A stretch of 64,000 bases of DNA, taken from contig CAZTQB010000002.1 of NCBI GenBank assembly GCA_964615775.1, forward strand, positions 21,589 to 85,588, given 5' to 3'. Shown here piece by piece: positions 1-64,000 of this stretch (position 1 is the first letter of the stretch; every line of letters starts with the position of its first letter). A program made the position numbers and the translations under genes. The notes beneath the pieces were generated by a model. The model was given only the letters and a program-made list of their open reading frames with translations, made no database searches and was not told where the DNA came from. Origin of the DNA: an uncultured Candidatus Saccharibacteria bacterium. Lineage in GTDB: Bacteria; Patescibacteriota; Saccharimonadia; Saccharimonadales; 2-12-FULL-41-12.

Positions 1-745
1 CTTGCAAAGTTTCTTTGTCGCCTAAGCCACTATACTTTGCATACATATTCAGTACTTCTATGTAGCTCTTTGGCTTAAGACTGAGCTGAACATTATATAC
101 CGGATGCATATTTTCATACGTCAGCTTAGTTGTTTTGAGCGAATAAACATTTTTAGACTTTAGAGAGTTCATCAACTCGGTGGAACGATCAGCCGAGAAG
201 TTACCAAATGGTATAAATGTGAACAATACCTGATCTAAAGCTTCAGCTTTCTGACCTTTCTGTTCATCGGTTTTTCGGATTGCCCAAGTATTCAAAAGTT
301 TACTATAGTCAGTCTTGTCATCATCTGTTTTATTGATATTAATTGCAGTATAACGCAAGTAATCAGCATCTTTTACGCCAATTGACTCGCTAGTAACTGA
401 TGATTTATTGCGAGTTTTATCGATCTGCTCTACGTCTGTAACAGTCTTGACTAGTGGTTGTGGCGTAAACTGTAAATAGTATCGCTCAGTTTGGCTGCTC
501 GTACCATCGGTTTGTTCTACCTTTTTGGTTAGACTGCTAGCTTGTAGGCTATTGTCGATCATACCCCAAAAAACATTATCTGGCTTAAGAAAAATATTTT
601 GATACCAATAGTAGCTTGAAAACCCAAACAGTCCTAGTCCTATCAAGACCATCACACTAACTAACACCTTAAAAGATCTGAAGTTAGGTTTTTTTGTAAA
701 TTTTAAAATATTTCTACGTGATTTATTTGATTGATTATCTGTCAT
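1..745 (-). CDS. hypothetical membrane-anchored protein; 3' part lies beyond the left window edge
   Basis: Minus-strand open frame from ATG (743-745) to position 1. It is absent from the ORF track because no stop lies in the window. The N-terminus MTDNQSNKSRRNILKFTKKPNFRSFKVLVSVMVLIGLGLFGF is a basic stretch followed by one TM helix. Confidence 0.6.
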   Translation of the reverse strand, partial: MTDNQSNKSRRNILKFTKKPNFRSFKVLVSVMVLIGLGLFGFSSYYWYQNIFLKPDNVFWGMIDNSLQASSLTKKVEQTDGTSSQTERYYLQFTPQPLVKTVTDVEQIDKTRNKSSVTSESIGVKDADYLRYTAININKTDDDKTDYSKLLNTWAIRKTDEQKGQKAEALDQVLFTFIPFGNFSADRSTELMNSLKSKNVYSLKTTKLTYENMHPVYNVQLSLKPKSYIEVLNMYAKYSGLGDKETLQ

Positions 746-1019
746 TTCCTTATATTCCTTCTTTCAAAATTTCTGCAAAACAACACCACCAGACATCGGA
801 TTAATACTTTTGACGCCGAGCCGATAGAGAGATTATACCGTATCACACAAAGCTATACCAATCCAAAAACACACCCAGAGGAAGATACAACAAACATTTG
901 ATGCCCTTAGGTTAAACCTATGCTCGACAGATGGGCTTAATTTGGACAAGTATTACAGTTAAAGGTATGCAAGGCACAGAGAACCCCAAATAGACGACAT
1001 ATTACATCTGCAAAGCCGG

Positions 1020-1211
1020 TTAATTTTTGGTTTTATTTCTTTTAGCTAGAAACCTATATACTAAAAATAATGGCAAAAAGACGACTAATGCCACAACGGT
1101 AGTTACTAGCAGATTAGTACCTTCTGGGTCGTTAGGACTAGCAAATGATAAAAGTGCCTTAGATGAAGCAAAAGACACTATCACTAATACAAGCAGAACA
1201 ACATAGTTCAT
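1020..1211 (-). CDS. small hydrophobic protein (2 predicted TM helices), hypothetical
   Basis: 63-aa ORF made almost entirely of two hydrophobic helices with a basic C-terminal tail. No family was recognised. Confidence 0.35.
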   Translation of the reverse strand: MNYVVLLVLVIVSFASSKALLSFASPNDPEGTNLLVTTVVALVVFLPLFLVYRFLAKRNKTKN

Positions 1212-1358
1212 AAATCTATTATAGCTTAAATGCTTTCAATTATTATTGCTTATGGTGATGCACGGTTGTTTAAAGCCTTGCTTTTCTATAACCTCGTCAA
1301 GAATCTTGTCCATATATAATAAGCTGCTAAAGATTCCATATCTTTTATAAAACTAAAC

Positions 1359-1380
1359 CCACCATACGATTTGATGGTGG
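1359..1380 (-). terminator. hairpin downstream of tRNA-Ala
   Basis: CCACCAT (1359-1365) pairs with ATGGTGG (1374-1380). On the minus strand it is followed by the T-rich TTTAGTTTTAT. Confidence 0.45.
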
Positions 1381-1399
1381 ATTTAGGAAAAGTCGTTCG

Positions 1400-1476
1400 T
1401 GGTGGAGCTACAGGGACTCAAACCCTGGACCTCATCGCTGCCAGCGATGCACTCTAATCAACTGAGCTATAGCCCC
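1400..1476 (-). tRNA. tRNA-Ala (anticodon GGC), CCA encoded
   Basis: The reverse complement GGGGCTATAGCTCAGTTGATTAGAGTGCATCGCTGGCAGCGATGAGGTCCAGGGTTTGAGTCCCTGTAGCTCCACCA folds as a cloverleaf. It has the G3:U70 Ala identity pair and the anticodon loop CTGGCAG. Confidence 0.93.
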
Positions 1477-1664
1477 AAATTGTAAAATATTGTCATTATT
1501 CACCTCAATATCGATTAGAGATAAAGGCTTTTTTAGCTGTTGGCTCCTTAACTTGAGTCAATAGCTATGAGATTGTATCAAGTGTATGTAAAAGGTTCCT
1601 CTTCTTAACTTAATAGGATTAATTTTAACACAAAAGCCGATTTTTTAAACAAAACGACTTAATT

Positions 1665-3152
1665 TTAATGCATCATTGCAGTAGATTTTTTGGTCGATTT
1701 TTTAGAACTTTTAACTTCTTTGATAAAGACTATGACAATCACAATACCAATCAGCGTTAACAAAGCACCCACCATGAAAGCTTCTTCGAAGCCTTTCACT
1801 TGTGCTTCGGCTACTGCGTTTGCTCCATGCTCATGAATATAACGCGTAGCCGCTGAGCTGGCAACACCCGAAAGTACAGCTAGGCCTAACGACCCACCAA
1901 TCTGCTGAGACGTGTTAAGTAGTCCTGAGGCCAGACCTGAATCTTTTTCGCTTACTCCATTGGTAGCTGCGGTCGTTGTTGAGACAAAGATTAAGCCCAT
2001 ACCAACTGCCAATATAGATAACCCGGGCAATACATCATGTAAATACGTGCCGTTAACTCGCACTTGGCTGAGTAAATATAGCCCGATTGCCATAAAAACA
2101 GGTCCGATTATAAGCGGTATCTTAAAGCCAATTTTATCTAGTTTACTGGCTACCATCGTGGATACGATACCAATGATAAACGTAATCGGCAAAAAGCTTA
2201 AGCCAGAGCGAATTGGCGAATAGTGTAAGATGTTCTGCACGTAAAGTGTTAGAAAGAAGAACATTGAAAACATTCCAGCTGTGATCGGTAACATTGTCAG
2301 GTTGGCACCCGATAAGTTACGCATACGAAAAATACTAAGAGGTACTAGTGGATGCTTAGACTTACTCTCATTGACAACAAATCCGACCAACAACAATATA
2401 CTAGGGATAATAAACCACATTGCTTGGTGACTTAACCAGCCGTGCTTTGGAGCTTCAGTCAGGCCGTAAACTAGTGTCATGAGGCCAGATGTTACCAAAA
2501 CTGCACCTGGAATATCTAGATGACTATGATCAAGCTCGGCAGTACTTTCTTTGACGTACTTTATTGTCATCAAGATAACCAAAATACCAACTGGCACATT
2601 TACAAAGAAGTTCCATCGCCAACCTAAATATTCTGTTAGTATACCGCCAATCAATACACCGGCTGCTGCACCACCGGCTGCAATTGCTCCCCATACACCT
2701 AGTGCTTTGTGTCGTTCTTTACCTTCAGCAAAAGTTGTAAGTAAAATAGATAGAGCCGCTGGCGACATAAAAGCCGCCGCAAAGCCTTGTAGACCACGAG
2801 CGATATCTAAGGTAGTAGTGTTATTAGCGATACCGCAAACAAAAGAAATAGCTGTAAAAAGAATTAACCCGCTTAAAAAGATTTTTTTACGACCAAACAG
2901 ATCAGCTGCCCGACCACCGAGTAACAAAAAACCACCAAAAACTAGTGTATAGGCCGTAACTACCCACTGCAAACTCTCTGGACTATTGTAGTTTAGTGAT
3001 TTAGCAATTGATGGCAGGGCTACATTTACAATAGCCGTGTCTAGCACTACCATGAACTGGGCCAAACCAATAATCAGCAGTACCAAATTTTTGTGTTCCA
3101 TGTTTTTGAGAATCTTTTTTACCATAATTTCTAACCAGATTTTACTATACAC
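1665..3152 (-). CDS. MFS transporter, DHA2 (EmrB/QacA-like, 14-TMS) drug:H+ antiporter family
   Basis: 495-aa polytopic protein with MFS motifs (GRKKIFLSGLILF, LQGFAAAFMSPAALS). Its length and helix count are typical of DHA2. The true start may be an internal Met (3125 or 3101). Confidence 0.85.
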   Translation of the reverse strand: MYSKIWLEIMVKKILKNMEHKNLVLLIIGLAQFMVVLDTAIVNVALPSIAKSLNYNSPESLQWVVTAYTLVFGGFLLLGGRAADLFGRKKIFLSGLILFTAISFVCGIANNTTTLDIARGLQGFAAAFMSPAALSILLTTFAEGKERHKALGVWGAIAAGGAAAGVLIGGILTEYLGWRWNFFVNVPVGILVILMTIKYVKESTAELDHSHLDIPGAVLVTSGLMTLVYGLTEAPKHGWLSHQAMWFIIPSILLLVGFVVNESKSKHPLVPLSIFRMRNLSGANLTMLPITAGMFSMFFFLTLYVQNILHYSPIRSGLSFLPITFIIGIVSTMVASKLDKIGFKIPLIIGPVFMAIGLYLLSQVRVNGTYLHDVLPGLSILAVGMGLIFVSTTTAATNGVSEKDSGLASGLLNTSQQIGGSLGLAVLSGVASSAATRYIHEHGANAVAEAQVKGFEEAFMVGALLTLIGIVIVIVFIKEVKSSKKSTKKSTAMMH

Positions 3153-3315
3153 ACTTGATTAAGAAAATACAATGAAAAAAGAGCTGATGCGTACCCACCA
3201 GGCTCGGTTGTTTATAATATACATTTTTGTTTTAACAGAGGAGCCTAAACGCACCAACCCTCAACATGCTTATGATTACATACTATATATATAAAATCAA
3301 CTCGACAGCCTCCAG

Positions 3316-6377
<3,062 letters not shown>

Positions 6378-7247
6378 CTAAACTTTACTTTCAGACTCAC
6401 GCAAAATTTGAATACGCTTTTCTATAGGTGGGTGGGTACTGAAAAAATTAGCAAACGACTGACCGCTCAAAGGATTGGCAAAAAACAAGTGTGCTGTTGC
6501 CGTATTTGGCTTTTTTAGCCCCTTGCCATAAACCGCAATTTTCTCTAGAGCCGAGGCCAATCCTTCTGGATAACGAGTTGTCATTGCACCCGTAGCATCA
6601 GCCAAGTACTCTCGTTGACGAGAAATTGCCGCCTGAATAGCTCCAGCAATTACCGGAGCCAAAACTATAGCTGCTAAACCGATAATCATGACGTATGGGC
6701 TTTTGTTATCATTATTTGAAAACCATGTAAAATGTAGAATCGTATCTGCAATAATCGACACAACAGCCACCAAAGCAAAAGCATACATACTTACCCGTAT
6801 GTCATAATTTTTTACATGGCCTAGCTCGTGAGCCATTACACCCTCTAACTCTGTATCATTCATAATCTGAAGCAGTCCAGTAGTAGCACAAACTGCCGCA
6901 TGGTTAGGGTCACGTCCAGTTGCAAAAGCATTAGGACTAGGATCGTCCATAATATAGACTTTTGGCATTGGCATACCGTTTGTAATAGATAAATTCTCAA
7001 CTATCCGATAAAATCGCGGGTTATCGCGTTTGGATATTTCAGTAGCTCCATTAACCGCCAATGCCATTTTGCTACCAGAATAATACATAATAAGTGCATA
7101 AACTGCAGCCGCGATCAATATAAATGGAGTTAGTAATGGTCTACCCAGATACAAAGACACCAAATAACCCAATAAGCCAACGAAAATTATAAATCCAACG
7201 AAAATGTATACCGTTTTGCGTTTATTAGCAGCAATGTTTGAGTACAT
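6378..7247 (-). CDS. htpX: zinc metalloprotease HtpX (peptidase M48)
   Basis: HELGHV zinc motif, a downstream EYLAD motif and the 4-TM topology typical of HtpX. Confidence 0.93.
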   Translation of the reverse strand: MYSNIAANKRKTVYIFVGFIIFVGLLGYLVSLYLGRPLLTPFILIAAAVYALIMYYSGSKMALAVNGATEISKRDNPRFYRIVENLSITNGMPMPKVYIMDDPSPNAFATGRDPNHAAVCATTGLLQIMNDTELEGVMAHELGHVKNYDIRVSMYAFALVAVVSIIADTILHFTWFSNNDNKSPYVMIIGLAAIVLAPVIAGAIQAAISRQREYLADATGAMTTRYPEGLASALEKIAVYGKGLKKPNTATAHLFFANPLSGQSFANFFSTHPPIEKRIQILRESESKV

Positions 7248-7307
7248 AGCTAATTATTAGTCAACCTTTCTTTAAATTTTCTTTTTTTAATAGTTCTGTT
7301 GTTGGTT

Positions 7308-7874
7308 TTATTGGTCAAATTTAGCTTCGACCGGCTTGCTAATAGTGCTAGCCTCCGACTCCTCTACCTCGAAAAATTCACGCTCATTAAAGCCTAGAGG
7401 TCCAGCAAACAAAATGTTTGGAAACGTCTTAATCTTTATATTTAAGTCCCTAGCAGCACCATTGTAAAAACGTCTTGATGCCTGAATTTTATCCTCAGTG
7501 TCAACTAGTTCGTCTTGAAGTGACTGAAAGTTCTGGTTAGCCTTTAGATCTGGGTAAGCCTCACTAACCGCAAATAGACTTTTTAGTGTGTCGGAAAATG
7601 CATTTTCAGCTTTAGCTTGATCTTTTGGACCTTGAGCGTTCATAGCATTTGCCCTTGCAGCTGTTACTTGGTCAAAAACATCTTTTTCATGTTTAGCATA
7701 AGCCTTAACAGTGTTTATTAAGTTCGGGATTAAGTCATATCGTCTTTTTAGCTGAACTGTAATATCGCTCCACGCTTCATCAACTCTTACCTTACTTTTA
7801 ACTAAACTGTTGTAGATTGCTATTGCAACAATAACCAACAGTGCTAAAGCTCCTAATATCACCCAAAGTATCAT
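7308..7874 (-). CDS. lemA: LemA family protein
   Basis: 188 aa with an N-terminal TM helix and the conserved LemA core (YNSLV...VDEAWSDI...QLKRRYDLIPNL...RRFYNGAARDLN). Confidence 0.92.
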   Translation of the reverse strand: MILWVILGALALLVIVAIAIYNSLVKSKVRVDEAWSDITVQLKRRYDLIPNLINTVKAYAKHEKDVFDQVTAARANAMNAQGPKDQAKAENAFSDTLKSLFAVSEAYPDLKANQNFQSLQDELVDTEDKIQASRRFYNGAARDLNIKIKTFPNILFAGPLGFNEREFFEVEESEASTISKPVEAKFDQ

Positions 7875-7937
7875 TACATATTCCTTTCTTGTTTACTCTT
7901 ATATTTTAGCATAAATTAAAGCACATGAACCAACTTT

Positions 7938-8024
7938 TGGTGCACAGGGCGGGACTCGAACCCGCAAGCCTTGTGGGGCAAGAGATTTTAAGTCTCTCGT
8001 GTATACCAATTCCACCACCTGTGC
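7938..8024 (-). tRNA. tRNA-Leu (anticodon UAA), type II with long variable arm, CCA encoded
   Basis: Reverse complement GCACAGGTGGTGGAATTGGTATACACGAGAGACTTAAAATCTCTTGCCCCACAAGGCTTGCGGGTTCGAGTCCCGCCCTGTGCACCA. The anticodon loop is CTTAAAA. Confidence 0.92.
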
Positions 8025-8076
8025 AAGCAATCTAAATTTATAACTTTAACTAATTTAGCTAAATAAATGTACAAAA

Positions 8077-8150
8077 TGGAGGCACCTACGGGTAACGCTC
8101 CCGTCTACACGGTTTTGCAGACCGTTGCCTAACTTCTCGGCCAAGGCGCC
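8077..8150 (-). tRNA. tRNA-Cys (anticodon GCA), CCA encoded, atypical D- and T-loops
   Basis: Reverse complement GGCGCCTTGGCCGAGAAGTTAGGCAACGGTCTGCAAAACCGTGTAGACGGGAGCGTTACCCGTAGGTGCCTCCA. The acceptor is GGCGCCT/AGGTGCC and the discriminator is U73 (a Cys identity element). The anticodon loop is CTGCAAA. The T-loop AGCGTTA replaces the usual TTCRANY. Confidence 0.75.
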
Positions 8151-8193
8151 TTAGATCCAATAAAGACATTATATGGGTAATTTTGCTTTAAAA

Positions 8194-8224
8194 AAAGAGG
8201 CTTAAATAATTTTAAAGCCTCTTT
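8194..8224 (-). terminator. intrinsic terminator after the 274-aa secreted-protein gene
   Basis: AAAGAGGCTT (8194-8203) pairs with AAGCCTCTTT (8215-8224). A T-run follows on the minus strand. Confidence 0.7.
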
Positions 8225-8243
8225 AATTGATTTTTAGTTACTT

Positions 8244-9068
8244 TTATCTATTTGATACTACACTAGAAACACATTGACCTTGGTTTTTAAACAAGTTGCC
8301 GTTTTTGTCGGACAAGGTTCTAAAGCCGTCTTTTTTACACTGATCTTTATCAGTTGGTGTTGGTAATTTTTGTTCAAAGTTGTAAAGTGTTCCATTGAAG
8401 TTAACAGCATCAACTCGAATATCCCAATTTGGATTACCGCTACCCACATTTACCGCCTGACCAATCACAACCGCACTAGGATAAAGTGATTTTAACTGAC
8501 TAAGGGTGTAGGTCTCGTAGCCCGACATCATAGTTCCTGTGCCAATATCGCGAGTCGCCCATAGATTTCCAGCTGCAACATTCCAAGTTTGCCACTGGTT
8601 AGCCAAAACTGCGGCATTCCCTTCAGATACATAAGGTTCAAAAACTAGGTTTGCCCAGTCTTCCCCTGGTCCATCAACACATGCCATAGTAGTCACACCA
8701 TAGAGACAAGTAGATAGTTGATAGCTAGCCGATCCAGCTACAAACGTAGAACTAACTTGCTTTGTTTGATAACTTAATTCGTTTATACCTGACAAAGCCT
8801 GATTCTCAACTCGAGAATAATTAGCTTTATCCTGAGATGGTGATGGCGTAGAATCACCAGTTAATAATTGTAAAGTTCCTGTGCCAAGTGGTGCGGTCAT
8901 ATCCGCAACAAAATTCACCTGACCATTAGTCCTAGTTTCGGACGTATTCCAGCCCTTTGTGTCGCTTGGCGTAACTACTGCAGTCGAAGCAGCACTAACT
9001 ACCGATGGCGACACCAGAACTACTGCAGCCAACACTGGCATGCATAAACTTAATATTTTCTTCCTCAT
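8244..9068 (-). CDS. secreted hypothetical protein (signal peptide; C-terminal Cys-pair motif)
   Basis: The N-terminus MRKKILSLCMPVLAAVVLVSPSVVSAAS looks like a Sec signal peptide. The body is a Thr/Ser/Gly/Asn-rich beta-type sequence. The C-terminus is DQCKKDGF...FKNQGQCVSSV. Confidence 0.7.
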   Translation of the reverse strand: MRKKILSLCMPVLAAVVLVSPSVVSAASTAVVTPSDTKGWNTSETRTNGQVNFVADMTAPLGTGTLQLLTGDSTPSPSQDKANYSRVENQALSGINELSYQTKQVSSTFVAGSASYQLSTCLYGVTTMACVDGPGEDWANLVFEPYVSEGNAAVLANQWQTWNVAAGNLWATRDIGTGTMMSGYETYTLSQLKSLYPSAVVIGQAVNVGSGNPNWDIRVDAVNFNGTLYNFEQKLPTPTDKDQCKKDGFRTLSDKNGNLFKNQGQCVSSVVSNR

Positions 9069-9197
9069 CTACCCTCCTTTAACTTTAATGTCCACTTATT
9101 TCTATTTGGACTATTACATTTTAACACTAGAATTATGACAACACCCTTACTGACCAATGAAATTTAATGGGTTGACAATATTTTCGCTTCGATTTTG

Positions 9198-9226
9198 TTG
9201 AAGTTACTTAACCAGATTGTTATAAT
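9198..9226 (+). promoter_or_regulatory. sigma70-type promoter (TTGAAG-N17-TGtTATAAT) driving the tRNA-Gly region
   Basis: -35 TTGAAG at 9198-9203, a 17-nt spacer, and an extended -10 TGTTATAAT at 9218-9226. Confidence 0.6.
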
Positions 9227-9238
9227 CTCCTAACATAT

Positions 9239-9270
9239 GCAGGTGTAGTTCAGTTTCGTGCTGGTAGCAC
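9239..9270 (+). pseudogene. tRNA-Gly-like 5' fragment (no 3' partner)
   Basis: GCAGGTGTAGTTCAGT matches the 5' end of the downstream tRNA-Gly (GCGGGTGTAGCTCAGT) at 14/16 positions. No complementary acceptor 3' strand (CACCTGC) follows. Confidence 0.5.
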
Positions 9271-9359
9271 AAAAATTAATACTTTTTACTCTATCGTCAA
9301 AACACTGAGACTAAACCCATATAAAATGTTCATTTACCATTTTACTTAAATTATGTCAT

Positions 9360-9435
9360 GCGGGTGTAGCTCAGTTGATAGAGCGCTTCCTTGCCAAGGA
9401 AGAGGCCAGGGGTTTGAGTCCCCTCACCCGCACCA
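9360..9435 (+). tRNA. tRNA-Gly (anticodon GCC), CCA encoded
   Basis: GCGGGTGTAGCTCAGTTGATAGAGCGCTTCCTTGCCAAGGAAGAGGCCAGGGGTTTGAGTCCCCTCACCCGCACCA folds as a cloverleaf. The anticodon loop is TTGCCAA. Confidence 0.93.
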
Positions 9436-9555
9436 TGTAACTAAAGACACCAAGATTAAGATTAACTCCTTATTTTTTTTACTGAACTAAGAACAAGCTA
9501 TACCTAGTTTGTTATAATTGCTATAGAAACTGAATGTTATAAAGGGGGTTAATTT

Positions 9556-12207
9556 ATGGATCAAATATGCAATATATGCGAGATTAGGCCGGCAACTCAT
9601 CTAGTTAGTATCAGGCAAAATAATCAGACGGCCGAACTAAATGTCTGTGATGTTGATTATCGACGTTTGCAGCAAGAAGCCTCCTCTAGTTCACCGTTTG
9701 ACTCATTATTATCTGGACAGAGTCCTTTTGGTTCGCTTGAGCAAGCATTCTCTCATTCACAGCGGTCACAAACCGCTGGATTGGAAACACTTTTATCTGA
9801 GACCGCCAAGGCAATAATTCAAAAAGCCGGCGAAGTAGCCCAGCAATTTGGCCGCAAAGAAGTAGACACTGAACATTTGCTATACGCACTAGCTGATGAT
9901 GAGATCGTTGGCGAAATCTTGAAACAATATAAATTAAAGCCAAATGACATCAAAGGCTACATAGACACTAATGCTCCAAAGAATGCCCAGTCGGACACAC
10001 AAGACGAAATGGGCGTTAGCCCACGAGTTAAAAGTGTCTTGCAGTTAGCTTATCAAATTTCTCGCGAGCTAGGACACGGCTATATTGGGCCAGAACATCT
10101 CTTAATTGCCCTGGCTAGCGAACCTGACGGTATGGCACATGAAGTACTGTCAAAATACGGCTTAACCGCAGAAAGTTTACGTGCTAAAACTGCCAAAGTA
10201 GTTGGTGAAGGTGCTGAAAGCGGTAAAGTTTCTTCACAAACTACCACACCAGAACTCGATAAATATTCACGCGATCTAACCAAACTAGCTGCCAGTGGCA
10301 AACTTGATCCTGTCATAGGGCGTAGTGACGAAATCCAAACAACAATCGAAATTTTAAGTCGTAGGACTAAAAATAATCCAGTTTTGATCGGAGAACCTGG
10401 CGTAGGCAAAACGGCCATTGTTGAAGGCTTAGCTCAACGAATTGAAGCTGGCGAAATACCTGAAGTCTTAGCCGGCAAAAGAGTGGTGGAACTAAGCTTA
10501 ATGTCAATTATTGCCGGGGCCAAATACAAGGGTGAATTTGAAGAACGTATTAAAGCTGTTATTGATGAGATTGTGGAACATAAAGATGAATTAATCGTTT
10601 TTGTAGACGAGATTCACACGATGGTTGGTGCTGGCGGTAATGGCGAAGGCGGTATGGATGTCTCTAATATTATGAAACCTGCCCTCGCTCGCGGAGAACT
10701 ACATCTAGTTGGGGCTACAACTCTAAACGAATATCAAAAATACATTGAGAAAGACTCTGCATTAGAACGTCGTTTTCAGCCAGTTATGGTAGCAGAACCA
10801 TCAGTTGATCAGGCTATTGAGATTATTCGCGGCTTGCGTGACAGCTATGAAGCCCACCACAAAGTCAAAATCGACGACAGTGCAGTTGTTGCCTCGGTTG
10901 AACTATCCGATAGATACATAACTTCAAGATTTTTACCTGACAAAGCCATTGATTTAATCGATCAAGCTGCGGCTAAAGTTCGCATTACTCAAGATACCCG
11001 CAGTGCCGAAATCGCCAAATATGAAGATGATATAGCAAAATTGTCTAGAGAAGCAGAATCAGCAGAAAATCACAAAAAAACCGAAGAGTCCAACAAGCTA
11101 AAAAAGCAAATCAAAGACCTTACTAAGCAAAAAAATGAACTTTTAGAAGTTTGGAAGCGTGAAAAGGGCGTCTCTACGGCAGTTGTAACCAGCTCTGACA
11201 TCGCTGTAATTGTCAGTAAACTAACCGGTGTGCCAGTGGCCGAAATGACTGAAGAAGAAAAGAGGAAATTACTTCATCTCGAAGATAAAATTCATCAGCG
11301 TGTCGTTGGCCAAGACGAAGCCGTACAAGCGGTATCCGATGCAGTACGCCTAAGCCGAGCCGGGCTAAATCAAGGTTCTCGTCCAATAGCCAATTTTTTA
11401 TTCCTCGGTCCGACAGGTGTTGGTAAAACCGAACTTGCCAAAACTCTAGCCTGGGCGGTATTTGGCGATGAAGACGCCATGATTCGGATTGATATGAGTG
11501 AGTATATGGAACGACACGCCGTTAGTCGACTAGTTGGCTCACCGCCTGGCTACGTCGGATATGATGAAGGTGGCCAACTTACAGAAGCCGTAAGAAGACA
11601 ACCCTACAGTGTAATCTTGCTAGATGAAATAGAAAAAGCTCACTCCGATGTCTATAATATTTTATTGCAAGTATTTGATGACGGCCGATTAACTGATAGC
11701 AAAGGCCGCACAGTCGACTTCACCAACACGATAATTATTGCCACAAGCAACCTTGGTAGCTCACAAATTATCGAAAACAGCAAGGCAAACAGCAAAAACA
11801 AAATAACTAAACATGAACTAAAAGACAAACTTATAGACATACTACATAGTCATTTTCGACCGGAGTTCATTAATCGAATCGACGATATTATAGTTTTCGA
11901 TTCTCTGGATGCTGAACAGATCGAAAGTATCGTAAAATTTCAGCTAGAAAAATTAATATTGCTTCTAAAGGGGCAAAACATTGCTATCAAGTTTGATGAA
12001 GCTATAGTAAAAAATTTGGCATCGCGTGGATACAAACCTGAATTTGGAGCTCGAGAATTAAGGCGACTTATCAAAACTGAAATCGAAAATAAGCTCGCTC
12101 GCAAGCTTTTATCAGGAGAAATACCCGAGGGAAGTAATGTGCAAGTTTCATTTTCAAGTAAAAATGGCATTGAAATAGCTACTAATAATAGGATAAAAAC
12201 ATCTTAG
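9556..12207 (+). CDS. clpC: Clp/Hsp100 AAA+ chaperone, ClpC-like (two AAA+ modules, short M-domain) with an extra N-terminal Cys-rich segment
   Basis: Two Clp_N repeats ([24 protein letters not shown]). Walker A motifs GEPGVGKT and GPTGVGKT. Sensor and arginine motifs are present. The coiled-coil middle domain is only ~65 aa, which is ClpC-sized rather than ClpB-sized. Confidence 0.8.
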
Positions 12208-12232
12208 CATTAGACTTCTATCCATCGTAGAT

Positions 12233-12835
12233 GTGATCAATAATTATTACTTTATAGTTTGCTACAATGCCGTTATGAAAAATATGAATAATCAAAATAC
12301 ATTACAAGATTCATCACTGATCGCCGGCATTGGACTATTAATTATGGCAGTATTGGCTGGGTATGCCAACTTCGGTGTACTTAAAAACGGCGGTTCACAC
12401 CAACTTGCCGGTAGTTTGTTCGCAGTAGGTGCAGTTCTTGATGTATTAGTTGCGTATTGCCTGTTTAGGATATTTGCAAAAACTAAAAAATCCCTAGCAT
12501 ATGCAATGACAGCAGCTAGAATTATTTATGGATTAATATTTTTAGTCGCAGCAATAATATTGTTCAATGGAAATATTAGTCAATTTAACACAATCTGGGA
12601 TAAAGCATTGTTATTATTCGCTTTACATTTAGTTCTTTTGAGCATCCTAGTCTTTAAAACACAATTTGCACCCAAATGGTTAGCGGTTTTGCTTCTGTTG
12701 AGTGGCATCGGATATGCAGTAGATAATATAGGGAAGTATACGGTCCATAACTACTCATTAGAGCTGGCAAGCTACACATTTATTGGTGAAGTTGTGCTGA
12801 TTTTTTGGTTATTTTGGATTGGCTTTCGCAAATAA
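12233..12835 (+). CDS. hypothetical membrane protein (about 5-6 TM; DUF4386-like by general appearance)
   Basis: Hydrophobic 200-aa ORF. The likely true start is MKNMNNQ at 12275. The family assignment is tentative. Confidence 0.55.
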   Translation: MINNYYFIVCYNAVMKNMNNQNTLQDSSLIAGIGLLIMAVLAGYANFGVLKNGGSHQLAGSLFAVGAVLDVLVAYCLFRIFAKTKKSLAYAMTAARIIYGLIFLVAAIILFNGNISQFNTIWDKALLLFALHLVLLSILVFKTQFAPKWLAVLLLLSGIGYAVDNIGKYTVHNYSLELASYTFIGEVVLIFWLFWIGFRK

Positions 12836-12875
12836 CATTAGAACTAAAACTGTTAAACAAACAAATTATTTATAC

Positions 12876-15137
12876 CTATTTAGAGTACTGTTTTCCAAAG
12901 AAATTGCCATAAACAGTTTCTCTATAACATCTGTTTATATCAGAACAATTAGTTGCCTTATCGTTTTTTGAGTATTCCATAAAAGCCGCTTCTTTTTTAT
13001 GAACTTGATCAACGGTAATATTTGTCGGCATGTTTCTTACTTGGTAGCCTAAATATCTTTTTATCGGCACATTTTTCCCTGTCTGTAGGTTGTACTGCTT
13101 TAATGCCTCCCACGCATATAAACCAGTGTAGATATGGTCTGAGTGATCATATCTATGATCACCATCTTGAGTTCTAACCTCTGTAACATTGTATATATTA
13201 TAAATATCATAAAGTGCTTTAATGATTGAATTTTTATCAAACTCTGACTGCTTATCTACCGAATTTATCTTTGTACCTTCATCGTAGACTCTTTTTAGAC
13301 TTTCGTATGCTTGTTGCTTGAAACCACTTCCACCCAAGTTGCCATCAGGCAAACGAAAATATATACTTCCGACTCTGCTCCTGCCAGAAGGTTTAGCATT
13401 GTAAATATATTTTTTATCACCAACTTTTAACGGCGATACATTCCAGGCAATATTTGATCCAAGTAGGAAATTATATGCATTTTGTGAAGCTTTTTCACGT
13501 CCCAACCAATATGCTTCATTGCTGCCAGCATCACCAGCCGTCAAAAACACGGTTCTTACACAATCCCCGTTATCAATACCAGTAAATAAATCAGGACTTA
13601 AAAAAAGCAGATCATCATCTTGGTGTGCTACAACATTGACAATCGAGTTACTACCACATTTTACTTGTGTAACATCATCAATCTCTGTTGGTTTCACTGT
13701 AGACAATGGAATATATTTTCTAGATTTAGGGTTTAAAGTTTCCGGCATTTTTTTATCAAAAAAAAGTAATTGCTCACTAGGCTTATCATATGTTCCATTG
13801 ACAATCAGATTTAACCTTGGCTTTCCGTATTTTTTTATCGCTTCATCAGCTGTACATGATTTATAAGGAGTTAAACCCTGCTCATTACTAATCAAAACTG
13901 CAAAGCTTGTTTTTGTTAAGTCAGATTGCCAATTTTTACTGGTAAGCATACTGTAAGGCTCATTACAGTTACTCATTGCCTGAACCTGCAATTGTTTGCT
14001 CGACTGTTGCTTTATAGACATCACTCTCCAATAATCACCTATGATCACATGAGTCTCGCTTGATTTTAATGAATCGGCGATAAATCGATTAAGGTTATTG
14101 TATTTGGCAGTCTCTTGAATTTGCTTCGGATAAACATTATTCAAAAGATGATAAATCCCAAATAAATTTGAAAACACTAATGCAATTAAAATAATTTTTG
14201 CATGTTTTATCTTTAAGTCATATTTTCGTGTAGCCGCAGCCAACCCAACAAAACCACAAAATAATACTACTGCTAAATAACGTCCATCTACTGGATAATA
14301 ATGTTTTGTAAGCACAAAACTAGCAACTGCAACGATTGAAGACCCAAATAAGACTATTGTAACTTTTGAAACTACGTCTGGTTTGTTTTTTGACTTAACT
14401 TGATATTTCAAAATAAATACTAGCGATAAAAAACAAATGATAAAAATTAACAAATTAATAATGTAAGCATAGCCTCCCAAACTGCCTAAGTTATTGCTCA
14501 ATTCTACTGGTACATTTTTCAATAAACGCGTATCTCCACTCGGCAAAGCTCCAAAATTCATTAATATATTTAAAAATGCATATATCGAAGCAAGTGCAAA
14601 ATCATGAAAATTGGTAATTAAGTTATAAGGACTATTTGCTCCAACAATATTAGTTAAGTGCAGATTTTTTATTACTAATATAATGACCTTTGCTAAAATG
14701 AATCCTAAAATTGTTCCGACAAAAATTATAAAATATGACAGTTTTAATCTATAAAAAATTAATGCAAATAAAGTGCCGCATAACAAAAACGGTGCGAACA
14801 AAAAATCGCTAGCTATTAAAATACCGGACAGTAAAATAGCTAACCAAAAATAGTAGGACTTATAATTATTTGCTTTGCAGAAAAGCCAAACTATCGTAAT
14901 AAAAATAAGATACTCAATATTACGAGTGGTGATCATCGCCATGTTGGTGGGCAACAAACCACCTGGATATGGTTGAGCTGGAACCATTATTAGTACTGAA
15001 CTTAAGGCCAAACAAATCAAACCAAACTTAAGCTTGTCGGGATTAATCCTATATATTACATAAGCAAAAAGTCCTACACTAATAACAACAATTATTAAAT
15101 TTATCAGATGGTAAATAAAAGATGAGTAACCCAACAA
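12876..15137 (-). CDS. polytopic membrane protein fused to a C-terminal PIG-L/LmbE-family N-acetylglucosaminyl deacetylase domain
   Basis: The N-terminal ~330 aa has many TM helices. The C-terminal third carries PIG-L signatures VVAHQDDDLLFLSPD and HSDHIYTG. The annotated start is TTG. The frame stays open upstream and can be joined to ORF 15167-15454 by a 1-nt change (see findings). Confidence 0.8.
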   Translation of the reverse strand: MLGYSSFIYHLINLIIVVISVGLFAYVIYRINPDKLKFGLICLALSSVLIMVPAQPYPGGLLPTNMAMITTRNIEYLIFITIVWLFCKANNYKSYYFWLAILLSGILIASDFLFAPFLLCGTLFALIFYRLKLSYFIIFVGTILGFILAKVIILVIKNLHLTNIVGANSPYNLITNFHDFALASIYAFLNILMNFGALPSGDTRLLKNVPVELSNNLGSLGGYAYIINLLIFIICFLSLVFILKYQVKSKNKPDVVSKVTIVLFGSSIVAVASFVLTKHYYPVDGRYLAVVLFCGFVGLAAATRKYDLKIKHAKIILIALVFSNLFGIYHLLNNVYPKQIQETAKYNNLNRFIADSLKSSETHVIIGDYWRVMSIKQQSSKQLQVQAMSNCNEPYSMLTSKNWQSDLTKTSFAVLISNEQGLTPYKSCTADEAIKKYGKPRLNLIVNGTYDKPSEQLLFFDKKMPETLNPKSRKYIPLSTVKPTEIDDVTQVKCGSNSIVNVVAHQDDDLLFLSPDLFTGIDNGDCVRTVFLTAGDAGSNEAYWLGREKASQNAYNFLLGSNIAWNVSPLKVGDKKYIYNAKPSGRSRVGSIYFRLPDGNLGGSGFKQQAYESLKRVYDEGTKINSVDKQSEFDKNSIIKALYDIYNIYNVTEVRTQDGDHRYDHSDHIYTGLYAWEALKQYNLQTGKNVPIKRYLGYQVRNMPTNITVDQVHKKEAAFMEYSKNDKATNCSDINRCYRETVYGNFFGKQYSK

Positions 15138-15166
15138 ATGAAAAAGAGCGAAGATAGGCCATTTAA

Positions 15167-15454
15167 CTAAAAAAGTATGTTGAGCCGGGAAAAAGCATTT
15201 TTAAAAGTGTCGTAGCTTTCGAAAAGCTGCGAATTGACTAAATTATCAGAATTGCTTATATTGATTAAAGAGCCTAAATAAGCCCAGAAAATAGTTGTAG
15301 CAAACAATATAACGACCCCGATAACCATTACCAGGTGTCCATATAAGTTTTTTTCTTTTTTGTTAATTATTTCGCCCCTCTTTCGAGCTGAATCTTTTTT
15401 AATTTTAGTTTTGGCCATAGGTATTTTTCTTAAAAATAATTTTATATAAAGCAA
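15167..15454 (-). CDS. small membrane protein, possibly the frameshift-separated N-terminus of the downstream PIG-L fusion protein
   Basis: The likely start is MAKTKIKKDSARKRGE (15418), followed by one TM helix (LVMVIGVVILFATTIFWAYLG). The ORF ends at TAG immediately after a T6 run. Confidence 0.45.
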   Translation of the reverse strand: MLYIKLFLRKIPMAKTKIKKDSARKRGEIINKKEKNLYGHLVMVIGVVILFATTIFWAYLGSLINISNSDNLVNSQLFESYDTFKNAFSRLNILF

Positions 15455-15821
15455 AGTTCCAGCATATTATCACTAACATTGAAGTTGCTCTAATTATATA
15501 TATAGAAACCACATTTTCTAAAAAATGCAGGCAAATTAAAGTAAAAAAATAATTCCATAAAACCAAAGCTCCATACATGATGCTTTGTGTACTCAATGTA
15601 AACAATGAAAAATCTCTACTTTTAAATGCCAGTACTTTTTGCAACAAAAAAGTTATCGCTAAGCCTATCCAAAAACCTAAGCTTATCGCCACTTTCGAAT
15701 TTGCATGCAATCTAAGTGCAACAAAAATAATTATTACTTCAATCAAAAAACCTAAGCACCCCACAATAAGGTACCTTAAGAGTTTATTTTTTCTTAATTC
15801 CGATAGATCTTTTTTCATCAA
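15405..15821 (-). CDS. GtrA-family membrane protein (putative lipid-linked sugar translocase component)
   Basis: 138 aa with 4 TM helices and the GtrA-like N-terminus LRYLIVGCLGFLIEVIIIF. Confidence 0.8.
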   Translation of the reverse strand: MMKKDLSELRKNKLLRYLIVGCLGFLIEVIIIFVALRLHANSKVAISLGFWIGLAITFLLQKVLAFKSRDFSLFTLSTQSIMYGALVLWNYFFTLICLHFLENVVSIYIIRATSMLVIICWNFALYKIIFKKNTYGQN

Positions 15822-16743
15822 CTATATATATTGGACGCTTTTTTATTTCTGTGTGTATGTTTGCAATATACAACGAAACGACACCTAACGCCATCAAAAC
15901 TATGCCAATTAAAAAAATAATTAAAATAGCCAACATCGCCGGACCTGTAAATTTCCAGCCTAGCGGATCTGATAAGACCACTTGCTCTACAAGGATTGCT
16001 ATACCCGTAAAAAGCGACACGCTAGAGAAAAACACACCAATATAGCCAAAAATATAGAGCGGCAAAAGTGTCATTGAGACCAAGCTAGTAATTGCAAGTT
16101 TGATTAAATTAAAATTACTATAGGAAGGCTTTCCTGCATTTCTATTGTTTGGTTCAAAAAATACATAGTCTTTTTTGAAACCCAGCCAGTCGATCAAGCT
16201 CCTCGTCATACGACTATTCTCATGTAGATCCAAAAAAGCCTGCTGAACAGATTTATCTATCAGCCGAAAATCAGTTTATCCAGGCATCATTTCTTGCTTA
16301 GAGAGAGCATTAAAAAGTTTATAAAAAATAGTAGACCCTAGACTACGAATTGGTTTATTTTTTTGCCCACTTCTTACGCCAACCACCACATCAATACCTT
16401 TTTGCCACTTATCAATAAAATCGTGTATAAAACGAGGTGGATGCTGACCATCGGCATCAAGACTAATCACACAATCGCCATTTGCATAGTGAATACCTGC
16501 CGAAAGAGCATACTCTTTACCAAAGTTACGCGATAATGATAGTAGTTTTACTCTAGAATCAGCCTCTGCTAGTCGCTTAATAATATCCGAACTATTATCT
16601 GTACTTCCATCATCGCAATATATTATTTCATATAATGTGTCGTTGTTCTTTTTAAGCTCATCAGTTAGATCTACATTAAATACCTCAAGACCTAAACTCT
16701 TATTAAAAACAGGGACCACTACTGATAGCAAGGTCTTTTTCAT
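15784..16743 (-). pseudogene. family-2 glycosyltransferase (GtrB/CsbB-like polyprenyl-phosphate sugar synthase) interrupted by an in-frame TAA
   Basis: ORFs 16276-16743 (GT2 catalytic half: VVVPVFNK, YCDDGSTD, SLDADGQHPP) and 15784-16233 (C-terminal half with 2 TM helices) are in the same frame. The codons between them read GGA TAA ACT GAT TTT CGG CTG ATA GAT = G * T D F R L I D, which continues the conserved DFRL motif. Confidence 0.8.
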
Positions 16744-16795
16744 CTTATCTGAATAATATCACAAATATTCAGAAATTAGCTATTATTGCCTTAAT

Positions 16796-16888
16796 CTAAA
16801 GGCGTATTTCTGGAGACTGATTTTGGGCTATGTAATCTCGCTCAAATGCATTAAGCTTTTTTAAACGATTACCAGATCTTTTTGTCAT
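16796..16888 (-). CDS. possible 30-aa basic peptide
   Basis: ATG at 16888 is preceded by the strong SD GAGGGAG. It translates to MTKRSGNRLKKLNAFERDYIAQNQSPEIRL. It falls below the ORF-track length cutoff. Confidence 0.25.
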   Translation of the reverse strand: MTKRSGNRLKKLNAFERDYIAQNQSPEIRL

Positions 16889-16977
16889 AATATCTCCCTC
16901 TGTTTACGTCTACTAAGTACTACTTATTAAATCCAAATGCAGAAATAAATTCTGTAATCCAGCCGACAATTTATATT

Positions 16978-17814
16978 TTATGAATTGTCTTTTATCTCTC
17001 TATATTCACCAAGTAACTTTACTTTATAGCCTAATTTTTCTATGCTAATCAGCATCTCATCATGCCTGAGAGGTAGCTCGTAATCTATGTAAAATTTGTA
17101 ATGTCGATCATCACCGGGGATTGGGTGACTATCTAGCTTAGTTAAGTTCGAATTATAATCATTAAAAATACTTAACACGTTAAGTAATGAACCTGCTTCA
17201 TGCGAAGTCTGTATAATTACCGAACCATGAGTTGGGTTATTTTGTGTAACAACTTGACCTTTTTGGAACAAAACAAACCTAGTGTAATTCTTTGGATCAT
17301 CTTGAATTGATTCTTCTAGTACCGTTCCTTCGTACATTTGGCTGGCAAAATCACCAGCAACAGCTAGCAAACTACTGTCTTTTGCGGCCACTACCGCTTG
17401 AACAGCACTTGCCGTATCATCGTATTCTTCTCTTTTTGCTTTTGGTAGATTAGCGGTTAGCCAACCATCAACTTGAGCTAAGGCAACTGGATGAGATATT
17501 ACCACCAAGTTATTTTTAGTCTTAAGATTTTCTAAGGAAACCAGCTCATAACCAACTAAGTTCTGCTTAATGTGCAGGGTCACAGTCTGAGTTATCCACA
17601 AATCATCGCCGTTATCTAAAAGCCGGTAAATCTCATTAATTGAACCATGCAGGCTATTCTCGATTGCTACCAAACCATGAGTTGCCTCACCGTTTCTTAC
17701 TGCCGCAAAAACATCCTTAAACTTTGTCCTCGGTAAAATTTCGGCCGTTTTATTTATTAAGCTAGCTGCTTGGTCGTGAAAAGACCCTTTAACTCCCTGT
17801 ATCGCAATTTTCAT
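16978..17814 (-). CDS. pheA: prephenate dehydratase
   Basis: PDT domain (MKIAIQGVKGSFHDQAA, NYTRFVLF) followed by a C-terminal ACT domain (GSLLNVLSIFNDYNSNLTKLDSHP). Confidence 0.9.
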   Translation of the reverse strand: MKIAIQGVKGSFHDQAASLINKTAEILPRTKFKDVFAAVRNGEATHGLVAIENSLHGSINEIYRLLDNGDDLWITQTVTLHIKQNLVGYELVSLENLKTKNNLVVISHPVALAQVDGWLTANLPKAKREEYDDTASAVQAVVAAKDSSLLAVAGDFASQMYEGTVLEESIQDDPKNYTRFVLFQKGQVVTQNNPTHGSVIIQTSHEAGSLLNVLSIFNDYNSNLTKLDSHPIPGDDRHYKFYIDYELPLRHDEMLISIEKLGYKVKLLGEYREIKDNS

Positions 17815-17956
17815 TTATCTATTCTAGCAAAATATAGATGATTATTCACTTGAAACGTAGTTTTATAAACATAAATGCTTGTCAACGCTCATGGTTTGTA
17901 GTGTAATTAAATTAAGTTGGTGGGAACCAAAAATAACAAAAAGGCTTTTTTTATTT

Positions 17957-20515
17957 ATGTCCAATCCTGAGGTTTTAAGCAATATACAAACTATACCCAG
18001 CTTAAGAACCCCCGAAAAAGCTTCTAGTCCTATACTGCCAATCAACGAACATATTCCAGAAATAAGCCAGTCGCTCGCTGAAAACACAGTTACCGTCATT
18101 TCTGCACCGACTGGTTCAGGTAAAACCACTCAAATACCACAGATTGCACACCATACTGGTCTTTTCAGTCAAGTAATTGTTACTCAGCCAAGGATTGCAC
18201 CCGCCAGAGAACTATGTGAACGTGTTAGCAGCGAGATAGGCCCAAGCTGCAGCGTTGGCTACTACACCAGTCGTGAAAAATCTATTGGCAACCAAAAAGA
18301 GCAAGACATAGCCTTTTTGACAGATGGCAAGATTGCTGCTCAATTATTAGTTACTCAACCGGACAAAACCCTAAAGGACAAAAAAACACTGCTAATCATT
18401 GACGAAGTCCATGAATGGAATAAGCAAACAGAACTCTTGGTAGCAATCGCAGCCGACAGAACCAACCCCAATTCTGCAAACTATGATCCTAATTTAAGTA
18501 TTGTAATAATGAGTGCCACACTTAACAGTGACGAACTACTGACACATTTTAAGCATACAGGTCCAAAAAAGATTGATATTGAAGGACGAACCTTTCCGGT
18601 TGAAAGTCGGTTTTTGCCCTCAACCTCAGTGCAAGATACTATTCATCAAATCAATCAGAAAAGTACATCTCCTCCAACCATTGTGGCAAAATTGCCAGGT
18701 CTTGGTGAAATAGCCGCAACATCTGCTGACCTGAAGAGAGATGGCCTTACGTTACCAATCAAACACTTACATGGTCAACAGACCAAAGCTCAGCAAACAA
18801 AAGTATTAAGGTCAAAAGATACTGGATCGGTTATATTAGCTACTAACATCTCACAGACCAGCCTAACAATCCCTGGTGTAACTCATGTAGTTGACAGTGG
18901 GATCGAAAGAGTTAACCAAGTAGATTATTTAAGTGGTTTAGGTATAAGTTGTTTAATGCTGCAACATACCTCGCGGGACGGCATAATTCAGATGCAAGGC
19001 CGAACCGGCCGAACCAACCCAGGGACATACTATCTTGTTTCCTACGACGGTAAAAATCGCAGCCCAGCTCTCCACCAACGCCCCAAGACAAAAACTCCAG
19101 AGATTCAAAGAGCTAGACTTGATGATTTTGTATTAAGATTTGTCATTGCTGGGGAAGATATCAAGTCATACCCATTTGTTCACCCACCAACTGATGAGTC
19201 AATTGCAGTATCTTACGAAAGACTGAAAAACTTGGGTGCTTTAGATGAACTTGGCCAGCCAACTCTACGTGGACGTAAAATGAGCAAACTGCCTGTTGAG
19301 CCAGAGTACGCTTGTATGCTAATAGCCGCTCAAGAACAGCGACTACAGGACCAAGATATGCAATCGATAATTGATATAGTATCAATTATGCAAAATGGCG
19401 GAGTTGTTGAACGCTCCCCCAAAAAATTAAATTGGCAAGGTTTACTAACTCCAGATGACCCTGACCGTAGTAAAGAAAATCAGTCTGATTTATTTGCACA
19501 GCTAGAAGTATTTGCCAAATTAGTTAATGAAATACCTGAAAATGAGTGGTCTAGTTATGACATCAGAGAAAACGCCATCGAATTAATAAAGCGAGACCGC
19601 GAAATACTTGCTGCAAAACTTGCAATTACACTAGACAAGCCAAACCCTATAACCGACCAAGTTGCAAGAGAGAAAGTTACTGAATGTATTGCAACAGGTC
19701 AAATTAATACAATTGTGGTAGTTAGCATGGATAGATGTAGCGATGTAATTTATGGGTACAGCTCTGAGCGTTCTGCATCCAGCGTAGTAAATGCAGCAGG
19801 CAAGTTAGCAGTCGGCAACTTTTTCAGGTTGGGCATTGACCCAAATGACTATAGGTCTGTCAAGGAATCTTGCCAAGACATAACTGTTGTACCTGAAGCG
19901 GTACTTTGCAGACTAGCCAAACGTTACATGCGTGAAGTGCCTAGCAAGCAAACTCTCAAATACGACGAAAAAGCCGGAATTTTTACGGTTGAAATTCAGA
20001 GATTCTTAGGAAATACACAAATTGGTGAACGAATAATTAGAAATATTGATAAAACAAGCTTAACTACTACGGCCGATGAACTAAGCGAGCTTTATGAAAG
20101 ATTCATGTTCAGGAGTTTACAGCACGATAAGTCTAAAAAAGCTCTTCCAGTTAAAACTGCAAAAGAAATTGATGAGATCCTAAAAAATGGAACCGAAGAA
20201 ATCGCCTACGGAACCGACCCAATGACCGGCAAAGTCCTAACGGCATATAGAGGTGGAAACGGAAAGTGGTTTAAGAGCAAAGAAAGAGCCATACAAAATT
20301 TGATAGAGTCAAAGGGTAAATTAACTAGACAAAAAATAGTCAGACTCCAGAAAGTAGTAAAGGCAAATATACATGAGCTAGGCAAGGAGGCACTCTGCCC
20401 TGATGATAGGCGACTACTTGACGGAATAAAAGGACAGGGCTTAGAAGGCTTAGGAAATAATGACCTAATTAATCTACTTGAAATACTAGAAAGACTTCGC
20501 AGTTCAAGACAGTAG
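17957..20515 (+). CDS. DEAH-box ATP-dependent helicase (HrpA/HrpB-like core) with a long unassigned C-terminal region
   Basis: Motif I APTGSGKTTQIPQ, motif II DEVHEW, SAT (SATL), TNISQTSLTIPGV and QMQGRTGRTNPG. The ORF track begins at TTG 17879, but Met at 17957 is the more plausible start. Confidence 0.85.
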   Translation: MSNPEVLSNIQTIPSLRTPEKASSPILPINEHIPEISQSLAENTVTVISAPTGSGKTTQIPQIAHHTGLFSQVIVTQPRIAPARELCERVSSEIGPSCSVGYYTSREKSIGNQKEQDIAFLTDGKIAAQLLVTQPDKTLKDKKTLLIIDEVHEWNKQTELLVAIAADRTNPNSANYDPNLSIVIMSATLNSDELLTHFKHTGPKKIDIEGRTFPVESRFLPSTSVQDTIHQINQKSTSPPTIVAKLPGLGEIAATSADLKRDGLTLPIKHLHGQQTKAQQTKVLRSKDTGSVILATNISQTSLTIPGVTHVVDSGIERVNQVDYLSGLGISCLMLQHTSRDGIIQMQGRTGRTNPGTYYLVSYDGKNRSPALHQRPKTKTPEIQRARLDDFVLRFVIAGEDIKSYPFVHPPTDESIAVSYERLKNLGALDELGQPTLRGRKMSKLPVEPEYACMLIAAQEQRLQDQDMQSIIDIVSIMQNGGVVERSPKKLNWQGLLTPDDPDRSKENQSDLFAQLEVFAKLVNEIPENEWSSYDIRENAIELIKRDREILAAKLAITLDKPNPITDQVAREKVTECIATGQINTIVVVSMDRCSDVIYGYSSERSASSVVNAAGKLAVGNFFRLGIDPNDYRSVKESCQDITVVPEAVLCRLAKRYMREVPSKQTLKYDEKAGIFTVEIQRFLGNTQIGERIIRNIDKTSLTTTADELSELYERFMFRSLQHDKSKKALPVKTAKEIDEILKNGTEEIAYGTDPMTGKVLTAYRGGNGKWFKSKERAIQNLIESKGKLTRQKIVRLQKVVKANIHELGKEALCPDDRRLLDGIKGQGLEGLGNNDLINLLEILERLRSSRQ

Positions 20516-20547
20516 TTAGAGATTGCTTTTTATAATATTTCCTAATC

Positions 20548-20556
20548 TGTTATAAT
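20548..20556 (+). promoter_or_regulatory. extended -10 element TGTTATAAT upstream of the tRNA-Phe/Val cluster
   Basis: It is the same 9-mer as the element upstream of the tRNA-Gly region. No good -35 was seen. Confidence 0.4.
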
Positions 20557-20621
20557 CTATGAAACGGTTTTATTGTATTGGTTGTTTATTAACTTAATAC
20601 TTAGAATTGTTCTTGCAGATA

Positions 20622-20670
20622 TGATCTTTAGCTCAGTTGGTACTAGCAGAGCCTGAAGAGTGCAGCCTTG
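20622..20670 (+). pseudogene. degenerate 5' two-thirds of a tRNA-Phe copy
   Basis: It shares TCTTTAGCTCAGTTGGTA (18 nt) and GCCTGAAGAG (10 nt, including the GAA anticodon loop) with the intact tRNA-Phe 122 nt downstream. It lacks a T-arm and an acceptor 3' strand. Confidence 0.6.
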
Positions 20671-20743
20671 AACTTTGTTTTACAGTTCCTTTAGGGACAC
20701 AAGGTTCAAAATCTGTACTATAATAGTGTACATAGAAGAGTGT

Positions 20744-20819
20744 GGCTCTTTAGCTCAGTTGGTAGAGCAGAGGCCTGAAGAGCCTTGTGTCCCCAGTTCG
20801 AGTCTGGGAGGAGCCACCA
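20744..20819 (+). tRNA. tRNA-Phe (anticodon GAA), CCA encoded
   Basis: GGCTCTTTAGCTCAGTTGGTAGAGCAGAGGCCTGAAGAGCCTTGTGTCCCCAGTTCGAGTCTGGGAGGAGCCACCA folds as a canonical cloverleaf with A73. Confidence 0.95.
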
Positions 20820-20962
20820 AAGTACATTAAAGTATTGACTAAATCCATACCAAGTAATATGGACACGAAGACTCTTCAGGCCTAGGCCTTCAGAGAATAA
20901 AATATTTAAGCTAAAGGCTTCTGTCCCCAGTTCGAGTCTGGGAGGAGCCACCAAAGTACATT
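20788..20962 (+). repeat. perfect 41-nt direct repeat (20788-20828 and 20922-20962) covering the tRNA-Phe 3' third plus 9 nt of flank
   Basis: TGTCCCCAGTTCGAGTCTGGGAGGAGCCACCAAAGTACATT occurs twice with identical sequence. The flanking bases differ on both sides. Confidence 0.95.
20870..20953 (+). pseudogene. tRNA-Phe-derived pseudo-tRNA (intact 3' third, scrambled 5' two-thirds)
   Basis: GACTCTT (one mismatch to the acceptor GGCTCTT) is followed by the imperfect palindrome CTCTTCAGGCC-TA-GGCCTTCAGAG. After that come an exact copy of the variable, T-arm and acceptor-3' regions and CCA. No valid D arm or anticodon arm can be drawn. Confidence 0.6.
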
Positions 20963-21006
20963 TTCAACTTACTAATTTTATGTTAAAATTAGTAAACCAT
21001 ATATAG

Positions 21007-21083
21007 GGGTGATTAGCTCAGTTGGCTAGAGCATCTCGTTTACACCGAGAGGGTCGGGGGTTCGAGTCCCTCATCACCCACCA
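21007..21083 (+). tRNA. tRNA-Val (anticodon UAC), CCA encoded
   Basis: GGGTGATTAGCTCAGTTGGCTAGAGCATCTCGTTTACACCGAGAGGGTCGGGGGTTCGAGTCCCTCATCACCCACCA. The anticodon loop is TTTACAC. Confidence 0.94.
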
Positions 21084-21087
21084 AACC

Positions 21088-21121
21088 AAAAAAGACTACC
21101 TGTTTTCAAGTAGTCTTTTTT
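21088..21121 (+). terminator. intrinsic terminator after the tRNA-Phe/Val cluster
   Basis: AAAAAAGACTAC ... GTAGTCTTTTTT. The GACTAC/GTAGTC stem has A/T extensions, a 10-nt loop and a T6 tail. Confidence 0.75.
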
Positions 21122-21200
21122 GGTTTGACAAAAATCAGTCTATTCAGGCTATGGTATACAAAGCAACCAGTTAAGCCCTATGCCTAGACTCAGTCATTTT

Positions 21201-21410
21201 TTAGGTACCGCTAAAAGATCCAGCTTCTGGTGACCATGGAGCAGTAACGCCTGCCTCCCTAGTAGCTACATTACCTACTACAGCGGTTACTGCAGGGTAT
21301 TCAGGTGTGATTCCCATATGTTCGTGATCTGGCCCTGTAAAGCCATCTTGCTCTCCAACCACCATATCTCGAAAATTACTACCACTTCCTTTCTCTGGAT
21401 TACTGTTCAT
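21201..21410 (-). CDS. hypothetical 69-aa protein, visibly more GC-rich than its surroundings
   Basis: ATG is preceded by the SD AAAGGAG (7-nt spacing). The sequence is Gly/Pro/Thr/Glu-rich and no family was recognised. Confidence 0.45.
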   Translation of the reverse strand: MNSNPEKGSGSNFRDMVVGEQDGFTGPDHEHMGITPEYPAVTAVVGNVATREAGVTAPWSPEAGSFSGT

Positions 21411-21688
21411 ATTTTACTCCTTTCAAATTAAAAACTTCAGTTTTTTAGGCTGAAACTTGTTTATAACCTTTGTTTGACTGTACTTTAGTGAGTTTTATTA
21501 CTCCGAGCTTCAACCATGGCCAAGCACAGCCCATTTAGGCCGAAAAGTAGACCCGAAATTTTCTTAGCTTGACTAGCAATTAAACTCATAAATAAAATAC
21601 TACTACTCACCCAACCGTAAGTCAAAAGATTTTACAAACTACTTAAGAAATAGATTATGCTAAAATTAAAAAAACACTAAGAGAACAT

Positions 21689-21883
21689 ATGTCATTTTTG
21701 ATAATATCGGTTATTTTGATAGTTATCGGTTACCAATGGGTAAAAGCTCATCAAAAAAACTCCTTAACCGATAAAATCCATCAAAATAATGTTGAATGGT
21801 ATGAATTTTTGTCAGGATTCTGGGAGAGTACCAAAAAACCTAGCGAAAAACACTTGCTCAGCAAAATTCTAAATACAATATAA
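21689..21883 (+). CDS. hypothetical small membrane protein
   Basis: 64-aa ORF with one N-terminal TM helix (MSFLIISVILIVIGYQWV). No family was recognised. Confidence 0.35.
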   Translation: MSFLIISVILIVIGYQWVKAHQKNSLTDKIHQNNVEWYEFLSGFWESTKKPSEKHLLSKILNTI

Positions 21884-21924
21884 GCATTGAACGACATATA
21901 CTAGCAGAGGTAGGGCTTATTTTT

Positions 21925-22169
21925 TTACGACAAATTACTTGAATGGTTTACTGTGGTGTATGTAAGAGTGATAGGTGGATGTTGGTCTGTAAAAATAAGC
22001 CAAGCGGTAGCCAGTACCATGCTTTATCGTATCGTTGCGATACCTCAAACTGCACCCATTCTCTAAACCTGTCTGTGCTAAGTATATTTTTGAATCTATC
22101 TATGAACTACTAGACAAGTTAGAGCTGTCAGATGAAGCATATGAGCGTTACAGTAAGCGTAAACTATAG
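21925..22169 (+). pseudogene. frameshifted remnant of the C-terminal zinc-ribbon/coiled-coil part of a large serine recombinase
   Basis: Three frames each hold a piece. One reads ..NYLNGLL. The next reads (M)VYCGVCKSDRWMLVCKNKPSGSQYHALSYRCDTSNC, the C-x2-C ... YRC-x4-C pattern of the recombinase zinc ribbon. The last reads AKYIFESIYELLDKLELSDEAYERYSKRKL* and ends at TAG 22167-22169. No N-terminal catalytic domain is present. Confidence 0.5.
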
Positions 22170-22241
22170 ACAATGAAAAAGAGTCTTCCCAATCTGGAAA
22201 GAACCCTTTACCAGCCTTGTAAAGGCAATTAAAATGTCGTC

Positions 22242-22328
22242 TGGTGCGGATGAGAGGATTTGAACCTCCACAGGATTACTCCCACTACGACCTCAACGTA
22301 GCCTGGCTACCAATTACAGCACATCCGC
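22242..22328 (-). tRNA. tRNA-Leu (anticodon GAG), type II, CCA encoded
   Basis: Reverse complement GCGGATGTGCTGTAATTGGTAGCCAGGCTACGTTGAGGTCGTAGTGGGAGTAATCCTGTGGAGGTTCAAATCCTCTCATCCGCACCA. The anticodon loop is TTGAGGT. Confidence 0.92.
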
Positions 22329-22387
22329 ATAAGAATTGTTACTTTTTAGTATAGTCTAATCTTGCTAATTTAATAAAGCAAAATTCT

Positions 22388-24025
22388 CTAGGTTCTAGGC
22401 ATGTGCGAATATAGATGTTGTAGAGAAAACTGATGTCGAACTAGTGGCATAATCGAATCTTTGTCGACATCGATTTTTACACCATTATTGAGTATATTGT
22501 ACGGATCAAAAATCTTTTTGACCTTTTGGAACAGCTCGTACACATCATCACCATACATACCTTTCAAATACGGACCACGCAACCGTCCATCGTTGTACTG
22601 AGCAGAAGTACTACCACCAAAATCTTTCACAAGCTCATAATATTCGTCCATAATTTTGAAAGTTTTTTGGCGGTCACCAAGTTGCGATAAATCTAACAGT
22701 GGCTGAACATGTAAATTACCCTCGCCAATATGTCCCCACATAGTAACCGGTGTATTATGATTTTGGAACATCTTATAAACCTTATCAATAAACTCGGTCA
22801 CTCTGTCAACTGGCACGATAGCATCGTCAATTATCGGTAATGCTTTAGCCGTGCCGTTGCCATGAGCCACCACCGATGCCACACTTTGACGCAGCTTCCA
22901 TAGTTGCTCTACCTCTAGCTCTTCAGATTCCATCTTATAGCTGAGCTGTTTTTTATCTAAAATTTTGCAAACTTTTTTTGCCATTTTGCTCTGAGTTTTG
23001 GTTGAAATATCATCAAATTCTATTAACAGAGCAAAATGCGGAAAAGGATGCTTAACAATATCTCTAAGCTGGTTTGGATTAAACTGATTTACATAATTAA
23101 GTAGCTTATTATCAACCATTTCTATCGAACTTGGTACTTTTGGCTGCTTTTTAAGCTGGCTGACAATATCTTGAAGTTCACTTAAATCATCACAAAAAGT
23201 AGCTATCAGAGTACTAGCCGGGTTGTAGGCTTCAGTTCTAAAAGTTATTTCTGTAATTATACCGAGCGTACCCTGACTACCAATAAACAGCGGCGTTAGG
23301 TCAAAACTACCATCTTTTCGCTTGACTTGACTAATGGCGTAACCGGCCGAGTTTTTTTCTAGTTTTAAATCAGTTTTATTGATTAAATCTTTATTCTCCT
23401 CAATAAGAGTGTCTAAAGCTCTATAAAGCTCACCTTCAAAAGAAGCCAATCCCATTTTTTTGTTCAACTCACGCTTTGATAATCGTTTAGTCTCAATGAC
23501 TTCGCCATTTGCTAAAACCACTCTTAAATTATCGACATAATTAGATGTTGTGCCATATTTTACACTCTTGATACCACCGGCATTATTGGCTACTGCTCCG
23601 CCCAATGTTGAATATTCGATAGAAGCTGGAAATGGCGGTAAAAAACGTCCATGTGTATGCAAAGTTTGCTGAAGTTTAGCATAGTTAAGCCCAGGTTCGA
23701 CCGTAACCATACCACTACGAGTATCTAGCTCTAAAATTTTGTTCATATGGGCTGGAAAAACCAACACAATACCCTTACCTATAGCAGCACCCGACTGGTC
23801 AGATCCAGAACCCCGTGCCGTAATCGATATTACACGACCACGCTCGGCCAGCTGCCAAGTAAAACGAGCTGTTTTACGTACATCGTTTTCGTTCCTAGGG
23901 TAGGCGATAATCGACGGCACAACTTCAAATATGCTGCTATCTGTAGAAAAATAACGCCTAGCATCATCGCCGACAATAATCTCACCGACCAAATGTTCTT
24001 GCAAATAGTGTGCAACCTTATTCAT
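22388..24025 (-). CDS. FAD-linked oxidase (GlcD/D-lactate dehydrogenase-like; FAD_binding_4 plus C-terminal FAD-oxidase domain)
   Basis: 545 aa with the FAD-binding PCMH-type region (ARGSGSDQSGAAIG ... GGIKSVKYGT) and a C-terminal GGSTSAQYNDGRLRG-type segment. Confidence 0.85.
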   Translation of the reverse strand: MNKVAHYLQEHLVGEIIVGDDARRYFSTDSSIFEVVPSIIAYPRNENDVRKTARFTWQLAERGRVISITARGSGSDQSGAAIGKGIVLVFPAHMNKILELDTRSGMVTVEPGLNYAKLQQTLHTHGRFLPPFPASIEYSTLGGAVANNAGGIKSVKYGTTSNYVDNLRVVLANGEVIETKRLSKRELNKKMGLASFEGELYRALDTLIEENKDLINKTDLKLEKNSAGYAISQVKRKDGSFDLTPLFIGSQGTLGIITEITFRTEAYNPASTLIATFCDDLSELQDIVSQLKKQPKVPSSIEMVDNKLLNYVNQFNPNQLRDIVKHPFPHFALLIEFDDISTKTQSKMAKKVCKILDKKQLSYKMESEELEVEQLWKLRQSVASVVAHGNGTAKALPIIDDAIVPVDRVTEFIDKVYKMFQNHNTPVTMWGHIGEGNLHVQPLLDLSQLGDRQKTFKIMDEYYELVKDFGGSTSAQYNDGRLRGPYLKGMYGDDVYELFQKVKKIFDPYNILNNGVKIDVDKDSIMPLVRHQFSLQHLYSHMPRT

Positions 24026-24092
24026 TATTCCCCTTTTTATCTCTCCTTACCCTACATTTTAACATAAGCAAAAAGCGAGAGGATAGTATATT

Positions 24093-25871
24093 TTATTGTT
24101 TCTTTACTGTACCTGTTTTTATTGTCCAATTAACAACATTGCTATACCTATCAACCGGTGTTTGCATATTTTTTACACTAAAACCTTTGAGTACAGGACT
24201 AGCGATATACATATACTCTGGCGAATAAAGAGCTAATGCCGGTGCGTCATCTCGCCAAGCTTGCAAAAAAGGACGATATTTCACTTCCCTAACCGCTGGA
24301 TCTGATCGAGTACGGCCTGCCTCAAGAGCTTTATCGGCTACAGTAGACTTGTATTCGCTCAAGTTAAGTCTTGTCTCAGACTTAATGCTGCCCTGAGAAC
24401 TATGCCAAAAAGCATAAACATCAGGGTCTGAGCCGACAGAGATTCCGTACAGCAGTGCATCATAATTATGCTGAGCCACAATACCAGTAATATCTCGCTC
24501 TTTCTCTAAGTTCACCTCTACTTGCACTCCGTAGTCTCGCCATTGTTTTTGTAGATTCGACGCAATACTAGTGTACTCACTATTGGCGACACTTGTAAGT
24601 ACGAATTTTAGCTCTTTGCCGTCTTTTTTACGCACCTTGGTAGATGGGTCAATTTGCCAACCAATTTTATCTAGCTCCGCTTCAGCTTCAGCTCTTTTAT
24701 TTACAACCTGAGAAAATTCACTATTATAGCCAACATGATTCTTTAAAAATGGACCATCAACCGTATTTGGCTTAAATGACAGTTGTCTAAGTACCTGTTC
24801 TTTGTCAATCAATTTTACCAATGCTTGCCGAACTTGCTTATCGGCTAAAATATCCTGAGAATTTTTAAAAAACACCATTACTTGACCACTAATTGGAATA
24901 TGATAGACTTCATTTTCAGCCTTTATGCCTTCTGGTTTATTTTTTAGCCCAGAAATACCATCGATATCTCTGTTGTTATATGCTGAAACTATCTGATTTT
25001 CATCCTCAAAAGAAACAATAGTTATGCGACTCAGCTTTGGCTGCCCAAGTACATATCCTGAGTTAGCTTTGAGTGAAAGAGCATTGTTGCTTTTTTTATT
25101 ATTTTCTTCAAGCTGGATTTCAGATAGCATAAATGGACCGGCACCAACTGGTTCTTGAGTATTAAAGATGTTTGACCTCAATTGGGTCATTGGTACCTTA
25201 TTTAAAATATGTTCAGGAATAATACCAACTGTAAACGACTGGTTAAAACTACTAAGTGCAACACTTAGACGAAGTTCTACTGTCAACTCATCAATCTGCT
25301 TTACTTCGACGGCCCTCCAGCTTGGCAATAAAAAGGACTTTACTTCTGGGTTTTTGATGGAGTTAATCGTATAAACTACATCTTTTGCGGTTAATTTATG
25401 GCCATCGTGCCAAGTAAGATTCGGCTTGAGCTTAATGGTATAAACCGTCTCACTAGCATCTAGAGTGTAGCCTTCGGCAAGCTCAGGAACTAGCTTGCCG
25501 TTCTCATCATATTTATATAGGCTAGCAAAGATCAGATTAGAGACCGAAGCATCAATATCGCTCTGAGCAAAAAGCGGATTAAAGTTACTAAATTTTCCAA
25601 CTATCCCCTCTCGATAATTACCGCCAGCAACCGGACCACTAGCTAGATAAAATTTTTCTAAACTAAGTGCTTGAGCCACCACAATACCTACCAGCAAAAT
25701 AACTAACAGAAGCCATCCAAGCACAAATCGTCTAACTTCAATCAAGCGAGCTAATCTCTTAATCAGATACCTATCAACGTTGTCCTCGGTAGTATTAGTT
25801 ACTTTAAGCACACGTTTTTGGCTTTTTTTTAGCTTACGTCTAAGAACAACCTGATTTTTTTTATCGAACAT
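24093..25871 (-). CDS. ABC-transporter substrate-binding protein, family 5 (peptide/nickel type), membrane-anchored
   Basis: 592 aa with an N-terminal basic region and TM anchor. The SBP_bac_5-like body includes LTWHDGHKLTAKDVVYT and SGYVLGQPKL. No permease or ATPase gene is adjacent. Confidence 0.8.
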   Translation of the reverse strand: MFDKKNQVVLRRKLKKSQKRVLKVTNTTEDNVDRYLIKRLARLIEVRRFVLGWLLLVILLVGIVVAQALSLEKFYLASGPVAGGNYREGIVGKFSNFNPLFAQSDIDASVSNLIFASLYKYDENGKLVPELAEGYTLDASETVYTIKLKPNLTWHDGHKLTAKDVVYTINSIKNPEVKSFLLPSWRAVEVKQIDELTVELRLSVALSSFNQSFTVGIIPEHILNKVPMTQLRSNIFNTQEPVGAGPFMLSEIQLEENNKKSNNALSLKANSGYVLGQPKLSRITIVSFEDENQIVSAYNNRDIDGISGLKNKPEGIKAENEVYHIPISGQVMVFFKNSQDILADKQVRQALVKLIDKEQVLRQLSFKPNTVDGPFLKNHVGYNSEFSQVVNKRAEAEAELDKIGWQIDPSTKVRKKDGKELKFVLTSVANSEYTSIASNLQKQWRDYGVQVEVNLEKERDITGIVAQHNYDALLYGISVGSDPDVYAFWHSSQGSIKSETRLNLSEYKSTVADKALEAGRTRSDPAVREVKYRPFLQAWRDDAPALALYSPEYMYIASPVLKGFSVKNMQTPVDRYSNVVNWTIKTGTVKKQ

Positions 25872-25889
25872 ACTTATTTTTGCTATTAT

Positions 25890-26102
25890 TTAAGCTAAAA
25901 CTATCATCAGTAATGATAGTGAAAAAACAATTGCAGATAGAACTGTAATCTGATGAATAGTTTTGTCTGTACCCCGACGCACAATATTTACTTCACCACC
26001 GCCACCAAGTCCAGCACCAAGTCCCGCACCCCTAGTCTGAACCAAAATTAAAATAGTCATAATCACCATTGAGCCAATTGCAATGTATCCAAATATACTC
26101 AT
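25890..26102 (-). CDS. secG: preprotein translocase subunit SecG
   Basis: 70 aa with two TM helices flanking the Gly-rich loop VQTRGAGLGAGLGGGG. Confidence 0.85.
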   Translation of the reverse strand: MSIFGYIAIGSMVIMTILILVQTRGAGLGAGLGGGGEVNIVRRGTDKTIHQITVLSAIVFSLSLLMIVLA

Positions 26103-26160
26103 TTATTCTCCTTTGCTTGGTAATTAATATTTTAGCAAAATTCAATCACTTCTAGCAAGG

Positions 26161-27363
26161 CTACTTTGGGATATTAGTAGACAAAACTTCAGCTCCATCT
26201 TCGGTAATTACAATATCGTCCTCAATCCTAATGCCAATCTTCTCCTCGGGTATATAAATACCCGGCTCAACAGTCAAAACCATGCCTCTATCTAACGGCT
26301 GATCGACCAGCCCAACATCGTGAACGTCGATTCCCAGAAAATGCGAAGTAGCATGTGGATAATATCTGGCTACCATATCTTTATCGATAGACTTAATTAG
26401 ACCAAGCTCACGCAGCTTTTCACCAGCGTATTTCCTAACTCCTTCTTCGTAATCTTTTAGTGTTATTCCTGGCTTCAACATATCAATCGCAAAACTTTGA
26501 ATTAATGCCACTGTTTCATAAACCTTTGCTTGTCGTTTAGTTGGATTAGCTACATAGGTCCTGGTTATATCAGCAGCATATTTAGTGCTTTTTACCGCTG
26601 CATCGATTAATGTAAACTCTTTGTGGTCAATCTTTGAGTTATTTTGTGTGTAATGAAGGGTAATTGCATTCTCGCCATTGGCGATTATTGGATCGTAGGC
26701 AAACTCTAAATCATTTTTTAATAAATATTTTTTGGCGTCCATGAGCAAATCCGACTCGTTCTGCGAACTTGATAATTTACGAGAGAAAATTGCTTGCAGT
26801 TTAGCAGTATGACTAATCGCCTGAGCTATCATACCAAGTTCATTCGAAGTTTTTCGGCTCCGCAAACTAGCTAAAATCTTGCCTAAATCTATCAATTTCA
26901 GTTGTGAGTTAGCCTTAAACATTTTTTTTAATAAATGAGTTTTTGAAGGATTTGTAAACATGTACAAATCCTCTACGTAACTTAGCGAGGGCTGGATTGT
27001 TGCTAAATGAACAGACTTACAGACTCGTTTTATTAGTTTTTCCATGCCGGTATCGTAGTCATATATTTTAATCACGCCAGAAGTTTTTATAACTTTATCG
27101 TAATCGTTTTTTTCATGAAAAATTTCTTGATAATGATTCGTTTTTGGAGCAATCAAGTACTCTTGGCCATTATCAATCACCAAAACATAGCCAGGTTCTT
27201 CAACTCCAGTTAAATACCAGAAATTTGAATCCTGAACAAAGTCGTAGGCTGCATCACGGCTTCTTTGCATAAGGCAATTACCGATAATCACAATTGGAGC
27301 TGTACCTTCAAAATTTTGAAGCAACTTAACTCGATTATTTACAAAAAATTCAGTCTCAATCAT
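26161..27363 (-). CDS. Xaa-Pro aminopeptidase (peptidase M24B)
   Basis: Creatinase-like N-domain plus an M24 metal-ligand pattern (DAAV...DITRT, HATSHFLGIDVHD, EPGIY, IRIEDD). Confidence 0.88.
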   Translation of the reverse strand: MIETEFFVNNRVKLLQNFEGTAPIVIIGNCLMQRSRDAAYDFVQDSNFWYLTGVEEPGYVLVIDNGQEYLIAPKTNHYQEIFHEKNDYDKVIKTSGVIKIYDYDTGMEKLIKRVCKSVHLATIQPSLSYVEDLYMFTNPSKTHLLKKMFKANSQLKLIDLGKILASLRSRKTSNELGMIAQAISHTAKLQAIFSRKLSSSQNESDLLMDAKKYLLKNDLEFAYDPIIANGENAITLHYTQNNSKIDHKEFTLIDAAVKSTKYAADITRTYVANPTKRQAKVYETVALIQSFAIDMLKPGITLKDYEEGVRKYAGEKLRELGLIKSIDKDMVARYYPHATSHFLGIDVHDVGLVDQPLDRGMVLTVEPGIYIPEEKIGIRIEDDIVITEDGAEVLSTNIPK

Positions 27364-27382
27364 ATTATTTCTATTTACTTGG

Positions 27383-28927
27383 TTAGATTATACTTTTATT
27401 TTTGGTTGTTTCAATTTTTTCATCTTTAAAATTGGCATAAATTCTGCCAGCCAATTTTTGCCCAACAACCATTTCTAGCTCATTCAAACTCGCCAACTTA
27501 ACACCCGACAAGCTACCAAATTTGCGAATAAGTTTCCGACGAGAAACTTGCCCAACACCTTGTATGTCATCCAAAATGCTGCTGGTCTGCCTCTTCCGCT
27601 TCAATACAGAATGATAACTAACCGCAAATCTATGACTTTCATCACGAACTCTCTGCAGTAACTTTATTAAATTAGTATTCACGGGTAAATTTATTAACAC
27701 AAAATCATCTGACTCAGTCAGATAGCCCCCAAGTTTTTTCACTTCTTCTTTGTTTATGCTCACACTACTACCAGCATTTTGCGAATTAGGTTTTTTTACG
27801 ACAATTTGCTCTTCGCGTTTGGCTAACCCTACAAAAATTAGCTTGTTCTGTCCTGCCTCTTCTCGAGCTTTTATTGCAGCATCAAGTTGACCCTTACCAC
27901 CATCTATCAAAAATAGTTCAGCCAGACCCCATTGTTTCACATTTTTATCACTCAGCCGTCGACGAATCGTTTCATTCATATTATAAAAATCATTATTTTG
28001 ATCATGTTTAGTTTTGAATTTACGATATTCACTCTTATCACTAACCCCATTGGTAAAAACTACCATACTAGCCACTACATCACTGCCTTGTTGATGAGAA
28101 ATATCATAACCCTCAATCCGCCTAGGAAATTTAGGAATACTTAACACGTTAACTAATTCGTTCAAAGCGTGGTCCTTAGAAATGTCCATAAACTCTTTAT
28201 CAGAAAACACTACTTGTTTATTGAGGTTTTTTAGGTGGGTTATTTGGTTACGGATTTTGGCAGCTGTTTCAAACTCTTGATTTTTGGCCATGTCTGTCAT
28301 CACTTTTTGCAGCTCTTTAATAACTTTTTTATGCTTACCTTCAATCACATTTATAAGTCGACGCAGATTTGCTCGATAATCCTTTAGACTAGTTCGTCCT
28401 TCCTCTAGTCCTGGATCAAGTCCAATATGATAATGTAAACTAGCTCGTTTTTGACCATGTTTTTTACTAGTTGCAAATGGGAAAATTTTACGCAAAATTT
28501 TGAGTGCTTGACGAACGCTATATGCACTAAAATAAGGACCAAAATACTTAGCACCATCGTCAATTGGCCGACGAGTTGTTGAGACTGTCGGATAATCACT
28601 ATCATAATCAATTCGAATATAGCTCATAGCTTTATCGTCTCTGAGTAAAATATTGTACTGTGGCATGTAACGCCGAATCATCTCGGCCTCCAAGAATAAC
28701 GCTTCAATCTCCGAGTCGACCACCATCCAATCGGTATCAAATATTTCGTTAACTAAAGCATCTGTTTTGGGATCGTGCGTCCGCGACTTATGAAAATACT
28801 GTCGAACTCGATTATTTAACTTTGCTGCCTTGCCAACATAAATAATCTCACCGGCCTTATTTTTATGGAAATATACCCCCGGCTCTTTTGGAAGAGTTTT
28901 TAATTTATCGGCAAGCTTGTCGTTCAT
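27383..28927 (-). CDS. uvrC: excinuclease ABC subunit C
   Basis: GIY-YIG N-terminus (GVYFHKNKAGEIIYVGKA), UVR motif (FETAAKIRNQITHL), Endo V-like domain and a C-terminal HhH (VGQVSRRKLIRKFGS). Confidence 0.93.
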   Translation of the reverse strand: MNDKLADKLKTLPKEPGVYFHKNKAGEIIYVGKAAKLNNRVRQYFHKSRTHDPKTDALVNEIFDTDWMVVDSEIEALFLEAEMIRRYMPQYNILLRDDKAMSYIRIDYDSDYPTVSTTRRPIDDGAKYFGPYFSAYSVRQALKILRKIFPFATSKKHGQKRASLHYHIGLDPGLEEGRTSLKDYRANLRRLINVIEGKHKKVIKELQKVMTDMAKNQEFETAAKIRNQITHLKNLNKQVVFSDKEFMDISKDHALNELVNVLSIPKFPRRIEGYDISHQQGSDVVASMVVFTNGVSDKSEYRKFKTKHDQNNDFYNMNETIRRRLSDKNVKQWGLAELFLIDGGKGQLDAAIKAREEAGQNKLIFVGLAKREEQIVVKKPNSQNAGSSVSINKEEVKKLGGYLTESDDFVLINLPVNTNLIKLLQRVRDESHRFAVSYHSVLKRKRQTSSILDDIQGVGQVSRRKLIRKFGSLSGVKLASLNELEMVVGQKLAGRIYANFKDEKIETTKNKSII

Positions 28928-29007
28928 TGATAGCTATTATACTAAGAAAATAACTTGCCTTGGAATATATCGCTATGAGATAATGGTTATGTTAAATAAA
29001 AACAAAC

Positions 29008-30627
29008 ATGCAACCAAATATAGTCACATATACCGCTCCACCTAAACATTCTCATTTATTGCTTTTGTTAAAACAAAAGTTAGTAATCTTTGGCTTGATT
29101 GGGTTTTTAGTAGTAGCTTCTCTTGGAGTCTCTGGTTTTTTATACTATAAACACAAACAGGCCAAAGGTCCAAACAAACTCGATGACAGCAATTTCTCTT
29201 TATCGAACGGAGCCAGTCTAGAAAACGACTCTTCGGCATCAGACGGTAAAAGTATTAAGATAACAAAGAACGCCGAAATATCAACTATCTTAGATGCCAC
29301 CCAAGAAATGCAAGGCATAAATTTTAATGCTAGAAGTGTAATTTGCGGCAATGAATGGGCTAAAGTTGACACCTTAGTTGACGATAAAGTTGTGCAAAAG
29401 GATCTTAGTATCGATAGCGACCAATGGAAAAACTTCTCAGTTAATACCCCAATCACAAAAGGTAATCATAAAATTGTTATCAAGCAGACAAATGCTTCAG
29501 GTGCCTGCGAAAGAGCTGTTTTTATAGATAAAGTCAACCTAATATCGATCATACCAGCTGTTCAAAGCCCTACTCCGACAAAAAATAATCAGCCTACTAC
29601 AACCGTCCCTCCATCTAGCACCACCCCAACACAAGCCCCAGCCAATCCGAATCCGACCCCAAACCCCCAACCACCGGCAAAATCATCAATACTATGGGGG
29701 TCATGGATTGACGGCGATACATATGGCGGATCTGGTGCAGGTCGTGGTGATGCACCTTGGGACACTACAACTTGGGATTTATTTGAGTCACATGCTGGTA
29801 AAAAGGTCTCCATACTACATTACGGTCAACCACCACCTTGGGAACAGCAATTTTATCCTAATGTTGCCAACATTATTACCAATCGAGGAGCCTATGTGAT
29901 GATGGACAGTAGCTCAAAATCAGTTGCACTAACCGATATAACCAACGGCACCTACGATACACAGATTCGCACCTGGGCAAATGCAGTAAAAACTTGGGGC
30001 AAGCCTATGTTCTACCGCTGGAACTGGGAGATGAACGGTACTTGGTTTGACTGGGGCAATCAGGCAAAAACTAGTCCACAAAATTACGTTAATGCTTGGC
30101 GACACTACCACGATGTAGTCGTAAGCGAAGGAGCCACCAATATCACCTGGGTATGGTGTCCAAACACCGTCTTTACTGGTTCTACGCCCCTTAGCCAATT
30201 ATATCCTGGCGATAGTTATGTAGATTGGACTTGTTTTGACGGTTACAACTGGGGTACAAGCAGCGGTAAAGCCGAAACTTGGCGAAGTTTCAATACAGTA
30301 GCTTCAGACACCTACAACGAACTTCTAAGCGTCGCTCCAAGTAAGCCGATAATGATCGGAGAGACTTCATCAAACGAAGGAGGTGGCGTCAAGGCAGACT
30401 GGGTAACTGATGCATTATCGACTCAATTACCAAATAATTTTCCAAAAATCAAAGCCCTGGTTTGGTTTAACTGGCCAATTGTAGAAAACAGCACCGCACA
30501 ACAATGGCCAATCGAATCTTCGACTGCCAGTCAAAATGCTTTCAAAAATGCTATCGCTAACTCGTATTTCTTGCCTGGCGGCAGCTACGGTTCGACACCA
30601 TTGCTTGGGAAAATACCAGCTCCATAA
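29008..30627 (+). CDS. membrane-anchored or secreted glycoside hydrolase family 26 enzyme with an N-terminal beta-sandwich (CBM-like) module and Pro/Thr linker
   Basis: TM/signal anchor (LVIFGLIGFLVVASLGVSGFLYY) and PT linker (PTPTKNNQPTTTVPPSSTTPTQAPANPNPTPNPQPP). GH26 signatures are YRWNWEMNGTWFDWG (acid/base Glu), YPGDSYVDWTCFDGYNWG and IMIGETSS (nucleophile Glu). Confidence 0.8.
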   Translation: MQPNIVTYTAPPKHSHLLLLLKQKLVIFGLIGFLVVASLGVSGFLYYKHKQAKGPNKLDDSNFSLSNGASLENDSSASDGKSIKITKNAEISTILDATQEMQGINFNARSVICGNEWAKVDTLVDDKVVQKDLSIDSDQWKNFSVNTPITKGNHKIVIKQTNASGACERAVFIDKVNLISIIPAVQSPTPTKNNQPTTTVPPSSTTPTQAPANPNPTPNPQPPAKSSILWGSWIDGDTYGGSGAGRGDAPWDTTTWDLFESHAGKKVSILHYGQPPPWEQQFYPNVANIITNRGAYVMMDSSSKSVALTDITNGTYDTQIRTWANAVKTWGKPMFYRWNWEMNGTWFDWGNQAKTSPQNYVNAWRHYHDVVVSEGATNITWVWCPNTVFTGSTPLSQLYPGDSYVDWTCFDGYNWGTSSGKAETWRSFNTVASDTYNELLSVAPSKPIMIGETSSNEGGGVKADWVTDALSTQLPNNFPKIKALVWFNWPIVENSTAQQWPIESSTASQNAFKNAIANSYFLPGGSYGSTPLLGKIPAP

Positions 30628-30663
30628 AAATACTTGTTGACGAGCTTAGACTAATATATACGC

Positions 30664-31284
30664 CTATACACCAAAAAACTTAGCAACTTCCTGCCAGTCT
30701 TTGCAGCGAGTCACATTAGCAGGCAAGGTTTGCATTTGATTCCATTTATAGTCACCAAATAGTACCGCTTGAAAACCATATTTAGCAGCCTCAACACAAT
30801 GTTTTAGTTGGTCGTCAATTAAATAATCAAATTTCAGATCATCTCTCAAAACAGCCTTACTAGCCTGCATTTTATAAGTAATGTCGATTCCGTCTTTTCT
30901 ATCAAAAAAACCAGAATAATATATACCATCAAAAATATCACCATAATGATAATCTAGCCAAGCTCGAGTTTCCTTATCGGACGTCTGCCATCTAGAGGTT
31001 AAGACGATTAGTCTGTAGTTGTCAGCTAAACTTTTTAGGACTTCACTAGACTTATTTTTTGCTGCAAATTTAGCCAGTTGCCCACTACCATAAATCTCTG
31101 CAACTCTTTCATACAAGCTTTGCTGATTTACCTGCCAAACCTTGCCCCAGTGTTCATCGTAGTCATCAACCGTCAAATTAGTTCCCCACCGTTTATTGCT
31201 AAACTCTACAAATGCTTCAGCCTGCATTGCCAAAACATCATCTACATCAACTGCTATAATTTCTTGCTTCACCTTTTTAGACAA
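30664..31284 (-). CDS. HAD-superfamily hydrolase, 5'(3')-deoxyribonucleotidase-like
   Basis: The HAD motif I DVDDVL lies near the N-terminus and DD lies in the C-terminal motif (YLIDD). The size is about 200 aa. Confidence 0.65.
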   Translation of the reverse strand: MSKKVKQEIIAVDVDDVLAMQAEAFVEFSNKRWGTNLTVDDYDEHWGKVWQVNQQSLYERVAEIYGSGQLAKFAAKNKSSEVLKSLADNYRLIVLTSRWQTSDKETRAWLDYHYGDIFDGIYYSGFFDRKDGIDITYKMQASKAVLRDDLKFDYLIDDQLKHCVEAAKYGFQAVLFGDYKWNQMQTLPANVTRCKDWQEVAKFFGV

Positions 31285-31573
31285 TCTCCAGGGTGAATTT
31301 TATAGTAATTTTGTCGTCCAGTTTTAGAGACTCTTTGGAACGTATTTCAGACTTCAGAGGTAGCATGTACCTACCTTCGCCCATAGCCATGATAGTTGCC
31401 TGCCAAGATGATTTGCCCACACTAGCCGTACCTTTTAAAAAGCTACTTTTCTTATATGGTTTAAGTAGTTCCATTATAGCCCCAGGAATATGAGCATAAT
31501 GCCAACCGCCTTTAGCAGGAGAAACTTCTACCTTGGACTGAAACTGAAAGGTTGGTTGCGTCATGTTGTTCAC
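31277..31573 (-). CDS. DUF1905-domain protein
   Basis: 98 aa with GGWHYAHIPGAIMELL ... WQATIMAMGEGRYMLPLKSEIR ... DKITIKFTLE, matching the DUF1905 pattern from memory. Confidence 0.65.
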   Translation of the reverse strand: MNNMTQPTFQFQSKVEVSPAKGGWHYAHIPGAIMELLKPYKKSSFLKGTASVGKSSWQATIMAMGEGRYMLPLKSEIRSKESLKLDDKITIKFTLEIV

Positions 31574-31577
31574 AGTA

Positions 31578-32498
31578 TTAAAAACGAGATTTCAGCGGAA
31601 CCTTAGAGCCTAGGTCTGATTGTTTTTTGCATTCAGTAGTGTGGAATAGTAAGTCTTTATCTGTTTTACAGTTTTTGCATATCAGCACTAGATCGTTGCA
31701 GGCAACCCATGCACAATTTTCAAAATTTGAAGTTTTCCCTTGGCAATGCGTACAATTACCAATATCAACTGCCTTAGGTGAAAATTTATGGTTCATGCGA
31801 TCATCAAAAATATATAAATTACCCTCCCATAGTCCATCGTCACCATATTTTTCGCCATATTTTACAATGCCACCATCTATCTGATAAACCTCTTTAAAGC
31901 CACGATTTTTCATCATCACACTCAGTGCTTCGCAGCGAATGCCACCAGTACAATAGCTAACTACGGGCTTGTCTTTTATATGATTGTACTTATCACTATC
32001 AAGCTCAGATATAAAATCGTGTGAAGTTTTGGTGTCTGGTATAACCGCACCCTTAAATCGACCAACTTGTGCTTCGTAAGCATTGCGGCCATCAAAAAAT
32101 ACTACATCATCACCACGTTCCTGCACTAATTTATGTAAAGCTTCAGGCTTAAGATGTTTTCCGCCACCAATTACACCTTTTTCATCAACTTTTATTTCGT
32201 CAGGGCAACCAAAAGCCACCAACTCTGACTTTACTTTTACGCTCAAACGCGGAAAATCATTGCCCGTACCATTGCTCCATTTATAAGTAATACCCCGAAA
32301 TACATCACTAGCATTCATTTGCCGCTTATACTCACGTAGGTTTTCTATATCTCCGCCCAATGTGCCATTAATACCATGCTTCGACACAATAATTCGTCCT
32401 TTGAGATGCAGGTTCCTACAAAGTTCTCGTTGCCAAAGCATTGTCATTTTAGGATCTGTCACCGGCACAAATTTATAGTATAAAATCACCTTATTCAT
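31578..32498 (-). CDS. trhO: rhodanese-domain tRNA uridine(34) hydroxylase TrhO (UPF0176/YceA family)
   Basis: MNKVILYYKFVPV..., a rhodanese active-site loop CTGGIRCE and a C-terminal Cys cluster. The start is taken at the internal Met; the ORF track extends to 32537. Confidence 0.85.
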   Translation of the reverse strand: MNKVILYYKFVPVTDPKMTMLWQRELCRNLHLKGRIIVSKHGINGTLGGDIENLREYKRQMNASDVFRGITYKWSNGTGNDFPRLSVKVKSELVAFGCPDEIKVDEKGVIGGGKHLKPEALHKLVQERGDDVVFFDGRNAYEAQVGRFKGAVIPDTKTSHDFISELDSDKYNHIKDKPVVSYCTGGIRCEALSVMMKNRGFKEVYQIDGGIVKYGEKYGDDGLWEGNLYIFDDRMNHKFSPKAVDIGNCTHCQGKTSNFENCAWVACNDLVLICKNCKTDKDLLFHTTECKKQSDLGSKVPLKSRF

Positions 32499-32540
32499 AG
32501 CTAAGTATTTTATCAAAAAACATAAAAATTTGCACACAAC

Positions 32541-32559
32541 TTGACATAAGTGGTATAAT
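32541..32559 (+). promoter_or_regulatory. extended -10 promoter TGGTATAAT upstream of a small ORF and the ABC exporter
   Basis: TGGTATAAT lies at 32551-32559. The nearby TTGACA (32541-32546) is only 7 nt away, so it is not a functional -35. Confidence 0.4.
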
Positions 32560-32594
32560 GTAATGCATATTATTAAAGGAAAGGGTCAGGCAAA

Positions 32595-32687
32595 ATGACA
32601 AAGCCAGTAAAATTTATATTTACATACGCAGAAGATCAGAATATTGTCAGTGGCACTTTTCTGAATTTCTCTTCTTTAGTAGCTTAG
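32595..32687 (+). CDS. possible 30-aa peptide upstream of the ABC exporter
   Basis: ATG is preceded by the purine-rich AAAGGAAAGGG. It translates to MTKPVKFIFTYAEDQNIVSGTFLNFSSLVA and ends 54 nt before the exporter start. Confidence 0.25.
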   Translation: MTKPVKFIFTYAEDQNIVSGTFLNFSSLVA

Positions 32688-32741
32688 TATTAAACTACTA
32701 AAAACTATCAACTTAACATTAAATACCAAAAGGTATCCTCT

Positions 32742-34517
32742 ATGGACAAAATTAATTCAATTACTATATTAAAAACGTATCTCAAATACGTTAAAAGATA
32801 TTACAAGTTAGCTATCCCACTATTAATAATCACACCATTAGCTAGTGTTACTTTTCGATTGATTGGCCCTCTTATTGCCGCCAATATACTCAGTAGACTA
32901 GCCAAAAACGACTACATTAAAGGCGATTTATGGGGTAGTTTTGGGAATGAAATAATGCTTTATGGCCTAGTGACAATTTTAGGCGGTGTAATATTATGGC
33001 GTGTAGCTACCTATTTGCTATGGACTATGGAAAGCTACATTGTAAGAGACATGAGCCGAGATATGTTCAATAAATACATAGAGCTAGACAGTAACTACCA
33101 TGCCAATAATTTTGGTGGCTCACTAGTATCAAGAACCAATAAGCTAACCAGTGCATATATTCGTATACAAGACGTTTGCATATTCCAATTTTATCTTATG
33201 ATTATTGCGTATGTAGCTATTAGCGTAATTATGATTAATAAATCAGTTAGTTTTGTGATATTTATGTGGCTGTTTACTTTCGTTTACATCATCTTCTCAT
33301 TTTTTATAAGCAAACGTGTCCGCAAATTTGCCGTCGATGAAGCAAGCTCGCAAAATAAAGTCACAGCTCGATTAGCAGATGCAATCACAAACGTGCTAAG
33401 TATTAAGAGTTTTGCTAATAAAAAATATGAAAATTCAGAATTTGCTAAAGTAACTGAATTTAGCCGACAAAAAACTATCAGTTACCTTAAAGCAACAACT
33501 TATCGTGACCTATTTTCTTCATCTATTACTTCTACGGTAGCGATCGTAGCACTGACAATCGCTGTTTATTCAGTAGTAACAAAGAACGTTGATATTGCAA
33601 TAATTTTTCTGATTTTTACATACACCACGGAAATTACCGAGAGGCTATGGGAGTTTAACTCAAACGCTCTACGTAACTTTAACCGATCTATTGGTGATGC
33701 AACCGAAGGAATAGGCACATTACTGACCAAACCGAGGGTCGAAGACCCTGTCTCACCCCAACCTTTTATAATTTCTGATCCAAAAATTGACTTTAAAAAC
33801 ATGAGCTTTAAGCATGACGGAGATAATGTTTTGTTTAATAATTTTAACTTATCAATAAAAAGCGGTAGCAAAATTGGCATAGTCGGGCATAGTGGCTCAG
33901 GCAAAACTACACTGATTCGCTTACTGATGCGTTACATGGACATAAATAATGGTCAAATAGAAATTAGTGGTCAAAATATTGCCAAAATAACTCAAGAAAA
34001 CCTGCGTGAACAAATTGCTTATGTAGCTCAGGAGCCAATGTTGTTTCACCGCTCGCTAGCTGAGAATATTAGCTATGGCAAACCAAATGTGTCGCAATCC
34101 GAGATAGAAGAAGCTGCCAAGAATGCTCATGCTCATGAGTTCATCAAAGATTTGCCAGATAGTTACAAAACATTAGTTGGTGAACGAGGCGTTAAGCTGT
34201 CTGGTGGTCAAAGACAGCGTGTAGCAATCGCTCGGGCTATGCTAAAAGATGCTCCGATTTTAGTCCTAGACGAAGCAACTTCTGCTCTAGATTCTGAAAG
34301 CGAAGCATTAATACAAGATGCTCTTTGGAAGTTAATGCAAGACAAAACTACTATAGTCATTGCTCACCGACTAAGTACAATACAGAAAATGGACAGGATA
34401 GTAGTACTAAACAAAGGCAAGATTATCGAAGACGGTTCTCATCAAAAACTACTAGCTGATGGCGGCAAATACGCCGATCTTTGGAACCATCAATCTGGTG
34501 GCTTTTTAGAGGAATAA
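32742..34517 (+). CDS. ABC exporter, fused permease/ATPase (MsbA/type I exporter-like)
   Basis: 6-TM domain followed by an NBD with Walker A GHSGSGKTT, signature LSGGQRQR, Walker B ILVLDEATS and an H-loop. Confidence 0.92.
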   Translation: MDKINSITILKTYLKYVKRYYKLAIPLLIITPLASVTFRLIGPLIAANILSRLAKNDYIKGDLWGSFGNEIMLYGLVTILGGVILWRVATYLLWTMESYIVRDMSRDMFNKYIELDSNYHANNFGGSLVSRTNKLTSAYIRIQDVCIFQFYLMIIAYVAISVIMINKSVSFVIFMWLFTFVYIIFSFFISKRVRKFAVDEASSQNKVTARLADAITNVLSIKSFANKKYENSEFAKVTEFSRQKTISYLKATTYRDLFSSSITSTVAIVALTIAVYSVVTKNVDIAIIFLIFTYTTEITERLWEFNSNALRNFNRSIGDATEGIGTLLTKPRVEDPVSPQPFIISDPKIDFKNMSFKHDGDNVLFNNFNLSIKSGSKIGIVGHSGSGKTTLIRLLMRYMDINNGQIEISGQNIAKITQENLREQIAYVAQEPMLFHRSLAENISYGKPNVSQSEIEEAAKNAHAHEFIKDLPDSYKTLVGERGVKLSGGQRQRVAIARAMLKDAPILVLDEATSALDSESEALIQDALWKLMQDKTTIVIAHRLSTIQKMDRIVVLNKGKIIEDGSHQKLLADGGKYADLWNHQSGGFLEE

Positions 34518-34608
34518 AGTATGATTTTTTTGCCTTTATGCGGCGACAAAGCGTGGTTTGCCGCTTACCCAATTTATTTATAATGGCAACTCTAGTAAGC
34601 TAGGTAGA

Positions 34609-35271
34609 TTATTCGGACTTATCGTCTTTTGGCTCAGAGTCAGTAGACTCTTCACTAGCTGGCTTATCGGCATCGGACGCCAGTTCGGCTGCAGCAGCAT
34701 CTGCCTCAGCAATCTGGTCTTTTGGCACTTCTACACTAGCAACTAGTTGTTCTCCGTCAGTGGTTATTGTAATACCGGCTGGAACTCTAATATCTGCCAC
34801 CGTAAGCTTATCGCCAGCTTCTGCTAAGCTACTGGCATCTACCTCGATTGCGTCAACTAAATCTTTTGGCAGAGCTTCAACCTCCACATAATCAATACCA
34901 AGTACAACTAGCAGACTAGCTCTCTCAGCAGGTATATCTTCAGTAAGTCTGAGGGGTATTTCAGCGTTAACCTTTTCATTCGCTTTTATCGCCTGAAAAA
35001 CGGTGTGATACATTATTGTAGTTGCCGGCTTATAGGTGACTTCTTTTATAAGAGTCGTAAATTTTTTGTCGCCAACTTCTACTTCTACAGGTGTGTGTTT
35101 GCCGGCTTTATGATACGCGATATTCAACTGTTTATCGCCTACTAGAATGTGATAAGAATCTTTGCCATGGTCATGAATCACAGCCGGAATATTACCTTCT
35201 GCTCTTAGTGCATTCGGCTTTAAGCCTTTTAAATCGCGTTTTTTCGCTTCTAGTTTAATTGTTTCTCCCAT
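34609..35271 (-). CDS. rplY: 50S ribosomal protein L25/general stress protein Ctc
   Basis: The N-terminus is KLEAKKRDLKGLKPNALRAEGNIPAVIH. The two-domain Ctc form has an acidic C-terminal tail. Confidence 0.9.
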   Translation of the reverse strand: MGETIKLEAKKRDLKGLKPNALRAEGNIPAVIHDHGKDSYHILVGDKQLNIAYHKAGKHTPVEVEVGDKKFTTLIKEVTYKPATTIMYHTVFQAIKANEKVNAEIPLRLTEDIPAERASLLVVLGIDYVEVEALPKDLVDAIEVDASSLAEAGDKLTVADIRVPAGITITTDGEQLVASVEVPKDQIAEADAAAAELASDADKPASEESTDSEPKDDKSE

Positions 35272-35345
35272 AATTCCTCCGAGTAGTCATTCACTTTTTC
35301 GTCTAGCAATTATAGCATAAAAATTGCTATAATTCTCTAAGAGTT

Positions 35346-35978
35346 ATGCATTTATTTAGTCCAGAAGCAATTGCTGCCGGTGGTTTGATACTGATTGCTT
35401 TTATTGTATTCGCAGAAAGTGGGTTACTTTTCGGATTCTTCTTACCCGGAGACACTTTACTATTTCTAGCTGGAATCTTAGCAGCTCAAGGTAAATTTAA
35501 TATTATCGTGACACTATTTGTTATAGCTGTGAGTGCTATTTTGGGCGGAGAAACTGGATATTATATTGGTAAAAAATTTGGACCAAAATTGTTTAAAAAG
35601 AAAGATGGCATATTGTTCAAGCACGAATACATTGAACGCAGTGAACAATTTTATGAAAAACATGGTGGGAAAACTATTATTTTAGCTCGTTTTGTGCCGA
35701 TCGTTAGAACTTTTGCTCCAGTTGTAGCTGGAATTGGCAACATGAATATTAGGGCTTTTAGTTTTTATAATATTGTTGGTAGTTTGATTTGGGCGATTAG
35801 CGTTACTTTAATTGGTTACTTTTTTGGAAGCAAAATTGGCAATATTGAAAAATACGTTCTACCAATAATCGGGTTAGTGATGCTTGTGAGTTTTGGCTCA
35901 CCAATATTTCATATTTTACGCGACTCAAGGTCTCGGCAACTTTTGATAGCAAAGTTTAGTAATAAGAAATTGAAGTAG
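35346..35978 (+). CDS. DedA-family membrane protein
   Basis: ESGLLFGFFLPGDTLLFLAG and RFVPIVRTFAPVVAG are DedA/SNARE-associated motifs. Confidence 0.9.
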   Translation: MHLFSPEAIAAGGLILIAFIVFAESGLLFGFFLPGDTLLFLAGILAAQGKFNIIVTLFVIAVSAILGGETGYYIGKKFGPKLFKKKDGILFKHEYIERSEQFYEKHGGKTIILARFVPIVRTFAPVVAGIGNMNIRAFSFYNIVGSLIWAISVTLIGYFFGSKIGNIEKYVLPIIGLVMLVSFGSPIFHILRDSRSRQLLIAKFSNKKLK

Positions 35979-36609
35979 CTCCCAAACTTGCCTCTATGGC
36001 TTTTTTAACCTCTGCTTTACCCTCTTCGGAAGTAAAGTAGATACCGCTAACTACTTCAATACTTGGCTTAATGGCTTTACCGTCTTCATCGCGATGCAAA
36101 CTAAATACTAGTTCAGGAACATGCTCTGATTCAGGATCTGTTCCGCTTACTAATTCAAAACCATTAAAATCATTATCCACATCTGCAATAGAAATAACTA
36201 CTCCACCTAGCTCTGACACACACCTTTTATATAAAATTCCCTCGTCATTTTCTGGATCAGCATAACGGAACGCAGCTGCAAGTGCATCTTTTGCATCTGG
36301 CAGTGATATATAGGGAGGAATGGTTTGGGTGGCAAAAGGGTACACCGGGTTTGGTATAGTAAAAAAATAATTTCTATTATAGTAGTTTGGGTACTGCTCT
36401 TTTGGAATAAAAAAACCATACTTTAAAAGATTAAATACAGTTCTTACTGAAGTTCCATGAAAGCCGATATTTGTATCACTTAGCATACCACCTATAGATA
36501 AATCTCCGATACTTTCTTCACTAATAATTGTTGATTTTATTTTTTCATCAACTGCAGAGGCGAAAGTGAAAGTCATTGGGTCAAAACTGGCTGGATTAAT
36601 CTCTGACAT
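35956..36609 (-). CDS. hypothetical protein with an ART-like 'FHGTS' motif
   Basis: 217 aa, starting 6 nt downstream of uvrA on the same strand. It contains NIGFHGTSVRTVFNLLKYGF, NYFFTIPNPVY and PELVFSL. There is no signal peptide or TM helix. Confidence 0.6.
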   Translation of the reverse strand: MSEINPASFDPMTFTFASAVDEKIKSTIISEESIGDLSIGGMLSDTNIGFHGTSVRTVFNLLKYGFFIPKEQYPNYYNRNYFFTIPNPVYPFATQTIPPYISLPDAKDALAAAFRYADPENDEGILYKRCVSELGGVVISIADVDNDFNGFELVSGTDPESEHVPELVFSLHRDEDGKAIKPSIEVVSGIYFTSEEGKAEVKKAIEASLGATSISYY

Positions 36610-36614
36610 AATCT

Positions 36615-39428
36615 TTAAAGCATCTTTCTTAAAAATTGTCCGGTGTAAGATTTAGAATTTTTGGCCACCTGCTCAGGCGTACCAGTGGCGACTACCTGAC
36701 CACCTTCAGCCCCACCTTCTGGACCCATATCGATTATATAATCGGCTGACTTTACAACATCTAGATTATGCTCAATCACAATCATACTGTTGCCAGTATC
36801 GACTAGCTTATGTAGGACATGTAGTAATTTATCGACATCGGCCATGTGCAAACCAGTTGTTGGCTCATCTAAAATATACAAAGTTTTACCAGTTGGCCGC
36901 CGTGACAATTCAGTAGCCAGCTTAATACGCTGTGCTTCACCACCACTTAGCGTAGTGGCTGATTGGCCTAAGCTAATATAACCTAGACCGACGTCAACCA
37001 TAATTTGTAACTTGCGAGCAATGTTTGGGATATTTTCGAAAAATTCTAAACTTTGCTCACAGGTCATACCCAAAATATCACTAATTGTTTTGCCTTTATA
37101 TTTAATCTCTAGTGCCTCACGATTGTAACGCCTACCTTTACATTCATCACAAGTAACATAAACATCTGGCAAAAAGTGCATTTCTATCTTGATAATACCG
37201 TCACCTTGGCAGTTTTCGCAGCGTCCACCACGTACATTAAAGCTAAATCTACCAGCACTATAGCCACGAATTTTTGCTTCTGGCAGTCCAGCAAAAAGCT
37301 CACGAATTGGCGTAAATAAACCAGTGTAAGTAGCGGGGTTAGACCGCGGCGTGCGACCAATTGGCGATTGGTCAATAACTATAACTTTATCTAGTTCTTT
37401 AATACCCTGTATCTCATCATGCCGACCAGGATTGGTGTGTGATCGCATTAATCTAGCCAAAAGCTCCTTCGACAAAATATCATTAATCAAGCTAGATTTA
37501 CCCGAGCCAGACACACCACTCACCACCACTAATTCACCAAGCGGTATATCAACCGTAATATTTTTGAGATTATTTTCTCTAGCATTAACAATTTTTATTT
37601 TTTTACCATTACCCTTACGACGTTTTTTAGGTACCGAAATTTTGAGTTTGCCACTTAGATATTTACCAGTAATAGAATTTGAGTTTTTAATAATTTGTTC
37701 TGGTGTACCAGCTGCAGTGATTTCACCACCATGCACACCCGCACCCGGACCAATGTCTAGTACATAATCGGCCGTACGAATTGTATCTTCATCATGCTCC
37801 ACAACCAAAACTGTATTACCTAAATCACGTAAATGAGTCAAAGTAGCAATCAAGCGTTCATTATCGCGTTGATGTAGTCCAATTGATGGTTCATCCAAAA
37901 CATACAGCACACCCTGCAGCCCCGAACCAATCTGAGTCGCTAAGCGAATTCGCTGTGCTTCACCACCACTCAAGCTAGCCGCACTTCTAAGTAAATTTAA
38001 ATAGTGCAGTCCAACGTCTACCAAAAAATTAAGTCTCGAGTTAACTTCTTTTAAAATCTGTTTGGCAATCTTTTCTTGGTTGGCATTTAGGTTCAAATTA
38101 TTAAAGAATTTGACAGCATCATTAATTGATTTTTCGCAGATATCCATAATCGATAAGCCACCAACTGTCACCGCCAGAACTTCAGGCTTAAGCCTCTTGC
38201 CTTTACAGGCATAGCAAGGTCTTTCTTGCATAAACCGCTCAATATCTCGTCGCATAAAATCACTATCAGTATCTTTGTGTCGGCGTTCTAAATTTGGTAT
38301 TACACCTTCATAAGTTGTGTCAAAATATCGGCCAGTTCCAAGCTTAATTGTGTAAGCTTCATCACCTGTACCGTATAAAATTTTGTCTAAATCAGCTTGT
38401 TTAAGCTCGCCAGTTGGTACACTTAAACTAAAGCCATACTTATCGGCCACTGCTTGCATTTTCTTCATATACCATGCATCAGAATTCACACGATTAAACG
38501 GCCTAATTGCACCTTCGCTAATCGTCAGCTTACCATTTGGTATAACCAACTCCGGATCAACTTCTAGGCGATTACCTAGTCCAGTACAAACAGCACAAGC
38601 TCCAAATGGACTATTAAAACTAAATGTACGCGGTTCTAATTCTGGAATTGTGATTTCTGGATGATCAATACAGGCATACATCAAACTATATATACGCTCA
38701 CGGTTATCATCGGCATTTACCACTACTAACTTACCAGCAGCAAGCTCCAAAGCTTGCTCAACACTCTGAGTCAAGCGACTAACACTTTCTTCGTCGTTAA
38801 CCAACCTATCGACAACTATCTCAATATTATGCTTATAATTTTTATCAAGCTCTGGCCATTCGTCTAGTGCATAAACGATACCATCAACCCTAGCTCTTGC
38901 AAAGCCAAGTCTCTGATATTGTTCAGGAATATGCTCAAACTGGCCTTTTTTGCTCATAACAACCGGGGCTAAAACCATCAGCTTTGCTTTCTTATCTGTT
39001 TCGGCCACTTGATCAACAATCATTGTCGGCGTCTGACGCGAGACTTCCTTACCACAAGCAGGACAGTGTGGCACACCAATTCGTGCGTACAAAAGCCGCA
39101 AATAGTCGTAAATTTCTGTCACTGTCGCTACTGTACTGCGCGGATTTCTACTAGTAGACTTTTGGTCAATCGATATCGCTGGACTCAGCCCATCAATCTG
39201 TTCAACATCAGGCTTTTCCATCAAGCCCAAAAACTGCCTAGCATAAGCACTCAAGCTCTCTACATAACGCCTCTGGCCTTCAGCATAGATTGTATCAAAT
39301 GCCAAACTAGATTTGCCAGAACCACTTAGGCCAGTCATTACCACTAATTTATTACGTGGGATATCCACCGAAACATTTTTTAAATTATGTTCTTTGGCAC
39401 CACGAATAGAAATAAACTCACTCATCAA
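36615..39428 (-). CDS. uvrA: excinuclease ABC subunit A
   Basis: 937 aa with two ABC modules ([24 protein letters not shown]), zinc-finger Cys clusters and two LSGGE signatures. Confidence 0.97.
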
Positions 39429-39463
39429 CGTCTTATTATACCAAATTTTGTATAATAAATTAG

Positions 39464-39892
39464 ATGAAGACTAATAAACACAGTCCACATAAACGAATTC
39501 TGGTTGACGTAGCCGGCTTTGGTCTAATTATTTTATCGCTGCTTATTGGCTGGCTACCTGGACCTGGCGGCATTCCGATTTTTCTAGCTGGACTCGGACT
39601 ATTATCTATAAACAATAAGTGGGCAAAGGATTTAATTGATTATATCGAAAAAAATCGTCAAAAATTTGAAGCCAAATATCTTACCAATGACCCTAAAGTT
39701 GCTCGAATAGTCGATATTTTGTGCATAATTTTAATTATTATCTCGATAATCGCTTTTACTCAAATAAACAACAAATACTTTCGCTATGCTTCGATTGGCC
39801 CAGGTGGTTTTGGGCTAATTTTGCTTATTCTTAACCAAAATCGACTTGATAATTTCTTTCATTACATCAAAAATAAACGTAAGCACAAATAA
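39464..39892 (+). CDS. PGPGW-domain membrane protein
   Basis: [22 protein letters not shown] matches the PGPGW transmembrane motif. 142 aa with 3-4 TM helices. Confidence 0.7.
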
Positions 39893-39965
39893 AATATACT
39901 TGCTTTTTTTACCATTTAGGTATATAATCCGCTTAAACTTAAACACGAATAAGTGGGAGCATAAA

Positions 39966-40148
39966 ATGTGGCAATACATTGTACTTGGACAGATACCTGG
40001 TACATCAATCTTCGTATCTTTCAACGACTGGCTTAGTTTAGTATTGTTTCTTGGTTGCTGTTACGCTTTGTTTAGAGTCTTAACCCCACAAAGAAAACTA
40101 AAAATACACCAAAGAAATCAAGCATTGATTGAGCAGATTTCGATATAG
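39966..40148 (+). CDS. hypothetical 60-aa membrane protein
   Basis: ATG at 39966 is preceded by GTGGGAG. It translates to MWQYIVLGQIPGTSIFVSFNDWLSLVLFLGCCYALFRVL... The longer track ORF (39846) overlaps the previous gene. Confidence 0.4.
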   Translation: MWQYIVLGQIPGTSIFVSFNDWLSLVLFLGCCYALFRVLTPQRKLKIHQRNQALIEQISI

Positions 40149-40149
40149 T

Positions 40150-41562
40150 TTAGCCTAGTTCTGCTAAACTCTGAGCGTACAAATTTAGTTCCTCTAAAAT
40201 ATAGGTTTTTTCTGGGCTTAATTTCTGATTGGCTAACTCATTTATTCTTGCGACAAACTTAGGGGCTTGTAAGGCAATCTTTTGATTTTTATAATTTTGC
40301 CAATTGACTTGCTCATCATCGCTTAAATATTTAGGAAAATTTCTAGCTTTATACAAAGGCCACAAATTTTTCAACCTTGCATCGGCAAAATTTTTATAAA
40401 AATCACTAGATTTAAGGGCTACGTCACTTCGAGCCTTAACGAATAAATCTTTGTCATAATTGGATATAAAACCGTCATAAAGTTGTGACTCAACATTTCT
40501 CTCATCGTTTAGAAATTCAGCTTGCTTAAGCTTAGTAGTTTGCTCAGCTGCTCTTCGATATTTTTCCAGTATCTCAGTTTTCGTAGATTCTAGTTTTTGA
40601 TAATTATCTTGAGCTAACTTTAGGTCAATATTTAGCCGAGTTTGGTCAGATTTAGTCAATGTATTTAGTGGGGCAATCGCAGGGCAACGGTTGGCTCGTA
40701 ATGTCTTTATAGGCAACGGCAAAATCTCATCGTCTCTCGACCATCGCATACGTTTTTTCATATCAGCCTCAGATAATTTTACAATTTCATTTGGATCTTG
40801 GCTCAAATCATAAACTAAAAATCCCTGATTTTCAGCTTCACCAATCACACTTACCAAGGCAAGTTTTTCGCTTTCGGTAGAATATCTACCGCTTACATAA
40901 ACAAAGATTGGATTTTCATCAACAAATTTCACCACATCTTTTTTTGCTCGCAAGCTTAGAAGATAATTAAACAGTTTTGGCTGTTGAGTCTTTATCATTT
41001 TTGCAACTGCGATGGTCGCATTAACGTCACTTAAAGCATCATGAGCAGCATTATGTTCAAGTTTATTTAGCGAACTAAGCAACTCCAAACGATTAGACGC
41101 TTTACCATCACTTGCAAATGGCCATTTTATGCCTTCAGGACGTAAAGCTCTGGTGATCCGCACCAAATCTAGAATGTCCCAGCGACTAGCACCTTCTTTC
41201 CACTGCCACTCGTAAGCATCATAAAAATTTCTGTACATGCCAAATCGCATAAATTCATCATCAAACCTTACAGAGTTAAAGCCTAAAAAAATAGTTTCTG
41301 GTGTAACAATCTCGTTATAGAAAGTTCTGAAGAATTCGGCCTCGCTAACACCATCTCGCAGTGTTTGCTGTGGAGTTATGCCTGTTAACAAAATTGCATC
41401 AGGCTCAGGCAGAACATCCTCACTTAATTTAATTAAAAAATTATAAGCCTTGCCGATTGGCTTCAAATTCATATCAGTTCGCTGGCCAGCAAACTGCATT
41501 ATCCGTGAACTATACGGGCTTATCCCACTTGTTTCTAGGTCATAAAAGAAAAAACTAGCCAT
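40150..41562 (-). CDS. sbcB: exodeoxyribonuclease I
   Basis: DEDDh exonuclease motifs (FFFYDLETSGISP, NSVRFDDEFMR, HNAAHDALSDV) followed by the SH3-like and helical C-terminal domains of ExoI. Confidence 0.9.
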   Translation of the reverse strand: MASFFFYDLETSGISPYSSRIMQFAGQRTDMNLKPIGKAYNFLIKLSEDVLPEPDAILLTGITPQQTLRDGVSEAEFFRTFYNEIVTPETIFLGFNSVRFDDEFMRFGMYRNFYDAYEWQWKEGASRWDILDLVRITRALRPEGIKWPFASDGKASNRLELLSSLNKLEHNAAHDALSDVNATIAVAKMIKTQQPKLFNYLLSLRAKKDVVKFVDENPIFVYVSGRYSTESEKLALVSVIGEAENQGFLVYDLSQDPNEIVKLSEADMKKRMRWSRDDEILPLPIKTLRANRCPAIAPLNTLTKSDQTRLNIDLKLAQDNYQKLESTKTEILEKYRRAAEQTTKLKQAEFLNDERNVESQLYDGFISNYDKDLFVKARSDVALKSSDFYKNFADARLKNLWPLYKARNFPKYLSDDEQVNWQNYKNQKIALQAPKFVARINELANQKLSPEKTYILEELNLYAQSLAELG

Positions 41563-41584
41563 ACATTAATATGCTTAGTATAAC

Positions 41585-42268
41585 TTAGTTAGTCTTAAAA
41601 TCCGCCTTTTTTACCAAGCGAAGACCAAAGCTACCTAACTGTCTATCCCGTTCCATTTGTCGGTATATATCATAAAGTGTTATATCTAAAACTCTTCTTC
41701 CTGCATTAAATTCTACCATTTCATCACTGGCAATAATTTCTAATTCTTCATCAGATACTTGTTCAACAAAAGCATCCTCGTTGGCACGCAAAACTTTTAT
41801 ATAATAATCTAAATCATTTTTCATAAGTGCTTGAAATAACGCTTCATACCCATCATCTTCCATGCCTGTAACAACTCTGGCCGACAAAATTTTTGAGACA
41901 CCATTATCCGGCGTAATGCTTTTCGCTTCGTCTGAAAGCTTATTGACTACAACTTCAAGCATAGCCATCTCATCAGCCTTCCTACCCCTATATAACCCCC
42001 TGTCTACTGACTCACCAATGCTGTCAGCCAAAACATCAAGTAGGTTTGCCTGTTTGGGTACAAACTCTTCAATAAGAAAGCTCGTAAAATTTTCGCCATG
42101 ATCTCTATCATGTTGTAGATAATGCTCGCTCCACCTCTTGAAGGCATCGATTGTTATCCCTGAAGGTATTTTTACTAAATCAACCCCTAAATTTTCAAAT
42201 GATTCTCTATATTGCATTGAGATTCCATGGTCACCTATCTCAAAATGCACCAGACTTATTTCTGACAT
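41585..42268 (-). CDS. hypothetical acidic cytoplasmic protein
   Basis: 227 aa. No recognisable motif, TM helix or signal peptide. Confidence 0.55.
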   Translation of the reverse strand: MSEISLVHFEIGDHGISMQYRESFENLGVDLVKIPSGITIDAFKRWSEHYLQHDRDHGENFTSFLIEEFVPKQANLLDVLADSIGESVDRGLYRGRKADEMAMLEVVVNKLSDEAKSITPDNGVSKILSARVVTGMEDDGYEALFQALMKNDLDYYIKVLRANEDAFVEQVSDEELEIIASDEMVEFNAGRRVLDITLYDIYRQMERDRQLGSFGLRLVKKADFKTN

Positions 42269-42305
42269 AATAATATTATATCAGATATATAGATATTTTA
42301 CAAGT

Positions 42306-43595
42306 TTAGTATTCTATTGGACCGTAGTCTGAGTTTTTGCCAAAAAAGATTTGGTCATTGGCTTGTACACTTTGACGTTCTAGTTCGTGCATTATACCCA
42401 TTTTTCGCATAATATCACGGATTCTATCGACACCAGCAAAATTATCAAAATCTGTTTGTGATGCAAAACGTTCAATTTTTTGGCCAGTAATAACAAACCC
42501 CTGTTTGGTCTTTATAACTTCCCACCTATCAACCGACTTACTACCAAGATTTATTACCAGTAAGCCGTCTTCAACTTCTTCTGTAACCTGATGCTGGCTA
42601 TCGTACTTTTTAACTTGCTCATCTATCGTATAGATAAGCTCTTTCAATCCTTTGCCACTTAATGAAGAAATCTCGTAAATCGGCGTTTTTTTACTTTTCA
42701 AAACTTTAGTTAGCTCTGATTTTTGCATTTCAACCACTGCTTGATCTTGCCCATCAATCTTTGAAATAACAATAATTTCTGGTTTTTTAGATAAATCAAC
42801 CTTATAAGCCTTAAGCTCATCTCTAATTATTTTATAATCCGCTCCAATATCTTCCGAGTAAGCATCAATCAAATGTACCAAAACTTTTGTTCTCTCCACA
42901 TGACGCAAAAAATCATCACCCAAGCCCTTGCCCTTTGAAGCACCCTCAATCAATCCTGGTATATCAGCAAACAGCAAAGATCTATCTTCAGACACCTTCA
43001 CAACACCAAGGTTCGGGCGAAGAGTTGTAAATGGATAATTAGCAATTTCTGGGCTTGCATTACTGACTTTAGACAAAAGTGTTGACTTGCCAGCGTTAGG
43101 CAGACCTATTAGCCCAACTTCGGCAATCATTTTCATCTCTAGTGTTACTTCTAGCTCCTCACCAGGCTGGCCTTTTTCGGCAACCCTTGGTGTTTGTCGC
43201 CGACTAGATTTGAAGTGAGCATTACCAAAGCCACCACGACCGCCACTCGCTACTACTACTTCTTGACCTTCACTTAAGATATCGCCAACCGGTATATTTG
43301 CCTCAGAATAAATCACCGTCCCAACTGGCACAAACACCTGTAGATCATTAGCCGACTTACCATGTTTTTTGCGTTTCGAGCCTGGTGAACCGGCCTCAGC
43401 TATTAATTCTTTTTGATAGCGAAATTGAGACAAAGTATTTTGACGATTGCTACCAACAAACACTACATCACCGCCGCGACCACCATCGCCACCATCTGGA
43501 CCACCTTTATCTATAAATTTCTCATGCCTAAAACTAACTGCACCATTGCCACCATCGCCAGCTTTAACAAACACTCTTACTTTATCTACAAACAT
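42306..43595 (-). CDS. obg: GTPase Obg/CgtA
   Basis: Gly-rich Obg fold (GGNGAVSFRHEKF, GGPDGGDGGRGGDV), G-domain motifs GLPNAGKST and DIPGLIEGA, and a C-terminal OCT-like domain. Confidence 0.96.
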   Translation of the reverse strand: MFVDKVRVFVKAGDGGNGAVSFRHEKFIDKGGPDGGDGGRGGDVVFVGSNRQNTLSQFRYQKELIAEAGSPGSKRKKHGKSANDLQVFVPVGTVIYSEANIPVGDILSEGQEVVVASGGRGGFGNAHFKSSRRQTPRVAEKGQPGEELEVTLEMKMIAEVGLIGLPNAGKSTLLSKVSNASPEIANYPFTTLRPNLGVVKVSEDRSLLFADIPGLIEGASKGKGLGDDFLRHVERTKVLVHLIDAYSEDIGADYKIIRDELKAYKVDLSKKPEIIVISKIDGQDQAVVEMQKSELTKVLKSKKTPIYEISSLSGKGLKELIYTIDEQVKKYDSQHQVTEEVEDGLLVINLGSKSVDRWEVIKTKQGFVITGQKIERFASQTDFDNFAGVDRIRDIMRKMGIMHELERQSVQANDQIFFGKNSDYGPIEY

Positions 43596-43634
43596 TACCT
43601 GTCTATTATAAATAAAAAACCTTATTTACCTAAA

Positions 43635-44693
43635 TTAGTAGATAAACATGTAGTTACCAAACTCACCAGGAGTAATTGTGCGATAAGTAACTCTACCCCA
43701 AACTGGGTAGTTCATATCTGATACCAAGAAAGAACCGTCGCCGTTATCTTTCTCTACAAAAGCCACATGTCCAAGTCCACCAATATTTTTGTGCCACAAA
43801 ACAGCCCCTTCTTGAGGCGTACTACCAGTTGCTAGCCCAGCAGCTCGAGAAAGGCTAAGCCAAGTGTTGGCATTACCTAAGTTACTTGGAACTGGTCGTC
43901 CAATTTCTTTACGACGATTAGCGGCATGCCATGTACACCAGCCATAGTCATAGCCATTGCTGCCATACACAGGTGCCGAACCAAAGGCAAACCGCGATGC
44001 ATAGCTAGCAACCGGACCTTCACGATAACCTCTTGTTGCTACTGGCTCAGATGGAGCCACACCATCTGGTACAACAATCCGCTCACCAGCTAAAAAGCTA
44101 CCACTAACCTCAGCGTCATTAAAAACGATTAAATTATCCTTATTAGCATTATACTTGCTTGCGATTGACTGTGGCGTATCACCAGCCTTAACGGTATAAA
44201 CCAATCCATTAACTGGACTGATGGTTAATTTCTTACCAGGCTCGATAGCATCACCACGAATATCATTAGATAAACGTACAGTGTCGGCCGAAATACCAAA
44301 TTTAGCAGCAATACTGGTGATTGTGTCACCTTCGACAGCTGTATAATCTTTAATATCTTTCTTTGACTTAAGTCCAGCACCAACAATCTGTGGCTTGGTC
44401 ACCACTGCCTTATCAACACTAGCCACAGCTAACTGGGCATTAGCAGAATCGGCGTTATTTATAACTGCAACCGACTCAGGCATACCAGTTATTCGAGCAA
44501 TATTAACTGCTACATCAGCCGATGAAACTTTATCAATTGGTTTTTGAAGTCTTGAGTCAGTGTCAATGGCAGTAGATTGCACATTAACTTCCTGAAACTG
44601 CCTTGCTGAAAAAACTTTAGACGACGAAGATGACCTAGAATTCATCGCAATAAAAGTTACGCCAGCAATTAGAAACAAATTAAAACATACCAT
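43635..44693 (-). CDS. peptidoglycan hydrolase with two LysM domains and a C-terminal CHAP domain
   Basis: LysM repeats (YTAVEGDTITSIAAKFGISADTVRLSN, YTVKAGDTPQSIASKYNANKDNLIVFN). CHAP Cys/His motifs (GWCTWHAANRR ... GLGHVAFVE). The frame is open upstream to an ATT at 44819 that has a good SD (see findings). Confidence 0.88.
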   Translation of the reverse strand: MVCFNLFLIAGVTFIAMNSRSSSSSKVFSARQFQEVNVQSTAIDTDSRLQKPIDKVSSADVAVNIARITGMPESVAVINNADSANAQLAVASVDKAVVTKPQIVGAGLKSKKDIKDYTAVEGDTITSIAAKFGISADTVRLSNDIRGDAIEPGKKLTISPVNGLVYTVKAGDTPQSIASKYNANKDNLIVFNDAEVSGSFLAGERIVVPDGVAPSEPVATRGYREGPVASYASRFAFGSAPVYGSNGYDYGWCTWHAANRRKEIGRPVPSNLGNANTWLSLSRAAGLATGSTPQEGAVLWHKNIGGLGHVAFVEKDNGDGSFLVSDMNYPVWGRVTYRTITPGEFGNYMFIY

Positions 44694-45072
44694 CCCCCAT
44701 CTAACGATGCGTTTTTTAGTACGTTTATTTAACTTTAAGTTTGGTCCAAATGACCTATTTTTATTTGGTCTACCACTGTTATTACGAAGTGGACGAACAA
44801 TTAAACTTGATTTACTAATAAAGTTCTCCTCGACACTTGACTACTAATGCAGAAACGTCTAAGACCTTAAAATAAGCGAGTTTAGTTATATATCTAAAGC
44901 TAAAAAGTGTGAAGCTTCGTTTAATTAATAAAAATGCACTTACAAAGGACAGTATCTTTTATGATGAAATATTACCATTTACAGATACTGTACCTACTAT
45001 TGTATCAAAAATCATCAAATAATTCAAGTATTTTTGCTTATGTTTTTAGATAGTCTAACCTGTTATAAGTAG

Positions 45073-46086
45073 TTAATTACACTGTTTTGTGCAGTATTTT
45101 TTAACATTTGCCTCGTGATCTTCTAAGGTTTTAGAAAAATGAGTGTGTTTATCGTCACCAGAGACAAAATAAGTCCAGTCGGTATTTGCCGGGTAGGCTA
45201 CAGCTTCGATAGCACTTTTAGTAAAATTACTGATTGGTCCCGGCGGCAAACCAGTAATTTTATATGTGTCATAGGCTGGATTTTTCTTGGCATATTCATC
45301 GGTAGCATTTGATTCTAGCTTCATGCCCTCTTTTAGACGCTTTAAGAAAACTTGAGCAACAATTGGCCGATCTTCATCTGATGGCACCTCATTTTCTATT
45401 ATCGACGCTAGAGTTACAGCTTGATGCAAGCTAAGACCTTGCTTAGTTATGGCTTGACGAATATCTGGCGAAAGAACTTTATGAGTCTCGTCTAAAGATA
45501 AAGTGATAATATTCTCCAACTTAGTTTCAGCTGTTTTTTGGAAAGATTCCGGGTATAAATAGCCCTCAAGATTAGCATTTGATGGTTTGTCGGTTAATGC
45601 TGGATGGTCTTGGTAAAGATCTGGCTTTAAAGCAGCATCCACCTGAGATTTACTAAAGCCGGCTTCTTCAAACTTTTTGGCAATTTGTTCTAGATCCTTG
45701 CCTGGCAAAATTGTTATCAGATCAGTTGCTACTTTGCCACTAGATATCAATTTAACTATGTCTTGAACTGATTGATTTTCGTTTATAGTATAGGTCCCAG
45801 CTTTAAGTTGATCGCGAGCTTGAGCTTGTCTTACGTACCACTCAAATGCCCAATTACTCCTTATAACACCTTTTTCAGCTAATTTATCGGCAATTTGCGA
45901 TGGCGTAGAGCCAGGTTCAATAGTGACATAGTGAGTTTTACTATTCTGGCTAACCGGAAGTAGGTTATTAACATACGATTTTCGTACAAAAAATGCCACA
46001 CCACCTACAGTTAATAGTACAAAAATTAATGTCCCTAGGACTAAATATGATGATAGTTTACTATACTTTTTGCTCGTTCGTTTCAA
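45073..46086 (-). CDS. mltG: endolytic murein transglycosylase MltG (YceG family)
   Basis: N-terminal TM anchor and YceG core (LEGYLYPESF, ASIIENE, VFLKRLKEGMKLES, YDTYKITGLPPGPISN). Confidence 0.92.
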   Translation of the reverse strand: MKRTSKKYSKLSSYLVLGTLIFVLLTVGGVAFFVRKSYVNNLLPVSQNSKTHYVTIEPGSTPSQIADKLAEKGVIRSNWAFEWYVRQAQARDQLKAGTYTINENQSVQDIVKLISSGKVATDLITILPGKDLEQIAKKFEEAGFSKSQVDAALKPDLYQDHPALTDKPSNANLEGYLYPESFQKTAETKLENIITLSLDETHKVLSPDIRQAITKQGLSLHQAVTLASIIENEVPSDEDRPIVAQVFLKRLKEGMKLESNATDEYAKKNPAYDTYKITGLPPGPISNFTKSAIEAVAYPANTDWTYFVSGDDKHTHFSKTLEDHEANVKKYCTKQCN

Positions 46087-46106
46087 GATCTTCTCTCCTT
46101 ACTCTT

Positions 46107-46520
46107 TCATTTTAACAAATACTCATTCAATATGAAGCAAGCAGCAACCGAATCTTGACTAACCGATGTTAGTTTATTTGCCTTTATATATTCGTCAGCT
46201 CTCTTTGAACTAAATGACTCATCGGCAAACTCTATCGGTAAATCAATCTTAGATTTTAGCGTGCTGGCAAAATGCCTAATTTCGGCTGATTGACTAGTCT
46301 CATCACCGTTAAGGTTTCTTGGTACACCAACTACAATTACTCCGATATTTTCTTGGCTAGTTAACTTATAAATTTTGTCAAAAACTTGCTCATCATTAAC
46401 TAGATACTCTAGTGGTTCTGGCAGCCGAGCGACTGCATTTGCCCTTGCTACGCCAATTCGTTTTTGACCAACATCAAGAGCTAAATAGGCTTTTTCAGCG
46501 GTTAATTTATGCGTCATCAT
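46107..46520 (-). CDS. ruvX: Holliday-junction resolvase-like nuclease RuvX (YqgF)
   Basis: LALDVGQKRIGVA ... VVGVPRNLNGDETSQS are YqgF motifs. The start is taken at MMTHK (46520), just after the upstream gene's stop. The track ORF extends to 46613. Confidence 0.88.
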   Translation of the reverse strand: MMTHKLTAEKAYLALDVGQKRIGVARANAVARLPEPLEYLVNDEQVFDKIYKLTSQENIGVIVVGVPRNLNGDETSQSAEIRHFASTLKSKIDLPIEFADESFSSKRADEYIKANKLTSVSQDSVAACFILNEYLLK

Positions 46521-46527
46521 TTTATGA

Positions 46528-48189
46528 TTATGACCCTTCAAACATAACTGTAATCTTCTTTTGATCTTTTGGTACAGTAAAGTTCCAAAATGGTTCGGTA
46601 TCAATACGGACATCTTTGATACTCGGACGACTACGTATAGCTTGCTCGGCCTTACCTCTCTTTTGACCGGCTACCAATTTCTTAATCTCATCTTGATTGA
46701 TATCTGGTCCAGCGACAACTGTTGTTTTCAGTTTTACTTCTGTCCTACTGCCATTTCGATTACCTATATTATAAGTTGCTTTAGCCAATCCATCATCTAA
46801 AATTACTAACTTAGAAGTATCAATTCCCGCTTCACTAACAGCTTTATTACTAATTAGTTTGTGGAGTTCGTCGTTTTTCATACCAATCATAGTGTAAGTA
46901 ATTGTTTGACTAACACTCACCTCAGCTGCTTCGGTATCGATACCGGGTGAAGGTTCAGCTGGTGAAGCAGTTGTCTCGATTGACTCCAGTACCGGTATGT
47001 AACCAGCAGCTATCAGCATTGCCTTCAACTCCTCACTACTAGCAGCCTTTTTGTCACCAACTTTAGACTTAGCAGTCTGAATATCGTTAGCCGTAACTAC
47101 TTTAACGATCTGATTAGTGCCACCACTCATAGCTGAACCACTAGCACTAATACCAGGGCTACCAGCTACTGTATAGTTAGCCTTATCGATGTTATACTGT
47201 TCGCCTGATTTTTGAGCAATAACGCTTACATCACTAGTAGCAGACTTACAAGTACCACCACCCGAAAACTGACTAGGGTCGAGTGTCACATTTTCTTGAG
47301 TTATGTAAGTTAGGTTACTCGAGCTAACTCCAGTACCAGCTGGCAGAGTAATGCTATTATCGCTTTTTGTACAATTACGTAAGGTTACTTTGCCTGATGC
47401 TTTGTTACCCTTATTGACCTCTCCGGTTGTTGGAACTTTTACAACCTCTGTTTTTTTAGTTTCTTTCTGGGTAGCTGGCACTACTTTATTTTTCTCGTCT
47501 AAAGCTGTAGCACTAGTATCAGCTATCACTACGGTATCGATACTTTTGACTTGAGTATCGCCTTTGATAGTTATTTTTGCCTTAGGAGCAATTGCAATAG
47601 CCCAATAGCCAAACCCAGCCAGCAATATTAGTGCCAAAATACCAAAAATTAGGCCTTTTCGAAAGCGATTAAAATTGGGGACCTTTATGTTAGACTTAGC
47701 CGACTTTACTTTGGGTGACTTAGCAGCCACAGGTGCAGATTCAGCTGGTGCTTCGGCTGGTTTATTTGCTTGTTTTTGGACTTTAGAGTTATTTCTAGAT
47801 TTATTAGTCACTTCATTTTTAGCCTGGTCATCGGCTAATGATTCAATAACCCTCTCATTATCAACCTGTATGGCTTCTTCGTTGACTGAATCAAGATCAT
47901 TAGTCGCCACAACCTCTGGTATATAAGGTTTGGACTTTAGGTCTTTAGCTACATACATACCGCTAACCCCGGCAATAGACATAACATTAGGATTAGAAGT
48001 TATCAGAACTGGCTTTTTAGAAGCAGCTTCAGCGGCTCGCTTAAGTAGTTTGAGGTTAACTAAAGATTGAAAAACTGGAGCGTTTTTAGGCAAAACTAAA
48101 GCAATAATACTCTCGTTGCTAGAGCGAACTTTGTCGATAATTCCAGTTATTTCTTCATCAATATCAATATAAAGTGTTTTTGGCTTCAT
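46528..48189 (-). CDS. hypothetical bitopic membrane protein, translationally coupled to ftsA
   Basis: 553 aa with a cytoplasmic N-domain, a low-complexity linker, one TM helix (LIFGILALILLAGFGYWAIAIA) and a beta-rich extracytoplasmic region. Its start overlaps the ftsA stop by 4 nt. Confidence 0.65.
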   Translation of the reverse strand: MKPKTLYIDIDEEITGIIDKVRSSNESIIALVLPKNAPVFQSLVNLKLLKRAAEAASKKPVLITSNPNVMSIAGVSGMYVAKDLKSKPYIPEVVATNDLDSVNEEAIQVDNERVIESLADDQAKNEVTNKSRNNSKVQKQANKPAEAPAESAPVAAKSPKVKSAKSNIKVPNFNRFRKGLIFGILALILLAGFGYWAIAIAPKAKITIKGDTQVKSIDTVVIADTSATALDEKNKVVPATQKETKKTEVVKVPTTGEVNKGNKASGKVTLRNCTKSDNSITLPAGTGVSSSNLTYITQENVTLDPSQFSGGGTCKSATSDVSVIAQKSGEQYNIDKANYTVAGSPGISASGSAMSGGTNQIVKVVTANDIQTAKSKVGDKKAASSEELKAMLIAAGYIPVLESIETTASPAEPSPGIDTEAAEVSVSQTITYTMIGMKNDELHKLISNKAVSEAGIDTSKLVILDDGLAKATYNIGNRNGSRTEVKLKTTVVAGPDINQDEIKKLVAGQKRGKAEQAIRSRPSIKDVRIDTEPFWNFTVPKDQKKITVMFEGS

Positions 48190-49484
48190 ACTCGTAGTAG
48201 TTTATCAAATTTATCCTTAATATTTACATTGCCACTTGGCTCAGAATCCTGTGTGACTGTATCAAGACCAACCCTTAGCAGTCCCATAGCCGTCACAAAG
48301 GCATGATCAAGTAGCTCATTACCAGTTTGGTCATTGATGCCAGACACTTGTTCGGGTGTAATATAAGAAATCACTGGTTTTTTAGTAAAAGCTACATCAT
48401 TATACCAGTTTGTTTCCTCTAGTGTATGCTTAATATTTTCTAAGCTAGAACCGCCGCCGCAAAGCAAGATCCGGTTCGGAATGTTGTCGAGATTGGTAAA
48501 TTCACTTAGAGCCAGCTCAACACCAGACACCCAAACGTCACAAGTTTTGTCTAGGGCTTCTTGAACCTCTGATGATTCAATCGAAACCTTGCCCTCTCCT
48601 AGCTTAGTAGCTTCCGCTTCATCGAAGCTAACTCCCAGCTCCTTTTCAATTGACTTAGTGTAAGCTCGACCTCCTATGCCAAACATCTTAGTTCCTTGCA
48701 CACCACCATCGTTAATCACCGCGATATCAGTCGTACCACCACCTACGTCCATTAAAACCGCACTCATAGTTGCATTAGGGTCATCGCCAATTACAGAGCG
48801 AGCTACCGCAAACGGTTCAGCAGCTACAGCCAATAAATCAAGATCAAGCTCTTTAGCAACCCTTTCGAGTGCCGCAATGTGTATCAATGGAGCAAAAGCC
48901 GTATATAGCTGCACCAACACGTCTCTACCTTTAAATCCAATCGGATTAGTAACTTTATAGCCATCTATCGTGATTCCAACCAAGGCACTATTAACTAACC
49001 TGACCTGAGGTGCCTTGCCACCAAGCTCAATGCTCAAATTTTTGCGGGCAATTTCACCAGCTCGTTCTTGAACTAAGCTAACTATATATTCCATTTCTTC
49101 TACATCTATATCTTTTTCAGGATTTTTACGAGTACATCGCACTGTTGAAGTAGTACCCTTCACTAACTCCCCAGCAATACCAATCACCGCCGTACGAACA
49201 CTCACATTAGCTTGTTGCTCAGCCTGCGACAAGGCATCAGCACAATTTGCTACCACTGCTCCAATATCGGCAATTGCCCCAGCTTGCATATCTGATAATT
49301 CTTGGTGCTTGCGACCAAGACCAATAATCTCCAGGTTATCACCGTTTACTTTAGCGATTAAAGTCTTTACGTATTCTGTGCCGATGTCTAATCCAACTAT
49401 ATATCTATCGGTATTAACAGATTGACGCAAATTATTGGTTTTGGCCAGTAAACTACTACTAGCATTCTTTATTTTACTAAGCAT
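48186..49484 (-). CDS. ftsA: actin-like ATPase, cell-division protein FtsA-like
   Basis: Phosphate-1 motif VGLDIGTEYVK, phosphate-2/adenosine motifs DVGGGTTDIAV and LCGGGSSL, and an inserted 1C-like (SHS2) segment. Confidence 0.7.
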   Translation of the reverse strand: MLSKIKNASSSLLAKTNNLRQSVNTDRYIVGLDIGTEYVKTLIAKVNGDNLEIIGLGRKHQELSDMQAGAIADIGAVVANCADALSQAEQQANVSVRTAVIGIAGELVKGTTSTVRCTRKNPEKDIDVEEMEYIVSLVQERAGEIARKNLSIELGGKAPQVRLVNSALVGITIDGYKVTNPIGFKGRDVLVQLYTAFAPLIHIAALERVAKELDLDLLAVAAEPFAVARSVIGDDPNATMSAVLMDVGGGTTDIAVINDGGVQGTKMFGIGGRAYTKSIEKELGVSFDEAEATKLGEGKVSIESSEVQEALDKTCDVWVSGVELALSEFTNLDNIPNRILLCGGGSSLENIKHTLEETNWYNDVAFTKKPVISYITPEQVSGINDQTGNELLDHAFVTAMGLLRVGLDTVTQDSEPSGNVNIKDKFDKLLRV

Positions 49485-49533
49485 AAGTAGTTATTATTAT
49501 AACACGCCAAATTATACACATGCTTTATAGTGT

Positions 49534-51108
49534 TTATCTAGTTTTAAGAGTAAAAATCTGTGTATTGGTGGCTTCAACCAGCTGATTATCTCTCGGGAAA
49601 AAGCATACCGCTGCAAAATCTTGCCAAGGTTTACCAGTTAAATTTGTAAACCAGTTTCGAATAATAGTTAGGTTCGCCTCTGTTATAGCTGGGTCAGCAT
49701 TAATTCCAATACTACGCATATCATAAAAAGCTGACAGTGGATAAAGACTACTTGTTTTTATAGCTGGATTGGCTGGGTCATCGGAATTTACGGTTTTTAT
49801 AGTATCCCTTAGCGATTCACTTAAAACTGCAGAACCACCACTCGCACCCGGCGAACAAACAGCATTTGCAGCACTGGCCTGCTTTATTCCGACCACGGTT
49901 GTATTGATCGGTGGCTTGCTAACCCTAGTCATCATCACGTTATTTTTTAAAACTTCACCATTAATCAACTGCAGCTTAACCGAACTAGGATTATTTGGCT
50001 GGAGTAGTGGATAGCCAGCAATAGTTACAGAAGTTCCAATAGCTACATCTTGATTGTTTATAGATTGATTAATTGATTTCATTGCATTATTAGTCGCCAC
50101 ACCTTTAGGGATCATGTAAACTGAGTCATTTGCGTCAGGACCAGTAGGTACAATCATTCTATCAACACTTGTAACTAGCTGTTTATTACTTAGCGAATCA
50201 CCGTTGTAGACACCTAGCGAACCAACATAAGATGTATCGCTATCAACGACACCCTTACCACAATGCTCTGCCGAGCGAATCGCTGCAATTTTACCTTGAC
50301 TATCTCTAACTATCGAACCACTACAACCCGAAAACTCTATATAAACTGTGTTTGCTTTCATTATTGTGCTATAAGCTTTTTCGACATCAAACGGAGGTGA
50401 CTCTGGGTTAGGTGGCTGACCTGGGTCTTTTGGAGGTGTAGTAGTCTCTGGTGGCGATATGACTGCTGGTGGTTGATTTGTCACTGCTGGCGGATCATTT
50501 ACAGTAACTTCACCTGTTGGTGGTATTGGTGTAATTTGTACACCAGGACTAGATATTGGTGCATTAGGATTCGTCGGGATTTCTGTCGTAAGCTTTTTAG
50601 CAACTTGAGGTTTTATGAAAACTGCTCTTAATTTTTTATCATTTAGGCCAATTATAGAACCTGATTTTATCGGTAAAAATACAACTTTTTTATTTTTAGG
50701 ATTGATGATCTTTCTATAAAAACCAGCCACATTTTCAGTAGTATACTGATCATCTTGTAACTTAATCGGTATGACACCGGCAAATATTAAACCATGCTTT
50801 TTAAGATCACTTTTGGCTTGATTGATAGATATTTTTTGGCCGTTTTTAATAAATGCGGGGACTCTGAAGTCTGGTTTTTTTGTACTTGTTTCGTGGATTT
50901 CGGTTGAATTTTTACCAGTTGTTATCTCTGTATCGGGTTTTTGAACTTTGGCCTGAGCTTCATCAACCACGCCTTCTCCCGACACAAGACCATTGCCTAA
51001 AACAGCACAAGTCGCAAGGACAGCTAGCGACCTTTTGCGTAACAAACTTTGGCCAGCTTCTTGCTGAGATTCTGAGTTTAAATTTGGCCCTAGTGGTTTA
51101 TTTTCCAT
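49534..51108 (-). CDS. secreted trypsin-like (S1 family) serine peptidase with Pro-rich linker
   Basis: Signal-like N-terminus, Pro-rich spacer (PPAVTNQPPAVISPPETTTPPKDPGQPPNPESPP), His motif SAEHCG and Ser motif CSPGASGGSAV. Confidence 0.65.
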   Translation of the reverse strand: MENKPLGPNLNSESQQEAGQSLLRKRSLAVLATCAVLGNGLVSGEGVVDEAQAKVQKPDTEITTGKNSTEIHETSTKKPDFRVPAFIKNGQKISINQAKSDLKKHGLIFAGVIPIKLQDDQYTTENVAGFYRKIINPKNKKVVFLPIKSGSIIGLNDKKLRAVFIKPQVAKKLTTEIPTNPNAPISSPGVQITPIPPTGEVTVNDPPAVTNQPPAVISPPETTTPPKDPGQPPNPESPPFDVEKAYSTIMKANTVYIEFSGCSGSIVRDSQGKIAAIRSAEHCGKGVVDSDTSYVGSLGVYNGDSLSNKQLVTSVDRMIVPTGPDANDSVYMIPKGVATNNAMKSINQSINNQDVAIGTSVTIAGYPLLQPNNPSSVKLQLINGEVLKNNVMMTRVSKPPINTTVVGIKQASAANAVCSPGASGGSAVLSESLRDTIKTVNSDDPANPAIKTSSLYPLSAFYDMRSIGINADPAITEANLTIIRNWFTNLTGKPWQDFAAVCFFPRDNQLVEATNTQIFTLKTR

Positions 51109-51173
51109 ATTTTTGTAATTTTTCTAAATACTAACTACATTATACTACTTTTGTCAAGTCTTTGAATATTCTT

Positions 51174-53075
51174 TTAGGATAAAATAGCCTTAATACGACG
51201 TACACCTGAGGACGAAGCTTCTTCTTTTCTAATCTGAAACTTTCTACCATCTGTAGCCAACTCGCCAGTTCGACCAACGTGTGGACCACCACAAAATTCA
51301 ATCGAATATGCCTGCTCAAGCTTAGGCTCAGTCTGGCTCGCAGTTGCGGGACCAATCGAATAAACAGATACTACGTCTGGGTATTTAGCTCCAAATTCAT
51401 GTTCAGCTTGCAGTTTTTCCGCTTGTGCTAACGGCATTTCAGAGCGAATAACTGGTAAGTCTTGGTTAATTTTATCATTTACAATTAGCTCAACTTGACC
51501 AAGCTGCTCTCGAGTTACTTTTTCTGGGTGAGCAAAATCAATCCTTAGCCGTTCAGCAGTAATATTACTACCTCTCTGCACAACATGATCACCCAACACA
51601 TCTTTCAACGCTCTTAGCAACAAATGATGGGCTGTATGCAACCGAGTAGTCTCTACTGAATGATCGGCTAATCCACCCTTGAACACTCCCTGTCCAGCCG
51701 TCCGACTGCGATCACGCTGCTTTTGCATAGCTTTATCAAAAACGTTACGCCAGTCTTTTTCCAGTTCAATACCTTGCTTATAGGCTTCTTCTAGGCTAAG
51801 TTCCATCGGGAAACCGTAAGTGTCATGTAACATAAATAAATCATCTCCACTAAGCCCGCCACTAGCTCGTTTAGAAAATTCTCTTAGACCCTTTTTAAGT
51901 GTCTCGCGAAATATTTTCTCTTCACGAACTAAAACTTCAACAATATTGGCTTCCGACTTTTTTAGCTCCGGGTAAGCTTCTTGGTATATTTTTATAACTA
52001 TTTTTGCGATTTTACTACACATTTCCTGTTCTATGCCAAGCTCAAAAGCAAAACGAATTGCTCGACGCATCAATCGACGCATAACATAACCCTGCTCTTT
52101 ATTACTGGGTTCTACACCGTTACCCGCTAAGAATACTGCCCCCCTAAAATGATCGGCGATAACCCTCATACTCTCTTGATGAGAATCATAGTGTTTGCCA
52201 CTTAAGTTCTGTAGTTCTTGAATGATCGGGTGTAAAAGACTAGTTAGATAAACATCGGGGCTATTGATAGCGGCAGCGGCAATTCTTTCTAACCCTCCGC
52301 CAAAATCAACATTTTGTTTTGGTAATTTATCAAAACCATCAACCGTCTTTATGTATTCCATAAAGACAGAGTTACCTAGCTCGATATAACGACCACAGTC
52401 GCAATTAATATGGCATTTTTCTCCATAAGTTTTGTCATGGGGTACGTCTGGATAAATATAGAAAACTTCACTGTCAGGACCTCCTGGCTCACCAACTGGC
52501 ATAGTTTCAGCCTTGCCGCTACGACACCACCAGTTTTTGTCGCCATAAAAGAATATCCTCCCACCACTCTCGCCAACTTTTGCTCCATTTTCTTCGCTAC
52601 CTAGTTCTACCTCTTTAGCATCAATACCTTTATCAGCAAATAAAACTTTCCAAATCTCAGCCGATTCGTAATCTTTAGGTATACCCACTTGCTCGTTACC
52701 ACTAAAGCACGATACGTAGATCCTATCAGGGTCAAGCTTAATTTCTTCTGTCAAAAATTCCCAAAAATTTTTTATCTGCTCGAGCTTAAAATAATCGCCT
52801 AACGACCAGTTGCCAAGCATCTCAAAAAATGTTGTATGGCGATTATCGCCAACCTCATCGATATCTTGTGAGCGTAAACAAGGCTGAGAGTTAGCTAACC
52901 GCGAACCTTCCGGGTGCGGCTCACCAAGTAAATAAGGAATAAGCGGCTGCATGCCAGAACCAGTAAAAAGCGTTGTTGGATCGTTGAGCGGCAAAAGTGG
53001 AGCAGGTGGAATAATTTGGTGATTTTTTTTCTTTAAAAAATCTAGATATTTCTGACGTATTTCTTGTGCATTCAT
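51174..53075 (-). CDS. alaS: alanine--tRNA ligase, short form lacking the C-Ala domain
   Basis: Class II core (FTGSGMQP, RHTTFFEMLGNWSLGDYF) and editing-domain motifs (HTAHHLLLRAL, CGGPHV). It ends at GVRRIKAILS after 633 aa. Confidence 0.93.
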   Translation of the reverse strand: MNAQEIRQKYLDFLKKKNHQIIPPAPLLPLNDPTTLFTGSGMQPLIPYLLGEPHPEGSRLANSQPCLRSQDIDEVGDNRHTTFFEMLGNWSLGDYFKLEQIKNFWEFLTEEIKLDPDRIYVSCFSGNEQVGIPKDYESAEIWKVLFADKGIDAKEVELGSEENGAKVGESGGRIFFYGDKNWWCRSGKAETMPVGEPGGPDSEVFYIYPDVPHDKTYGEKCHINCDCGRYIELGNSVFMEYIKTVDGFDKLPKQNVDFGGGLERIAAAAINSPDVYLTSLLHPIIQELQNLSGKHYDSHQESMRVIADHFRGAVFLAGNGVEPSNKEQGYVMRRLMRRAIRFAFELGIEQEMCSKIAKIVIKIYQEAYPELKKSEANIVEVLVREEKIFRETLKKGLREFSKRASGGLSGDDLFMLHDTYGFPMELSLEEAYKQGIELEKDWRNVFDKAMQKQRDRSRTAGQGVFKGGLADHSVETTRLHTAHHLLLRALKDVLGDHVVQRGSNITAERLRIDFAHPEKVTREQLGQVELIVNDKINQDLPVIRSEMPLAQAEKLQAEHEFGAKYPDVVSVYSIGPATASQTEPKLEQAYSIEFCGGPHVGRTGELATDGRKFQIRKEEASSSGVRRIKAILS

Positions 53076-53104
53076 AAGTTATATTGTACCAATTTCAATC
53101 TGTT

Positions 53105-54172
53105 TTAAGCAATAATTCCGCCACCAACAACTCGGCTATCGTCATAAATTACAGCTGATTGACCAGCTGCCAAACCCCGTTGCGGTTCGTCAAGCTTGAT
53201 TATTAAACTATCATCTTTTAGCAATAAACTACAATCAACTAATGGACCACGGTACCTTAGTCTAACTTGATATTTTTGGTTAATGGTTGGACGGTCATTA
53301 ATATAATGAACAGAAGTCACTTTGACTTCATCGTGCCATAAATTAGTGTCGGATAAGTTTGTAGTGACGTAGACAATATTCTTTGTCATATCTTTGCTAG
53401 CCACATAATATGGTAAGCCACCACCAATATTTAGCCCATGACGCTGGCCAATAGTATAAAAAATCGCCCCATCGTGCATACCGACCACAACACCATTAGT
53501 GTCAACAATCGCTCCAGGCTCTACTTGAACATATTGCCGAAGAAAATCTTTTATACCAACTTTACCAACAAAGCATATACCTTGGCTGTCCTTTTTTTCA
53601 GCTGTGTCTAAACTGCGTTCGCGGGCTGCCTGCCTGACTTCATCTTTGCTGGCAAATTGCCCAATTGGCATTAATGACTTTGCTAAAGCCGACTGCTTAA
53701 CTCGATACAAGAAATAGGTCTGGTCTTTAACAAGATTATTCGCCATACGCAGTTCAGTTTGGCTAGAAAATTGCTTGCTTTTAGCTACGACTGCGTAATG
53801 TCCAGTTGCAATCATATCGGCTCCACTGCTAAGTGCAGTTTGCAAAAAGAGCTTAAACTTTACTTCTTGGTTACACATAATATCGGGATTTGGCGTGCGA
53901 CCCACGGTATATTCTTCTATCATGTAGTCAACGACTTTTTGCTTATATTCTTTTTGAAAATCATAGACTTCTAGATTAATACCTAGACTAACTGCAACTC
54001 GCTTAGCATCCTGATAATCTTCATACCAAGGGCAAATCATTCCTGGCAAATCTTGCGTCCAGTTTTTCATATAAACGCCAGTTACATCATAGCCCTGCTC
54101 GATTAAAAGAGCAGCGGTTAACGAACTATCGACTCCACCACTCATACCAACAAAAACCTTTATATTTTTCAT
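53105..54172 (-). CDS. mnmA: tRNA 2-thiouridine(34) synthase MnmA
   Basis: PP-loop VGMSGGVDSS, catalytic Cys motifs (PNPDIMCN, DSQGICF) and the characteristic C-terminal beta-barrel. Confidence 0.95.
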   Translation of the reverse strand: MKNIKVFVGMSGGVDSSLTAALLIEQGYDVTGVYMKNWTQDLPGMICPWYEDYQDAKRVAVSLGINLEVYDFQKEYKQKVVDYMIEEYTVGRTPNPDIMCNQEVKFKLFLQTALSSGADMIATGHYAVVAKSKQFSSQTELRMANNLVKDQTYFLYRVKQSALAKSLMPIGQFASKDEVRQAARERSLDTAEKKDSQGICFVGKVGIKDFLRQYVQVEPGAIVDTNGVVVGMHDGAIFYTIGQRHGLNIGGGLPYYVASKDMTKNIVYVTTNLSDTNLWHDEVKVTSVHYINDRPTINQKYQVRLRYRGPLVDCSLLLKDDSLIIKLDEPQRGLAAGQSAVIYDDSRVVGGGIIA

Positions 54173-54291
54173 AACACTAAATTATATCAGATATACACCT
54201 ACCAGCTAGTTAACGGCAATCCATTATGTAAGACTTAAGTTTAAGCATTCCTATCTATTGAGGAACAAAAGAAGCGTAAAGTTCAATTAAA

Positions 54292-55191
54292 TTAATTATC
54301 ATCACGATCCTCAAGTCGTTTTCTTAGGACCTTAAGTTCGTACTTTCTACCTAAGTAAAAGGTTGAGGCGATTAGTGGAATGGCAATTGCAGCCGGCTGC
54401 CATAAAATTTTGGTTTTTTCCTGTGTTTTTTCATTTTTTTGATCGGCAGAATTTTTTGCATCAGCTGCAGACTGCGAAACCGGTCCGTTAGCAACTGCTA
54501 CCAACTGCAAGAATGCCACAGAGCCATTTTTATCAACTGCCCTAATAACCACATTATAAACACCAGAGTTTTGGTATGTATGCTCGATATTTATCGTGCC
54601 AGCAAACTGAATACTCTTCAAGTCATCTTGCTTACCATCACCCCAATCGATTGTCATGGCATATGGGCCATCGCCACCAGTTAGAGTAATTGGCCAGGTC
54701 AATTTTTGGCCAGGATTAGCACCTTTTTTTGCAAAACTCGAAGTTAAGGCAATCTTCGCTCCAATATTTATACCATTAACTGGTACGGTGACCCTAACAA
54801 CAGCTGAGTCAGGACCGGCTTGATCTAAATCGTCATAAACTCTTGCAACCAGCTCGTTCATACCAGTAAACAGATCTATTTTGATCGAAAAACTTCCATT
54901 ACTACACTGCGATGAACCAGCAAAAACATTGTTTTTGAACAACTTCACCAATGTGTTATTAGGACAAATGCCGGTAACAGTAGTTATCGTTTCAGTTGTT
55001 GAAGTACCATCACGAGGGAAAGAAATGCTAGCCGGTGTGGTAGGTGGTGGCGAAGAAATCTTACCTTCTAGACCAACCGACCCAGACTGCTCAGCAGCAA
55101 AAACCAGTATTGGGGCAAAAAATATCATCAAACAAAATACAGCCACACCAAGTGAAGATATTGCTAGCAAAAGATTATTAGTTATTTTCAT
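54292..55191 (-). CDS. surface protein with Ig-like and PKD domains and a C-terminal TM anchor
   Basis: Signal/TM N-terminus. PKD signature GGDGPYAMTIDWGDGKQDD...HTYQNSGVYNVVIRAVDKNGS. C-terminal helix WQPAAIAIPLIASTFYLG followed by a charged tail. Confidence 0.75.
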   Translation of the reverse strand: MKITNNLLLAISSLGVAVFCLMIFFAPILVFAAEQSGSVGLEGKISSPPPTTPASISFPRDGTSTTETITTVTGICPNNTLVKLFKNNVFAGSSQCSNGSFSIKIDLFTGMNELVARVYDDLDQAGPDSAVVRVTVPVNGINIGAKIALTSSFAKKGANPGQKLTWPITLTGGDGPYAMTIDWGDGKQDDLKSIQFAGTINIEHTYQNSGVYNVVIRAVDKNGSVAFLQLVAVANGPVSQSAADAKNSADQKNEKTQEKTKILWQPAAIAIPLIASTFYLGRKYELKVLRKRLEDRDDN

Positions 55192-55254
55192 TATTAAATC
55201 TCTTATGTATATATTAGCTTCTCGTTCAAAAATTTTCTAGTTCTAAACAAAGTT

Positions 55255-55297
55255 AAAAAAGTCCTTACTATAGACTTAGCTATAGCAGGACTTTTTT
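55255..55297 (-). terminator. intrinsic terminator between the DUF916-like gene and the PKD gene
   Basis: AAAAAAGTCCTTACTATAG ... CTATAGCAGGACTTTTTT forms a long hairpin. T-runs lie on both strands. Confidence 0.7.
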
Positions 55298-55311
55298 ATG
55301 ACTAATTATTT

Positions 55312-56319
55312 TTAGCGTCGATTACGACTAGATCCATTGACCTTTTTGCGATAAACCATGTATCCAGCAACAACTAGTAAGACCACGACTGCAAGCACAG
55401 CTATAACAAACCACAGTGGAAGGTACCAAAATGACTTTTTGACATTTACTACCTCGCCACCATTACCATAAGCTATGCCAGCAACAATCGTATATTTACC
55501 TGGCATTTTGACACCGCTGATGCCATCAGTGAAAACTCTTTTTGATCGAGGTAAAACAATGGCTTTTGGATCTTTATTATTTAGGTCGTACTTACTGACT
55601 TCTTTTGAACCTTTTTCAACCGTTACAGCTCCAAATGGTCGAGCAAAACCATTACCTAAGTTCTCGATAGTTAATGAAACTTTCTGTGGATTCTGAAATA
55701 TGGAAGCTTTTTTACCATTACTGTTAAGTAGACTTACATCGTTGATGCTAATTTTCTGGGTAATTTCGCCTGGCACCTCCAAAAAAACTAAGTGAGCCAC
55801 GCTGGCAGTCAAAGAAACTTGACGCTTAGTCTCGTCAACATTACCATCAGAGCTTACAGGTATAGCAGCATAACGCAAGGCACCAAAGTAAGCACCTGGA
55901 GCAGCCGACACAGGTACGCTCAAAGTATTTTCTATCTGCTTAGTCTCATTTGGCTTTAGCCTAAAGGGAGTTAAGTTAGTAATCATATTCTTTAGCGAAT
56001 AAGCTGTATTTTCTTTTTTGTCATCAATAATGATAGATGGGTCACCAGATGTGTTATCTGACACAAAGTCATTTAGCACAACTTGAGCCTCTACTTCACC
56101 CTGTGTAACGTTTTTTATTGTTACTGTAAATTTTTTTGACTCACCACGGTTGACACTTAAGTCAGTCCTGGTTGGTGAAAGCTGTAGTCCACTACCTCCG
56201 TTTTGAGTATTTGAAGTCTGTGCATGCACAAATGTACCAAAAATTGGCAATAGACTAAGTACCCCAACTAAGGCAGCGGTTAAAGTTTTTTTACGAAAAG
56301 ACACGATTTTTTCCTCCAT
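55312..56319 (-). CDS. two-domain Ig-like surface protein with C-terminal TM anchor, resembling WxL-interacting proteins (DUF916 + DUF3324)
   Basis: Signal peptide (TLTAALVGVLSLLPIFGTFVHAQT). First module LQLSPTRTDLSVNRGESKKFTVTIKNVTQGEVEAQVVLNDF...APGAYFGALRY. Second module SLTIENLGNGFARPFGAVTV...MPGKYTIVAGIAY. TM helix plus basic tail (YRKKVNGSSRNRR). The start is at ATG 56319 or GTG 56304; the track ORF extends to 56355. Confidence 0.7.
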   Translation of the reverse strand: MEEKIVSFRKKTLTAALVGVLSLLPIFGTFVHAQTSNTQNGGSGLQLSPTRTDLSVNRGESKKFTVTIKNVTQGEVEAQVVLNDFVSDNTSGDPSIIIDDKKENTAYSLKNMITNLTPFRLKPNETKQIENTLSVPVSAAPGAYFGALRYAAIPVSSDGNVDETKRQVSLTASVAHLVFLEVPGEITQKISINDVSLLNSNGKKASIFQNPQKVSLTIENLGNGFARPFGAVTVEKGSKEVSKYDLNNKDPKAIVLPRSKRVFTDGISGVKMPGKYTIVAGIAYGNGGEVVNVKKSFWYLPLWFVIAVLAVVVLLVVAGYMVYRKKVNGSSRNRR

Positions 56320-56403
56320 TTTTGATTTAGCCTTTAGAATAATAATAAATACCATTAACGTTTTTGTAAATAGCAGTTAAGTAATTATTATCAAAAAATA
56401 TAA

Positions 56404-57438
56404 CTAAAATGATGCCGTGGCAATGTAAGTAAGCGTAGTGTTATATATGCCCGCTGGCTGCGAACTAGATACATTTACAAGATAACTAACAGTAAAGACA
56501 TTGAAATCAGTTGAAGTAGTAGACTTAGAAATAGTTTGGTTTTTAAATGTAAACATATTGGGTTGATTATAGTCTGCAAGAGCAACCGAGGTACCAGCTC
56601 CAGCCGGATCTCTACCTATATTGGGTGCTGAGTTAGTACGCAAATTCATGCCAAACTGACTAACGCCCGGAATACTAACAGCCGGAGAATTAAGTGCTGG
56701 TATGGCATTGGTACCTGAAGACATTGTTATCCCATAAACTGAGGTACTGTAACCCGTTGGGTCATTAGTTGCTCCCGCATACTGTGATGTCAAAGATTTT
56801 GGTCCCGTTTTTGACAATTCACCAAAGCCAACAAAATCACCATTGGCCGACGAACAATCGTTAGCAACCGTTACGCCAACACAAAACGTCAAATACGGCG
56901 GTACAAAGCCGCTAACTGTAACTTGCTTGGCTGTAGAGAAGGCAACAGTGCCGTCATCTACCCTTGGTCCTAAGGCACCAACCCCAGAAAAACTAGATAC
57001 TCTCACAAAAACTGTTTGTTCCGAAGACGGATTGGTAATATTTGTAAAACTATAGCTAGCACTGCCAATAGATGTCGTACCTGGCAACCTAGAAACTACA
57101 ATCTTATTGGCAGTAGTAGCCGCGTCCATAGCAAAACCCATCTCGCCAGATTGACTTGCCAAGGTAGCTGCAGACACGCTTAGACCAGTCGGTGGCACGC
57201 AGGGCGAGCCAACCAGCGGGCTATTGACACAGTACTCAAATTCTAACGAACCAACATTATTGACCGTTGGGTAATCAAACTTAAAATTGTGATAAGTATT
57301 AACCGACACATTCGAGCTACCAATCACTACACTACGATTAGTCATTTGATAAGCCTTTGAGTCGGCTTGTAAAAATAGTAGCCCGAAAAGTGCTACTAAC
57401 GTAAGGATAGCCACCCTATGTTCATTAAACATACGCAT
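56404..57438 (-). CDS. secreted two-domain fibre/adhesin-like protein, paralog D (C-terminal ...AGIYNTTLTYIATASF)
   Basis: Signal peptide (VAILTLVALFGLLFLQADSKA). It shares an N-domain with the 455-aa paralog and a C-domain with all three paralogs (FGMNLRTN and the terminal motif). The start is probably ATG 57438; the track start at 57477 abuts the upstream terminator. Confidence 0.75.
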   Translation of the reverse strand: MRMFNEHRVAILTLVALFGLLFLQADSKAYQMTNRSVVIGSSNVSVNTYHNFKFDYPTVNNVGSLEFEYCVNSPLVGSPCVPPTGLSVSAATLASQSGEMGFAMDAATTANKIVVSRLPGTTSIGSASYSFTNITNPSSEQTVFVRVSSFSGVGALGPRVDDGTVAFSTAKQVTVSGFVPPYLTFCVGVTVANDCSSANGDFVGFGELSKTGPKSLTSQYAGATNDPTGYSTSVYGITMSSGTNAIPALNSPAVSIPGVSQFGMNLRTNSAPNIGRDPAGAGTSVALADYNQPNMFTFKNQTISKSTTSTDFNVFTVSYLVNVSSSQPAGIYNTTLTYIATASF

Positions 57439-57475
57439 ATGTAGATTATTATACTCTAATCTGCTTATGTTCAAC

Positions 57476-57505
57476 AAAAATCCTCCACATAGTAGTGGAG
57501 GATTT
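57476..57505 (-). terminator. strong intrinsic terminator directly after the 455-aa paralog
   Basis: AAATCCTCCAC (57478-57488) and GTGGAGGATTT (57495-57505) form a perfect 11-bp stem with a 6-nt loop. TTTTT follows on the minus strand. Confidence 0.8.
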
Positions 57506-57531
57506 AAGTTTAGCTAAGTTAGGCTACTTAT

Positions 57532-58899
57532 TTAGAAAGTAGGTGTAGCAATGTATGTGCTTTGTACAGTATAAGCACCGGTTGGTGTAGTTGCACTTGC
57601 TGTAGCACCAAACCGCATCTTAATTAGCTCGTCGTCAACAACTGTTGTAGAGCTAGCTAAATTAACAGCCGTACCAGTGGCATTCCAGGCAAACTTATCA
57701 CTTACCTCTGCTGTCTGGCAATCACGCGATCCAGTGTCAGCTATTACAGAGTCTCCGTCGTAGGCAGCAGTAACGCTACCTAAGTTAGATGTTGTACCAG
57801 CTGCTGCTTGAGTAGTGGAGTTTGTAATACATGCAACTTGCATACCAAACCGCTCTGTACCGGCAGTAAGAGTCTCACCAGACGAACTAGCACTTACAAA
57901 ACACTGATCAACTAAGCTAGTGCCGCTAACGTTACAGGTTGCACCAGGTACACGGAAAGCACGTAATTCGTTAGTACCGGTTGCTGCTTGAGAAGCATAG
58001 TAGGCTACAGCTACGCCGTTGGAGGCGTTAGTATTTACTATGGCTGCACCGAAGCGATCGTTACCGGTGGAGCTAGGAGGTGTATTATTGACAGGTGCTT
58101 TAGCAATACTTGAATTATCAATTACACCAAGATCTACTACACTGCTTGCATTTGCTTCAGTTGCAGAGCAGCTAGTTGGATAGTTAGTAGCAGCAGTTCC
58201 AACTGTTGCACTAGAACCAGCAGCGTCATCTAAGGCAAATACACAGAAAACTAGTCTTTCCTGTACCCTACCTATAACAGTAAGCTGATTAACGATTGAG
58301 GCAGCCACAACTCCGTCATGCTGCAAAGTAGTAAAAGTTGAGTCACTATATACCCCTACTCTGACGTAAACAGTTGTGTTGTTGCCAGATGGTATTGATG
58401 GATTAGTTACAGTATTGATTACTACTGTTTTTGCTGCTGTGTCTTCAGCAGTACCAGCTGTTCTGGTTAGACAGTAGGTAGTGGCAGTGTTGTCACCCGA
58501 AGTTCCTTGACCATCACAAGAGCCAGCGTTGGCACCTGAATACTCAGCAAAGGATGCTGGTTGTGAAAAGCCTGATTGGCTACCATAAGCTACTGTGGCA
58601 TAACCAACATTCATACCGGTTGGTAATGTACAAGTACCTAGTGGTGCCGTACAGAACTTAAATACTAACCCCTGCATTACTACAGAAGTTGTAGGAGTGA
58701 AGCTAAATGAATAGCTAACACCAGTTGCACTTGGCTGCGAGGTAGAAATGGTTACGCTGCGCGTAGCCAAAGTGTCGGCATTAGCTATCCCTTGGAAAGT
58801 CAGTGGTACAAGACCAGCGACTGCCATGACAATAGCGACTGCCATTAGGGATGTACGCTTTACTCGCATTTTAGCGACATCAAGGTGATTTTTTATCAT
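57532..58899 (-). CDS. secreted two-domain fibre/adhesin-like protein, paralog C (candidate major subunit; ends ...TGAYTVQSTYIATPTF)
   Basis: Strong SD AAAAGGAGAAAAG. Signal peptide ending GIANA|DT. The 455-aa protein is very rich in Thr/Ser/Ala/Gly/Val and has few charged residues. It has several Cys pairs and the ERFGMQV motif. Confidence 0.8.
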   Translation of the reverse strand: MIKNHLDVAKMRVKRTSLMAVAIVMAVAGLVPLTFQGIANADTLATRSVTISTSQPSATGVSYSFSFTPTTSVVMQGLVFKFCTAPLGTCTLPTGMNVGYATVAYGSQSGFSQPASFAEYSGANAGSCDGQGTSGDNTATTYCLTRTAGTAEDTAAKTVVINTVTNPSIPSGNNTTVYVRVGVYSDSTFTTLQHDGVVAASIVNQLTVIGRVQERLVFCVFALDDAAGSSATVGTAATNYPTSCSATEANASSVVDLGVIDNSSIAKAPVNNTPPSSTGNDRFGAAIVNTNASNGVAVAYYASQAATGTNELRAFRVPGATCNVSGTSLVDQCFVSASSSGETLTAGTERFGMQVACITNSTTQAAAGTTSNLGSVTAAYDGDSVIADTGSRDCQTAEVSDKFAWNATGTAVNLASSTTVVDDELIKMRFGATASATTPTGAYTVQSTYIATPTF

Positions 58900-58959
58900 C
58901 TTTTCTCCTTTTATTGTTTTTTTGTTTTAGTTAATATGTGACTATTTTATAGCATATGC

Positions 58960-58968
58960 ATTATAACA
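58960..58968 (-). promoter_or_regulatory. extended -10 element TGTTATAAT upstream of paralog C
   Basis: The reverse complement of ATTATAACA at 58960-58968 is TGTTATAAT. It lies about 60 nt upstream of the ATG in the 92-nt gap after paralog B. Confidence 0.5.
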
Positions 58969-58992
58969 AAGCAATAGTTTTTTAAAGATTGT

Positions 58993-59790
58993 TTAAAAAA
59001 CTGGCACAACCACTAGTACATGATCTAGCCGATATGTACCAGCAGCTGAAGTACTACCAGCTTTGGCAATATAAGAAATCGTATAGTTAGTTTGACCAAC
59101 GGCTTGGTTACCGATTGTGTTAGGCGAACGAGCAATAACATCACCGGTATTGAACTTATACTGGTTCGACGTATTATAACCAGATTCAATCTTGCCATCA
59201 GCAAAACTATTGTCTGGAACATTGACTGGATTTGCTCCCATGGTACCAGGTGAAGTGTTGGTAGTTAGATTCATGCCAAACTCCTCGTCGCTATCATTAA
59301 CGCTCGGTGTACCTAAAGTAGATTTTGCTTGCATATACTTGCCGCTCTCATTTTTTGGTGGCAGGGAAGCATTAATTACTGTGTACTGCGAAGATAGGTA
59401 GGTACGAACTGTAAATGAACAGTTGCAAGCACCGCCCTGAGCAGCTCCAAATGACGGTGTCGAGGTTTGTAGCACTCCAAAATCAACTGTTGCACCAGAT
59501 ACGGTCATTTCTAGATACGGCTCACTTGGAGTCACACCACCAGATATAGCATCATAATTTGTACTCGAAGTATTGCCAACACCCAACGAACCAGCTTGTT
59601 GTCTTGCACGATAGCTATTAGAACTAGCGTCTACCTCACCACCTGTCCCAAAATATGGCTCCTCCAGCCGATAATTTGGTGAAGAAGCCTGAGCAAAAAC
59701 CAACGTCGGATAGGCAATAATCACTAGGCTTAGTCCGATAGTTGATAAATTAGCAAGTATTTTTCCCAAAATGTTTTGTTTCATAACCAA
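58993..59790 (-). CDS. secreted single-domain paralog B (ends ...AGTYRLDHVLVVVPVF)
   Basis: Signal peptide (IGLSLVIIAYPTLVFAQA). It matches only the C-terminal domain of paralogs C and D (PYLEMTVSGATVDFGVL, EEFGMNLTTN and the terminal motif). Confidence 0.75.
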   Translation of the reverse strand: MVMKQNILGKILANLSTIGLSLVIIAYPTLVFAQASSPNYRLEEPYFGTGGEVDASSNSYRARQQAGSLGVGNTSSTNYDAISGGVTPSEPYLEMTVSGATVDFGVLQTSTPSFGAAQGGACNCSFTVRTYLSSQYTVINASLPPKNESGKYMQAKSTLGTPSVNDSDEEFGMNLTTNTSPGTMGANPVNVPDNSFADGKIESGYNTSNQYKFNTGDVIARSPNTIGNQAVGQTNYTISYIAKAGSTSAAGTYRLDHVLVVVPVF

Positions 59791-59817
59791 ATCTACGCAA
59801 AATTATAACATAAGGGC

Positions 59818-60495
59818 TTAGCGAGCCTGAAACGATTTGATAATCTCTGTAAATTCCGTAGCGTCTGGCACAGCTCGTAGATTAGTGTAATAAAACGCAT
59901 AAGTCGCTTGACTTTTATCTGGTCGACTCATGCTTATACTAGTGCCACCACCAACTTGACCAACCATAACAGTATAGTTGGTACTATCTGAATTACACTT
60001 AAGCTTTGTGTCGTCCATTATGACATCTGTGTCATTCATGGTAGATCTACCACCCAGCTTTTGAATACAATGTTCAGATACACTTGATGGCATCATTTCG
60101 AAGTTATTGCCCATTAACTTAACAGGTAAAACATGGTTAGCCGACAAATTGGCTGGAATCTGATTGACATAAATTATTAGCTCATGCTCAATTAGGTTTG
60201 ACTTTAAGCTCCGATAAACAAACTTACTAGGTGTAGACTCGTTAGGAATCTCAACCCAACCTTTTGGAGCCTGAAACTGAAAGTAAGGTGAACGCAGAAT
60301 ATTAACCGACGAAGTCATAACACTATTAGAATTACCAGACTCAACCGGCTCAAAAACTGTAGTTTTACGTATATTTCTAATAAAGAGTGTACCTGCTATC
60401 ACAATCAATAGCACAAGAACAATAGTAACTACCAGTCTAGTTCGAAAAATTATTTTTTTCCTTTTTTGGTAATTTAGATGGTTATTATACTTCAT
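59818..60495 (-). CDS. hypothetical N-terminally anchored extracytoplasmic protein, first gene of the surface locus
   Basis: Basic N-terminus plus one TM helix (LVVTIVLVLLIVIAGTLFI), then a ~170-aa soluble domain with two Cys residues. No family was recognised. Confidence 0.6.
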   Translation of the reverse strand: MKYNNHLNYQKRKKIIFRTRLVVTIVLVLLIVIAGTLFIRNIRKTTVFEPVESGNSNSVMTSSVNILRSPYFQFQAPKGWVEIPNESTPSKFVYRSLKSNLIEHELIIYVNQIPANLSANHVLPVKLMGNNFEMMPSSVSEHCIQKLGGRSTMNDTDVIMDDTKLKCNSDSTNYTVMVGQVGGGTSISMSRPDKSQATYAFYYTNLRAVPDATEFTEIIKSFQAR

Positions 60496-60641
60496 CTTAT
60501 TTTTGTTTACTTAGGTTTGAATACTACATCTCCTATTGTATATATTTACACGTACGTCAATAAAAGTCTAGCCATAAGCAGTTAAATTCTGTATGATAAA
60601 ACAAGCAAAGCAAGAGAAAACCTTATTTAATGTAGTGGTCA

Positions 60642-61670
60642 ATGGAAACTAATAACCAAACTCCAAAATCAGAAGAAAAACCAAATGATAGCTCACTACA
60701 AGAGCTTGATTCTCAGACGACTATTATTGCAGATGGTTCTGATGGTGAATCCCTGGACCCAAACGCTACTCCTACCAACGAAGAAAAGACAGATGGTTCT
60801 AAAAAACCTAAGTCAAAAAAACCCTATACAGGGGTTAAAGGCCTAGCTGCAAAACTAAACATCTACTTACTTTTGTTTATTTTGGCCATAGTAATTGCTG
60901 GTGTTGTTACTTTTGTAAGTTTCCAAAAAAACCGTGATTCCGCCAAGAAGCAGAATCAGCCAGTTTCTACTACACCCTTAAGCGAACAAGACCTTGAGAA
61001 ACTGCGTCAGACTGACGTTAAAGTTGGTGATCCTAAGCAAATATTAAGTGTTGAATCCAATGCTATTTTTGCTGGCAAAGTACTGATCAGAGATAGTCTT
61101 GAAGTGGCTGGAGCCATAAAAGTCGGCGGACCACTAAATTTACCTGGAATTAGTGTTTCGGGAGCTAGTATTTTTGACCAAGTTCAGATTAACAACCTAA
61201 AAGTTAACTCCGGTGCTACAGTTAGTGGTCAATTAGGCGTACAAGGCAATACCTCGGTTAGTGGCAACTTAACTGTCGGCGGTACAATATCGGCTGGTCG
61301 ACTTAATATCGAGGTCATGCAGATTAACCAAGATTTACAGTTATCCAGACATATCGACGCTGGAGGTGGCACACCAAGCTATAATAGCGGCGGTGCTTTA
61401 GGTAGTGGCGGCACAGCATCACTAAGCGGTACCGATACCGCTGGCACGGTAAATATTAACACTGGTAGTGGTACAGCAGCTGGCTGTTTTGTAAATATTA
61501 ATTTTACGCAAAAATTTAGCTCACCACATGTTGCAATAACCCCTATCGGAGGGGCAGCTGGAGCCTTAAATTATTATGCCAATCGCTCAGCAACCGGTTT
61601 TAGTATCTGCACCAGTAACCCAGCTCCTGCCGGACAGAATTTTGCATTTGATTATATTGTAATCGACTAG
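60642..61670 (+). CDS. bitopic membrane protein with extracytoplasmic beta-helix-like repeats and a C-terminal beta-sandwich-like domain
   Basis: Acidic/Lys-rich N-terminus and a TM helix (IYLLLFILAIVIAGVVTFVSF). Short G-x-[LV]-x-V-x-G-type repeats follow (LEVAGAIKVGGPLNLPGISVSGASIF...VSGQLGVQGNTSVSGNLTVGGTISAG). The C-terminus is CFVNINFTQKFSSPHVAITP...ATGFSICT...FAFDYIVID. Confidence 0.65.
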   Translation: METNNQTPKSEEKPNDSSLQELDSQTTIIADGSDGESLDPNATPTNEEKTDGSKKPKSKKPYTGVKGLAAKLNIYLLLFILAIVIAGVVTFVSFQKNRDSAKKQNQPVSTTPLSEQDLEKLRQTDVKVGDPKQILSVESNAIFAGKVLIRDSLEVAGAIKVGGPLNLPGISVSGASIFDQVQINNLKVNSGATVSGQLGVQGNTSVSGNLTVGGTISAGRLNIEVMQINQDLQLSRHIDAGGGTPSYNSGGALGSGGTASLSGTDTAGTVNINTGSGTAAGCFVNINFTQKFSSPHVAITPIGGAAGALNYYANRSATGFSICTSNPAPAGQNFAFDYIVID

Positions 61671-61674
61671 GACT

Positions 61675-62057
61675 TTACACGTCTAAAAAGACTGTTACTT
61701 GATTTTTCCAGACATGCATAATACCACGAGCAATTTTGACCTTCTTATCTCCAGTTTTTGCTGAGCGAATAGTTATTTCACTAGGTACAAGTAAAGTAAT
61801 GAAATTGTGATGCCGTGGCAAAATATCAAACGGACCAGTTAAATTCTCGGCCGAAATACTCTCTGCCTCTTCATCATAATAATTTTTGTATGGTGAATAA
61901 ATTTTAACATGAACAGTAGTCGCGGCATTAAACTCATCTTCTTCAGCCTTCTGTTTGGCCTTTTTTTCTTCTTTTGTAAGAGTAGCAGCTGCCGTAGCTT
62001 TAGAGTCATGTTTGCTAGCTGGTTCTGCTTGGCCTTGGGTATTGGTCTCATCAGTCA

Positions 62058-62058
<1 letters not shown>
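61675..62058 (-). CDS. atpC: F0F1 ATP synthase subunit epsilon with an N-terminal low-complexity extension
   Basis: The C-terminal ~80 aa match the epsilon beta-sandwich (GPFDILPRHHNFITLLVPSEITI...GIMHVWKNQVTVFLD). The first ~45 aa are Lys/Glu/Ala-rich. The start overlaps the atpD stop. Confidence 0.8.

Positions 62059-64000
<1,942 letters not shown>

Follow-up and report, generated by a model that had tools for sequence, protein, structure and literature searches.

The gene at positions 55312 to 56355 (minus strand) of the window, the 64,000-nucleotide stretch of an uncultured Candidatus Saccharibacteria contig (CAZTQB010000002.1) analysed in this study, probably codes for the PamC/D-family protein of the PamD position, a membrane-tethered chaperone for the 'Pam' pilus that CPR bacteria assemble by donor-strand exchange. 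The object itself has already been described, since a membrane-tethered PapD-like Pam chaperone was predicted in a 2026 bioRxiv preprint by Troman et al. on the Pam pilus of Candidatus Mycosynbacter amalyticus (doi 10.64898/2026.03.03.709456). In that work, PamC and PamD are FimC/PapD-like proteins with a C-terminal transmembrane helix, predicted to be membrane-tethered chaperones, and AlphaFold complexes have strands of the chaperone filling the groove in the pilin's C-terminal domain (doi 10.64898/2026.03.03.709456). New here is a link to the WxL-interacting proteins (WxLIPs), which are sequence relatives of the first domain of the protein; this link has been made by neither the Pam nor the WxLIP literature, and the preprint contains no mention of a DUF916/WxLIP relationship (doi 10.64898/2026.03.03.709456).

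The minus strand encodes a 347-aa ORF at 55312-56355, whose translation contains all four peptides quoted in the first-pass annotation, and the plus-strand frame over the same positions contains many stops. On sequence grounds the ORF is confirmed as a real gene, far beyond chance, because 137 homologues were detected at E<=0.001 (best 1e-178) and an exhaustive profile search at E<=1e-3 recovered a family of 8364 clusters at 50% identity. Among the relatives are a soluble homologue without a transmembrane helix, carried on a Deinococcus plasmid, and a fused double-chaperone protein (P0371, 637 aa) consisting of two full copies. Translation probably starts at the GTG at 56304, yielding a 330-aa product; this start is preferred because a GGAGG Shine-Dalgarno sequence lies 8 nt upstream of it, within the stretch starting at ATG 56319, and because 330 aa fits homologues of about 320-335 aa. 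The features of the gene are as follows, with the evidence for each in brackets.

55312 to 56355, minus strand: longest ORF, 347 aa, a membrane-tethered protein of PamC/D type and DUF916 family (sequence, Pfam, homologues, model)
56302 to 56304, minus strand: GTG, probably the true start codon (sequence; homologue lengths and N-termini)
56221 to 56304, minus strand: signal peptide, VSFRKKTLTAALVGVLSLLPIFGTFVHA (sequence; helix 9-27 in the AlphaFold2 model)
55774 to 56187, minus strand: domain 1, beta-sandwich homologous to DUF916/WxLIP_PGBD (Pfam, HHalign, alignment, model)
55423 to 55752, minus strand: domain 2, beta-sandwich without a sequence match to DUF3324 (alignment, model)
55351 to 55416, minus strand: C-terminal transmembrane helix, LWFVIAVLAVVVLLVVAGYMVY (sequence, alignment, model)
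55315 to 55350, minus strand: basic tail, putatively cytoplasmic, RKKVNGSSRNRR (sequence)
55250 to 55298, minus strand: hairpin and U-run directly 3' of the stop codon (RNA folding, dG -22.2 kcal/mol)

The hairpin has a z of -6.2, with none of 200 shuffles equally stable, and is likely an intrinsic terminator or attenuator between the chaperone gene and pamR; folding of this stretch revealed it, whereas a consensus terminator scan did not pick it up.

The signal peptide, two beta-rich modules, C-terminal transmembrane helix and basic tail proposed in the first-pass annotation are all visible in the sequence and in the AlphaFold2 model (pLDDT 89.8), which consists of two sandwiches (strands at residues 45-182 and 190-299) and the transmembrane helix (from residue 302). 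Cleavage of the signal peptide is predicted after VHA, before Q. In domain 1, the long loop NDF.SD..SG.P is conserved and the loop ahead of the last strand is variable and modelled with low confidence, while domain 2 contains the invariant loop NLGNGF.RPFG and a PGKY motif. An invariant juxtamembrane FWY.P.W motif precedes the transmembrane helix, which is hydrophobic over 22 residues, and the positive-inside rule suggests type I topology.

When the model was compared with the PDB by Foldseek, the top matches were the Enterococcus faecium WxLIP structures 9i1y and 9i25 (E 1e-11 to 3e-10); RbmA came next, and after it chaperone-usher chaperones, namely YadV, CfaA, CsuC, Caf1M, FimC, DraB, SafB and CupB2 (E 4e-9 to 3e-7). 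This comparison had been proposed alongside the initial description, with PapD/CsuC-type chaperones and WxLIP structures as its targets, and both types were recovered. The chaperone-usher matches had a Foldseek probability of 1.00 over about 265 aligned columns with target-normalised TM-scores of 0.44-0.54, although TM-scores were modest overall (0.38-0.54) and generic tandem-Ig proteins (RbmA, transglutaminase) scored alike. Chains of CEP192 and of the ciliary central apparatus were also among the matches.

A WxLIP is defined by the Pfam domains WxLIP_PGBD (PF06030) and DUF3324 (PF11797) together with a transmembrane helix (Hassan et al. 2023), and the protein had been assigned to this DUF916/DUF3324 architecture from its motifs. 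The DUF916 half of that assignment stands: PF06030 matches the target at 31.2 bits (curated cut-off 27.3) over 55873-56163, within domain 1, and is also matched by 54 of 70 close and 38 of 51 distant relatives. In HHalign, the family aligned with an authentic Enterococcus mundtii 'DUF916 and DUF3324 domain-containing protein' over the full length at 96.8% probability (E 2e-10), and domain 1 alone reached 96.6% (P 6e-10). The DUF3324 half found no sequence signal, with no match to PF11797 in the target or in any of the 121 relatives. Homology of domain 2 to DUF3324 was rejected at the sequence level, as HHalign against WxLIP domain 2 gave 0.2%, the same as cross-domain controls; the likeness of domain 2 to WxLIP lies at the level of the fold, in a co-linear Foldseek alignment across both domains of 9i1y and 9i25. 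The N-terminal NQIDKxxxYFDLK motif of WxLIPs is also absent from the target, the corresponding segment being GSGLQLSPTRTDLSV, compared to GSGRYFDLNSEPG in the E. mundtii WxLIP and GSGLQISPTRTELS in the family consensus.

The target shares its overall architecture and size with the WxLIPs of Enterococcus, Lactiplantibacillus and Listeria, having a signal peptide, two Ig-like domains and a transmembrane helix in about 330-360 aa, a first domain homologous by sequence, and WxLIP structures as its best fold matches in the PDB. WxLIPs bind their partners by strand insertion, a mode predicted by AlphaFold2, with a strand of a hairpin completing the sandwich of the WxL domain, and solved in the WxLIP-WxL complex 9i25. 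Unlike those of WxLIPs, the partner genes of the target encode Pam pilins and not WxL-domain proteins, and the gene order around the E. mundtii WxLIP (LPXTG, short WxL, WxLIP, long WxL) differs from that of the pam operon. Clustering with at least two WxL-domain proteins is a WxLIP trait, and the neighbours of the target have no Pfam WxL match.

Since the nearest relatives by both sequence and fold are WxLIPs, to which the literature assigns a role in stabilising and anchoring WxL proteins, it is possible that the target is a permanent anchor or adaptor that stays strand-bound to one pilin, for example the basal one, and tethers the finished fibre. The stable WxLIP-WxL complex 9i25 agrees with such a role, as does the strong conservation of the transmembrane helix, FWY.P.W motif and basic tail in the family alignment. 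However, in essentially every locus the next gene downstream encodes PamR, a dedicated candidate terminator with a TM anchor of its own, and the preprint models seat PamR, not the chaperone, at the base of the fibre (doi 10.64898/2026.03.03.709456). In addition, the Deinococcus homologue is soluble and lacks the transmembrane helix, so that anchoring is no inherent property of the family. We consider a permanent anchor unlikely.

The preferred reading, a chaperone of Pam pilins, draws on the genes that surround the target, which are listed below.

54292 to 55191, minus strand: PamR, RbmA-like with a PKD-like domain and a C-terminal transmembrane helix (NCBIfam NF058578, 375 bits, cut-off 300)
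56404 to 57477, minus strand: Pam pilin of about 342 aa in the PamE position, ending ...TYIATASF (NF058581, 138 bits, cut-off 55)
57532 to 58899, minus strand: large Pam pilin of 455 aa in the PamA position, ending ...TYIATPTF (weak NCBIfam match, 26.6 bits)
58993 to 59790, minus strand: PamT-like single-domain tip pilin of 265 aa, ending ...LVVVPVF (NF058579, NF058581)
59818 to 60495, minus strand: first gene of the operon, for a conserved 225-aa protein with an N-terminal transmembrane helix (found at this position in about 49 loci)

PamR has been proposed as the terminator and anchor of the pilus (doi 10.64898/2026.03.03.709456). [quoted passage not shown] The three genes upstream of the chaperone were suspected from the outset to be paralogues, and they are true ones, a relationship visible only through iterative search, which joins the 455-aa pilin to the others at E 1e-93. 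That these paralogues are WxL proteins was rejected, as NCBIfam identifies them as Pam pilins and none has a Pfam WxL match.

The order X-PamT-pilin(s)-~350-aa pilin-chaperone-PamR recurs over 80 related loci, with one chaperone per locus. Among the 81 Saccharibacteria loci examined, PamR lies beside the chaperone gene wherever the contig allows, a ~350-aa pilin precedes the chaperone gene in every locus with upstream sequence, and a relative only 27% identical was found in the same arrangement. The chaperone gene is inverted in two loci (L037 and L039), where a search for flanking inverted repeats returned nothing convincing. Like the M. amalyticus PamC and PamD proteins (WP_260763277.1 and WP_260763284.1), the target has a signal peptide, two Ig-like FimC/PapD-like domains and a C-terminal transmembrane helix; like PamD, its gene lies between a PamE-type pilin and PamR; and the neighbourhood contains the flanking ATP synthase genes and beta-helix 'tail-fibre-like' gene described for the M. 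amalyticus locus (doi 10.64898/2026.03.03.709456). Orthology to M. amalyticus PamD (WP_260763284.1) rests on synteny and architecture, the name M. amalyticus being absent among the homologue matches listed. While M. amalyticus has two chaperones, the window has one and lacks the PamB/PamC pair: when every six-frame ORF of the window was searched by phmmer with all the Pam proteins, neither a second chaperone nor PamB came up.

No usher-like gene was found in the operon or the window. The conserved operon offers no usher-like or other transenvelope component, and the preprint likewise concludes that assembly machinery is missing (doi 10.64898/2026.03.03.709456). The target might therefore be a combined chaperone and assembly platform that caps subunits and catalyses donor-strand exchange, possibly as an oligomer, in place of the usher, a reading with which the fused double chaperones of relatives such as P0371 (637 aa) agree. 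However, the conserved 225-aa membrane protein encoded by the first gene of the operon could fill the place of a platform just as well; we regard this combined role as distinctly unlikely.

The clients of the proposed chaperone are uniform at the end that it would bind. In a set of 201 pilins drawn from related loci and this window, all end in F or Y and have a hydrophobic residue at -7, and 198 have Y at -13; with this shared C-terminal strand pattern, a single chaperone would be offered a uniform last strand. A profile-profile scan for strand mimicry did not rank the last domain-1 strand of the chaperone first against the pilin linker strand. Pam pilins and WxL domains showed no sign of homology. 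With HHalign, a short WxL protein scored 0.1-0.2% against a 51-sequence pilin profile, as did five WxL domains against a 201-sequence profile of the pilin C-terminal domain, and only a 13-residue C-terminal motif aligned. Foldseek with the pilin model found nothing but generic two-domain Ig adhesins; the top 50 matches did not include the WxL chain of 9i25. Sequence searches of the PDB gave nothing with the pilin profile and only spurious TM/Ig matches, such as neuroplastin, with the chaperone profile.

The chaperone-usher systems provide the second comparison. The target shares the two-domain Ig-like fold of PapD, FimC, Caf1M, CsuC and CfaA, and its putative clients, like theirs, are incomplete-Ig pilins with a conserved C-terminal aromatic strand. 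Unlike PapD and FimC, it is membrane-tethered rather than soluble, would work with no usher and no outer membrane, and is without sequence similarity to them. PapD_N and PapD_C (PF00345 and PF02753) do not match the target, with one weak PapD_N match among 70 relatives (E 0.0046), and the target was rejected as a FimC sequence homologue because HHalign gave 0.2%, equal to the controls. PapD-type chaperones hold the pilin C-terminal carboxylate with the cleft residues Arg8 and Lys112, a pair that is not demonstrable in the target. In close relatives, R149 and R51 (in SPTR of the first strand, resembling PapD Arg8) are near-invariant; in relatives at 23-32% identity R51 is not conserved and R261 is invariant instead.

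Alternatively, the protein could serve as a surface adhesin or as an Ig-like protein that binds the cell wall, being co-regulated with the pilus but having no part in its assembly, given that weak matches to carbohydrate-associated Ig families (NPCBM_assoc, fn3_5 and Glyco_hydro_123_N_2) recur in its family and that the WxLIP literature proposes binding to peptidoglycan and host. These matches are nevertheless below cut-off and generic to Ig folds, the coupling to pilin genes is near-universal and one-to-one, with a fixed place between the ~350-aa pilin and PamR, and the fold matches to pilus chaperones favour a role in assembly. We consider the adhesin explanation highly improbable.

The suggestion made from the DNA alone, that the protein acts as a tethered counterpart of a periplasmic pilus chaperone, thus gains support from the chaperone-usher fold matches, the Pam neighbours and the same proposal in the preprint, and a sequence of events can be put forward. 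The chaperone would be exported by Sec via its signal peptide; sequence and model show the C-terminal helix and basic tail that hold it in the cytoplasmic membrane, with both Ig-like domains predicted to lie outside. As Pam pilins emerge from export, domain 1 would insert a strand into their C-terminal domain, whose Ig-like fold is incomplete, keeping them folded and preventing premature polymerisation; this step is suggested by the chaperone-usher fold similarity, the WxLIP-WxL complex 9i25 and the M. amalyticus AlphaFold complexes. Following the preprint, the linker strand of the next pilin would displace the chaperone strand, so that the fibre grows from the membrane with no usher (doi 10.64898/2026.03.03.709456). 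A single chaperone may serve all three pilins of the operon, which fits the C-terminal strand motif that they have in common, and PamR would then end the fibre and anchor it.

A broader and more tentative idea, which we think could be correct but would not expect to be, is that CPR Pam chaperones, Firmicutes WxLIPs and the soluble Deinococcus form belong to one ancient strand-donating family, placing the ancestry of the Pam system with WxL-type clusters and not with chaperone-usher systems. If this were true, the WxL clusters of Firmicutes would correspond, in monoderms, to a surface-fibre system based on donor-strand complementation, and the client proteins would owe the last-strand motif Y.TTLT[YW].[AL]T, shared by Pam pilins and WxL domains, to common descent.

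For annotation, this component is one that no current NCBIfam model names: release 20 covers PamR, PamT and the C-terminal domain of the pilins, with no model that matches the chaperone family. Neither DUF916 nor a chaperone comes up in the Southlakia Tn-seq paper (PMC10633639). [quoted passage not shown] The WxLIP link joins two bodies of literature between which there are no citations and provides experimental handles on usher-less donor-strand exchange, in the form of the WxLIP-WxL crystal complex and of tractable enterococci and lactobacilli. In its light, the WxL loci implicated in the virulence of enterococci may merit re-examination as strand-complementation systems.

A 347-aa open reading frame on the minus strand at 55312-56355 was confirmed by translation of the window and contains all of the peptides quoted for it in the first-pass annotation; the plus strand of the same interval is closed by stops. 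Translation probably does not begin at the first ATG. A GTG at 56304 has GGAGG 8 nt upstream, and homologues begin at an equivalent M-S-F-x-K-K and are approximately 320-335 aa long; therefore, the product is most likely 330 aa before signal-peptide cleavage, which is predicted after VHA. Conservation of the gene is good: all 137 homologues found at E<=0.001 (the top one with E 1.8e-178 and 83% identity) come from Saccharibacteria or other CPR assemblies, and an exhaustive profile search matched 8364 clusters (50% identity) at E<=1e-3, 382 of them at E<=1e-30. An AlphaFold2 model built on a 70-sequence alignment and numbered from M13 of the ORF (mean pLDDT 89.8, pTM 0.78) predicts the architecture listed below.

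Architecture of the AlphaFold2 model, and motifs invariant or near-invariant in the 70-sequence alignment
N-terminal: signal-peptide helix
Model residues 45-182: first beta-sandwich (domain 1)
Model residues 190-299: second beta-sandwich (domain 2)
From model residue 302: transmembrane helix
First strand: GSGLQ.SPTR
Long loop: NDF.SD..SG.P
Further motif: PGAY.G..RY
Last strand of domain 1: Q.(A/S)LTASV
Domain 2: NLGNGF.RPFG
Juxtamembrane: FWY.P.W

Domain 1 has a variable loop before its last strand, modelled with low confidence (pLDDT 68 for block 161-170). With a basic tail, RKKVNGSSRNRR, C-terminal to the hydrophobic helix, the predicted topology is type I, and both Ig-like domains would be extracellular. 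Distant relatives do not conserve R51, the residue resembling PapD Arg8.

Cryo-EM has solved the Pam filaments made by Ca. Mycosynbacter amalyticus (Troman et al., bioRxiv, doi 10.64898/2026.03.03.709456). In that preprint, PamC and PamD were named from AlphaFold/Foldseek as FimC/PapD-like chaperones with a C-terminal TM helix, the models insert chaperone strands into the pilin C-terminal domain, growth is proposed to proceed usher-free from the membrane with PamT as tip and PamR as terminator and anchor, and the pam operon has an ATP-synthase and tail-fibre-like neighbourhood. Lying between the genes for a PamE-type pilin and PamR, the present gene corresponds in position to pamD, and its novelty is limited since proteins of this kind were described in 2026.

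Neighbours of the chaperone gene (scores from NCBIfam release 20)
54292-55191, minus, PamR (375 bits, cut-off 300)
56404-57477, minus, Pam_pilin_C protein (138 bits)
57532-58899, minus, Pam_pilin_C protein (weak, 26.6 bits)
58993-59790, minus, PamT-like protein (219.8 bits, slightly below the 240 cut-off)

The three pilins are unconnected by plain phmmer and joined by iterative search (E 1e-93 and 2e-43), so the genes upstream of the chaperone are true paralogues, as originally proposed. Across 80 Saccharibacteria loci collected with the chaperone family profile, the order 225-aa TM protein, PamT, large pilin(s), ~350-aa pilin, chaperone, PamR is repeated, with one chaperone per locus and PamR adjoining wherever the contig permits; a relative with 27% identity is arranged likewise. 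The operon is flanked by ATP synthase genes and a beta-helix protein, and phmmer found neither a second chaperone nor PamB in the window.

Several other features of the neighbourhood were observed. Directly after the chaperone stop and before pamR, a highly stable hairpin with a U-run behind it (55250-55298, minus; dG -22.2 kcal/mol, z -6.2) could terminate the pilin-chaperone transcript or reduce read-through into pamR by attenuation; either would be compatible with little need for PamR, the terminator and anchor. The operon is headed by the 225-aa protein (59818-60495, minus), which has an N-terminal TM helix, keeps its position in approximately 49 related loci, has no Pfam, NCBIfam or PHROG assignment and no name in the available preprint text, and is a candidate for an additional assembly factor. 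Two Saccharibacteria MAGs (L037:9890-10918 and L039:9863-10879) carry the chaperone gene inverted at its usual place, with pilins and PamR on the opposite strand, the operon otherwise co-linear and no convincing flanking inverted repeats. The divergent gene at 60642-61670 (plus) encodes a 342-aa protein that combines a TM segment and a region of bactofilin-like beta-helix repeats; it is also present in comparison locus L081 and is probably the conserved 'tail fibre-like' neighbour of the preprint. A few genes from the operon lies a 524-aa secreted protein (49534-51108, minus), in which a proline-rich linker is accompanied by a trypsin-like serine protease domain at the C-terminus (PF00089, E 2e-8).

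The first-pass annotation had proposed a DUF916/DUF3324-like protein of the WxL-interacting (WxLIP) type; by sequence, the DUF916 half is recovered and the DUF3324 half is not. WxLIP_PGBD (PF06030, formerly DUF916) matches the target in Pfam at 31.2 bits (curated cut-off 27.3, E 2.6e-7), as well as 54 of 70 close relatives and 38 of 51 distant relatives (23-32% identity), whereas PF11797 (DUF3324) matches none of these proteins; neither the target nor its relatives have a matching NCBIfam model. When the family profile was compared by HHalign with an authentic WxLIP, the 'DUF916 and DUF3324 domain-containing protein' of the WxL cluster on Enterococcus mundtii plasmid pLDW-8, the probability was 96.8% (E 2.2e-10) over 261 co-linear columns. 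When the domains were split and the signal peptide and TM helix removed, domain 1 retained 96.6% (P 6e-10) but domain 2 gave 0.2%, equal to cross-domain controls. FimC, with a query sequence identical to PDB 1bf8, also scored 0.2% against the family. On this profile evidence, Pam chaperones are members of the WxLIP/DUF916 family through domain 1, a link absent from both literatures. WxL, DUF916 and DUF3324 are unmentioned in Troman et al. On the WxLIP side, Hassan et al. 2023 (PMC10599100) predict that the beta-sandwich of WxL is completed by a hairpin strand of its WxLIP partner and mention no chaperones, ushers or donor strands. Our literature search found no paper uniting the two vocabularies.

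The Foldseek comparison proposed earlier, against WxLIP and PapD/CsuC-type structures, placed the E. faecium WxLIP entries 9i1y and 9i25 first in the PDB (E 1.3e-11 to 2.9e-10; target-normalised TM-score 0.45-0.50); both were released in January 2026, 9i25 as 'WxLIP bound to long WxL'. V. cholerae RbmA ranked second, followed by a long run of chaperone-usher chaperones (YadV, CfaA, CsuC, Caf1M, FimC, DraB, SafB and CupB2; E 4e-9 to 3e-7, TM-score 0.44-0.54, ~265 aligned columns). The matches also included CEP192 and ciliary central-apparatus chains, which carry Ig domains of the ASH/PapD-like type. Because TM-scores are modest overall and other tandem-Ig proteins such as transglutaminase likewise score, the modelled fold is supportive of a WxLIP/chaperone-usher likeness and not exclusive to it.

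The pilins share a uniform last strand, since the C-terminal residue is aromatic in all 201 pilins of the 80 loci and the window (F in 139, Y in 62), Y occupies position -13 in 198 of the 201, and position -7 is hydrophobic or aromatic. This shared C-terminus is compatible with one chaperone acting on three to seven different pilins, and recalls the conserved C-terminal strand of chaperone-usher pilins (Pap/Fim systems). No homology between Pam pilins and WxL domains was detectable by HHalign (0.1-0.2%), and a high-confidence pilin model (pLDDT 92.5) returned only generic two-domain adhesins in Foldseek. Their sole common feature is a last-strand motif (pilin IYNTTLTYIAT, WxL TYTSTLTWELT), the only segment that HHalign aligned and not statistically significant; within 56404-59790 (minus), last strands such as IYNTTLTYIATASF align with the distal WxL motif TYTSTLTWELTTTP of enterococcal WxL proteins (L088:4978-5769). 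This likeness could reflect convergence or a remnant of common descent. Cysteines C68, C184 and C193 are invariant in the pilin family and C78 is almost invariant, in agreement with disulfides reported for PamA and PamB. The TTG start of the 357-aa ORF at 56404-57477 (minus) probably lies upstream of the true start; an identical protein in the database, P0128, has 342 aa and begins MFNEHR.

In the best-supported reading, the chaperone would be exported by Sec and held in the membrane by its C-terminal helix, its DUF916-type domain would cap Pam pilins just after export by supplying a strand to their incomplete Ig fold, and the linker strand of the next pilin would displace it. The present analysis shows the identity and architecture of the protein, the homology of domain 1, the resemblance in fold and the synteny; how the protein binds pilins and how exchange proceeds are inferred. 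No mimicry of the pilin linker strand by the last domain 1 strand emerged from a profile-profile scan. Three rival, less favoured readings would make the protein a permanent anchor of the WxLIP kind, a chaperone and platform in one, or an unrelated adhesin. The HMM and structure comparisons called for in the first-pass annotation support its proposal that a WxLIP-like protein serves as a tethered chaperone of the pilus, with pilin binding itself a predicted step of the export-capping-displacement scheme.

One metagenomic relative (L085) carries a 637-aa tandem fusion of two complete chaperone copies (726-2639) and a 375-aa homologue nearby (4802-5929), beside pilin-like proteins ending ...YIIVPTF and ...TYVATPTF. 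Outside CPR, a plasmid of Deinococcus sp. AB2017081 (NZ_CP140100.1; L089:7920-8738) encodes a 272-aa secreted, soluble homologue without a TM helix that matches over both domains (HHalign 98.1%). Its neighbours are a 293-aa secreted protein with the C-terminus ...KLTGTF, a protein of 181 aa and a CarboxypepD_reg protein of 1090 aa that is rich in Ig domains; this locus may represent the system in soluble, periplasmic form. Together with WxLIP/DUF916 membership through domain 1, the TM-less Deinococcus member hints that the family of strand-donating partners is broader and older than 'CPR-specific' implies.
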